A stretch of 33,308 bases of DNA. It comes from an uncultured Nitrospirales bacterium (lineage in GTDB: Bacteria > Hydrogenedentota > Hydrogenedentia > Hydrogenedentales > CAITNO01). Shown one piece after another: positions 1 through 33,308 of this stretch; the first letter of the stretch is position 1, and each line of letters opens with the position of its first letter. A model generated the notes under the pieces. The model was given only the letters and a program-made list of their open reading frames with translations, did no database searches and was not told the origin of the DNA. The stretch spans positions 1-33,308 of the forward strand of contig CAZOMH010000001.1 of NCBI GenBank assembly GCA_964580415.1, read 5' to 3'. A program made the position numbers and the translations under genes.

Positions 1-3000
1 CACGTAGAGCGGTTTTGTGCCGTATCCGGGACTGCTGGCGTCCACCGAAATCTGGTCCTGCCCTTTCATCGGGCCGGACGTTGTCAGTTGGGTTGAGAAC
101 TTCAGCACATACCGCCCGTCGGCACCGGTCCTGACCTCTGCCCGGGGATCACGATCAGCACGGTCGGGACCCTGGTTGCGCCACACGACGATGTGACCCC
201 GGACCAGGGCGTTGGCGATGGGGTTGCCTGAGGCGGCGTCCTTGACTGTTCCCCCAACCGTGACGGCGGTATCGGCAGACGAGATCACCGGTTGGATTGT
301 TTTGGCCTGCCCAGGCGGCGTTTGCGCCGGAGCAAGGGGTGTCATGGAAACATTGTCGAACCACGCCGTGCCCGACCGCACCTCAAGTTGCAGGTAGGGC
401 ATGTCCTTCACCAGCGCAGTGTCCGTGGACCATTGGACGGGTCCCCGCATGCCGGTGCCGTCGTTCAGCGTGACCGCCAGTGTTTGCCTTCCCTGCTCTT
501 CCTGAAGGGTGAGCTCCACGCGGTACCACTTGGCCGGTTCCATGTGGAGCTCGTTGGTGGATTGGCCTTGCGACACCACGCCGCCCGCGGCAACAGGCTC
601 CAGCCCCTTGATCTCGCCGGGCGGGGTGGTGTCGAAGAGGATGAGTCCCGGCGCCTTCCAGCTGGGTTCCCGGCGCACCCCGACCACGCAGGCGGTTTCC
701 GGGTTCCCGCTTTCAAGATACACGTCGAAGGCGATGCGGAAGGGCGGGATAACATTGGTCAAGAGATGCGCCAAAGGCGACCATGTCGGACTGTCCCCGT
801 GCAGCCGCAGCGTGTTGCCGTGCGTCTCCTTGAATGTTGTGTCGTCCACATGGCAGACACTGTGGTTGGTCGCATTTCCATCCGGAATCCAGGAATCGGG
901 CCACGTGTCTTTTCCACCGGCGTGGCGTTCAAAGTCCTCTTTCCGGGAGTCTTGCCGTGCGTCCGGCGGGAGGGCTGCTTGCGCGATACGTTCCTGCCTT
1001 ATGGTCGGACCTGGAGCAGTCGTGGCCTTGGCGAAACTGGTGAGCGCAACGGCGGAGTCATCGGAAAACACGAAGCTCATGTCGCCGTTGGAGGCCTCCA
1101 CGATGGATTTCATGAACTGGAGGCCGTTCGCCTTCGCCATGAAACACCTTGGCGTTGCCGTTTGCGGGGCCGTGTAATCAACCGTCAGCTGCAATCCGGA
1201 CGCACATTTGAACAACGTGACGAGTTCGCCGGCGCCTTCGGCACGAACATCCTCCGGCTTCAGATACACCGCAAACTGTTCTTCTGTCAGGCGTTTCGTG
1301 ATCCGCTCCGGCAGCGCAGCGCGCGCGCCAACCCTGTTTGCAGGTTCGAACGGAAGGTCTTTGGGAATTGCCGGTCCTTCAAACCGAAGCGCCGATTCGC
1401 GCGCGGCCACCAGGAATCCGTAGTCGCGCAGCACAAAACACACCTGCCCGCCCGTCATGTCCGATACGGCCTGCATGATCTCCACCGGGGATTTGCCAAT
1501 CAAACCGTACGGGTTGAGTGTGGCGTCGGTCTGCATGGCGAAGCCCAGTTGGGAGGCGGCCGAAAGCATTTCGACAATCCCGGAGAGTGCCAGTCCAACC
1601 CCGTCACGGTTGTTCGTGATGTTAAGCTGCTGCTGCGACAGCGCCCGGACAACAGATTCCGGAAGGGGCTCCCGTTCGCCTTTCACGCCGTCTTGCACGC
1701 CGGGCGCGAAAGGCGTGTCTGCCGGAATGGCCGCGCCGGGAATGCTCTTTGCCTGCTCAACGCTGGTGGCCATGAGTCCATAGGGAAGCACGATAAAACA
1801 GGCTTTCCCGCCCGACTTGGCAATCAACTCTTCCATGGCCTGCAGCGGGGTTGCCTCCGAAAGGGCAAACGCTTCAAAGTGCGGCAGGTCTTTCCCGACA
1901 GCGGAGGTTTCGGCGGTCATCCACAGCATATCTATCAATTCCTGGAGACTGCTTATGGTGCCGGACATTGTCTTCGTGGAGAGTGCGGCCCGAAGGGTTT
2001 CGGGGAACTCCGGGCGGCCCTGTGCAGTCGGTGAAGAAACTTGGTTGTCCGCGCGAAGTTCCGTTTCCTTGACGGGGTCTGTCTTGTCTTTGGGAGCCGA
2101 CGCCGCAGGCAGGCCGAGCACGCCGATGGCCACGAGCGCGGCGCCTGTGGCCATGCTGAGCCACAGGGTCATGCGCGTGCGTCGTCCGCTCAGGATGCGC
2201 TGGACGCGGCGGTGGAAGTTCGATTCGGCGGCGGCGAAGGTGTTGACCAGCAGCCGGCGGGTGATGCCGCATTTCATCTCGGCCACGCGGGTCAGGCTGT
2301 CGGCATAGGCCGCCGCGCCCGCCCCGTCGGCGTCGCCGTAGGCGGAAACGACCATGTCATCACACGCGGCTTCGGCCTCGCGGCGCATCATCCAGCCGCA
2401 CATCCATACCACGGGATGGAAGAAGAAGAGCATTTCTGCCAGCCGCTGGACAAGCAGCACGAGGTTGTCCCAGCGCCGGGCGTGGGCGAGTTCATGGGTG
2501 ATAATCAACTTGAGCTGCGCCGGGGTGAGCGCGGCGGCCATGGTCTCGGGCAGCAGGATGACGGGGCGGAAAATGCCCGCCAGCACGGGGCCGTGGCACA
2601 CGGTCGTTGTGGCAATGGCCACGCGGCGTCGCATGCGCAGCGTGGCGGACGCTTCGGCCACCAAACCGGCCAGCGTGCCTTCCCGCTGCGTCCGGGCCGT
2701 GCCCCGAAGAAACGCCACATAGGCGCATCCAAGCAGCAGCCGCAGTCCCAGCAGCGACGCGATCAGTCCCCAGGCCAGCATCGCCATCCCGTAGCGGTCC
2801 ACCTGCCGCCAGACGGGCGGTGTTTCCAGTCGCGGCGCAACGGTGGCGGGCGCCGCTTCCGGAAGCGCCGCCGCCGGCAGCGGGAGCGGCGTCTGCGCCG
2901 TCTGCACGACCGTCGGCGGGGGTGTGAAGAAGGCTTCCGGCGCGGGCGGCCATAAGAATGCATACAGCGACAGCGGCGACGCCACGAGGAACGTGAGCAC

Positions 3001-3177
3001 GGGCTTGGCCAGCAGCAGCCCCCAGAACAGGTGGCGCAGCGCCGGCGATTTTACGCGCAGCACATAGAGCGCTATCAGCACCACCCCGGCCAGAATGGCC
3101 AGTTCCATGCTCATGCGGCCCAACTGCGCCACGAGCCACCGGCCCGATTCGTTCAGCAAAAGCATTGCGGAATTCAT
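1..3177 (-). CDS. BlaR1-like M56-family membrane metallopeptidase / signal transducer; the 3' end runs off the left window edge (at least 1059 aa)
   Basis: Absent from the ORF track because no stop codon lies inside the window. Hand translation of the minus strand from ATG 3177 (GGGGAGAA 4 nt upstream, 21 nt after the blaI-like stop) stays open to position 1: MNSAMLLLNESGRWLVAQLGRMSMELAILAGVVLIALYVL... It has N-terminal TM helices and a zinc-peptidase HExxH motif in LKLIITHELAHARRWDN (about nt 2465-2503). A long extracytoplasmic part follows with three similar segments of about 80 aa, ending in a carboxypeptidase-regulatory-like segment (VTVGGTVKDAASGNPIANALV...TGADGRYVLKF). No competing minus ORF is listed in this frame. 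Confidence 0.85.
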   Translation of the reverse strand, partial: MNSAMLLLNESGRWLVAQLGRMSMELAILAGVVLIALYVLRVKSPALRHLFWGLLLAKPVLTFLVASPLSLYAFLWPPAPEAFFTPPPTVVQTAQTPLPLPAAALPEAAPATVAPRLETPPVWRQVDRYGMAMLAWGLIASLLGLRLLLGCAYVAFLRGTARTQREGTLAGLVAEASATLRMRRRVAIATTTVCHGPVLAGIFRPVILLPETMAAALTPAQLKLIITHELAHARRWDNLVLLVQRLAEMLFFFHPVVWMCGWMMRREAEAACDDMVVSAYGDADGAGAAAYADSLTRVAEMKCGITRRLLVNTFAAAESNFHRRVQRILSGRRTRMTLWLSMATGAALVAIGVLGLPAASAPKDKTDPVKETELRADNQVSSPTAQGRPEFPETLRAALSTKTMSGTISSLQELIDMLWMTAETSAVGKDLPHFEAFALSEATPLQAMEELIAKSGGKACFIVLPYGLMATSVEQAKSIPGAAIPADTPFAPGVQDGVKGEREPLPESVVRALSQQQLNITNNRDGVGLALSGIVEMLSAASQLGFAMQTDATLNPYGLIGKSPVEIMQAVSDMTGGQVCFVLRDYGFLVAARESALRFEGPAIPKDLPFEPANRVGARAALPERITKRLTEEQFAVYLKPEDVRAEGAGELVTLFKCASGLQLTVDYTAPQTATPRCFMAKANGLQFMKSIVEASNGDMSFVFSDDSAVALTSFAKATTAPGPTIRQERIAQAALPPDARQDSRKEDFERHAGGKDTWPDSWIPDGNATNHSVCHVDDTTFKETHGNTLRLHGDSPTWSPLAHLLTNVIPPFRIAFDVYLESGNPETACVVGVRREPSWKAPGLILFDTTPPGEIKGLEPVAAGGVVSQGQSTNELHMEPAKWYRVELTLQEEQGRQTLAVTLNDGTGMRGPVQWSTDTALVKDMPYLQLEVRSGTAWFDNVSMTPLAPAQTPPGQAKTIQPVISSADTAVTVGGTVKDAASGNPIANALVRGHIVVWRNQGPDRADRDPRAEVRTGADGRYVLKFSTQLTTSGPMKGQDQISVDASSPGYGTKPLYV

Positions 3178-3198
3178 GTGATTCTCCCCAACCCGTCT

Positions 3199-3585
3199 TC
3201 AACCCTTGAGACGGCGGTTCAGTTCCCTTCGGATTGCCTCTATCTCCTCGGTATTTACCTGTTCCGAGTCCAGCAACTGGCTGACCAGCGCATACGCCGA
3301 TCCGGCAAAGAACCGGTTCATAACATCGCGGAGCAGGCCGCCGCTGATTTGCTCGCGCGAAACAGCGGGGCGGTACAGGTCCGTGCGTCCGTCGCGGGTG
3401 CTGGTGAGAAACCCCTTGTCCCGCAGGATGCCCATCATGGTCAGCACCGTGTTGCGGGCCATGGGCCGGACCGGTTTGAGGTGTTCCTGCACACCCCGCA
3501 CCGTGGTCTCTCCCAGTTCCCAGACTGCGTCCATAATCACGGCCTCCAGCTCCGTGAGTCTTTGCGTGCCGCGTTTCCTGTTCAT
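3199..3585 (-). CDS. BlaI/MecI/CopY-family winged-helix transcriptional repressor (128 aa)
   Basis: Track ORF. LTELEAVIMDAVWELGETTVRGVQEHL...RNTVLTMMGILRDKGFLT...GRTDLYRPAVSRE is the typical penicillinase-repressor pattern. AAGGAG lies 4 nt before the ATG. The gene sits directly upstream of the M56 peptidase gene, the canonical pairing. Confidence 0.9.
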   Translation of the reverse strand: MNRKRGTQRLTELEAVIMDAVWELGETTVRGVQEHLKPVRPMARNTVLTMMGILRDKGFLTSTRDGRTDLYRPAVSREQISGGLLRDVMNRFFAGSAYALVSQLLDSEQVNTEEIEAIRRELNRRLKG

Positions 3586-3598
3586 GGCGCTCCTTTCA

Positions 3599-3646
3599 TG
3601 ACTAAGCTCTTAGTCAAACCTTACCACGAATTTTCCCGGCTGTCAA
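3599..3646 (-). promoter_or_regulatory. Putative sigma70-type promoter with an adjacent 18-bp palindrome; candidate autoregulatory operator of the blaI-like gene
   Basis: Read on the minus strand: TTGACA (3646-3641), 17-nt spacer, TAAGGT (3623-3618). One nt later comes the perfect inverted repeat TGACTAAG-nn-CTTAGTCA (3599-3616), followed by the SD and ATG at 3585. Confidence 0.5.
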
Positions 3647-3855
3647 CTAAAACATTAGGCATCAATTCCCCCGCTGTGGCGGGCCCCATTGGACGGCGCG
3701 TAACCCGCATTTTTTGCCGCATTGCGCCGCGGAATTGGCGCCCCATTTTCCTCAAACAAATTTTGCGGGAAATTAGCCTTATTCATCCGGTATACTATCC
3801 ACTTCGTTAAATTGGCCTGAGGCTTCTCGATTGGTTGCCAGACCGGGGTAGTACG

Positions 3856-5556
3856 ATGAACATCCTGACCAAACTTGCTATCAAACTTCATGTGCTCCAT
3901 TGGCGGATGACGTGGACCAAACACGATTCCCATTACCCCTCGCCGGTGAAGGACAATCCGAAATTCATGACGGCCTGGCAGGCGGTGGACCTGATCAAGG
4001 ACGGCGCGGTCATGGCAACATCGGGACTGGCCGGCAACCAGCGCTGTTCCCTGATGTATTGGGCGATGCGGGAGAAGTTCCAAGCCGGGCAGCATCCCGC
4101 CAACGTCACGGTCATCAGCGTCGGAGGCCAGGGTGCCCGGGGCAAGATGCCCGGCTCGCTGGAGGAGATCGGGCTGGAAGGGCTGAACACGCGCCTGTTC
4201 ACCGGCCACGCCGAAACGTTCAAGGCCCAGCTCAAACTGGCGGACGAGGGCAGGCTGGAGCTGCAAATAATGCCCCAGGGCACGCTCACGCTGCTGCTCA
4301 AGGGACAGGCCGAGGGGCGCGACCACGTCATCAACAGCACCGGCACCGGCACCCTGATTGATCCGCGCACGGGCCGGGGCACCCCGTTCACACCGGGCGC
4401 GCCGCAATATGTCGAGGTGCTGGAAGACGGCCGGTTCAAGTACCACCTCCCCAAGATTGACACGGCCGTGTTCAGCGCGCCCGCGGCGGACCGCAGGGGC
4501 AACATCTACATGAAGAACTGCTCCGTGCTCGCCGAGAGCTGGGAAATCGCGAAGGCGGCCCGGCGCAACGGCGGCAAAGTCATCGTCAATGTCGGACTCA
4601 TTGTGGACGAAGGCTACGACGAGGTGTTCCTCCCGGCGGACGCGGTGGACGCCGTGGTGTACTGGCCCGGCGTGGAGCAGACGGGAACGGTCAAGCACCG
4701 GAAGTACTGGGAACTGTTCACCACGAACAGCACCATGGAGATCGACGAGGGCATAGCCCGCGTGCGCATCGTGAACGACATGCTCGGCATCACGCCGCGC
4801 CGCAAGCCCGTCGATAATCTGCTGGCGCGGCTCGCCACGAAAATATTCACGGACAACGCCCGTGCCGGCGACCATGTCGATATCGGCGTCGGCCTGCCCG
4901 AAGAGGTGTCGCGCGTTCTTTATGAGATCGGCGCGATAAAGCACATCACCATGATCAACGAGAGCGGCGTTTTCGGCGGCATGGCCGCGCCGGGCATCTT
5001 CTTCGGCGCGGCGATCAACCCCACCGAGATCGTGTCGTCGGCCACCGCATTCGAACGGGTCTACCAGCGTCTCGACTGGGCCATCCTGGGCGCGCTTGAA
5101 ACGGACAGCGCGGGCAACATCAACGTGTCCAAGCGCGGCGAGGGCGCGCGCAACTACGTCGGCCCCGGCGGTTTCATCGACCTGGTCACCAACGCCAAGT
5201 CGCTCATCTTCTGCAGTGCCTGGGGCGAGCGGGCCAGGATCGAGGTGCAGGACGGCAGGGTCGGCGTGGCGGAGCGGGGCACCCCCAAGTATGTCGACAA
5301 GGTCAGCGAAATCACGTTCAACGGCGCCGAGGCGTTGAAGCAGGGGAAGAAGGTGTTCTATGTCACCCACGTGGGCGCGTTCCAGCTCACCAAACGCGGC
5401 ATGGAGCTGATCTACGTGATGCCCGGCATTGACGTGCAGAAGGACATTATCGATGCGTGCCCCATGCGCATTGTGCTCCCCAAAAACGGCGCCCCGGTCG
5501 TTGTGGGGCCGGAGATTGTGACGGGCAGGAACTTCCGCTGCGAGATGAAGGCGTAG
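3856..5556 (+). CDS. Family-I CoA-transferase (fused alpha/beta, acyl-CoA:acetate / 3-ketoacid CoA-transferase-like, YdiF-type)
   Basis: Track ORF 3835..5556, trimmed to the first ATG (MNILTKL...). Supporting segments: AWQAVDLIKDGAVMATSG, SAPAADRRGNIYM, the catalytic-glutamate-type segment MINESGVFGG, and NYVGPGGFIDL. The length is typical of fused CoA-transferases. The start could be a later Met. Confidence 0.75.
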   Translation: MNILTKLAIKLHVLHWRMTWTKHDSHYPSPVKDNPKFMTAWQAVDLIKDGAVMATSGLAGNQRCSLMYWAMREKFQAGQHPANVTVISVGGQGARGKMPGSLEEIGLEGLNTRLFTGHAETFKAQLKLADEGRLELQIMPQGTLTLLLKGQAEGRDHVINSTGTGTLIDPRTGRGTPFTPGAPQYVEVLEDGRFKYHLPKIDTAVFSAPAADRRGNIYMKNCSVLAESWEIAKAARRNGGKVIVNVGLIVDEGYDEVFLPADAVDAVVYWPGVEQTGTVKHRKYWELFTTNSTMEIDEGIARVRIVNDMLGITPRRKPVDNLLARLATKIFTDNARAGDHVDIGVGLPEEVSRVLYEIGAIKHITMINESGVFGGMAAPGIFFGAAINPTEIVSSATAFERVYQRLDWAILGALETDSAGNINVSKRGEGARNYVGPGGFIDLVTNAKSLIFCSAWGERARIEVQDGRVGVAERGTPKYVDKVSEITFNGAEALKQGKKVFYVTHVGAFQLTKRGMELIYVMPGIDVQKDIIDACPMRIVLPKNGAPVVVGPEIVTGRNFRCEMKA

Positions 5557-5602
5557 CAGGAGGCTTGTCCGGGGCTTTCCCGCGCAAATCGGCGGCCGCG
5601 CA

Positions 5603-5887
5603 TCAGACCGTCGGCATCCTTGGGATTTCGGGCCGCGACGGACCTGTCCGGGTGTCTTTCTCCATGTTTCGGTCCATAAGGTCCGTTTTTGTCCTGATCA
5701 TGACCATGCTTGCCAGTACGGCAATAATCGCTGCCAGTATGGCGAGGAGAGGTATCATTGAGGCCGCTCTCACGCCCTTTGGCGAACTCCTGAATTTGAA
5801 TACCCCGTAGACCGCATAAACAAGGATGGCTGCAAACAGGACCGACAAAGCCGCAATCAATGCCTTCATTTGAAACATTTCGCCCAT
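5603..5887 (-). CDS. Small hypothetical membrane protein (94 aa, two predicted TM helices)
   Basis: Track ORF with two hydrophobic stretches (ALIAALSVLFAAILVYAVYGV and MIPLLAILAAIIAVLASMVMI). GAGGAAGAAAAGGA lies just upstream of the ATG. It starts 42 nt downstream of the DUF5107 gene on the same strand. No family recognised. Confidence 0.55.
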   Translation of the reverse strand: MGEMFQMKALIAALSVLFAAILVYAVYGVFKFRSSPKGVRAASMIPLLAILAAIIAVLASMVMIRTKTDLMDRNMEKDTRTGPSRPEIPRMPTV

Positions 5888-5929
5888 CGTCCTTTTCTTC
5901 CTCTGTGGCCAGGCCGGACTGAAGTTGGG

Positions 5930-8900
5930 CTATTTTCCCAACGCCTCCAGCGCTTCTTTGCACTTTTTCACATGCTCATCCTGCGCGGGCGTGACGGTAA
6001 TGAAGGTGGCGGGCGGGTCGGCGGCGCACAGTTGCGACGCGCCTTCCTGCCATTGTGTCCGCGCCTCTTCCGCGCGGCCCAGCGCCTGAAGCGTCTTGCC
6101 GTTCCAGTAACATATCTCGGCATCGGTGCGCTTGTAGCGCCGGCCCACGCCCAGGTTGGCGGGGTAGGTGAGCGCCGCCTGGAAATCGGCCAGCGCTTCC
6201 GCGTTCCTGCCCGCTTCGAGCCGCATTTTGCCCCGCTCCAGCAGCGCGGTCACCCAGGTGTCACGGGGCGCGGTGACACCTTCCCAGTTTGAAAAGCGCG
6301 CTTCGTTGAAGAAGGTGATGCAGTCGTCGTAGCGCTTCTCGTCCAGATAGGCCCTGCCCTGCCACAGGCCCAAATCATACCGCTTGAGCACGTCGCGCGG
6401 GAATTTTTCGGCCAGCAGTATTGCCTCCGGACGTTTGTTGAGGGCCGTGAGCACTTCTGCAAGATCGCGCAGCACAATCTGGTCGTTCGGCAGCGCCGCC
6501 AGCGCCTGGCGGTAACAGGATTCGGCCCTCTTCAGGTTGTTGCCCTTTTTCCAGCAGTGCAAACCGAGCAGACGCCACGCCTGGCCGGTGTTGGAATCGA
6601 GTTCGACCGATTTCTCCCAGCACGCAACCGCATCCTCAATGCGGTGCAGACCGGCCAGGGTGATGCCGAGCAGGTACTGCGCCCGGGCGTCCCCCGGCCG
6701 CGCTTTCACCGCCCACTGAAGCACCTCCAGCGCGTCCGTGCCGTGGGGGAAGAAGCGGGTCAGCGGCTTCCCCGGCGCCCGGTCCAGAAACGCGTCCCCG
6801 TCCTTCTCCTGACGGGCCAGACAGTAGGCCAGGAAATAGTCCGGATAAGGCCCGCAGTTCTGGAAAAAGTCGGTGCTGTCTCCGAGGCGCTGGAGAACCG
6901 TTTCCGCCTTGTCATACATGCCGAGGCTGGCGAGAAACGCCGCGGCGTCCAGCGCGGCGCATCCGGCATTCTGTCCCAGCATGCCGAGACGCCGGACACA
7001 GTCTTCGGGCGCGTTGATGGCGAGCCCCCGGATGACCGCGGTTAGGGTGCTTGTCGCGTCCGCCTCGTCCGTGTCGCGCGCGATGCTTTCGGCATTCCCG
7101 CCGGGGGAATAACGGAGTGCAAGGGCGGCAAGATACGGGCTGTTGCGCGCCTTGCCCGGGTGGACGCCCGCCGCCTGCTCAAACGCGGCCCGCGCCTCCC
7201 CGAAATGGTTCATCCGGGCCTCGGCGCGGCCGACCAGATTCAGCGCCGCGGCCGCGGCGCTGTCCAATTGCGCCGCTTTCGCGCCGCAGGCGCGCGCCTC
7301 TTCAAACCGCCCCTGGCGCAGGCAGGCAATTCCCAACTGGTACCATGCGGCGCCGTTTCCCGAATCCTTTTCCGTGGCCTTTCGGGCGTTGGCTTCGGCC
7401 TCGGGATAGCTCCCCTGCTCGTTGTCCAGCACGGCCAGGGCGCAAAGCGTCTTGACATGATCGGGGTCCGTGACGAGTGCCTTCTCGTATCCCTCGCGCG
7501 CCTTGACGGGGTTGGACTGGCTGTCAAGCAAGTACGCCTCCCGGAAGAGTTCGTCGGCGGTCCCGGCCGGTTTCTTCGCGAGATCGGGAGGCTCCACCCT
7601 CGGGATGGCCAGCGGCGTGTCGTATTCGAGCAGTGTTCCCTTTCCCTTTGACCAGACGCGCACATGGGCCGGGCCGTCGGCGACGGGCGCGGCCGTCACC
7701 CGGCAGGGTGCGGCCGGCGTGAGCGCTGCGGGACTTTCCGCCAGCACCCTGCCCCCCTGGCTGACTGTGCATAAGGCGTCTGGAAACAGGCCCGCGCCCA
7801 GAATGTCCAAAAACAGGGCGCCGTCCCGGCGCTCCGCCTGAACCACGGCGTCGCGCGTGGCGAATTCGAAACCCTGGCCGAGCCCGTGCGCCGGATACCA
7901 GCATTCGTTCCACTCCACCGATTCCTGCGGCTGGAGCATGCCGTAATCGGCCTGCGTGAGCAGCGGGCCGCTCTGTACCTCGATATACTGGCTCTCCTCG
8001 GGACCCGCTTCGGTCAGGGACATTTCGCTGGCGATCCCAAAATCGTCCCCGCCCCAGGTCCACGCCTTCTTGCCGGGAACCTTGTGGTGGTCCGCGGCGG
8101 ACACGATGCCGCGGTTCCGGCCGGCGTCGTAGGCGCCGAAAAAGTCAAAGTCCACCTTGTACCCGAAGACGGAGGTCATCGTCTCGTAGTTCTTGAGCCA
8201 GGTGATGTCCTTTCCCTTGAACTCGGGCCAGGTGAAGAAACTCGTCCCCGCGTGGTCGCACCCGAGCGTCATCGGATAGATGAACCGCGTGCCTTTCAGG
8301 CGGGGAAAGGACGTGTTGTTCCAGAAGTAATAGGGCTGCACACCGTCCGTGGGGTTGCTCAGGCGGATGCTCTCGTCAAGGCAGGCCCTGTCTTTCCACA
8401 GCGTCAGCCGCACTTCCCACCGCGTGCCAAAGGTCTTGTCCGCGGCGCCGACAATGATCGTCGCCTCCCCGCCGGCACCCGCGCACACTTTCCCGACAAC
8501 GGGTTCCATGATGAACACCGTGTGGCTTTGGGGCCCCGCGTTCCATTCGATGCCGCCCGATATCCACGCGCCCCGCATGGCGATGAGCGCGGGCTTGATC
8601 ACGTCGTTCTTGTGGAACATCTCCTCATTGGTCGTCTTGTCCAGGACAGAGTAGATGCGCCCGCCCAGTTCGGGAATGCAGGTCACCCGCAGAAAGGGGT
8701 TTTCCAGGTTCAGCGTCCTGTAGGTGCGGTCCTTCCTGACGCCAGTCAGGTAATCCTGCCGGGTCCAGGGATAGTAGATGAAGTTCTCGTACTCCTGAAA
8801 TACCGGGTGTCCGTCTTCCTCCCATCCGTAGGTGGGCAGGGTAATTTGGTCTTCCCAGTAGGCGAGCCCGTCCGACGCTTCGGGCCGTCCCGCCAAAGCC

Positions 8901-8941
8901 ATGAGCCCAATCACTACCGACACGCCGATTCCGTGCAGCAT
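5930..8941 (-). CDS. Secreted DUF5107-like domain protein with a C-terminal TPR repeat region
   Basis: Track ORF 5930..8965. I prefer the second ATG at 8941 because AAGGAG lies 6 nt upstream and it gives the signal-like N-terminus MLHGIGVSVVIGLMALAG. The N-terminal ~400 aa (LPTYGWEEDGHPVF...YPWTRQDYLT...GGIEWNAGPQSHT) matches my memory of DUF5107. The C-terminal ~550 aa is a run of TPR-like helices (AWYQLGIACLRQGRFEEA, YLLGITLAGLHRIEDA, and others). Confidence 0.8.
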   Translation of the reverse strand: MLHGIGVSVVIGLMALAGRPEASDGLAYWEDQITLPTYGWEEDGHPVFQEYENFIYYPWTRQDYLTGVRKDRTYRTLNLENPFLRVTCIPELGGRIYSVLDKTTNEEMFHKNDVIKPALIAMRGAWISGGIEWNAGPQSHTVFIMEPVVGKVCAGAGGEATIIVGAADKTFGTRWEVRLTLWKDRACLDESIRLSNPTDGVQPYYFWNNTSFPRLKGTRFIYPMTLGCDHAGTSFFTWPEFKGKDITWLKNYETMTSVFGYKVDFDFFGAYDAGRNRGIVSAADHHKVPGKKAWTWGGDDFGIASEMSLTEAGPEESQYIEVQSGPLLTQADYGMLQPQESVEWNECWYPAHGLGQGFEFATRDAVVQAERRDGALFLDILGAGLFPDALCTVSQGGRVLAESPAALTPAAPCRVTAAPVADGPAHVRVWSKGKGTLLEYDTPLAIPRVEPPDLAKKPAGTADELFREAYLLDSQSNPVKAREGYEKALVTDPDHVKTLCALAVLDNEQGSYPEAEANARKATEKDSGNGAAWYQLGIACLRQGRFEEARACGAKAAQLDSAAAAALNLVGRAEARMNHFGEARAAFEQAAGVHPGKARNSPYLAALALRYSPGGNAESIARDTDEADATSTLTAVIRGLAINAPEDCVRRLGMLGQNAGCAALDAAAFLASLGMYDKAETVLQRLGDSTDFFQNCGPYPDYFLAYCLARQEKDGDAFLDRAPGKPLTRFFPHGTDALEVLQWAVKARPGDARAQYLLGITLAGLHRIEDAVACWEKSVELDSNTGQAWRLLGLHCWKKGNNLKRAESCYRQALAALPNDQIVLRDLAEVLTALNKRPEAILLAEKFPRDVLKRYDLGLWQGRAYLDEKRYDDCITFFNEARFSNWEGVTAPRDTWVTALLERGKMRLEAGRNAEALADFQAALTYPANLGVGRRYKRTDAEICYWNGKTLQALGRAEEARTQWQEGASQLCAADPPATFITVTPAQDEHVKKCKEALEALGK

Positions 8942-9006
8942 GGGAGACTCCTTCCGTGTTGCCATCCATCAAGGTGTTCTTTTCATGCGCGGAAGACCGC
9001 GGTACC

Positions 9007-9122
9007 CGCCGGGCCCTGTGCCCCGGCATGGCAAGTGCCGCGCTTTCAGCGCTCCGTTTCCTTATTGGCATCCTCCCCGGGCCTTGCGGCCCGGGCTGAT
9101 AAGTGCCGCGCCTACAGCGCTC
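9007..9122. repeat. Duplicated composite element: GC hairpin, 5 nt, then a 23-bp box AAGTGCCGCGC-N-CA-GCGCTCC; two copies 68 bp apart
   Basis: Unit 1 is hairpin GCCGGG/CCCGGC (9007-9026) plus box 9032-9054 (aagtgccgcgctttcagcgctcc). Unit 2 is hairpin CCCGGGCC-ttgc-GGCCCGGG (9075-9094) plus box 9100-9122 (aagtgccgcgcctacagcgctcc). Both lie upstream of the DUF5107 gene. Confidence 0.7.
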
Positions 9123-9232
9123 CAAACCGTTTGCGGTGTGCATTCTCCCTTTTCAGCATCTGTACCTTTATGTGTTCTCTGTACTGCTATGCTCCAAAAT
9201 CGCCGCAAGACGCGGTGAATTTGTTCAATGTG

Positions 9233-9266
9233 GGGCAGACATTCCTGTCTGCCTTTCTGAATTTCT
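9233..9266 (+). terminator. Intrinsic-terminator-like hairpin with a T-rich tail on the plus strand, in a region with no plus-strand gene
   Basis: GGCAGACA-ttcc-TGTCTGCC (perfect 8-bp stem, 9233-9252) is followed by tttctgaatttctt. On the minus strand it lies about 35 nt after the esterase stop (9287), but there the T-tract is on the wrong side. Confidence 0.3.
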
Positions 9267-9286
9267 TGGTTGCGGCTCCGCCGCCC

Positions 9287-10090
9287 TCATTTGTGCCGCT
9301 GGCCAAGCAGCCACGCGATATTTTCAGGGTCCCCGTAGGTGCTGTCCCAGCAATTGTGCCCATCCTCCGGATACTCCGTGTGTTTCACATCGCCCCCGGC
9401 CTCCTTCACCTTCTCAACCATTTGCCGCGTGCGGACCGGTGGCACCACATCGTCCTTCCTGCCGTGGAAGGCCCAAATGGGGACGGTGGCCAGCTTGGGC
9501 AGCCGCTCCTGAACCGTTCCATACCGGTCCACATCCATTTCCACGCTGATCAGATGCTTCAGATCGCGCGGGTCGCCGCCGCCGCACACCGGCATGAGCG
9601 CGGCAAACACGTCCAGCTTGTTCGGCCCCCACAGCCAGGTGGCGTACCCCCCCATGGAAAGTCCCGTCAGCGAGATGCGCGCCGAATCAACCCGGTAATC
9701 CTTCCGCGTCGCCTCCATCATCTTCTCAATATCGTCGAACATGACATCCCAAAACCTGTCGGGGGGGCATTGCGGCATCAGCACCAGGCAGGGAAAGCGC
9801 TCCGGATTCTTGCGGATCGCATGCCCCATACCAACGTCGCTCTGAATCAGCCCGTCGCTGCCGCGTTCGCCCGCGCCGTGCAGAAACACCACCAGCGGCC
9901 ATTCCCGCGCCGCGTCATACCCGCGCGGCACATAAAGCACATAGCGCACCGTTGCGCCGTCCTTGACCAGCGTCTTGTCGATAAAACCTGTGGCGGTTAC
10001 GGTGTTCATGGCGGCATCCTCGGCGCCGGCCACGGCGCCCGTCAGACCCAGGGTAAGAACGGCAACGGTCATTGATTGAAACAAGCGCAC
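9287..10090 (-). CDS. Secreted alpha/beta-hydrolase (esterase / prolyl-oligopeptidase-type or phospholipase-carboxylesterase-type fold)
   Basis: Track ORF 9287..10348 trimmed. GTG at 10090 lies 8 nt after a perfect AGGAGG and gives the signal peptide (M)RLFQSMTVAVLTLGLTGAVAGA; the alternative ATG is at 10072. Supporting motifs: PLVVFLHGAGERG, nucleophile elbow GLSMGG, late FHGRKDDVV and DGHNCW. Confidence 0.8.
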   Translation of the reverse strand: MRLFQSMTVAVLTLGLTGAVAGAEDAAMNTVTATGFIDKTLVKDGATVRYVLYVPRGYDAAREWPLVVFLHGAGERGSDGLIQSDVGMGHAIRKNPERFPCLVLMPQCPPDRFWDVMFDDIEKMMEATRKDYRVDSARISLTGLSMGGYATWLWGPNKLDVFAALMPVCGGGDPRDLKHLISVEMDVDRYGTVQERLPKLATVPIWAFHGRKDDVVPPVRTRQMVEKVKEAGGDVKHTEYPEDGHNCWDSTYGDPENIAWLLGQRHK

Positions 10091-10169
10091 GGCGCATACC
10101 TCCTGTTGCGGGCAAGCCCGGGGCATTACGATACGGGGAAAGGGGGGCGGGTGTCCAGCGACGGGCTTC

Positions 10170-10324
10170 CGTACCGCAGGCGTCCCGCCTGCCTTGTGCT
10201 TCGTGCCGCAGGCGTCCCGCCTGCCTCGTGCTTCGCACCGCTGGCGTCCCGCCTGCCTTGCCCTCCGGCTCTTACACCACACCGGCACACATGAAGACAG
10301 AGCAGGCGTCCCGCCTGCGGTACG
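10170..10324. repeat. Array of four 17-nt palindromes (GCAGGCG-tcc-CGCCTGC) bounded by a 13-bp perfect inverted repeat
   Basis: Cores lie at 10176-10192, 10208-10224, 10240-10256 (one mismatch) and 10302-10318, giving spacings of 32, 32 and 62 bp. CGTACCGCAGGCG (10170-10182) is the exact reverse complement of 10312-10324. The array sits in the divergent region between the esterase and uvrC. Confidence 0.8.
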
Positions 10325-10382
10325 AATAGCACCGTCATATAATGGCACTCATAGCCGCTGTGCGTGTGTTATCCTCTTGGTT

Positions 10383-12296
10383 ATGCCTGACGAACCGGAA
10401 CAGCCCGAATCCGAAGTGCCCGAAACGCCCTCCGTGAGCCCGGCCGACGCGCCGACGCAGCCCGGCTGCTATCTCATGAAGGACGCCGGCGGACACATTC
10501 TTTACGTGGGCAAGGCGAAGAATCTGCGCGCGCGCATCCGCAGTTATTGCAACGAGACGGACACCCGCGCGAACGTGAAGTTTCTGATGCGGCGCGTGGC
10601 ATCCATCGAATACCTGGTGGTCGCCACGGACAAGGAGGCGCTGCTGCTGGAAAACAGCCTCATCAAGCAGCACAAACCCCGCTACAACGTGCGGCTCAAG
10701 GATGACAAGACCTACCTGAGCCTGCGCATCAACCCGCATGAGGATTTCCCGCGCATCACCATTGTGCGGCGCTTTCACCGCGACGGCGCGCGTTATTTCG
10801 GCCCCTACCACGACGCCACCGCGGCCCGCAAGACCCTGCGCCAAATCCAGCGGCTCTTTCCGCTCCGCACCTGTTCCGACGCCGTGCTGGCCAACCGGAC
10901 CCGCCCCTGCCTCTACCACCAGATGGGCCAGTGCCCCGCGCCATGCGCGGGCCTGATCGGCCGCGAAGCCTACCATGAGATCGCCGGGCAGGTAATGCTC
11001 GTGCTCGAGGGGCGCAGCGCGGACCTGGAAAAACGGCTGCTCGAAAAGATTCGCGCGCTCGCCGCCGAACTGCGCTTCGAGGAGGCCGCTGTCCTGCGCG
11101 ACCGGCTGCACGACCTCGGCAGCACGCTCGAACGCCAGCGGACCGTCACCACCGGATCGGTGGAGGACCGCGACGTGTTCGGCACGCATACCGAGGGACG
11201 CTTCACCGAACTTCAGGTGCTTTTCTACCGCGGCGGCAAACTGCTGGGCGGACGGTCGTGGTCCTTCGAGGCGCACGACATGCCGCCCGGCGAGGTCCTG
11301 GGTTCTTTCCTGCTGCAATACTACGACACGGCGCCCGTGGTTCCGCGCGAGGTAATCGTGCCGGTCGAGATGGACGAGGCGGAGGTGCTGGCCGCCCTGC
11401 TGTCGGAAAAACGCAACGCCAAAGTGGACATTCTCTTTCCACAGCGGGGCGAAAAACTCAAACTGGTCGAACTGGCCGCCCGCAATGCGGCCCGGAGCGC
11501 GGCCGAGAAGAAAATGGCCGACAGGGCCGCCGGCGACGCGCTGGAGCAAATCCAGAAAACGCTCCGCCTGCCGCGCCTGCCGGAACGCATCGAATGCTTT
11601 GACATTTCCACCACGCAGGGCTGCCAGACCGTGGCCTCCATGGCGGTGTTTGAGCACGGAGCCCCGGCGAAACAGCGCTACCGCAAATACGCCATGCGCA
11701 GCGTGGAAGGGCAGGACGACTTTGCCTCGCTGCGCGAGGCCCTCACGCGCCGGTACACGCGCGCCATTGCCGAAAACGATCTGCCCGACCTGGTCCTCAT
11801 CGACGGCGGGCGCGGACAACTGGCCGTTGTCAACGCCGTGCTGCGCGATCTGGGGCTGGACGACCTGCCCCATGCGTCCATCGCCAAATCGAGGGCCGAA
11901 GACGGCGGGGACCGCTCGCCGGAGCGGTTCTTTCTTCCGGGCCGCGTCAACCCCGTCATCCCGCCGCAGAACGGCCCCGTGGTGCGCGTGCTTGCGCGGC
12001 TGCGCGACGAGGCGCACCGTTTTGCTGTAACCTACCACCGCCGGAAACGGTCCAAGGCTATGCTGGCCGGCGCGCTGCCCGACGTGCCCGGTCTCGGTCC
12101 AAAACGGGCAAAAGCCCTGCTGGTTGCGCTGGGATCGGTCGCCCGCGTCCGCGCCGCGTCCGTTTCGGAAATAGCCGCCCTGCCGGGATTCAGTAAGAAA
12201 CTTGCACTGGTTATAGTGGAACATTTACAACAGTCAGGTTCTGTCAAGGCTTTAACAGGGGTTCCCGGCGGGGAACCCGGAGGAGAATCGACATGA
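10383..12296 (+). CDS. uvrC: Excinuclease ABC subunit C (UvrC)
   Basis: Track ORF 10194..12296 trimmed to ATG 10383; the upstream part is just a translation of the palindrome array. GIY-YIG module: GCYLMKDAGGHILYVGKAKNLRARIRSY. Also a UvrB-interacting/UVR region, an RNase H-like endonuclease part (ECFDISTTQG) and a C-terminal (HhH)2 (LPDVPGLGPKRAKALL). Confidence 0.95.
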   Translation: MPDEPEQPESEVPETPSVSPADAPTQPGCYLMKDAGGHILYVGKAKNLRARIRSYCNETDTRANVKFLMRRVASIEYLVVATDKEALLLENSLIKQHKPRYNVRLKDDKTYLSLRINPHEDFPRITIVRRFHRDGARYFGPYHDATAARKTLRQIQRLFPLRTCSDAVLANRTRPCLYHQMGQCPAPCAGLIGREAYHEIAGQVMLVLEGRSADLEKRLLEKIRALAAELRFEEAAVLRDRLHDLGSTLERQRTVTTGSVEDRDVFGTHTEGRFTELQVLFYRGGKLLGGRSWSFEAHDMPPGEVLGSFLLQYYDTAPVVPREVIVPVEMDEAEVLAALLSEKRNAKVDILFPQRGEKLKLVELAARNAARSAAEKKMADRAAGDALEQIQKTLRLPRLPERIECFDISTTQGCQTVASMAVFEHGAPAKQRYRKYAMRSVEGQDDFASLREALTRRYTRAIAENDLPDLVLIDGGRGQLAVVNAVLRDLGLDDLPHASIAKSRAEDGGDRSPERFFLPGRVNPVIPPQNGPVVRVLARLRDEAHRFAVTYHRRKRSKAMLAGALPDVPGLGPKRAKALLVALGSVARVRAASVSEIAALPGFSKKLALVIVEHLQQSGSVKALTGVPGGEPGGEST

Positions 12297-13726
12297 ATTG
12301 CTTGGGATTCCTGGTGCTTGTCGCGTTCATTATTGTGGCCCTGGCCGTGGCATGGTCGCGACTGCTCGCGGCACTCTACCCGGAGAAGGTCCGAACAAAC
12401 GAGGTGGCCTACATCACCACCTCCGACGGCTGGAAGCTGCGCCTGTGCCGTTACCGCAAGGAGCATTCCTCCGGGGAACCGGTGCTCCTGGTGCACGGGC
12501 TCAACGCCAACCAGAACAACTTCACCAGCCCGGCGGACGCCTGTCTGGTGGATTACCTGTCCGGGCAGGGCTACGACTGCTGGACCATCGACCTGCGCGG
12601 CACGCGCAGTTCGCAGCCGGCCGAAGGACAGGGACGCAGCACGGTCGAGGTGGAGGATTTTGTGTGGCGCGATCTGCCCGCCGCCATCGAGCACATCCAG
12701 AAAACCACCGGTTACGCCAAGCTTCACTATGTGGGGCACTCGCTGGGCGGACTGTTGCTGTATGCCTATGCGCAGGCCCTCGGCACCGACAAGATTGCCT
12801 CCGGCACCGCCCTCGGCGCGCCGACCCAGTTCACCGCCGCAAAGTTGTTCCTGCCGGGATGCCTCAAGTTTATGGCCCTTCACTGCCCGTGGCTTGCCGG
12901 AGAAATGCTGCGCTGCGCGCTGCCGTTCGCCAGGCTGGCCGGAATCGGCACCAGCGCCCTCCCGGTGAATATCGCCAACCTGCCCGCGTCCATGGACCTT
13001 GCCAGTATTTATCCCATTCTCGATGATCCCGCGCCGCGCGTGCATGCCCAGATTTTTGGATGGGGCGACAGCGGCGAGATCACACTGCGCGGGGACTCGC
13101 TCAACCTGAGCAAGGGTTTCGACGGCATGAAGTTCCCCCTGCTTGCCATCTTTGCCCCCCAAGACCCCTTCGTGCCGCTCGTGTCGGCGCGGGCCTTCTT
13201 TGCGGGCGTCGCCCACAGCGACAAACAAATGATCATTTGTTCCCGCGAAAACGGTTGCGCCGAGGATTACGGCCACTGCGACCTTGCCTTTGCCCGCGAG
13301 GGCGAGAAGGAGGTGTTTGAGCCGATCCTGCAATGGATGAAGGCGCATCCCGCCGCGGCTTCCAAGAAGACCGCCGTCGCGGAGGCTCCCGCCGCCGCCG
13401 CGCCTGCTCCCGCCGCCGCCGCAGTGCCGGAAGCAGCCAAAGAAGCGGTTGCCGTGAAAAGCGCCGCGGCGCCCAAGAAAGCCGCACCTGCAAAGGCCGC
13501 TGTCGCAAAGGCGGAAGCCGCGCCGGCAAAGGCTGCGGCGCCCAAGAAAGCCGCGGCGGTAAAGAAACCGGCCGCCGCCAAAACACCGGCAGCGGCGAAA
13601 CCCGCCGCCGCAAAGGCCGCCCCGGCCAAGCCGGCAGCGGCAAAGAAAACCGCGGCGGCCGCGCCGAAGAAGGCTCCCGCGGCAAAAGCCAAGCCGGCTC
13701 CGCGCAAACCCGACACGAAGGCATAA
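12293..13726 (+). CDS. Membrane-anchored alpha/beta-hydrolase with a C-terminal Ala/Lys/Pro-rich histone-H1/AlgP-like tail
   Basis: Track ORF. Its ATG overlaps the uvrC stop (ATGA, 12293-12296). It has an N-terminal TM helix (FLVLVAFIIVALAVAW), PVLLVHGLNANQ, and the nucleophile elbow GHSLGG. From about nt 13345 to the end, roughly 125 aa are almost only A, K and P (AAPKKAAPAKAAVAKAEAAPAKAAAPKKAAAVKKPAAAK...). Confidence 0.85.
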   Translation: MNCLGFLVLVAFIIVALAVAWSRLLAALYPEKVRTNEVAYITTSDGWKLRLCRYRKEHSSGEPVLLVHGLNANQNNFTSPADACLVDYLSGQGYDCWTIDLRGTRSSQPAEGQGRSTVEVEDFVWRDLPAAIEHIQKTTGYAKLHYVGHSLGGLLLYAYAQALGTDKIASGTALGAPTQFTAAKLFLPGCLKFMALHCPWLAGEMLRCALPFARLAGIGTSALPVNIANLPASMDLASIYPILDDPAPRVHAQIFGWGDSGEITLRGDSLNLSKGFDGMKFPLLAIFAPQDPFVPLVSARAFFAGVAHSDKQMIICSRENGCAEDYGHCDLAFAREGEKEVFEPILQWMKAHPAAASKKTAVAEAPAAAAPAPAAAAVPEAAKEAVAVKSAAAPKKAAPAKAAVAKAEAAPAKAAAPKKAAAVKKPAAAKTPAAAKPAAAKAAPAKPAAAKKTAAAAPKKAPAAKAKPAPRKPDTKA

Positions 13727-13746
13727 CCCCGTTTGGCGGCACATGA

Positions 13747-13790
13747 CGCGGGGACGGGCACCGTAGCCGTCCCCGCGTTGGTGTGTTTTA
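13747..13790 (+). terminator. Rho-independent terminator after the hydrolase gene
   Basis: Perfect 11-bp stem CGCGGGGACGG / CCGTCCCCGCG (13747-13757 and 13767-13777) with a 9-nt loop, followed by ttggtgtgtttta. Confidence 0.8.
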
Positions 13791-13845
13791 TCGCGGCAAG
13801 GGCGGACAGGCGGCCCGGACCATAACACACGGAGAAGAGCAGGAC

Positions 13846-14328
13846 ATGGAAGAGAATTACCGCCGCCCCACATGGGACGAGTATTTCATGGAGGTGGCCA
13901 ACGCCATCGCCAAACGCGCCACCTGCAACCGCGGCCGAAGCGGCTGCGTCATCGCCCGCGACCGCACGCTCCTGGTGACCGGCTATGTCGGTTCGCCCAA
14001 AGGCTTTCCGCACTGTGACGACATCGGCCACCAGATGAAGAAGACCGTGCATGAGGACGGCGCCGTTACGGAGCACTGCGTGCGCACGGTGCATGCCGAA
14101 CAGAACGCCATCTGCCAGGCCGCCCGGCTGGGCATCGGCATCGAGGGCGCCACGCTCTATTGCCGCATGACGCCCTGCCGTGTCTGCGCAATGCTGATCA
14201 TCAACTGCGGCGTCACGCGCGTCGTCTGCGAACGGCGCTACCATGCGGGCGCCGAGTCGGAGGAAATGTTCCGCGTGGCCGGTGTGGCCATCGAGTTTAT
14301 GCACGACGAGGTGCAACCCTATGAATAG
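13846..14328 (+). CDS. Deoxycytidylate (dCMP) deaminase, ComEB/CMP-dCMP deaminase zinc-binding family
   Basis: Track ORF 13783..14328 trimmed to ATG 13846, with GGAGAAGAGCAGGAC upstream. Supporting segments: PTWDEYFMEVANAIAKRATC, the zinc motifs HAEQNAI and PCRVCAMLI, and a size of about 160 aa. Confidence 0.9.
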   Translation: MEENYRRPTWDEYFMEVANAIAKRATCNRGRSGCVIARDRTLLVTGYVGSPKGFPHCDDIGHQMKKTVHEDGAVTEHCVRTVHAEQNAICQAARLGIGIEGATLYCRMTPCRVCAMLIINCGVTRVVCERRYHAGAESEEMFRVAGVAIEFMHDEVQPYE

Positions 14329-14352
14329 GCCCGCGCGGGGTGCCGCGCGCCC

Positions 14353-15582
14353 ATGAGCGCCCCCTTCGCGCCGCCGCGCGGTCCTGTCCGAAAACGGGCG
14401 TTGCTGATTGCGGCGGCGCTGCTGTTGCTGTGGCTCACCGCCATGGCCGTCTTGGGCCGGCAGACGTTAACCAACCTTGTCGTCGCCGGTCAACCGTTAC
14501 CGGCCGCAGCCGCCAATGTAGGACAGCCGCCCCCGGCTGTCGATCCCAACGCAGGACAGCCGCCCCCGGCTGCCGATCCCAATGTAGGACAGCCGCCCCC
14601 GGCTGCCGATCCCAATGTAGGACAGCCGCCCCCGGCTGTCAATCCCAATGGACAGCCGCCCCCCATACAGGTCTTTTTTGCCCCGCCCCAACCGGGCGAC
14701 CCCGATCCCATCGACCAGGCGCTGCTGGGCCTGCTCCAATCCGCACAGGTCTCCGTCGCATGCGCCTTTTACGAACTGGAACTGCCCGCCGCGGCCGACG
14801 CGCTGATCGCGCGGCACCAGGCCGGGGTGCGCGTGGGCATCGTGTCCGACAGCGACTACGCGGACCGGCCCGCCGTGCGCCGGTGCATCGAAGCGGGCAT
14901 TCCGGTGGTGTTCGACGAAAGACCGGCCTTCATGCACGACAAGTTCTGCGTGGTGGACGGGCGCTTCGTATGGACCGGCTCAACAAACATCACCGAAAAC
15001 TGCATGTACCGGAACAACAACAACTCGCTGCTCATCGACTCGGCCGAGCTGGCGAAAGATTATGCCGCCGAGTTCGGCGAGATGTTTGACACGCGCCGGT
15101 TCGGTCCCGGCTCGCCCGAGAACACGCCCTTTCCCGAAGTGACCCTTTCCGACGGCACCCGCGTGGAATGTTATTTCGCGCCCGAGGACGACGCCGGCAC
15201 GGCACTGGCCCGCTTTGCGGAATCGGCCCGCGAACGCATCGACTTCGCGGCCTTCTCCTTCACCTCGGCCGAACTCGCCGACGCCATGGCCGTCCGTATG
15301 CAGGCCGGCGTCCGGGTGCGCGGCGTCTTCGAAAAACGCGGCGCGAACGGAACCGCTTCCAAATTCAAGAAACTCGCCGGACTCGGCGCCGTGGTGCGCA
15401 CGGACAACAACCCCGCCAGCCTCCACGACAAATTCCTCGTTGTGGACAGCGCGTCGGTCGCCACCGGAAGCTTCAATTTCAGCCGCAATGCCGACGAACG
15501 CAACGACGAGAATCTGCTCATTGTCCACAACCCCGAAGTGGCCCGGAAATACGTCGGGGAAGTGGACCGGCTCATGAATTAA
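14353..15582 (+). CDS. Membrane-anchored phospholipase-D-superfamily protein with two HKD motifs
   Basis: Track ORF with an N-terminal anchor (ALLIAAALLLLWLTAMAVLG) and a Pro-rich repeat linker. The two HxK(x)4D motifs are MHDKFCVVDGRFVWTGSTNIT and LHDKFLVVDSASVATGSFNFS. Confidence 0.9.
   Translation: MSAPFAPPRGPVRKRALLIAAALLLLWLTAMAVLGRQTLTNLVVAGQPLPAAAANVGQPPPAVDPNAGQPPPAADPNVGQPPPAADPNVGQPPPAVNPNGQPPPIQVFFAPPQPGDPDPIDQALLGLLQSAQVSVACAFYELELPAAADALIARHQAGVRVGIVSDSDYADRPAVRRCIEAGIPVVFDERPAFMHDKFCVVDGRFVWTGSTNITENCMYRNNNNSLLIDSAELAKDYAAEFGEMFDTRRFGPGSPENTPFPEVTLSDGTRVECYFAPEDDAGTALARFAESARERIDFAAFSFTSAELADAMAVRMQAGVRVRGVFEKRGANGTASKFKKLAGLGAVVRTDNNPASLHDKFLVVDSASVATGSFNFSRNADERNDENLLIVHNPEVARKYVGEVDRLMN
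14514..14663 (+). repeat. Tandem 33-bp coding repeat, 4 full copies plus a partial one, encoding N(V/A)GQPPPA(A/V)(D/N)P
   Basis: aatgtaggacagccgcccccggctg(t/c)cgatccc repeats at 14514, 14547, 14580 and 14613, with a partial copy at 14646. It is in frame within the PLD-like gene. Confidence 0.9.
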
Positions 15583-15716
15583 CCTTGGCCGCAATCCGGG
15601 GCCAAATGCGGCTGCGGCACGCCGCACCATTCTGCGAAAGCATGTGAACGGATTCCCGCGCACCCGGTCTGTCTTGACAGCAAACCACGCGCGGCACAAT
15701 CCGCAGCCAATGCAAA

Positions 15717-15747
15717 GCCCCCCGCCATCCGGAAGGACCGGCGGGGG
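15717..15747 (-). terminator. GC-rich hairpin between convergent genes; possible terminator of the minus-strand sigma cluster
   Basis: CCCCCCGCC (15717-15725) pairs with GGCGGGGGG (15739-15747) around a 13-nt loop. On the minus strand it is followed by ctttgcattgg, only a weak U-tract. Confidence 0.35.
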
Positions 15748-15768
15748 GGCGTCAGATGTTGCCTTTAT

Positions 15769-16779
15769 TCACTTCACCTTGTATGCGAAGGAAAACTCGA
15801 ACGGTGTGCCGTCCCGGCGCACCGCCTTGTACAGCGCATACCTGGCCGTGTCGTCCCGGCACTCCTGATTGGGGCGCCCGTCAACGATGGAAGCGTCTTT
15901 GGGCATCTTGTATACGAAGGTGTAGCGGGCTTCCGGGGCGCCCCAGTTGGCCCGCATGCGGACCTTCCACGCATCCCCTTCCTTCTTGGCGAAACGGGCC
16001 AGCGTCAGGCGTTCACGGAGGGTGAAAATCTGTCCGGGCAGAATCTGTTCCGGCAAATGGACAGTGAACTGATAGCTCTTTCCGTCATTCACCAGGTGCG
16101 TTTCGACGGGCAATTCGCGTCCCTTGTCGTCGGTTATCTTGCCGGGATAAATGAGACCCTCCGGTCCCTCCTGGACGGCAAGGCGCTCGGCGTCGCAGTA
16201 GGTGGTGATTTCCGAGGTGGGGAACATGCCGCTCCAGGGAACTTTTATTTCCGAGACAGACTCCGCGGACTCGCTGTCGCCAAGCGTGATGAAGTTTTGA
16301 ATTTCCCCGGCGGGCGGCGGGGGGGGCGGCGGGAACCTGAGAGCCGCCTGCACCGAAACCACGGCCACGACGCACACAACCGCCAGCATCACCTTTCTTC
16401 CGGGAAATCCGGAAGGCTGGAGCACGTCCACAAGCGAATCGGAAGCTCCGGAGCCTGCTTCGAGGGAATCCCGGTCTATGTCTATGCGGAGCAGCTTCAT
16501 TTCCTTCAGCAGCAGCAGCACACGCGGGAGCAGCCACAGCCAAAGGCCCACAGACATCAGGCTCTGCAGAAAGAGGAGGCAGACGATGGCATAGAGCAGC
16601 CACTGCTGCGGATCCGTCTGAAGCTGCCAGCGCGCATACACGAATGCGCAGAGCACGGTCAGGGCCAGGTAAAGCAGCCACAGTTTAACCGCGCGAAACC
16701 GCATCTCGCGCCGAAAGTCGCCCGTGGCCCGGCGTCGAATGTCGGTTATTCGCTGTTTGTCCAATTCGGGACGGTTCAT
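15769..16779 (-). CDS. Multi-pass membrane protein with a C-terminal extracytoplasmic domain; putative cognate anti-sigma/partner of the upstream ECF sigma
   Basis: Track ORF. Its ATG overlaps the sigma gene stop (ATGA, 16776-16779). It has a basic cytoplasmic N-terminus, about 4 hydrophobic helices, a PPPPPPP linker and a C-terminal domain of about 170 aa. No HxxxCxxC zinc anti-sigma motif was seen. Confidence 0.75.
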   Translation of the reverse strand: MNRPELDKQRITDIRRRATGDFRREMRFRAVKLWLLYLALTVLCAFVYARWQLQTDPQQWLLYAIVCLLFLQSLMSVGLWLWLLPRVLLLLKEMKLLRIDIDRDSLEAGSGASDSLVDVLQPSGFPGRKVMLAVVCVVAVVSVQAALRFPPPPPPPAGEIQNFITLGDSESAESVSEIKVPWSGMFPTSEITTYCDAERLAVQEGPEGLIYPGKITDDKGRELPVETHLVNDGKSYQFTVHLPEQILPGQIFTLRERLTLARFAKKEGDAWKVRMRANWGAPEARYTFVYKMPKDASIVDGRPNQECRDDTARYALYKAVRRDGTPFEFSFAYKVK

Positions 16780-17312
16780 GATTGTTCCTCCAAAAGTGTG
16801 CGCAGTCTTTTGCGCGTGTAATGCAGCCGTGAGCGCACGGTCCCCTCGGGTATGCCGAGGATGCCGGCAATTTCGGTGGTGTCAAACCCCTCTTCATACC
16901 GCAGCGAAAGAATGGTCTGGTCGGGCGGACTGAGCCTCTCCATCGCCTCGCGCAGGCTGTCAAAGATTTCCGGGCCGTCCGCGGAGGCCTCCGCGAACTG
17001 CTCGGCATAGCCCTGAATGCCCCTGCGGCGGCGCTGTTCCCTGCGAATCCAGTCGCGGCATTTGTTGCTGACGATCCGGTAGGCCCACCCCGGAAACGCC
17101 GCCGGGTCCTGCAGTGACCCGATCCCGCGCCCAATGCCGATCCAGGAATCCTGCGTCACATCCCACGCCGCGTCCTCCTGCCCCGTGAGCCGGAATGCGT
17201 GATGCCAGAGCCGTTCCTGCCATCGCTCGAACAAACGGTCGAAGGCGTTTGCATCGCCTTCCCGGCAGCCCAGCACGAGGATTTGGTCGGATATTTGATC
17301 GCGGTACTTCAT
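16776..17312 (-). CDS. ECF (group 4) sigma-70 family RNA polymerase sigma factor (178 aa)
   Basis: Track ORF. Region 2 segment: FDRLFERWQERLWHHAFRLTGQEDAAWDVTQDSWI. Region 4 HTH: LSPPDQTILSLRYEEGFDTTEIAGILGIPEGTVRSRLHYTRKRL. Confidence 0.92.
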   Translation of the reverse strand: MKYRDQISDQILVLGCREGDANAFDRLFERWQERLWHHAFRLTGQEDAAWDVTQDSWIGIGRGIGSLQDPAAFPGWAYRIVSNKCRDWIRREQRRRRGIQGYAEQFAEASADGPEIFDSLREAMERLSPPDQTILSLRYEEGFDTTEIAGILGIPEGTVRSRLHYTRKRLRTLLEEQS

Positions 17313-17313
17313 G

Positions 17314-17346
17314 TTTTGCCCTTAATGTCGCACCACAAGGGCAAAA
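17314..17346 (-). promoter_or_regulatory. Perfect 10-bp hairpin whose 3' arm contains the only SD-like sequence of the ECF sigma gene
   Basis: On the minus-strand RNA: UUUUGCCCUU, 13-nt loop, AAGGGCAAAA, one C, then AUG (17312). The stems are at 17314-17323 and 17337-17346. Confidence 0.4.
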
Positions 17347-17414
17347 TGTTCAATCAGCCCCCCAAAGGTTCCCCGAATGGGTCCGCGGCATTCGGGATTC
17401 GTGCGCGTTTCCCC

Positions 17415-17449
17415 GGCCTGACCGGGCCTGCCCCAGACCCGGTCAGGCC
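17415..17449 (-). other. Perfect 12-bp GC-rich hairpin between the sigma-fusion gene and the ECF sigma gene
   Basis: GGCCTGACCGGG (17415-17426) pairs with CCCGGTCAGGCC (17438-17449) around an 11-nt loop, 16 nt after the stop at 17465. There is no U-tract on the minus strand. Confidence 0.6.
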
Positions 17450-17464
17450 AACCCCGTTTGGGGG

Positions 17465-20400
17465 TTACTCATCCGTCGCCCCGGGTGTGCTTGGGGCGCT
17501 GTCCACTGTTGGGGTTTCCGCCGCGACGGCTGCACCCGGCGTTTCGAAATTCACCTGTACCACCGTTTCCTCGTTCGCCAGCACCTGCGCCTCCACCACC
17601 TTTTCACAGACGGCGGGGCCGTATGCCTCCAGCGCTTTCATGCGCACGCGAAACTGAACAGAACCTGGAGGCAAGTAGCCAGCATGAAAGGCTTGCGCTT
17701 GCGAGCCCGCACCCACTGGGGCTTGAACCGTGACGCCGTTATCCGTCCGCCATTCTGCTTTCACGGTGTAGTCGTTCTGCAAGGTTGAGGCATCCGTGAC
17801 AGGCACGCCGTCCAACACGACATTGACCACCGCCGTTCCGGTTTCGCTTATCCTGCAGACCACCGTGGCGGGTGCGGTAACCGTTCCGCGCCAGATATGG
17901 GGACTGTTGAGCGTCTTGGAAACAAGCAGGTCGGATTCGGTGCCGGCGCCGCATTTCCCGCCGGAGAAACGGCCGGTCTCGTCGGTCGTCAACGTTTCTT
18001 CGCAGCACCGGACGGTGTAGCCCGCCAAGGGAGCGCCGTTGGCATCGACCACGGTTCCTTCCACCGTGGCGGCGGGTTGAAGAACGACTTCCACCGGGCA
18101 ATCATATTCGGGGCCGTCCAGACGTTTACTGAAGCGACCATACCCTTCTGCGATCACTATCAGCGTGGCAGGCGGTGCGAATGTCCCGGGGAGATCAAAC
18201 GCACCGGAAGCGTCCACCACGTCTTTCCCGCTTGCTGTGGAGGTCCACAGCGAAATGTTGTACGCCGTGACCGGCGCGCCGGAAGTGTCCACCACGCGTC
18301 CGTACAGGCGCCGCAACGAACGAAGTGTGAAGACCTGTTCTCCCTTGTCCAGCGGACAGTCATGGCTGTCTGCAGTGTATCCCTCGGCGTTGAAGCTGAG
18401 CTGTGCTTCAGTGCCGAAGGTTTCCAACGCCAGGCTGAACCGGCCGTTTCGGTCTGTCTTTACGGGAGTTGGCCCCACGCTGTAACAGTTCACATCGCAT
18501 TCCGGAATGGGCTGTCCCGCCTCGTTGATGACCGTGCCCGACACCGTGTACTTCTTGGGGGCCTCAAATTCCAGTCGAAGTCCCGTACGCTGTTCTCCCG
18601 GCTTCAGGGTGATCTTCTCCTTGTTCGTGAAGTTCCGGTTCTTGCCGCCGGTTTGGCCCAACGAGAACCAGTATTCTCCCGGAACCAGTCCGGTGAGGGA
18701 GAATTCCCCGTTGGGACCCACTGTGACCATCTGGTTTTCGTACAGAGAGGTCCCGTAATCACCCTTGGTCTCTTCGCAGTTGAGGCAAACCCCGCAATAC
18801 AGGCCCAAGCCCACCGGAGGTTCCCCATCCGTGATCACGACCACGCCCGACAGCGCGCCGTTGCATTGGTAGGACAGTTTCAGATTCGCCTCCGTGTCGC
18901 GCCCCGGAGCAAGTTCCACCATTTGCATGCCGCGCTGTCCGTCTTTCTCCGCCGTCAGCCGCACGGGCTGTTCCGTGCAGACACAGCGCACATCAAAACG
19001 CCCATCATCGCCGGTGCGGGTCAGCACCTCGGCATAGGCTCGCAACTCAATTCCGGCCAAGGGGGCACCGGTTGCGTCCGTCACGATGCCATGCAGGCGC
19101 GTACGGTCCACGCGCAGGTCCAACCGGGTCTCTCCTGTCTGTATGTCGGCGTTCCATTCCGGTTTTGCCGCCATGTTGGAATAGAGGCTGCCGGAGTTAT
19201 AAGTCCATGCACCCTTTCCGCCGGGCACCAATGGGCCGTGAACCTGCAATGGGTGTTTGCCCTTGGGCAGGTTGTCGAAGCGGTAACGGCCGTCGATGTC
19301 GGTCTCCACGGATGGCACCATGTATTCCAGGAAAGTGCTTACTTCAATCCCCGCCCACAGCGGCTCGCCCGTCTGTGCGTCCACGACCTGGCCGAATAGA
19401 ACCTTTGCCTGTTCCACGCGGATGGTGGTGGTGCTCTCTTTGCCTGCGGTCACGTCCACATTGACGGGTAGGGGCATGACCCAACCGGACTTCTCTGGCA
19501 ATTTGGCGCGGTACTGGGCTCCGGGCACGGCCTCCGCCAGAAACATCCCGTTCCGGTCCGTGGTGACGGTTTGTACGATACGCCCGTCGTTAAGGATCAT
19601 TTCCCGGCCCCACAGCATGCCCAGATGCCGGTAATTGCCCGTCAGGAAACGCAAGGTAACGCCCTCGGGGCCGCCGGTCATGCCATCGGCCACCACGCGG
19701 CCGCGAATCCGGCCGGGCGGCGGCAACTGAATGCGTATCCCCTCGCCGGTCCTCACATAGTCCGTGTAGCGGGGTAGGCCGCCGGGGATGGCCACGAAAT
19801 ACTTCACGCCCCCCTCCAGCATGCTGTCGAATCGGAAATGTCCCTCGGCATTGGTCTGCGCGCGGTTGGCGGCCCCTTCCGCATGGGACACCTCTTCGGG
19901 CGGAAGCAACTCATGCCCGGCCACATACAGAATCGCATTCGGCACGGGCGCGCCCGTTTCGTCCACCACCACGCCCGAACAGGGCGCGCAGGGAAACACC
20001 AGTTCCTTGCCGCCCGGGGGCGGAGCCACGCCGTTTTCAATGTGCAGTGTGCCGCCACCGCCGCCCAGGTCGCTCCAGGCCGCTATGGACCAGTCTCCGT
20101 CGGGCACGTGCTCAACCACGATATTTCCCTTGCCGTCCGCTTTGCCGTACCGTTTTTCGGTCTGTGCCGGGGGCATCTCATTGGGTGCCCAGGTAATCTT
20201 TTCCAACATCACATCGGCCTCGCCGACCATGCCGCCGAACATGCCCTCCAGCCTTCCACGGACCGTCACCCCGCCTTCCAGGGCGGGTTCCGCGTTCTGC
20301 GCAATGGCGTCGGCTGTGGTGGACTTCGCGGGAGTTGATGGGGCCTGCGGTTTGGCCGGCGTCTTTGGAAAGCGCTTGCGAAATTCGCTCTTTGCCATTG

Positions 20401-21202
20401 TCATGGGGATGCTCTTGAGCAGCACCATGTTGCGCTTCACAATGCCGGGCAGGAACGAATAGCCCACGCCGGCCACAAGGGTCAGCACGACCGCCGTGAT
20501 CAAAGCCTTCGCGGCAAAGCCCATTGAAGCCCCGGCCGCGGCACCCGTTCCGGTGCCGGCGGTAAAGCCCGAAACCGCGATCTTGCCCAGTGACGCGGCC
20601 AGCGCGGCCGGCACGGCCGGCGCCGCCACGGCGTGCTCCGTCAGCAGCAGCGTGAGTGCGGCGACGCTGCCCACGGTCACGCCTTTCTTGATCAACGAAC
20701 TGCGCACTTCCTCCACCCCCTGGTGGACGCGCTTTGTGATGGCCTGTCGCGAGAGTCCCGCGGCATTGGCCAGTTCGATGTGGGTTTTCCCCTCGAAGAA
20801 ATGGCCCACCACGGCCTGACGGAGTTCATCGGGAAGCAGCGCGACGGCCTCGTCCACAAGGCCGGATATGTCGTCCCAGCCAAACGCCGCCGCCTCCGAC
20901 GTGACCTCGCGGGCCAGTTCGGATTCATAACGGTTGCGCGTCTTGGTTTTGCGGTACCGGTCAATGGCCCGGTGTACCGCCGTGCGGTGCAGCCATGCAC
21001 CCAGCGGCGACTCGGGCACGCGCTCCAGTTGCGACAGGGCCAGGAAGGCGTCAAGCGCCGCCTCCTGCGCATCGGCATCGTTGCGCAGCACGCGCAAACA
21101 GGCCCCATAAACCAGTCCGGAATACTGGCGAAGAATGCCGTGAAAGGCTTCCTCGTCGTGGCGGCTAATCCACCGTGCCAGCATTGCATGTTCGTTTGTC
21201 AT
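17465..21202 (-). CDS. ECF-type sigma factor domain fused to a transmembrane region and about 900 aa of repeated carboxypeptidase-regulatory-like beta-sandwich domains (1245 aa)
   Basis: Track ORF 17465..21370 trimmed to ATG 21202 (GGGGAG upstream; MTNEHAMLARWISRHDEEAF...). The sigma part has region 2 (FHGILRQYSGLVYGACLRVL...AQEAALDAFL) and region 4 (LPDELRQAVVGHFFEGKTHIELANAAGLSRQAITKRVHQG). Hydrophobic segments follow (ALTLLLTEHAVAAPAV..., ALITAVVLTLVAGVGYSF). After that come about 9 repeats of the type xGxVVDxxGAPxxxAxV...TDxxGRFxF. Confidence 0.85.
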   Translation of the reverse strand: MTNEHAMLARWISRHDEEAFHGILRQYSGLVYGACLRVLRNDADAQEAALDAFLALSQLERVPESPLGAWLHRTAVHRAIDRYRKTKTRNRYESELAREVTSEAAAFGWDDISGLVDEAVALLPDELRQAVVGHFFEGKTHIELANAAGLSRQAITKRVHQGVEEVRSSLIKKGVTVGSVAALTLLLTEHAVAAPAVPAALAASLGKIAVSGFTAGTGTGAAAGASMGFAAKALITAVVLTLVAGVGYSFLPGIVKRNMVLLKSIPMTMAKSEFRKRFPKTPAKPQAPSTPAKSTTADAIAQNAEPALEGGVTVRGRLEGMFGGMVGEADVMLEKITWAPNEMPPAQTEKRYGKADGKGNIVVEHVPDGDWSIAAWSDLGGGGGTLHIENGVAPPPGGKELVFPCAPCSGVVVDETGAPVPNAILYVAGHELLPPEEVSHAEGAANRAQTNAEGHFRFDSMLEGGVKYFVAIPGGLPRYTDYVRTGEGIRIQLPPPGRIRGRVVADGMTGGPEGVTLRFLTGNYRHLGMLWGREMILNDGRIVQTVTTDRNGMFLAEAVPGAQYRAKLPEKSGWVMPLPVNVDVTAGKESTTTIRVEQAKVLFGQVVDAQTGEPLWAGIEVSTFLEYMVPSVETDIDGRYRFDNLPKGKHPLQVHGPLVPGGKGAWTYNSGSLYSNMAAKPEWNADIQTGETRLDLRVDRTRLHGIVTDATGAPLAGIELRAYAEVLTRTGDDGRFDVRCVCTEQPVRLTAEKDGQRGMQMVELAPGRDTEANLKLSYQCNGALSGVVVITDGEPPVGLGLYCGVCLNCEETKGDYGTSLYENQMVTVGPNGEFSLTGLVPGEYWFSLGQTGGKNRNFTNKEKITLKPGEQRTGLRLEFEAPKKYTVSGTVINEAGQPIPECDVNCYSVGPTPVKTDRNGRFSLALETFGTEAQLSFNAEGYTADSHDCPLDKGEQVFTLRSLRRLYGRVVDTSGAPVTAYNISLWTSTASGKDVVDASGAFDLPGTFAPPATLIVIAEGYGRFSKRLDGPEYDCPVEVVLQPAATVEGTVVDANGAPLAGYTVRCCEETLTTDETGRFSGGKCGAGTESDLLVSKTLNSPHIWRGTVTAPATVVCRISETGTAVVNVVLDGVPVTDASTLQNDYTVKAEWRTDNGVTVQAPVGAGSQAQAFHAGYLPPGSVQFRVRMKALEAYGPAVCEKVVEAQVLANEETVVQVNFETPGAAVAAETPTVDSAPSTPGATDE

Positions 21203-21461
21203 GGCGTCATCTCCCCGTGATTGTACTTGGGTGTGTTTTCCTGGTCCACCGTTAATACGCATGGCGCGGCATGTCGGCCACCGGGGGGGGGCAGGGCGGC
21301 GGAATTTGGACTGCGGCGGCAGAGCGCAGCGGCGACACCGCTTTGCTCCATGGAGGATGTGCGCTCGCAATGTCCCAATACTTGGTGTACGCTATGAACA
21401 ACTTCGCCGGCACCGGCGCGGCGTCCAATCAAGAAGGTGTTTCAACGAAAGGGATACCCGG

Positions 21462-23666
21462 ATGCTTTCGACCCTTGTTGTCATGGTTGCAGCCCTTGCC
21501 GCACCGGACCCGGCCACGCTCCAGAGTGATTTTGCAGACCCGCCCCTTTGCTGGAAATCGCGTCCGCTGTGGTTCTGGAACGCGCCGGTGAGCGACGAGC
21601 AGACCGCGGCGATCATGGAGGGATGCAGGGCCTCCGGCTATTACGGTTTCGGCATCCTGCCCACGGAGAAGGCCCCGGCCTTCATGGGCAGGGAGTATCT
21701 GGACGCCTACCAGTTTGCAGTGGACAAGGCTGCCGCGTTGGGCATGAAGATGTGCCTGTACGATGAGTTCTGGTTTCCCAGCGGCGGCGCGGGGGGGCAG
21801 TTGAAGGCGGCGCATCCCGGGGCGCTCGGCAAGCGGCTGGACAAGCTCGAAAAGGAAGTGACCGGTCCGAACGCCTTTTCAGAACCCCTGCCGGAGGGAC
21901 AGTTCATGGGGGCCGTGGCGATGAACAGCGCCACGAAGGAAATCATGGACATCGGCGGCGGCGTGCGCGACGGGGTGCTGGCCTGGGACGCGCCCGCCGG
22001 AACCTGGAAGGTGATGCTGTTCTCCTGCGTGGCCGACGGCGCCCGCGATCTGGTGGACTATCTTGATCCCGAAGCGGTGAAAGAGTTCACGAAGCTCACC
22101 TATCAAAAGTATTACGACCGTTTCCCAAACCATTTTGGCGGCACCATCGACAGCGCCTTCTATGACGAGCCGACGATGCACTGGGTCCAGGGCGGCCGCG
22201 CGTGGACCGGCGCGTTCAACGCGAAATTCGAGCAGAAATACGGTGACAGCCCGGTCCGGTACTACCCCGCCTTGTGGTACGACATCGGCGGCGGCACGGC
22301 CGCCGCGCGCAACGCGCTGTTCGGCTTCCGCGCGGAACTGTACGCAACAGGGTTCCCCAAGGTGGTGACCGACTGGTGCCGGGAACACAAGATCGCGCTC
22401 ACGGGCCACATGGACCAGGAGGAGATCGTCAATCCCACGGGGTTGTGCGGCGACCTTATGAAGAGCTTCCAGCACCAGGACATTCCGGGCATCGACGAGA
22501 TCTCCACCTATGGCCGCGGCTCCAAGGCCTACAAGGTGGTCAGTTCGGCCGCGTACAATTACGGCAAGCCGCGGGTGATGTGCGAGACCTACGGCGCCAT
22601 CAAGGACATGCCCGTGGCCACGCTGTACCGCGAGGCCATGGACCTGTTCGCCAAAGGCGTCAACATGATGATCCCCCACGCGGTGTGGTACGACGAGAAA
22701 CACATCACCTTCGAGCCCGAGTTGTCCCACCGCACCGAGCCCTACGCCTCGGCGCTGCCCGAATACAACAAATACATCGGCCGCCTGCAGCGCGTCATGC
22801 AGCAGGGGCGCCACGTGTCCGAGGTGGGCGTGCTCTATCCCATCGCCACACTTCAGGCCGGCTACTATTTTGACGGTCCCGCCAAGCCCTACGAGGGCGG
22901 TGTCATCCCCGAAGAGGCGGACTACATGGACATCGGCGAGGCGCTCGTCCTTCATGCGCGCCGCGACTATGTGTTCCTCCACCCCGACGTGCTGGACCGG
23001 AACTGCGTGCTCGACGGCCCGTGCCTGCGTCTCGACAACAACAGCGCCCATGAGGCGCTGCGGGTAATCGTGCTGCCGGGGGCCAAAGTTGTTCATGCAG
23101 GCAACCTTGCGGTCGTCAAACGCTTCTGGGAACTGGGCGGCAAGGTCATCGCCACCACCCAACTGCCGTTCAAGTCGGCAGAATTCGGCAAAGACGCGGA
23201 AGTGAAACAGGCGATTGCGGACATGTTCGGGGCCGAAGCCGCAGCCCCGGTGGAGGATTTTGCCAAACGCCCCGACCGCAGTCTGCGCCATGCCAACGCC
23301 GCGGGCGGCGTGGCCTGCTTCATCGAAAGGCCCACCCCCGAACGGGTCCGTGCCGTCTTGCAGGCACTGGTGCCCGTGCCGGACCTGTCATTTGAAGGCA
23401 ATCCGGCCGTAAAGGGCGGCAACCTGTCCTACATCCACAAGGTTCTGGACGGGCGCGAGGTCTATTTCCTGGCAAACTCCTCCGACACCGGTTTTGAAAC
23501 GGCAGTGCATATTCGCGGCGCGTCCGGGTTCGAACTTTGGGACCCCCACACAGGCACCATTGCCGAATGCATGCAGACCCACGCCACCGACACGGACAGC
23601 CCCGTAACCATTGTTCCGCTGCACTTCCCGCCGGTCCACTCCGTTTTCCTCGTGTCCAAACAGTAG
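21462..23666 (+). CDS. Putative secreted glycoside hydrolase (GH106-like / glycosyl-hydrolase-like with C-terminal jelly-roll); family assignment tentative
   Basis: Track ORF 21201..23666 trimmed to ATG 21462 (MLSTLVVMVAALAA, signal-like). The N-terminal FADPPLCWKSRPLWFWNAP segment, the about 735-aa length and the overall pattern resemble proteins I recall annotated as glycosyl hydrolases. This is from memory, not from a search. Confidence 0.6.
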   Translation: MLSTLVVMVAALAAPDPATLQSDFADPPLCWKSRPLWFWNAPVSDEQTAAIMEGCRASGYYGFGILPTEKAPAFMGREYLDAYQFAVDKAAALGMKMCLYDEFWFPSGGAGGQLKAAHPGALGKRLDKLEKEVTGPNAFSEPLPEGQFMGAVAMNSATKEIMDIGGGVRDGVLAWDAPAGTWKVMLFSCVADGARDLVDYLDPEAVKEFTKLTYQKYYDRFPNHFGGTIDSAFYDEPTMHWVQGGRAWTGAFNAKFEQKYGDSPVRYYPALWYDIGGGTAAARNALFGFRAELYATGFPKVVTDWCREHKIALTGHMDQEEIVNPTGLCGDLMKSFQHQDIPGIDEISTYGRGSKAYKVVSSAAYNYGKPRVMCETYGAIKDMPVATLYREAMDLFAKGVNMMIPHAVWYDEKHITFEPELSHRTEPYASALPEYNKYIGRLQRVMQQGRHVSEVGVLYPIATLQAGYYFDGPAKPYEGGVIPEEADYMDIGEALVLHARRDYVFLHPDVLDRNCVLDGPCLRLDNNSAHEALRVIVLPGAKVVHAGNLAVVKRFWELGGKVIATTQLPFKSAEFGKDAEVKQAIADMFGAEAAAPVEDFAKRPDRSLRHANAAGGVACFIERPTPERVRAVLQALVPVPDLSFEGNPAVKGGNLSYIHKVLDGREVYFLANSSDTGFETAVHIRGASGFELWDPHTGTIAECMQTHATDTDSPVTIVPLHFPPVHSVFLVSKQ

Positions 23667-23683
23667 AATGCAGGGCGTGTGAA

Positions 23684-23700
23684 GTGCCGCGAAGCGGCAC
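23684..23700 (+). terminator. Short hairpin after the glycoside hydrolase gene (weak terminator candidate)
   Basis: GTGCCGC-gaa-GCGGCAC, a perfect 7-bp stem 18 nt after the stop codon. No T-tract follows. Confidence 0.25.
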
Positions 23701-23728
23701 GGAACGCACCGTCCGAGTGCGCTTGACG

Positions 23729-23757
23729 TTGATTGGATTTCCGTGGCGCGATACAAT
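23729..23757 (+). promoter_or_regulatory. Putative sigma70-type promoter of the mcrBC-like operon
   Basis: TTGATT (23729-23734), 17-nt spacer, TACAAT (23752-23757). The SD AAGGGGG (23771-23777) and ATG 23782 follow. Confidence 0.5.
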
Positions 23758-23781
23758 CCATTCACTCAGAAAGGGGGCGCT

Positions 23782-26247
23782 ATGAGCTTCTCGTGGATTC
23801 CGATATACAGGGAATTGGCACAGGCGGTTCTGGCATACCAAGACCGCCAAGAGGATCTTCTGAACATACTGCGGGCGGCAAAACAAAAAGGGCTGCCGGT
23901 CATGTCAATACCGGATGAGGGTCCGCATCTGCGACAAGGTATTGATCCATTCTCCTTTTTTGCAGCATTCAACCGGGGGCAAACCCATTCAAATCGGCGG
24001 GAGATAATCGCGTACTTTCAGGACCGTCTTGGGCTCCAGACACAAACCCCGATTGACTTCGACGGCATACCCACAGCTGACAACAGAAGCTCGTTCTTCT
24101 TCTCGGCCAAGTCCGAGACCATGCAGGAGGACCTCCTCACCCTGTGGACTATGGCCTCGGAAGCATACGGAAAACGGGCGGAAGAAGTTTCTTCTGCGCT
24201 ATTCGACAAATGCCTGGGCATAAAAGGGATATCCGCGACCAATCTGACCATGGGGTGTTTCTGGATCAACCCGGAAGGATTTCTGGCCCTGGATGGCACC
24301 AATCGCGCATATTTCCCGCAGGAATTCAACATAGAATTGGGCGCGCGCAACCATACCGAATATGTCGCCCTGTTGGGCAGGGTGCATGAAGCTAGTCAGG
24401 ATTCCTACGCAGATATTTCGCTCGCAGCGTGGAAGTGGAGCAAATCGGTGCAATACTGGACGTTCACACCCGGTCGCAATGGATCAGAATGGGAAAGGTT
24501 TGTGCGGGAGGGGGTTATGGCGATTGACGAGCCTATTGGCGATCTCCTTGGTTGTCCCACGAAGGACAGAATCAAGAATGAATTACGCACGGCCACGGAA
24601 AAAGACTGGCCGTTCACAGTTCGTGCGCATGCATGCTGGGACTTCTCAAGAATCATTAAGCCAGGTGATGTCGTTTTTGCCAAGAAAGGATACTCGGAGG
24701 TTCTTGGTTACGGCATTGTCAGGGGTGACTATCGTCATGATCCAAGCCGCGATGACCACGCACACATTCGGGATGTCGAATGGCATGTACAGGGCGGACA
24801 TCTGGGGGAAGAGGGGGCAACGAAGCCTGCTTTTGCGGTCAAATTTCTGACGAACATTACACCCTGGCCTGACTTTGTCAAGGAGTTCTGTCTGTTGACG
24901 GGTTATGATCCGGGCAATTTGCGCAAATATTACTGGTTAAATGCAAACCCCAAAATCTGGTCATTTGAGAGCGTCATGGTGGGCGGGGAATGCACGTACA
25001 CCTCCACAAATGAACTGGGAAACAAGCGCAACAGATACAAGTGTTTTCAGGAGGCGCGACCGGGCGACATTCTCATTGGCTATGTGACCACGCCAAAGAG
25101 GGCCATCACGGCCATCTGTGAGATTACCAAGAGTTTGCATGCATCGGATGATGGCGAGGTCATTGCCTTCAAGAAGATCCGAAATGTCGCGGCGCCCGTG
25201 ACCTATGACGAGCTAAGGACAGACCCGGAAATTGCTGAAAGCGAACCCCTGAAAAGCGCCCAAGGAAGCCTTTTCAAGCTAACACAGAGCGAGTATGAGC
25301 ATGTCCTGAGAATGATAGACGAAAAGAATCCTGCCGAAACCGACCCGCCTGAACCACCGATTCCCTACACCGTGGACATGGCCATGGACGGTCTGTTTAT
25401 GGCGCGGCATGATTTTGAGGGGATTCTTGGGGCTCTGCGGGAGAAACACAATATCATCCTTCAAGGCGCACCCGGTGTTGGAAAGACCTTTGTGGCGGGG
25501 CGTGTCGCGTACGCGCTGATTGGGGAAAAGGCCAAAGACCGGGTCGAAATGATCCAGTTTCACCAGTCCTATTCGTACGAAGACTTTATCCAGGGGTACA
25601 GGCCCGTCTCAAACGGCGAACATCTGAAGTTCGAATTGAAAAATGGCGTGTTCTACAGATTCTGCCAGCGCGCTATTCAGAATCCGGAAAAGAACTTTGT
25701 GTTCATAATCGACGAGATCAACCGAGGCAACCTGAGCAAGATATTTGGCGAGTTGATGATGCTGATTGAACACGACAAGCGGGGAGATGAGTTTGCCGTG
25801 CCCTTGACCTACGGCGAAGGCAATCAAGCGCCGTTCTACGTTCCCAAGAATCTCTACCTGATAGGCATGATGAACACCGCAGACCGCTCTTTGGCGATGG
25901 TTGACTACGCCCTTCGCCGTCGTTTCCGTTTTGTCGAAATTGAACCGGGATTTGAAACAGAGGCCTTTCGCGCGCACCTGACCCAAACCAAGGGCGCATC
26001 GGCGGCATTGGTTCAGAAGATCATTGACCGCATGTCCGCTGTAAACGCGGATATCGCCGCCGACAACAAGAACCTGGGTCGCGGGTATCGTATAGGCCAC
26101 AGCTTCTTTTGCCCGGTGGACGGGTTGCACCCTGATGAGGACTGGTACGCGCGTGTTATCAAGAACGAAATTGTTCCCCTCCTGGAAGAATACTGGTTCG
26201 ACAATCCGGAGAAGGTGGAACGACACCGGGAAAGGCTGCTTTCCTAG
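23782..26247 (+). CDS. mcrB: McrB-like AAA+ GTPase subunit of a modification-dependent restriction system, with an N-terminal extension of about 530 aa (821 aa)
   Basis: Track ORF 23743..26247 trimmed to ATG 23782, because the -10 box lies inside the GTG-initiated extension. C-terminal motifs: Walker A GAPGVGKT (25465-25488), Walker B FVFIIDEINRGN, the McrB signature MNTADRS, and ALRRRFRF. N-terminal part: residues ~1-222 unrecognised, then ~223-375 and ~383-512 each look like PUA/EVE-type small beta-barrels. Confidence 0.9.
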   Translation: MSFSWIPIYRELAQAVLAYQDRQEDLLNILRAAKQKGLPVMSIPDEGPHLRQGIDPFSFFAAFNRGQTHSNRREIIAYFQDRLGLQTQTPIDFDGIPTADNRSSFFFSAKSETMQEDLLTLWTMASEAYGKRAEEVSSALFDKCLGIKGISATNLTMGCFWINPEGFLALDGTNRAYFPQEFNIELGARNHTEYVALLGRVHEASQDSYADISLAAWKWSKSVQYWTFTPGRNGSEWERFVREGVMAIDEPIGDLLGCPTKDRIKNELRTATEKDWPFTVRAHACWDFSRIIKPGDVVFAKKGYSEVLGYGIVRGDYRHDPSRDDHAHIRDVEWHVQGGHLGEEGATKPAFAVKFLTNITPWPDFVKEFCLLTGYDPGNLRKYYWLNANPKIWSFESVMVGGECTYTSTNELGNKRNRYKCFQEARPGDILIGYVTTPKRAITAICEITKSLHASDDGEVIAFKKIRNVAAPVTYDELRTDPEIAESEPLKSAQGSLFKLTQSEYEHVLRMIDEKNPAETDPPEPPIPYTVDMAMDGLFMARHDFEGILGALREKHNIILQGAPGVGKTFVAGRVAYALIGEKAKDRVEMIQFHQSYSYEDFIQGYRPVSNGEHLKFELKNGVFYRFCQRAIQNPEKNFVFIIDEINRGNLSKIFGELMMLIEHDKRGDEFAVPLTYGEGNQAPFYVPKNLYLIGMMNTADRSLAMVDYALRRRFRFVEIEPGFETEAFRAHLTQTKGASAALVQKIIDRMSAVNADIAADNKNLGRGYRIGHSFFCPVDGLHPDEDWYARVIKNEIVPLLEEYWFDNPEKVERHRERLLS

Positions 26248-26256
26248 CTGCTCTCA

Positions 26257-27300
26257 ATGACTCCCATCCCCATACAGAACATCTATTATCTGCTCTGCTA
26301 CGCTTGGGACAAACTGGCCGAGCGCGACATGGTATCCGTGGATACGCTTCCCTCCACGGACTTGGTAAATCTCTTTGCGCGGGTACTCATAAACGGCACG
26401 CAACTCCTCCTGAAACGCGGTCTGGACCGCAGTTACCTGTGCCAGGAAGAGTGGACATCCCGACTCCGTGGTCGGATTGGTTTTGACGAGACAGCTGGGG
26501 GACGCACTCATACCAGCGGGATACTCTCCTGTCGCTACGATGAAATGAGCCATGACATTCTGCACAACAGGATATTGAAGACCACGCTTGCCTCACTGGT
26601 ATGCATACAGGGCATGGAAGAGGAGAACATTCAAAGACTTTCCGGGCTTCTGAGACACCTTTCGGGTATTGGTCAGATCAGACTCAACGACAGAGTCTTT
26701 GGCGATGTGCGTCTCAATCGAAACAACCGGTTCTACGAATTCCTGATGTGCATCTGTGAGATTGTTTACCAGAATCTGTTGATTTCCGAAAACGGCGGCA
26801 AGGCCAGATTCAGGGATTTTGTCCGCGACGAAAAGCAAATGGCAAGTCTTTTCGAGGGCTTTGTCAGGAATTTCTATCGAACTCATGCTGCGGACAGATA
26901 CAAGAAAATAGGCCGAGAACAGATTCGCTGGCGGCTGAAGCCAGTTGAGGCGGGTTCGGCAGGATGGCTCCCAAAAATGGAGACGGATATCACCCTCACC
27001 TCAGACGTTCGCAAAGTCATTATCGACTGCAAGTACACGGCGCACATATTTCAGAACCATTTTGACAGCAAAACATTCAGGTCCGGGCATATGTACCAAG
27101 TCCATTCATACTTGGCCAATCTGCCGCAGGAGACTTTTGACAAATACGCGGATATCTCAGTCTTATTGCTTTATCCTGCGGTAACTGCGGAACATGCCCA
27201 CGAGTTTATCGACCCAAGGGGGTATCATTTCGGTATTCATACGATTAACCTTGCACAAGATTGGACGAAAATTCATCGCGATCTGCTTGCTTTGGTGTAA
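26257..27300 (+). CDS. mcrC: McrC-like endonuclease subunit (PD-(D/E)xK nuclease)
   Basis: Track ORF, 9 nt after the mcrB-like stop. N-terminal IQNIYYLLCYAWD is typical of McrC. Nuclease core: METDITLTSDVRKVIIDCKYT (D...DxK). Late MYQVHSYL. Confidence 0.88.
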   Translation: MTPIPIQNIYYLLCYAWDKLAERDMVSVDTLPSTDLVNLFARVLINGTQLLLKRGLDRSYLCQEEWTSRLRGRIGFDETAGGRTHTSGILSCRYDEMSHDILHNRILKTTLASLVCIQGMEEENIQRLSGLLRHLSGIGQIRLNDRVFGDVRLNRNNRFYEFLMCICEIVYQNLLISENGGKARFRDFVRDEKQMASLFEGFVRNFYRTHAADRYKKIGREQIRWRLKPVEAGSAGWLPKMETDITLTSDVRKVIIDCKYTAHIFQNHFDSKTFRSGHMYQVHSYLANLPQETFDKYADISVLLLYPAVTAEHAHEFIDPRGYHFGIHTINLAQDWTKIHRDLLALV

Positions 27301-27551
27301 GCGCCCCCTTTTCGTGGTTTCCAGGAGCGATTTAGGTGGTTTGGTGGTGGAGTCCCCATCTTGCGTATTCCGGCAATTCACATCTTTTCGACAAGCCATC
27401 ACGGATTCAATTATCGCTTATATATTTTACGAATAATACGGAAAAAGCGAATGCAAAAAATGTGGTAAATTTACTACGGCTGTCAGCAATGAATGTGGTT
27501 GCTAACGTTGTTATAGTCAGTGACTTAGATGTTTGAAAACCTCGGAGGTGT

Positions 27552-27581
27552 TTGACTGGTTGCGAAAACTAATGCTAACAT
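27552..27581 (+). promoter_or_regulatory. Possible sigma70-type promoter for hpf
   Basis: TTGACT (27552-27557), 18-nt spacer, TAACAT (27576-27581), about 58 nt before the hpf ATG. Confidence 0.3.
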
Positions 27582-27639
27582 CTGTCATTTGTGACCAATG
27601 TAAAAGGCATGTATGACCTTGCAGGGAGGTACTTTACCC

Positions 27640-28206
27640 ATGAACATCAAGATTACCGGACGCCACATGGAGCTGAGCGACGCGCTTAAGGCGTATATCG
27701 AGAGCGCGTTGAAGAAGGTGAAGGTGCATTTTGACAAGGTAATCGACGTGGACGTTGTTTTGGACGTGGAGAAACACCGGCACATCGCCGAAGTGAACCT
27801 GCACGCAAACGGCGTGCGCATTCACAGCAAGGAAGCCTCGTCGGACATGTACGCTTCGGTGGACGCGGTGCTGGAAAAGTTGGAGCGGCAGGCCCGCAAG
27901 TATAAAGACAGGATTAACTGCCACCAGCCCCGGACTGCCCGCGAGGAGCGTTCCTATCAGCTTGCGATTGTCGCCGTGGAGCCGACCAATGGTGACGGCG
28001 ATCACTCGGATCAGCCGGAAGACATCCATCTTGTGGTTAACCGGGAGAAACTGACTGTCAGGCCGTTGAGCCTGGAAGAGGCGGTTATGCAGTTCGAACT
28101 GGTTGACGATCCGTTTATCGTTTTCTTGAACGAGGATACGTCGCAGGTCAACGTCCTCTATTCCCGGGGTGACAAAACCTACGGACTGATTGAACCGGAG
28201 TTCTAG
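27640..28206 (+). CDS. hpf: Ribosome hibernation-promoting factor, long form (HPF / sigma-54 modulation protein family)
   Basis: Track ORF 27613..28206 trimmed to ATG 27640, with GGAGG about 10 nt upstream. Supporting segments: MNIKITGRHMELSDALKAYIE...HIAEVNLHANG...ASSDMYASVDAVLEKLERQARKYK, and the C-terminal dimerisation domain (KLTVRPLSLEEAVMQFELVDDPFIVFLN). Confidence 0.93.
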   Translation: MNIKITGRHMELSDALKAYIESALKKVKVHFDKVIDVDVVLDVEKHRHIAEVNLHANGVRIHSKEASSDMYASVDAVLEKLERQARKYKDRINCHQPRTAREERSYQLAIVAVEPTNGDGDHSDQPEDIHLVVNREKLTVRPLSLEEAVMQFELVDDPFIVFLNEDTSQVNVLYSRGDKTYGLIEPEF

Positions 28207-28233
28207 AATCCGCAGGGGACCTTTGACACAAGA

Positions 28234-28268
28234 CGCCTTTCCCCAACGCTTTGCGCGGGGGAAAGGCG
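28234..28268 (+). other. Perfect 11-bp hairpin in the hpf-hprK intergenic spacer
   Basis: CGCCTTTCCCC (28234-28244) pairs with GGGGAAAGGCG (28258-28268) around a 13-nt loop. No T-tract follows. The hprK SD AGGAGG lies about 12 nt downstream. Confidence 0.55.
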
Positions 28269-28292
28269 CACGCCCGAGCAGGAGGCGAACCC

Positions 28293-29261
28293 ATGGACCT
28301 GAGCAAACTCAAGGTCAAGCGCAAGCAGTCTATTCCCGTCTCGCGCATGCTGGAACACATGACGCAGGACCTTGATTTTGAGTTGCTTGCCGGATTTCAG
28401 GGGGTGGAACGCCCGGTCTTTTCCTGGGATGTGAACCGTCCCGGGCTTGCTTTAAGCGGTTATCTGGACTATTTTGCCAATGACCGTGTGCAGGTGCTGG
28501 GCAACACCGAAATCCATTTTATGGAGCGGATGCGCCCGGCCGAGCTGGCCAACCGGCTCAACAACATGTTTTCTTTCGAGATTCCGGCCTTTGTGCTTTC
28601 GCGCAACCTGATGCCGCAGGCCGTGCTGCTCGACATGTGCAACCGCTGCGGGGTGCCGGTGCTGCGCTCCACCATGACCACCGACGAGGTCATCAGCCGG
28701 ATTATTCTGTACCTGACCCAGGAATTCTCGCCCGAGACGGTTCTTCACGGCACCGTGGTGGACGTATACGGGGTGGGCTGCCTTGTCGTGGGCAAGCCGG
28801 GCATCGGCAAGAGCGAAACGGCGCTGGAACTGGTTGAACGCGGCCACCGGCTGGTGGCCGATGACATGGTCGAAATAAAGCGCCGCCGCGCCGACTATCT
28901 GTACGCCCAGACCAACCGGACCGTAAAGCATTGCATGGAAATCCGGGGGCTGGGCATCATCGATGTGCGCGCGCTGTACGGAGTGGGGCGCGTCCGCAAT
29001 TACAAGCGCATTGGACTGGTTGCCGAACTGGAAGAGTGGGACGACAAGGCGGCCTACGACCGGACCGGGCTTCTGGAACATTATGTGGACATTATTGGCG
29101 TGAGAATTCCCTACATGCGCATTCCAGTGAAGCCCGGGCGCAATGTGGCCATCATCATCGAGGTCGCGGCGCTCAACCAGCGGCTCAAGGAAATGGGCGT
29201 CCATACCGCCCGCGACCTGAACGAGGACATCATGCGCAACAACCGGGGGCAGGCGGGATGA
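28293..29261 (+). CDS. hprK: HPr kinase/phosphorylase
   Basis: Track ORF 28251..29261 trimmed to ATG 28293, with AGGAGG upstream. Supporting segments: LHGTVVDVYGVGCLVVGKPGIGKSETALELVERGHRLVADD (P-loop) and EIRGLGIIDV. Confidence 0.93.
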   Translation: MDLSKLKVKRKQSIPVSRMLEHMTQDLDFELLAGFQGVERPVFSWDVNRPGLALSGYLDYFANDRVQVLGNTEIHFMERMRPAELANRLNNMFSFEIPAFVLSRNLMPQAVLLDMCNRCGVPVLRSTMTTDEVISRIILYLTQEFSPETVLHGTVVDVYGVGCLVVGKPGIGKSETALELVERGHRLVADDMVEIKRRRADYLYAQTNRTVKHCMEIRGLGIIDVRALYGVGRVRNYKRIGLVAELEEWDDKAAYDRTGLLEHYVDIIGVRIPYMRIPVKPGRNVAIIIEVAALNQRLKEMGVHTARDLNEDIMRNNRGQAG

Positions 29262-31444
29262 ACATGTCAGATTTGGCGGAACCCTTTTCGGGCGGCGAAG
29301 CGCCCCGCAGGCGAATCAGCCTTATTTTCGGCTGCCATGCCCACCAGCCCGTTGGAAACTTCGGGTTTGTCTTTGAACAGTCCTACGACCTTTCCTACAG
29401 GCCCTTTCTCGACGTGCTCGAACGTTTTCCCGCCGTGCGCGCCGTGCTGCATTTCACCGGCCCCCTCTTCGACTGGTTTGAGGAGAACCGTCCGGAGTTC
29501 CTGGACCGGCTCGCCCGCATGAGCGCGGCCGGCCAGGTGGAGATTATGGGCGGCGGTTACTACGAGCCGCTGCTTTGCGCCATTCCGGAACGGGACGCGG
29601 TGGCGCAAATTACGCGCATGCGCGAATATTGCCGGCGCCGCTTTGGCCGCGCCCCGCGCGGCATGTGGCTGGCGGAGCGGGTGTGGGAACCGCAGATGGC
29701 GCGGATCATGGCCCGGTCGGGGGTCGAATACACCGCACTGGACGACACCCATTTCCTGTGTTCCGGCCTGCGGCCCGACCAGCTTTACGGTTATTACATG
29801 ACCGAGGACGAGGGGCTCACGGTCAAGGCTTTTCCCATCCAGGAAAGACTGCGCTATCTGGTGCCGTTCCATCCCGTGGACGAGACCATCGCGTACCTGC
29901 GCGGGCTGGCCACGGAAGACGGAACCCGCTGCGCCGTGCTTCACGACGACTATGAGAAGTTTGGCGTGTGGCCGGGCACCCACGGCAGCGTGTACACCGA
30001 GGGATGGCTGGAACGTTTCTTTGCGGCCCTCACGGAAAATGCCGGCTGGCTCAAGACCACAACCTATGCGGACTATATTGACAACGCTCCCGCTGTCGGC
30101 CGCACCTACCTGACCTGCGCCTCCTATGAGGAAATGATGGTGTGGGCACTGCCCACCGCCATGCAGCGGTCGCTGAACGACGCGCGGGCCCGGCTCAAGG
30201 AGCACCCGGACCTGTGCCGGCAGGTCGCGCCCTTCCTGCGCGGCGGTTTTTGGCGCAATTTCCTGGCCAAGTACGACGAATCCAACAACATCCAGAAGCG
30301 CATGCTGCGCGCCAGCAACCGGCTCGAACGGCTGCGCCCGGCCCGGGCGGGGGACCCGCGCTTTGCCGTGGCCGAGTTGCTGCTCCACCGGGGACAGTGC
30401 AACTGCGCCTACTGGCACGGCGTCTTCGGCGGCCTCTATCTGAACCATCTGCGCACCGCGCTGTATGAATGCATCATCGCGGCGGACAACGCCATGGACG
30501 CTCTGGAAAGCCGGGACGCGGACTGCACAACGGTTCAGCAGACGGATTTCGACGGCGACGGCAACGCCGAATGCGTGCTGGAAAACGCGGCCCTGACCCT
30601 TTTCTTCAGTCCCACCGACGGCGGCACCCTGTTCGAAGCGGATTTCAAGGCCAAGCCGTTCAACATCTTGAACACGCTGACACGGCGCGACGAACCCTAC
30701 CACGACCTGCTGCGCAAGGGTGCCGTGCAGATAGGCGACGATGCGCAGGGCGACCTGAGCATTCACGAGATGGTCAAGGCGAAAGAGGCGGGACTGGACA
30801 ATTACCTGGTCTACGACCCGTGGCGCCGCGTGTCGCTGCGCGACCGTTTTCTGGACGAATCGGCGACGCCGGACAGCCTGTGGCGGAGCCACGCCCGGGA
30901 ATACGGCGATTTTGCCAAGGGCGTGTATTCGGCGGTCACCGAAGAGGACGGCGTGACCCTGTGGCGCGAGGGGACCGTGCTTGACGACAGCGGTCCTGTT
31001 CCGGTGCGCCTGTCCAAACGGGTCCGCCTTGCGCCGGGTGAATCAGCCGTGGAAATCCGGTATGATATAGCCTGCGGCGGCGTGTGGCCCCAAAACATGT
31101 TTTTCGGCGTCGAATTCGCCGCAAATCTGCTGACCGGTTCGGCGCATGACAGATATTACTGGTCCGATGACACGGATTTGGGGCGTGCGATGCTCGGCAC
31201 GCGCGGCTGCCACGACGGCCTTTCCCATATAGGGGTGATGGACGAGTGGCAGCGTTTGGCGTGCGGGTGGCGGTTTTCGAAGCCCGCACGGGTGCATCGG
31301 TTCGCCATTGAAACCGTGAGCCAGTCTGAAGGCGGCCAGGAACGGGTGCATCAGGGATGCGTTATTGTTCCCGCCTGGCGGCTGGATTCCGGCGCGGGCG
31401 GTGTGTTTTCCTGCACGGTCCGGATGGAGATGACGCAGTTTTGA
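29258..31444 (+). CDS. Glycoside hydrolase family 57 protein (4-alpha-glucanotransferase / alpha-amylase-like, with DUF1925/1926-type C-terminal region)
   Basis: Real start inside track ORF 28931..31444: the ATG at 29258 overlaps the hprK stop (ATGA). Supporting segments: LIFGCHAHQPVGNF, GQVEIMGGGYYEPLL, WLAERVWEP and GVFGGLYLNHLR. Confidence 0.85.
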   Translation: MNMSDLAEPFSGGEAPRRRISLIFGCHAHQPVGNFGFVFEQSYDLSYRPFLDVLERFPAVRAVLHFTGPLFDWFEENRPEFLDRLARMSAAGQVEIMGGGYYEPLLCAIPERDAVAQITRMREYCRRRFGRAPRGMWLAERVWEPQMARIMARSGVEYTALDDTHFLCSGLRPDQLYGYYMTEDEGLTVKAFPIQERLRYLVPFHPVDETIAYLRGLATEDGTRCAVLHDDYEKFGVWPGTHGSVYTEGWLERFFAALTENAGWLKTTTYADYIDNAPAVGRTYLTCASYEEMMVWALPTAMQRSLNDARARLKEHPDLCRQVAPFLRGGFWRNFLAKYDESNNIQKRMLRASNRLERLRPARAGDPRFAVAELLLHRGQCNCAYWHGVFGGLYLNHLRTALYECIIAADNAMDALESRDADCTTVQQTDFDGDGNAECVLENAALTLFFSPTDGGTLFEADFKAKPFNILNTLTRRDEPYHDLLRKGAVQIGDDAQGDLSIHEMVKAKEAGLDNYLVYDPWRRVSLRDRFLDESATPDSLWRSHAREYGDFAKGVYSAVTEEDGVTLWREGTVLDDSGPVPVRLSKRVRLAPGESAVEIRYDIACGGVWPQNMFFGVEFAANLLTGSAHDRYYWSDDTDLGRAMLGTRGCHDGLSHIGVMDEWQRLACGWRFSKPARVHRFAIETVSQSEGGQERVHQGCVIVPAWRLDSGAGGVFSCTVRMEMTQF

Positions 31445-31485
31445 GCCGGGGCCCCGGTGCCGCGGACGGAGAGGAAACGGGTGGT

Positions 31486-31758
31486 ATGTCGGAAGTGACA
31501 GAAGACGTGATGGTGGTCAACGCGCTTGGAATGCATGCGCGGCCCGCGGCCGCGCTGGTGCAGACAACGCTGCGCTTTGAAAGCGATGTTCACATCAATT
31601 TCAGGGGCAACACCGTAAACGGAAAGAGTATCATGGGGTTGCTTACGCTGGGCGCGGCCCGGGGCAGCCGTTTGTCGGTCACCTGTTTTGGACCCGATGC
31701 GGAAGAGGCCATGGGCGCCGTGCGCCACATGTTCGCCTCCGGTTTCGGGGAAGACTGA
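31486..31758 (+). CDS. ptsH: Phosphocarrier protein HPr
   Basis: Track ORF 31357..31758 trimmed to ATG 31486, with GGAGAGGAAA upstream. His-15 context: NALGMHARPAA. The regulatory Ser-46 context NGKSIMGLLTLGA matches the adjacent hprK. Confidence 0.92.
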   Translation: MSEVTEDVMVVNALGMHARPAAALVQTTLRFESDVHINFRGNTVNGKSIMGLLTLGAARGSRLSVTCFGPDAEEAMGAVRHMFASGFGED

Positions 31759-31782
31759 CGCCAAGACTATGGAGTCCCCCCT

Positions 31783-33308
31783 GTGGAGATAAGCCTGCAT
31801 GGCATAGGCGTGTCGCCGGGCATTGTAATCGCCCCCGCCCTGGTCTTTCTCAAGAGCCGGTGGGAGGTGCCCCAGTATGACATCGATTCCCCCGAACGGG
31901 AGCTTTGCCGTTTTAACCGCGCCGTGGACGCCTCCCGCGAGGACCTTGTCCGCCTGATCAAGCAGACCACCACCGGCTTGGGGAAGACCCACGCCGATAT
32001 TTTCTACGCCCATTTGATGCTGCTCGACGATGTGGTCGTCCATGAAGAGGTGCGCGAGCACATCATGGCGGACCGCAAGAACGCGGAGTACGTTATCGAC
32101 GGCCTGGCCAGGCGCTATGCGAAGGCCATGGAATCCGTGGAGGACCCGCGTTTTCGCGAACGCACCGCCGACCTGCTTGATGTGACCGACCGTGTGCTCG
32201 GCCATTTGCTGCACGTTGAAAAGCCCAACCTGAAGTCACTGCCGCAGCCGAGCATTGTGGTGGCCCATGAACTGTCGCCCTCGGACACGGCGTCCATGGA
32301 CGCCGAAAACACGCTTGGCCTGGCCATGGACGTGGGCAGCCCCACCTCGCACTCGGCAATTCTGGCGCGCGCGCTGGAAATTCCCGCGGTGGTGGGGGTG
32401 CAGCACCTCAGCAGCCACGTCGCGCCCGGCGCCGTGATCATCATGGACGGGACCGAGGGGGTTGTCATTGTCAACGCCGAAGACGCGACCATAGCGCGCT
32501 ACCGAAGCGCCCAGACGCGCTTCGAAAAGCGCCGCGCAACCCTGCTCAGCGCGACCGAAACGGGGCCGTCCCGCACCGGAGACGGCGTCAATATTCTTAT
32601 CCAGTCCAACATAGAGCTTCCGATTGAAATACCCCACAGCCTCAAGGTGAACGCCGAGGGAATCGGTTTGTACCGCACCGAATTTCTGTTCCTCAACCGG
32701 AACGAGGTGCCCGGCGAGGAGGAGCAGTACGAGGCGTACTCCGACGTGGCGCGCGCGCTGTTCCCCCTGCCCGTGACCCTGCGCACCATAGACATCGGCG
32801 GCGACAAACTGGTGGCGCATTTGCAGGTGCTCCACGAGGACAACCCCCAGCTCGGCTGGCGCGCCGTGCGCTTCTGCCTGGCCCGCCCGGACATATTCAA
32901 GCCGCAGTTGCGCGCCATGCTGCGCGCCTCGGTCCACGGCAACGTCCGCATCATGTTTCCCATGATCAGCGGCGTCGAGGAGCTTCGTGACGTCAGGCGC
33001 GTGCTTGACGAGGTTCGCGCCGACCTCGACGCGGCCAATATTCCCTATGACCGCGGGATGAAGGTCGGCTCGATGATTGAGGTGCCTTCGGCCGTGATGA
33101 TTGCCGACCTGCTTGCCAAAGAGTGCGATTTCTTCAGCATCGGCACCAACGACCTTATCCAGTACTCGCTCGCGGTGGACCGCGTAAACGAGAAGATTGC
33201 GCACCTCTACGAGCCGGCACATCCGGGCGTGTTGCGCATGATCAGCCGGGTTACCACGGCGGCGGTGGCGCGCGGAGAACCGGAAGAACCGGTCCGCCGC
33301 GGCAAGCG
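31783..33308 (+). CDS. ptsI: Phosphoenolpyruvate-protein phosphotransferase (PTS Enzyme I); the 3' end runs off the right window edge
   Basis: Not in the ORF track because there is no stop in the window. Hand translation from GTG 31783 (GGAG 8 nt upstream): (M)[21 protein letters not shown]...[27 protein letters not shown] (phospho-His region)...[11 protein letters not shown]...[11 protein letters not shown]...[18 protein letters not shown]. The frame is open to position 33308. Confidence 0.92.

Follow-up and report, generated by a model that had tools for sequence, protein, structure and literature searches.

The gene described here is a paralogue within a very large, undescribed Hydrogenedentota family whose members share the same N-terminal module, namely an ECF sigma factor, a conserved linker and one transmembrane (TM) helix, and vary in the beta-sandwich array that follows. 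We have high confidence in this architecture and in the family membership. The gene, a 1245-aa membrane-tethered ECF sigma factor, lies at 17465..21202 (minus strand, stop codon included) of the window, the whole 33,308-nucleotide stretch of DNA analysed, and was delimited as an uninterrupted ORF with full-length relatives. We consider it reasonably probable that the product works as a single-polypeptide sigma factor and sensor, N-in and C-out, which stays tethered to the membrane until regulated proteolysis releases it; its topology, cleavage, autoregulation and signal or ligand are elements that we infer.

Membrane tether and proposed release of the sigma factor

The sigma domains are followed by a conserved Ala-rich linker of two amphipathic helices (residues 174-215, GVTVGSVAALTLLLTEHAVAAPAVPAALAASLGK; 20558..20683, minus strand), recognized by conservation, AlphaFold2 (AF2) modelling and hydropathy. 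This linker is the most conserved element outside the sigma domains and is common to planctomycete-type tethered ECFs: it is near-invariant in close relatives, its motif AAPAxLxAxLGK is retained family-wide, and an AAVPAAL version is found in planctomycete-type fusions. It could be a cis-acting regulator. In the AF2 model, however, its helices (177-191 and 199-210) reach a pLDDT of only 53-61 and are not docked on sigma2 or sigma4, and cis-inhibition by the linker is therefore unsupported. Next come a Gly/Ala-rich flexible tether (residues 216-230; 20513..20557, minus strand), identified by its composition and by an AF2 pLDDT below 50 at 212-229, and a single TM helix (residues 231-253, AKALITAVVLTLVAGVGYSFLPGIV; 20444..20512, minus strand), modelled by AF2 as a helix at 231-250. 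The sequence-only reading had proposed a set of TM segments, but this is the one strong helix (Kyte-Doolittle (KD) peak 2.13), and 174-215 is amphipathic. G245, L251 and P252 are invariant in or at the TM helix, and G245 and P252 are helix-weakening. Helix-destabilizing residues are required in site-2 protease substrates, and the helix fits such a substrate because Gly and Pro are invariant within it.

In the model that we favour, a cytoplasmic N-terminal ECF sigma factor would be connected through the two-helix Ala-rich linker and the Gly/Ala tether to one TM helix, from which about 10 sandwich domains (about 950 residues) would reach out into the periplasm or cell envelope. In the resting state the membrane tether would keep the sigma factor unproductive, and the conserved linker may contribute to this. 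Ligand binding, damage or unfolding would act on the stalk as the signal and expose the protein to a site-1 protease, the remaining stub would be cut within the membrane by an RseP-type site-2 protease, and the released sigma factor would associate with RNA polymerase and direct transcription at ECF-type promoters, probably including its own. Genes for an RseP-like M50 protease (214.9 bits) and for two S41 proteases occur in the same genome; they add little support to the model, since RseP and S41 proteases were near-universal in control searches. A consideration that counts against the model is that the Ala-rich C-terminus left after a site-2 cut could send the whole sigma factor to ClpXP.

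Proteolytic release and action at the membrane had both been named beforehand as ways in which such a protein could work, and we agree that these are the two options. In the second, which we regard as unlikely, the sigma factor would be active while membrane-bound, the holoenzyme would form there, and the stalk would exert its effect through allostery or clustering, proteolysis not being involved. The disordered tether (212-229) and the roughly 60-residue linker would allow this, no anti-sigma-like domain needs to be destroyed, and an intramembrane cut could leave the fused sigma factor with a hydrophobic degron-like tail; moreover, membrane-bound regulators of the ToxR/CadC type bind DNA at the membrane. 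Nevertheless, we know of no sigma factor that is active at the membrane, and the invariant Gly and Pro of the TM helix would suit a site-2 protease substrate. The sole characterized fused sigma factor, IutY, requires both Prc and RseP (PMC5411451, PMC8999054).

Topology and the beta-sandwich stalk

The TM helix is followed by a basic juxtamembrane segment (residues 254-300; 20303..20443, minus strand), in which a conserved KRN..LLK..P....FP pattern precedes a variable Pro/Ala/Lys spacer and AF2 places short helices at 252-262 and 268-277. Eight Lys or Arg residues are present in 263-300 (KRN...RKR after the TM helix). Because the residues just after the helix are strongly basic, the positive-inside rule disfavours C-out in this clade. 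Family-wide, the flanking charge is +1.03 before the helix versus -0.47 after it, and the charge before exceeds that after in 68% of 148 family members, which favours N-in/C-out. This family charge bias and the types of domain present point to an N-in/C-out topology.

The stalk is an array of about 10 prealbumin-like/CarboxypepD_reg beta-sandwich domains (17546..20269, minus strand; Pfam, AF2, Foldseek) at approximately residues 312-388, 405-492, 497-584, 589-698, 700-775, 782-880, 883-960, 964-1041, 1043-1117 and 1122-1219. Pfam CarboxypepD_reg (PF13620) scored 175 bits with 7 significant stretches and CarbopepD_reg_2 scored 71.7 bits; AF2 modelled residues 301-1245 as all-beta, with a mean pLDDT of 79. 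A repeated sandwich with the signature GxVxDxxGxP...TDxxGxF identifies these as CarboxypepD_reg repeats, as judged from sequence and model. The previous count of about nine repeats was close to the 10 or so sandwiches modelled by AF2. The Foldseek matches of the stalk, which had low TM-scores, were exclusively multi-sandwich surface or secreted proteins (bacterial alpha-2-macroglobulin, pilins, SdrD, TIE). The protein ends in a disordered Pro/Ala-rich acidic tail (residues 1220-1245; 17468..17545, minus strand; AF2 pLDDT below 50 at model residues 925-945), which follows the conserved last strand VNFETPG and terminates in PGATDE; close relatives keep NFETPG...PG(A/V)TEE. A 12-bp perfect GC hairpin with no U-tract, read from the sequence 16 nt past the stop codon (17415..17449, minus strand), probably marks the 3' end or a boundary of the transcription unit; the terminator scan did not call it.

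It has to be considered whether the array might instead be cytoplasmic. The membrane would then be spanned twice, by residues ~175-194 and by 231-253, the protein would be N-in/C-in, and the array would be a regulatory extension like those of ECF41/42/57. In this clade the charges flanking the two hydrophobic stretches (IKKG ahead of the first, KRN...RKR behind the second) agree with the positive-inside rule for a two-span hairpin, and the KD value of 175-193 (1.54) is borderline. We nonetheless find this arrangement improbable. The linker (KD about 1.5-1.6) is Ala-rich and amphipathic, with invariant E189 and H190 and with prolines, and 76 of the 79 family members have no 19-residue window in it at KD >= 1.6, so that hydrophobicity of TM grade is found there in only three. 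Charges across the family favour a single N-in/C-out span, and the domain types are extracytoplasmic, as are the proteins structurally closest to the stalk. In distant homologues that share the linker motif, the modules attached are TlpA-like thioredoxin, S41 peptidase and CarboxypepD_reg, all of them typical of the periplasm. The earlier view of sigma factor, anchor and large array in one conserved polypeptide holds as to the architecture, and an extracytoplasmic location of the array is probable.

The N-terminal ECF sigma factor and the upstream DNA

Sigma region 2 comprises residues 3-102 (20897..21196, minus strand; Pfam, AF2, HMMER alignment to SigW) and contains the segment WLHRTAVHRAIDRYRK; region 4, with the helix-turn-helix for the -35 element, comprises residues 109-172 (20687..20878, minus strand; Pfam, TIGR02937, AF2, Foldseek). 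Pfam Sigma70_r2 matched residues 24-87 with 34.5 bits (cut-off 24) and NCBIfam TIGR02937 (sigma70-ECF) residues 18-168 with 53.3 bits (cut-off 42.9), while the Pfam region 4 profiles (r4 and r4_2) matched residues 115-167 with 21 bits, slightly below cut-off. Neither r3 nor r1 sigma domains gave Pfam or NCBIfam matches in the protein, and on sequence and model it has sigma2 and sigma4 only, as expected of an ECF (group 4) factor. The best solved relative of this part is B. subtilis SigW (5wuq, E 4e-11). AF2 modelled both domains with a pLDDT of 90-98 (92-98 for the helices of residues 3-102, 91-97 for region 4). Foldseek with the sigma model returned ECF sigma factors only, and region 4 matched sigma4/-35 DNA and sigma4/anti-sigma structures with an rmsd of about 1 A (3hug, 2h27). 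The core-binding motif of region 2.2, DAED in the family consensus, is a DAQE variant here (residues 44-47), aligned with EAED of SigW; W70, L71, D81 and R84 of region 2 are invariant among relatives. The protein is accordingly predicted to carry both the acidic DAED-like motif of region 2.2 and the region 2.3/2.4 residues of ECF factors. The proposal that the ECF factor is complete in regions 2 and 4 was thus confirmed by the TIGR02937 match above cut-off together with AF2 and Foldseek, with region 4 sub-threshold in Pfam.

About 85 nt directly upstream of the gene (21203..21288, minus strand) are conserved in 7 loci, beyond which the upstream DNA of these loci is unrelated. The block contains an ECF-like bipartite motif, GTGGCC, 16 nt, CGTA (21276-21281 and 21256-21259, minus strand); a sigma70-like match, TGGACC-17-TACAAT, is found at 21220-21248 (minus strand). 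Elsewhere in the genome the bipartite pattern recurs just once, as a 1-mismatch copy on contig C194, and it is thus almost unique. A related motif was found upstream of 20 paralogues in one genome (G022; information content 16.3 versus <=12.4 for shuffles) and at 3 further loci; a motif of ECF geometry thus precedes family genes in several genomes. Scanning the genome with a PWM of the upstream motif gave 118 matches versus 48-74 in column-shuffled controls; as the motif is of low information and the scan scarcely exceeds these controls, no regulon can be defined.

These data bear on a further reading, in which the protein has a mainly structural or envelope role and its sigma-like N-terminus is a pseudo-sigma, no longer active in transcription and used as a cytoplasmic anchor or interaction module only. 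We judge it quite improbable, a little more so than a cytoplasmic array. The sub-threshold score of region 4, the change of DAED to DAQE and the risk of promoter cross-talk in genomes with as many as 20 paralogues would be in line with it. However, no other part of the protein is as well conserved as the sigma factor, which exceeds the TIGR02937 cut-off; both of its domains are modelled with a pLDDT above 90 and with matches of about 1 A to DNA-bound sigma4, and a conserved ECF-like promoter motif lies upstream of the gene.

Integrity of the gene and its family

The frame runs without interruption through 1245 codons from ATG (MTNEH...) to the stop codon (17465-21202, minus strand), as the sequence-only reading had stated. 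A Shine-Dalgarno sequence, GGGGAGA (21210-21216, minus strand), precedes the MTNEH start, which is the start in nearly all relatives; a longer frame from a TTG reaches 21370, but relatives do not use this start. The N-terminal 330 residues of ten relatives are 70-81% identical to those of this protein; each of the ten has a length of 1237-1258 aa and the same domains, and in all more than ten relatives in this length range have the architecture. The gene thereby passed the check for a frameshift or missed stop that had been suggested as a possible refutation. A fusion of a sigma gene with a separate anti-sigma or surface-protein gene by assembly error or frameshift, conceivable in a fragmented source MAG (1008 contigs, 71.8% complete), was rejected as next to impossible on the basis of the conserved full-length relatives, the continuous architecture recurring in independent assemblies and genomes, closed genomes included, and in tandem copies (L014).

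Sigma, linker and TM helix form the best-conserved portion (73-80% identity over the N-terminal 300 residues versus 44-76% for the ectodomain, 301-1245). A search with this module gave 994 protein clusters at E<=1e-30, and CarboxypepD_reg arrays occurred in 39 of 50 clusters sampled from them. All organism-named members are Candidatus Hydrogenedentes, and the module was present in 30 of the 61 Hydrogenedentota genomes sampled, with a maximum of 20 copies in one closed genome. The protein is therefore not a rarity. Genes of the family are at present annotated only as 'sigma-70 family RNA polymerase sigma factor', a label that conceals the membrane-sensor nature of the 1245-aa protein.

A profile search with Pfam and NCBIfam detected no ZAS, zf-HC2 or FecR anti-sigma domain in the protein, and the neighbourhoods of family members contain no conserved partner gene. 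The notion that there is no separate anti-sigma factor stands insofar as no recognizable domain or conserved partner gene was found, but it has to be narrowed to the lack of a known anti-sigma domain, the conserved linker being possibly cis-regulatory. A theme shared with the BlaR1-like protein at the left edge had also been suggested, and the link turned out to be weak: the one CarboxypepD_reg match of that protein is sub-threshold (E 0.001, 19.8 bits versus a cut-off of 32.3) and sits at its contig-truncated end, and BLASTP gave nothing significant.

Implications

The family offers hundreds of natural variants on one design (sigma factor, conserved linker, one TM helix, modular stalk), with which one can ask how a tethered sigma factor is released or activated and how a repeat array transmits a signal. 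It may be a major signalling system of an uncultured phylum and may supply orthogonal, self-contained sensor/sigma parts. More speculatively, and with rather low probability in our view, Hydrogenedentota may rely on a dedicated class of massively duplicated one-protein trans-envelope sensors, up to about 20 per genome, in each of which a sigma factor would be connected directly to a stalk of its own. Specificity for ligands would reside in the variable stalks, and the network would be autoregulated, and possibly cross-talking, through an ECF promoter typical of the family. If so, a stalk of roughly 30-40 nm could span the periplasm and signal contact at the outer membrane or cell surface, or the binding of a particular polymer. 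A GH106 rhamnosidase gene adjoins this copy and is divergently transcribed; in that case it becomes a candidate target, in analogy to the polysaccharide-utilization loci that ECF/anti-sigma systems control in Bacteroidota.

Comparison with known systems

In the SigW-RsiW and sigmaE-RseA systems, the anti-sigma factor is a separate protein, a defined domain of which wraps sigma2 and sigma4. The protein described here resembles them in that SigW (5wuq) is its closest solved sigma factor, in the proposed site-1 to site-2 (RseP/RasP) logic and in the presence of an RseP homologue, and differs in that the sigma factor is covalently tethered and no anti-sigma domain was detected.

Fused 'one-component' sigma factors have been recognized bioinformatically (PMC8999054), and sigma factor and sensor in one protein are already known from IutY, ECF48/52/53 and ECF57 (PMC8999054). 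The planctomycetal ECF57 (formerly ECF01-Gob) has long C-terminal extensions and is discussed as being regulated by protein interaction through WD40 (PMC8999054, PMC7671368, PMC7826278); its sigma2 and sigma4 domains each contain a conserved Cys (PMC8999054). Common to both are many copies per genome and a sigma core with variable, independently acquired extensions. The paired Cys are absent here, where sigma4 reads VVGHFFEG and planctomycete-type matches read LCYLEG or VCRRVL. Planctomycete-type homologues have the AAVPAAL linker after sigma4 and a TM helix, with WD40, thioredoxin, S41 or CarboxypepD_reg modules, but those homologues, the WD40-fused ones included, share only 27-33% identity with this protein in the sigma module, and CarboxypepD_reg arrays dominate in the Hydrogenedentota family.

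ECF52 SCO4117 of Streptomyces coelicolor and the ECF48/ECF53 proteins are likewise sigma factors fused via TM helices to an extracytoplasmic Pro-rich spacer and a binding domain, which in SCO4117 binds carbohydrate, and proteolytic activation has been proposed (PMC5826349, PMC8999054); release by proteolysis is predicted for ECF48/52/53 (PMC8999054). These actinobacterial proteins have a zinc-finger (ZAS-like) anti-sigma domain, and their extensions are at most about 400 residues long, whereas the protein studied here has a much longer repeat array and a different linker, which is Ala-rich and conserved; no HxxxCxxC and no Cys occurs in residues 170-260, C35 being the only Cys in residues 1-260.

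IutY of Pseudomonas putida, an ECF243 sigma/anti-sigma hybrid that is trimmed by Prc and then released by RseP (PMC5411451, PMC8999054), is the only fused sigma factor with a demonstrated mechanism (PMC8999054). Its extension is a FecR-type anti-sigma domain that signals with a TonB-dependent receptor, whereas here about 1070 aa with about 10 sandwiches are present, FecR/DUF4880 gave no match at E<=1 in the protein, and the neighbouring genes include no TonB-dependent receptor; the host also belongs to a phylum other than Hydrogenedentota. With the topology proposed above, both would nevertheless be single polypeptides in which one TM helix connects a cytoplasmic ECF sigma factor at the N-terminus to a C-terminal part in the periplasm, and IutY and ECF52 are the closest precedents.

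The fused sigma factor is encoded by a single intact gene

The fused sigma gene (window 17465-21202, minus strand) is a single open frame of 1245 codons, and its product starts with MTNEH. In principle, a TTG at 21370 could start a longer frame; the MTNEH start is used by nearly all close relatives, with a conserved GGGGAGA 7 nt before it. With residues 1-330 as the query and length limits taken from the whole protein, a search yielded ten relatives with 70-81% identity over this query, all of 1237-1258 aa and with the same domains. These conserved full-length relatives rule out a frameshift or a two-gene artefact, which the sequence-only reading had named as a possible objection, and bear out its claim that sigma factor, membrane anchor and repeats share one uninterrupted ORF.

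The same reading had described the N-terminal part as a complete ECF sigma factor with regions 2 and 4. Indeed, the Pfam profile Sigma70_r2 matched residues 24-87 (34.5 bits, above the cut-off), that of region 4 matched residues 115-167 (21 bits, just under the cut-off), and the NCBIfam profile TIGR02937 (sigma70-ECF) matched residues 18-168 with 53.3 bits (cut-off: 42.9). The nearest solved protein by sequence is SigW from B. subtilis (5wuq, E 4e-11). In an AlphaFold2 (AF2) model of residues 1-300 built from 89 family sequences, both sigma2 and sigma4 had pLDDT values of 90-98, the Foldseek neighbours of the model were exclusively ECF sigma factors, and sigma4 superposed at about 1 Å on DNA-bound and anti-sigma-bound sigma4. 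Judged by these profile matches, the similarity to SigW and the model, the sigma part is complete. The acidic motif of region 2.2 is DAQE in this protein and DAED in the family consensus.

A conserved linker and one transmembrane helix follow the sigma part

Instead of the set of transmembrane segments proposed initially, we found a conserved cytoplasmic linker and, after it, one transmembrane helix. Hydropathy analysis revealed one strong hydrophobic helix (residues 231-253, KD 2.13), whereas the Ala-rich residues 174-215, with invariant E189, H190 and prolines, reached a KD of at most 1.5-1.6. Among more distant family members, a transmembrane-grade window was present in the linker of just 3 of 79, and the linker was amphipathic in the other 76, which rules out several transmembrane segments. 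A full alignment of the relatives showed that the sigma-linker-TM module is the best-conserved part of the protein, with a nearly invariant linker (GVxVxxxAALxLLLxEHAxAAPAVPAALAASLGK) and nearly invariant G245, L251 and P252 in the transmembrane helix. AF2 predicted two short linker helices (residues 177-191 and 199-210, pLDDT 53-61), a disordered Gly/Ala segment (residues 212-229), and the transmembrane helix (residues 231-250) followed by two juxtamembrane helices. The linker was placed relative to sigma with low confidence and without a compact sigma2/sigma4 clamp; the rmsd of the model was 12 Å to RNAP-bound sigma forms and 21-24 Å to anti-sigma-bound forms.

Regulated proteolysis is the best-supported model of sigma release

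By analogy and from sequence features, the best-supported model is that the sigma factor would be held at the membrane by its tether and set free through regulated proteolysis. Less probably, sigma would be active while still tethered, which the flexible tether of residues 212-229 would permit. Proteolytic release has precedents: Prc trims and RseP releases IutY, the only experimentally characterised fused sigma factor, whose truncations are constitutively active (PMC5411451), and ECF48/52/53 are predicted to behave like IutY (PMC8999054). Release is also consistent with the invariant helix-weakening residues of the transmembrane helix and with the presence of an RseP-type M50 protease (214.9 bits) and two S41 proteases in the window's genome, although these proteases add little weight since they are near-universal. 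The position of a FecR or ZAS domain is taken by the family-specific linker, which AF2 does not dock on sigma.

The beta-sandwich stalk is predicted to be extracytoplasmic

Since the sigma factor must be cytoplasmic and there is one transmembrane helix, we infer that the stalk is outside. This orientation is favoured by the charge bias of the family: among 148 representatives, the net charge over 15 residues was +1.03 before the helix and -0.47 after it, and it was higher before the helix in 68% of them. The modules fused in distant relatives, which are typical periplasmic ones, and the structural neighbours of the stalk, which are surface or secreted proteins, point in the same direction. A two-span topology with the stalk inside would suit the strongly basic conserved segment directly after the helix in the clade of the window protein (KRN..LLK...RKRFPK), but is very improbable against this evidence. 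Cysteine content was no sign of extracytoplasmic location, as there was no enrichment in the C-terminal part (0.56% family-wide, compared to 1.06% in the N-terminal part).

About nine repeats resembling carboxypeptidase regulatory domains had been proposed for the stalk. The array itself was confirmed (Pfam CarboxypepD_reg, 175 bits, seven significant stretches), and the number was close: the AF2 model of residues 301-1245, which is all-beta (mean pLDDT 79, pTM 0.57), contains about ten sandwiches of seven strands each and, behind them, a disordered acidic tail. Foldseek matched it only to multi-sandwich surface or secreted proteins (bacterial alpha-2-macroglobulin, Gram-positive pilins, SdrD, TIE). 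Since TM-scores did not exceed 0.29, these matches are generic, and the modelled stalk is of a recognised domain type without a specific analogue. The stalk is long and variable, which suggests that it binds external macromolecules or those of the envelope.

The module has expanded in Hydrogenedentota

A HMMER search with residues 1-260 against 1.84 billion cluster representatives gave 994 clusters matching the sigma-linker-TM module at E<=1e-30. Nearly all of the best 150 of these align across sigma, linker and transmembrane helix, with lengths of 258-1419 aa (median 910). In a sample of family clusters, Sigma70_r2 was found in 50/50 and CarboxypepD_reg arrays in 39/50. Every family member with an organism name was labelled Hydrogenedentes, Hydrogenedentota or Hydrogenedentales. 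At the same threshold, the module was present in 30 of 61 genomes sampled from the phylum. A closed 7.9-Mb genome (G022) has 20 separate module loci, mostly frames of 600-1400 aa, and three copies are present in the incomplete MAG of the window. The contigs of the close relatives belong to Candidatus Hydrogenedentes lake MAGs, one of which carries several family copies. Two of these are full-length tandem neighbours on one strand (L014:2974-6702 and L014:6989-10735), and a copy of the conserved upstream block precedes each of them. This arrangement is direct evidence for family expansion through local duplication.

Distant homologues (27-33% identity) are planctomycete-like in sequence. They keep the 'AAVPAAL' linker after sigma4 and the transmembrane helix, and the modules they carry are WD40, TlpA-like thioredoxin, S41 peptidase or CarboxypepD_reg; in five of them (P0020, P0021, P0024, P0017, P0022), the ectodomains are TlpA-like thioredoxin, S41 peptidase or WD40. 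The linker-TM module looks like an old, portable adaptor joining sigma cores to varied sensor parts.

A conserved block precedes the gene

In seven loci, conservation extends over the 85 nt before the ATG, and the DNA farther upstream is unrelated. The block contains GTGGCC-N16-CGTA, which has ECF-promoter geometry, and the sigma70-like TGGACC-17-TACAAT. RNA structure in the 5'-UTR was rejected as the reason for this conservation (-6 kcal/mol, no compensatory pairs). Nine consecutive C on the sigma gene's coding strand (window 21283-21291) directly adjoin the conserved -35-like element at its 5' edge; since this run is shorter (C7 in the relative locus L011) or absent in relatives, it is a non-conserved feature.

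A 29-nt upstream pattern occurs only twice in the window's genome (G000). The second copy, on another contig (C194:1340-1368, locus L022), has one mismatch (CGT to CGC) and adjoins a uracil-DNA-glycosylase (UDG) gene; in other Hydrogenedentes genomes (L014, L015), the same position is occupied by a tethered-sigma gene. The gene of a secreted FGE-sulfatase-like protein lies about 290 nt downstream. This copy is a remnant of a paralogue that has been lost, or else a target promoter.

No exact match to the motif of the relatives was found in G022. Gibbs sampling of the upstream regions of its 20 paralogues gave a looser related motif (..CCGGCGnYGTC.. then TATA/GTAnAAT) with an information content of 16.3 bits, compared to at most 12.4 bits in eight shuffles. 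It lies 54-84 nt before the start for most paralogues, with 2 of 20 sites far outside, and it also occurs at three more loci of the family, which come from other metagenomes. The upstream motifs look like those of autoregulated ECF genes but are low in information; a genome-wide PWM scan for a regulon was non-discriminating (118 matches, compared to 48-74 in shuffled-column controls).

No partner gene is conserved

The absence of a separate anti-sigma factor, as originally proposed, was upheld: the protein has no FecR or ZAS domain, and no anti-sigma-like or otherwise conserved partner gene was found across the family loci compared, which fits a self-contained device. The neighbours are UDG and histidine kinase genes in L014/L015, and serpin, T2SS parts and others elsewhere. 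In the window, a GH106-like hydrolase gene lies divergently upstream, and a 12-bp GC hairpin separates the tethered sigma gene from the next same-strand gene. Downstream (15769-17312, minus strand), the stop of a 178-aa ECF sigma gene overlaps the start of a gene for a 336-aa membrane protein without Pfam matches. This sigma factor is standard and shares just 20% identity with the tethered one, and the two genes are probably a sigma/anti-sigma pair unrelated to it. A GGAACC box is located upstream of the pair at about 17365.

The BlaR1/M56-type membrane protein at the contig end (window 1-3177, minus strand, >1059 aa, truncated) had been thought to end in the same domain type as the stalk. We found nothing in common beyond a sub-threshold CarboxypepD_reg start (residues 971-1029), separated from the M56 domain by ~640 residues without Pfam matches. 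The window also contains a McrBC-type module (23743-27300, plus strand; McrB with AAA_5 and EVE domains, and McrC) in a stretch of lower GC content (0.52, compared to about 0.63).

Comparison with known fused sigma factors

The tethered sigma protein is real and well conserved, and its proposed mechanism is predicted. That C-terminally extended ECF sigma factors are known, as the sequence-only reading had stated, is correct: sigma and sensor are combined in one protein in IutY, ECF52 and ECF57 (PMC8999054, PMC7671368, PMC7826278). Our literature search found no description of ECF sigma factors fused to CarboxypepD_reg arrays, of this Hydrogenedentota expansion, or of an extension as long as ~1070 aa. 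IutY and ECF48/52/53 possess a FecR or ZAS domain, whereas the window protein has neither and carries the family-specific linker in place, and its extension of ~1070 aa compares with up to about 400 aa in ECF48/52/53.

Follow-up and report, generated by a model that had tools for sequence, protein, structure and literature searches.

The mcrB–mcrC pair described here is, in our judgement, probably a horizontally acquired, solitary, modification-dependent (type IV) restriction cassette of the same kind as E. coli McrBC, in which three tandem predicted readers are carried on the GTPase motor. The N-terminal domain of McrBC sets which modified DNA is destroyed, and all three of the modules that precede the GTPase in this protein look like modified-base readers when their domain matches and predicted folds are compared with those of known proteins. 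Coordinates of all features are collected in Table 1 and refer to the window, which is the whole 33,308-nucleotide stretch of DNA that was analyzed.

Table 1. Features of the mcrB–mcrC locus, in window coordinates
Feature	Position	Strand	Basis or remark
Left arm of perfect 12-nt inverted repeat (AAAGGGGGCGCT)	23770..23781	.	Includes the mcrB Shine-Dalgarno
mcrB-like gene, 821 aa	23782..26247	+	DUF8425 - DUF8426 - EVE - AAA_5 GTPase - McrB_lid
Module 1, aa 1-222, Pfam DUF8425, predicted all-alpha, 10 helices	23782..24447	+	AF2
Candidate HhH + 'GPD' Asp motif, aa 138-182 of module 1	24193..24327	+	By inspection
Module 2, aa 223-380, Pfam DUF8426, predicted divergent EVE/YTH-like PUA barrel	24448..24921	+	Predicted fold
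Module 3, aa 384-511, canonical EVE domain (PF01878)	24931..25314	+	Pfam
Linker from readers to GTPase, aa 512-556, with Pro/Glu-rich stretch (NPAETDPPEPPIP)	25315..25449	+	Region bounded by the Pfam envelopes of EVE and AAA_5
McrB AAA+ GTPase core (AAA_5, aa 557-715) and McrB_lid (to aa 821)	25450..26244	+	Pfam, NCBIfam, motifs, 6hz4
Walker A	25465-25488	+	GAPGVGKT, aa 562-569, K568
Walker B	25702-25725	+	FIIDEINR, aa 641-648 (FIIDEINRGN, 641-650)
NxxD signature	25870-25890	+	MNTADRS, aa 697-703
mcrC, 347 aa	26257..27300	+	PD-DxK core D244...D257-x-K259, nt 26977-27036
Right arm of the same 12-nt inverted repeat (AGCGCCCCCTTT)	27300..27311	.	Begins on the final base of the mcrC stop codon

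The McrBC cassette and its setting

By sequence comparison, the GTPase and McrC are close homologues of E. coli McrBC in which the catalytic motifs are complete. An earlier note, made from the DNA sequence alone, had recognized an McrBC-type module on the strength of its motifs, and this was borne out: the quoted motifs are all present, including RRRFRF at aa 712–717 of McrB, Pfam AAA_5 matches aa 557–715 (1.4e-23), and E. coli McrB (6hz4) is matched at E 5.8e-107. The NCBIfam McrB equivalog model covers aa 529–820 with 371 bits; the shortfall from its cut-off of 637 for the full-length protein is due to the different N-terminus. The note had also taken the next gene to be an McrC with a D...DxK nuclease core, and its product was duly matched by Pfam McrBC (3.8e-31) and by 6hz4_M (E 1.4e-57), with an NCBIfam McrC score of 335.3 bits that falls marginally short of the cut-off of 338. 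The segment METDITL...VIIDCKY (D244, D257, and K259) lines up with METDITI...LIVDAKY of E. coli McrC.

Operon order and the Walker A, Walker B, NxxD, and RRRF motifs are common to this locus and to the E. coli K-12 system (6hz4, 6ut6, and 7vsr), whereas the ∼160-aa MrcB_N/DUF3578 5mC reader of the latter gives way here to ∼530 aa made up of three other modules. The tripartite division of this extension proposed earlier (residues 1–222, 223–375, and 383–512) coincides with DUF8425, DUF8426, and EVE as placed by Pfam and domain mapping, and the view that it is something other than MrcB_N/DUF3578 was upheld as well. PF12102 gave no match at E ≤ 10 to the whole protein or to any N-terminal segment, and it is evident that the model works because it was detected in the relatives P0096 and P0109; MrcB_N was therefore rejected as the identity of the N-terminus.

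The mechanical mcrB open reading frame opens at a GTG at 23743. Independent gene callers give a product of 821 aa, a Shine-Dalgarno sequence (AGGGGG) lies 5 nt upstream of the ATG at 23782, and homologues share an N-terminal start of M-x-F-[ST]-W in which W5 is invariant. A gap of 9 nt separates the mcrB stop from the mcrC start. The two genes form an intact, solitary two-gene McrBC cassette that is flanked by housekeeping genes, those downstream of it included. A larger defence island was considered and rejected, the other tested open reading frames of the window having neither methyltransferase nor defence domains.

The G+C content is 0.52 over 24–27 kb versus ∼0.63 in the flanks, and homologous cassettes are also solitary, each lying in an unrelated neighbourhood; it is because of this G+C drop and these unrelated settings that the cassette is regarded as a horizontally acquired island. 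A look-up by way of the downstream hpf gene for an empty site that would mark the island borders yielded no contigs other than ones identical with the window. The perfect inverted repeat at the two ends of the gene pair (Table 1) is absent from two homologous cassettes, so it is not treated as a feature of the family, and its candidacy as a conserved cassette end was rejected.

EVE-like modules 2 and 3

Module 3 is assigned by sequence as an EVE domain, with 32.9–34.7 bits against Pfam EVE PF01878 (cut-off 23, E 7e-8) and weak PDB sequence matches to 2gbs and 1zce. The Pfam EVE model gave no match on the module 2 segment, where the Pfam family is DUF8426. Even so, the high-confidence prediction for module 2 is another EVE/YTH-like fold, of divergent type. 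Its AF2 model (pLDDT 91.8) has the VcaM4I EVE-HNH protein (6yex) as best Foldseek match (E 1.9e-5), with further matches to PH1033, MJECL36, Atu2648, and YTH domains (prob ∼1.0), and each of the four PDB matches at E ≤ 1e-3 is an EVE protein. PADLOC PDC-S02 covers aa 225–335 of the module (3e-9), and an hhalign comparison of module 2 with module 3 gave P 2.3e-4.

EVE and YTH domains bind modified RNA elsewhere, and the neighbours of module 2 include m6A-RNA-binding YTH domains. In the CoCoNuT branch of McrBC, RNA is the predicted target of those McrB homologues that carry YTH-like domains (PMC11090510), and the present system might by the same token read modified RNA, not DNA, through its EVE/YTH-like modules. 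This is very improbable: the GTPase and McrC are of the E. coli K-12 type, with NxxD, an intact PD-DxK, and E values of 5.8e-107 and 1.4e-57, Pfam shows no coiled coils, CSD, HEPN, or further CoCoNuT hallmarks, and the top neighbour of module 2 is the DNA-reading VcaM4I EVE domain.

EVE–McrB is the commonest EVE defence fusion, and additional domains are frequent in it (PMC7641849, Bell et al. 2020). As in those fusions, the EVE domain here lies N-terminal of the McrB GTPase with McrC adjacent; extras of the DUF8425/DUF8426 type are not in PMC7641849, whereas in this protein an EVE-like barrel and an all-alpha domain are predicted before the EVE. In McrB of Thermococcus gammatolerans, as cited in PMC7641849, a PUA-superfamily reader (YTH-like, m6A-DNA) likewise occupies the place of MrcB_N, but this protein has one reader, and its GTPase is more distant (6ut3 family, E 1.1e-45). 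VcaM4I has the logic of a reader joined to a nuclease in common with the present system, and a relative in which module 1 is fused to HNH (P0254) parallels it; unlike the three-reader McrB, VcaM4I is a single-chain enzyme that has one reader and lacks an NTP-driven motor.

Module 1 (DUF8425)

AF2 models module 1 with confidence (pLDDT 96) as an all-alpha domain. It belongs to a large family that is almost confined to the N-termini of McrB GTPases, and it is probably an HhH-GPD/OGG-like base-sensing domain. In the Foldseek search against the PDB, all of the top 50 matches were HhH-GPD glycosylases (OGG, AlkA, and MutY), representing at least eight different proteins; these matches are weak (best E 0.05, prob 0.84, TM 0.40–0.42, and rmsd >11 Å). 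In BFVD, 3-methyladenine/HhH-GPD glycosylases made up three of the four best matches and five of the 50 matches listed, the remainder being unrelated or unnamed, and all had E ≥ 0.12. Sequence searches gave no such link. Against PDB sequences, the single sequence found nothing significant and a profile of 32 sequences found 0 matches at E ≤ 10, and no HhH-GPD or OGG-like family was matched at E ≤ 10 when the 32 members were searched against Pfam. The hhalign comparisons were not significant, either with E. coli EndoIII alone (P 0.16) or between a 231-sequence module 1 alignment and an alignment of 83 EndoIII sequences assembled from a genome scan (P 0.1).

The candidate motif runs in the order of a helix (138–145), the hairpin LGIKGIS, a second helix (152–162), a Pro loop, and Asp171, placed by the AF2 secondary structure where the following helix begins. 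Across the family, V/I150 is conserved in 183 of 231 sequences, G151 in 111 of 188, P164 in 222 of 231, and D171 in 218 of 231; divergent members have IPNVGVTK or LPNVGKAM. The spacing from G151 to D171 is 20, equal to that from G118 to D138 of EndoIII, in a register that was read by eye without statistical support and in place of which hhalign favoured another. In the by-eye register the G+2 position has no Lys, and position 154, with the same proviso that the register is unproven, is N in this protein; in the 231 family sequences the counts at that position are 100 for K and 73 for N.

The END sensor, in which a glycosylase-derived HhH fold senses hypermodified bases (bioRxiv 2025.03.31.646159, PMC12191111), is modular and occurs with various effectors, explicitly including an McrB-like GTPase (PMC12191111). 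The PDB structural neighbours of module 1, weak as they are, belong to the OGG/EndoIII superfamily, and module 1 was likened to END by way of the published description. The END sensor is significant by HHpred against EndoIII/OGG, whereas module 1 is not significant by hhalign, and END sensors are without the catalytic residues (Lys and Asp), whereas module 1 keeps the candidate Asp171 (register unproven). In concept, the system is related both to EVE–McrB fusions and to the inactivated EndoIII sensors of END.

Retention of the candidate catalytic Asp, in 218 of 231 sequences and at a helix N-terminus, would also suit an active monofunctional DNA glycosylase, as opposed to a passive reader, that removes a modified base and whose abasic site, or whose glycosylase–DNA complex, serves as the signal or substrate of McrBC. 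Lys is not required by monofunctional HhH-GPD enzymes. The Asp is also a structural, helix-capping residue in the HhH-GPD superfamily. Antiphage glycosylase effectors are known (Brig1, cited in PMC12191111). We consider this reading unlikely: the HhH-GPD fold assignment is itself weak, published accounts present the related END sensors as inactive, and a distinct nuclease or motor (McrB/McrC, HNH, or FRG) always accompanies module 1, a pattern typical of sensors. The proposition for the family as a whole, that DUF8425 is glycosylase-derived, retains the catalytic Asp, and is enzymatically active, is likewise given little credence.

Relatives, proposed mechanism, and significance

Relatives were taken as protein clusters at 90% identity, and the best 120 were sorted by domain order, with modules 1 and 2 denoted D1 and D2. 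The D1-D2-EVE-GTPase order was found in 60 of these 120 clusters, at 25–65% identity per domain, and the others included X-D2-EVE-GT (41 clusters), D1-(X)-EVE-GT (15 clusters), and D1-D2-GT (2 clusters). A combination of MrcB_N, D2, and EVE without the GTPase also occurs among relatives. The N-terminal X domain of X-D2-EVE-McrB was rejected as a hidden module 1, having given a single marginal match (P0088, E 0.003) and nothing else. The three-reader layout is common and widespread in metagenomes; the earlier suggestion that it might be unusual did not hold, with the identical order in half of the best clusters and Pfam families in existence for every module (DUF8425, DUF8426, and EVE, by contig look-up). 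A literature search found nothing on PF28527/PF28530/PF28529, DUF8425, or DUF8426, and no paper describing the function of a D1-D2-EVE-McrB subtype; nor was the exact layout found assigned to any described McrB subtype. The locus is best read, from these sequence comparisons, as an ordinary representative of a widespread, functionally undescribed McrBC class.

DUF8425 is among the commonest McrB N-terminal domains. It has 3,079 representative clusters, and in the best 146 of these it is N-terminal and nearly always on an McrB GTPase. Fusions of D1 with HNH (P0254) and with FRG were found, as were minimal relatives of 532–554 aa that consist of D1 and the GTPase and nothing else (P0186 and P0193). 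These relatives bear on whether module 1 might be a regulatory, oligomerization, or phage-protein-sensing domain, with targets chosen by the two EVE-like domains only. Such a role would be consistent with the want of a significant sequence link to DNA-binding families and with structural matches under the usual significance levels, but it is improbable, because in P0186 and P0193 module 1 stands in the place of the DNA-binding domain that an McrB requires, a direct fusion to the HNH nuclease exists, and the annotated structural neighbours near the tops of the lists are all base-flipping DNA enzymes.

In the favoured reading of three tandem readers, each module would bind a flipped-out modified base of invading DNA, module 1 through an HhH-GPD glycosylase-derived fold, much as END nucleases use their inactivated EndoIII/OGG sensors, and modules 2 and 3 in the manner of the VcaM4I EVE domain. 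McrB hexamers with GTP would recruit McrC and translocate, and the DNA would be cut at the McrC PD-DxK site. Among relatives, each module is found joined to the GTPase where one or both other modules are missing, and it is proposed for this reason that the readers act independently (OR logic), which would broaden the range of modifications recognized; up to 18 readers per hexamer would give extra avidity on densely modified phage DNA. Recognition by the three modules may be combinatorial, as the note suggested. The free shuffling of modules among relatives agrees better with independent readers (OR logic) than with a three-part code in which every part is obligatory. In D. radiodurans MP1, which has an McrB of the module 1 type, disruption of mcrBC had no transformation phenotype (PMC10085245).

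Were DUF8425 enzymatically active, an McrBC class of ∼3,000 clusters, D. radiodurans MP1 included, would have gone unrecognized until now, in which GTP-driven cleavage is coupled to a step that excises hypermodified bases or captures them covalently and which, with two EVE-type readers in addition, would address several chemically unrelated phage DNA modifications per enzyme. On the preferred reading as a set of sensors, the locus represents a widespread McrBC subclass with up to three reader folds on one motor, swapped freely between relatives. If DUF8425 is a glycosylase-derived sensor like that of END, these systems would be candidates for recognizing a broad range of hypermodified phage DNA, with a bearing on the host range of phage therapy and possible use as new reagents for the detection of modified bases.

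The mcrBC gene pair and its flanks

The true start of mcrB is the ATG at 23782. A Shine-Dalgarno sequence (AGGGGG) lies 5 nt upstream; the 821-aa product is identical in three independent metagenome gene calls, and homologues share its M-x-F-[ST]-W start, with W5 invariant. Its C-terminal 290 aa carry GAPGVGKT (562-569), FIIDEINR (641-648), the NxxD signature in MNTADRS (697-703) and RRRF (712-715). Residues 557-715 match Pfam AAA_5 (1.4e-23), residues 529-820 align to the NCBIfam E. coli McrB equivalog (371 bits), and E. coli McrB structures are matched over the entire GTPase domain (E 5.8e-107). The protein of the second ORF matches Pfam McrBC (3.8e-31) and E. coli McrC (E 1.4e-57), and scores 335.3 bits against the NCBIfam McrC model, slightly below the cut-off of 338. 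Since METDITL...VIIDCKY in McrC aligns to METDITI...LIVDAKY of E. coli, D244, D257 and K259 can be assigned to its PD-DxK core. Taken together, these matches fully confirm the McrBC-type module claimed in the earlier note, and both genes look intact.

Features of the mcrBC locus and other window features
Feature	Position	Strand	Description
mcrB ORF	23743/23782..26247	+	ORF scan; 821 aa from ATG 23782
mcrC ORF	26257..27300	+	ORF scan; co-directional with mcrB ORF
Left repeat arm	23770-23781		AAAGGGGGCGCT; holds mcrB Shine-Dalgarno, last base directly before ATG
Right repeat arm	27300-27311		AGCGCCCCCTTT; first base is last base of mcrC stop codon
mcrC-hpf spacer	27311-27640		AT-rich, 330 bp
Palindrome in spacer	27462-27477		GTGGTAAATTTACTAC
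Sigma-70-like promoter match in spacer	27552-27581		With TG extension
409-aa protein	14353-15582		Two PLD-like domains

The G+C content is 0.52 across 24-27 kb versus ~0.63 on either flank, and no tRNA genes were found in the window. Homologous cassettes take the form of lone mcrB-mcrC pairs in unrelated neighbourhoods. A perfect 12-nt inverted repeat exactly brackets mcrB-mcrC; about 0.6 such repeats are estimated to occur by chance anywhere in the 4.6-kb region, but a position this exact stands out. The repeat may mark an end of the cassette, or may hide the ribosome-binding site by long-range pairing; it was absent from both homologous cassettes at which it was sought. The mcrC-hpf spacer (G+C 0.485 in the 27-28 kb bin) probably contains the original promoter of hpf. 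Elsewhere, the 409-aa PLD-like protein (PLDc_2, 4.9e-42) is, judged from its sequence, most likely an enzyme of the cardiolipin-synthase type and not a PLD nuclease.

Identity of the three N-terminal modules

The boundaries drawn earlier for the McrB extension (1-222, 223-375 and 383-512) match the Pfam EVE domain at 384-511 and the precomputed matches to two newer families in Pfam, which give the order DUF8425 (PF28527, module 1), DUF8426 (PF28530, module 2), EVE (module 3), AAA_5 and McrB_lid (PF28529). MrcB_N/DUF3578 was not found in McrB by Pfam search. The EVE domain that forms module 3 is canonical (32.9-34.7 bits, cut-off 23).

Module 2 was modelled on a 72-sequence alignment (mean pLDDT 91.8). 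Its significant structural neighbours in the PDB are EVE proteins, led by the EVE-HNH protein VcaM4I (E 1.9e-5) and followed by PH1033 and MJECL36, with Atu2648 and YTH m6A readers as further neighbours (probability ~1.0). The PADLOC candidate-defence model PDC-S02 matches residues 225-335 (3e-9), and hhalign links module 2 to module 3 through a 'pGD-strand' core (P 2.3e-4). These three lines of evidence indicate that module 2, as modelled, is a second, divergent EVE-like reader.

The ten-helix model of module 1 (65-sequence alignment, mean pLDDT 96) had HhH-GPD DNA glycosylases as all 50 of its 50 best PDB matches, none of them significant, among them OGG1 (human and mouse), Ogg (T. maritima, M. 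jannaschii, S. solfataricus and clostridial), S. pombe Mag2, H. pylori MagIII, MutY and MutYX. The top match had E 0.05 and probability 0.84, with TM-scores of at most 0.42 and rmsd above 11 A. In a viral structure library, 3-methyladenine glycosylases made up three of the four best matches and two more of the superfamily were among the 50 listed, the others being unrelated or unnamed, all at E >=0.12. Sequence comparison did not support this kinship: it gave no match among PDB sequences for a 32-sequence profile (E <= 10), no glycosylase family in Pfam for the family members, and P values of 0.16 (one sequence) and 0.1 (purpose-built 83-sequence alignment) against EndoIII by hhalign. By inspection, the model has a hairpin between helices 138-145 and 152-162, then a loop with a Pro and, where helix 172-182 starts, an Asp. 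Among 231 family members, V/I150 is conserved in 183, P164 in 222 and D171 in 218, and G151 is kept in 111 of 188 ungapped members; at the hairpin, divergent members carry IPNVGVTK, LPNVGKAM or IPQVGLAK. The spacing from G to D, 20, equals that between G118 and D138 of EndoIII. The modelled hairpin and Asp would thus fit an HhH plus 'GPD' Asp motif, in a register left unproven by the best hhalign path, itself insignificant, which takes another. An HhH-GPD origin of module 1 is considered fairly likely; that it is still an active glycosylase is improbable.

Distribution and exchange of modules

McrB residues 1-530 as query returned 1,601 proteins at E <= 1e-3, and the four domains were mapped on the 120 best clusters (90% identity). 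The earlier note had singled out the three-module layout for checking. Its observation is confirmed and its interpretation supported in part: the layout is real and built of reader-like modules. It is also common; the same DUF8425-DUF8426-EVE-GTPase order, typically in 805-860 aa, is found in 60 of the 120, and Pfam already lists the modules, as two DUFs and EVE. An unrelated N-terminal domain precedes DUF8426-EVE-GTPase in 41 clusters, and DUF8425-EVE-GTPase, with or without a further insert such as Mrr_N, accounts for 15; two clusters have DUF8425-DUF8426-GTPase, and two have DUF8426-EVE with MrcB_N and no GTPase.

When 1.84 billion representatives were searched with a profile of module 1, 3,079 clusters matched, 1,385 at E <= 1e-30. 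Among 146 of the best clusters, the domain is nearly always N-terminal on a McrB GTPase. A non-DNA role for it seems unlikely. Its relatives include minimal DUF8425-GTPase proteins (532-554 aa) and the McrB homologues P0121-P0129 (e.g. P0126, 1368 aa), some with two or three tandem DUF8425 copies and others with DUF8426 within the GTPase domain, echoing the GTPase-domain insertions of the 2024 McrBC census. Outside McrB, DUF8425 is joined to an HNH endonuclease (P0254, 466 aa) and, on Bacteroides plasmids, to an FRG domain (L085:1977-3461, WP_254028306); these look like single-chain modification-dependent enzymes using the same sensor. Two relatives with DUF8426-EVE-McrB, P0054 and P0058, begin with a different, unannotated domain of ~230-310 aa, whose segment 'YFGKSAVSELAGYVFPEDFMFRNNRD' resembles by eye the module 1 hairpin-helix-Pro-loop and lacks the corresponding Asp. 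The module 1 HMM matched such domains marginally and once (P0088, E 0.003); they may be paralogous sensors.

Predicted reading of modified DNA

In E. coli McrBC, GTP-dependent McrB hexamers place their N-terminal domains on modified sites, recruit McrC and translocate, with McrC making the cut. This core machinery is conserved at the sequence level here, and a system directed at RNA is very improbable. The three modules would act as flexibly tethered base-flipping readers. As each occurs on the GTPase of relatives without one or both others, and slots are freely exchanged, the readers more probably work independently and widen the target range than form an obligate three-part code; densely modified DNA might plausibly be bound with avidity as well. 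Reader specificities cannot be derived from sequence.

The layout falls within known concepts. Among EVE defence fusions EVE-McrB is the most frequent, 'with additional domains often present' (Bell et al. 2020, PMC7641849), and in END nucleases the sensor of many hypermodified bases is an inactivated, EndoIII/OGG1-like domain, which is stated to occur in fusion with 'the McrB-like GTPase' too (preprint, PMC12191111). The E. coli-type McrBC branch was left for later work by the 2024 census (PMC11090510), and none of the papers searched names DUF8425 or DUF8426.

A culturable model organism with a module 1-type McrBC is D. radiodurans R1, on megaplasmid MP1 (NC_000958.1; locus L084, 5977-8895). 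Its 'McrB family protein' is annotated from locus position 6286; the open frame and module 1 match run from near 5977-6001, which suggests that the annotated start is too late and that the protein probably has a complete DUF8425 N-terminus. A DUF8426-like segment is inserted in its GTPase domain. D. radiodurans mcrBC was refractory to deletion, and disrupting mcrB by insertion gave no phenotype in transformation (PMC10085245). The main value of the present locus is that it flags DUF8425 as a large, predicted McrB reader family.
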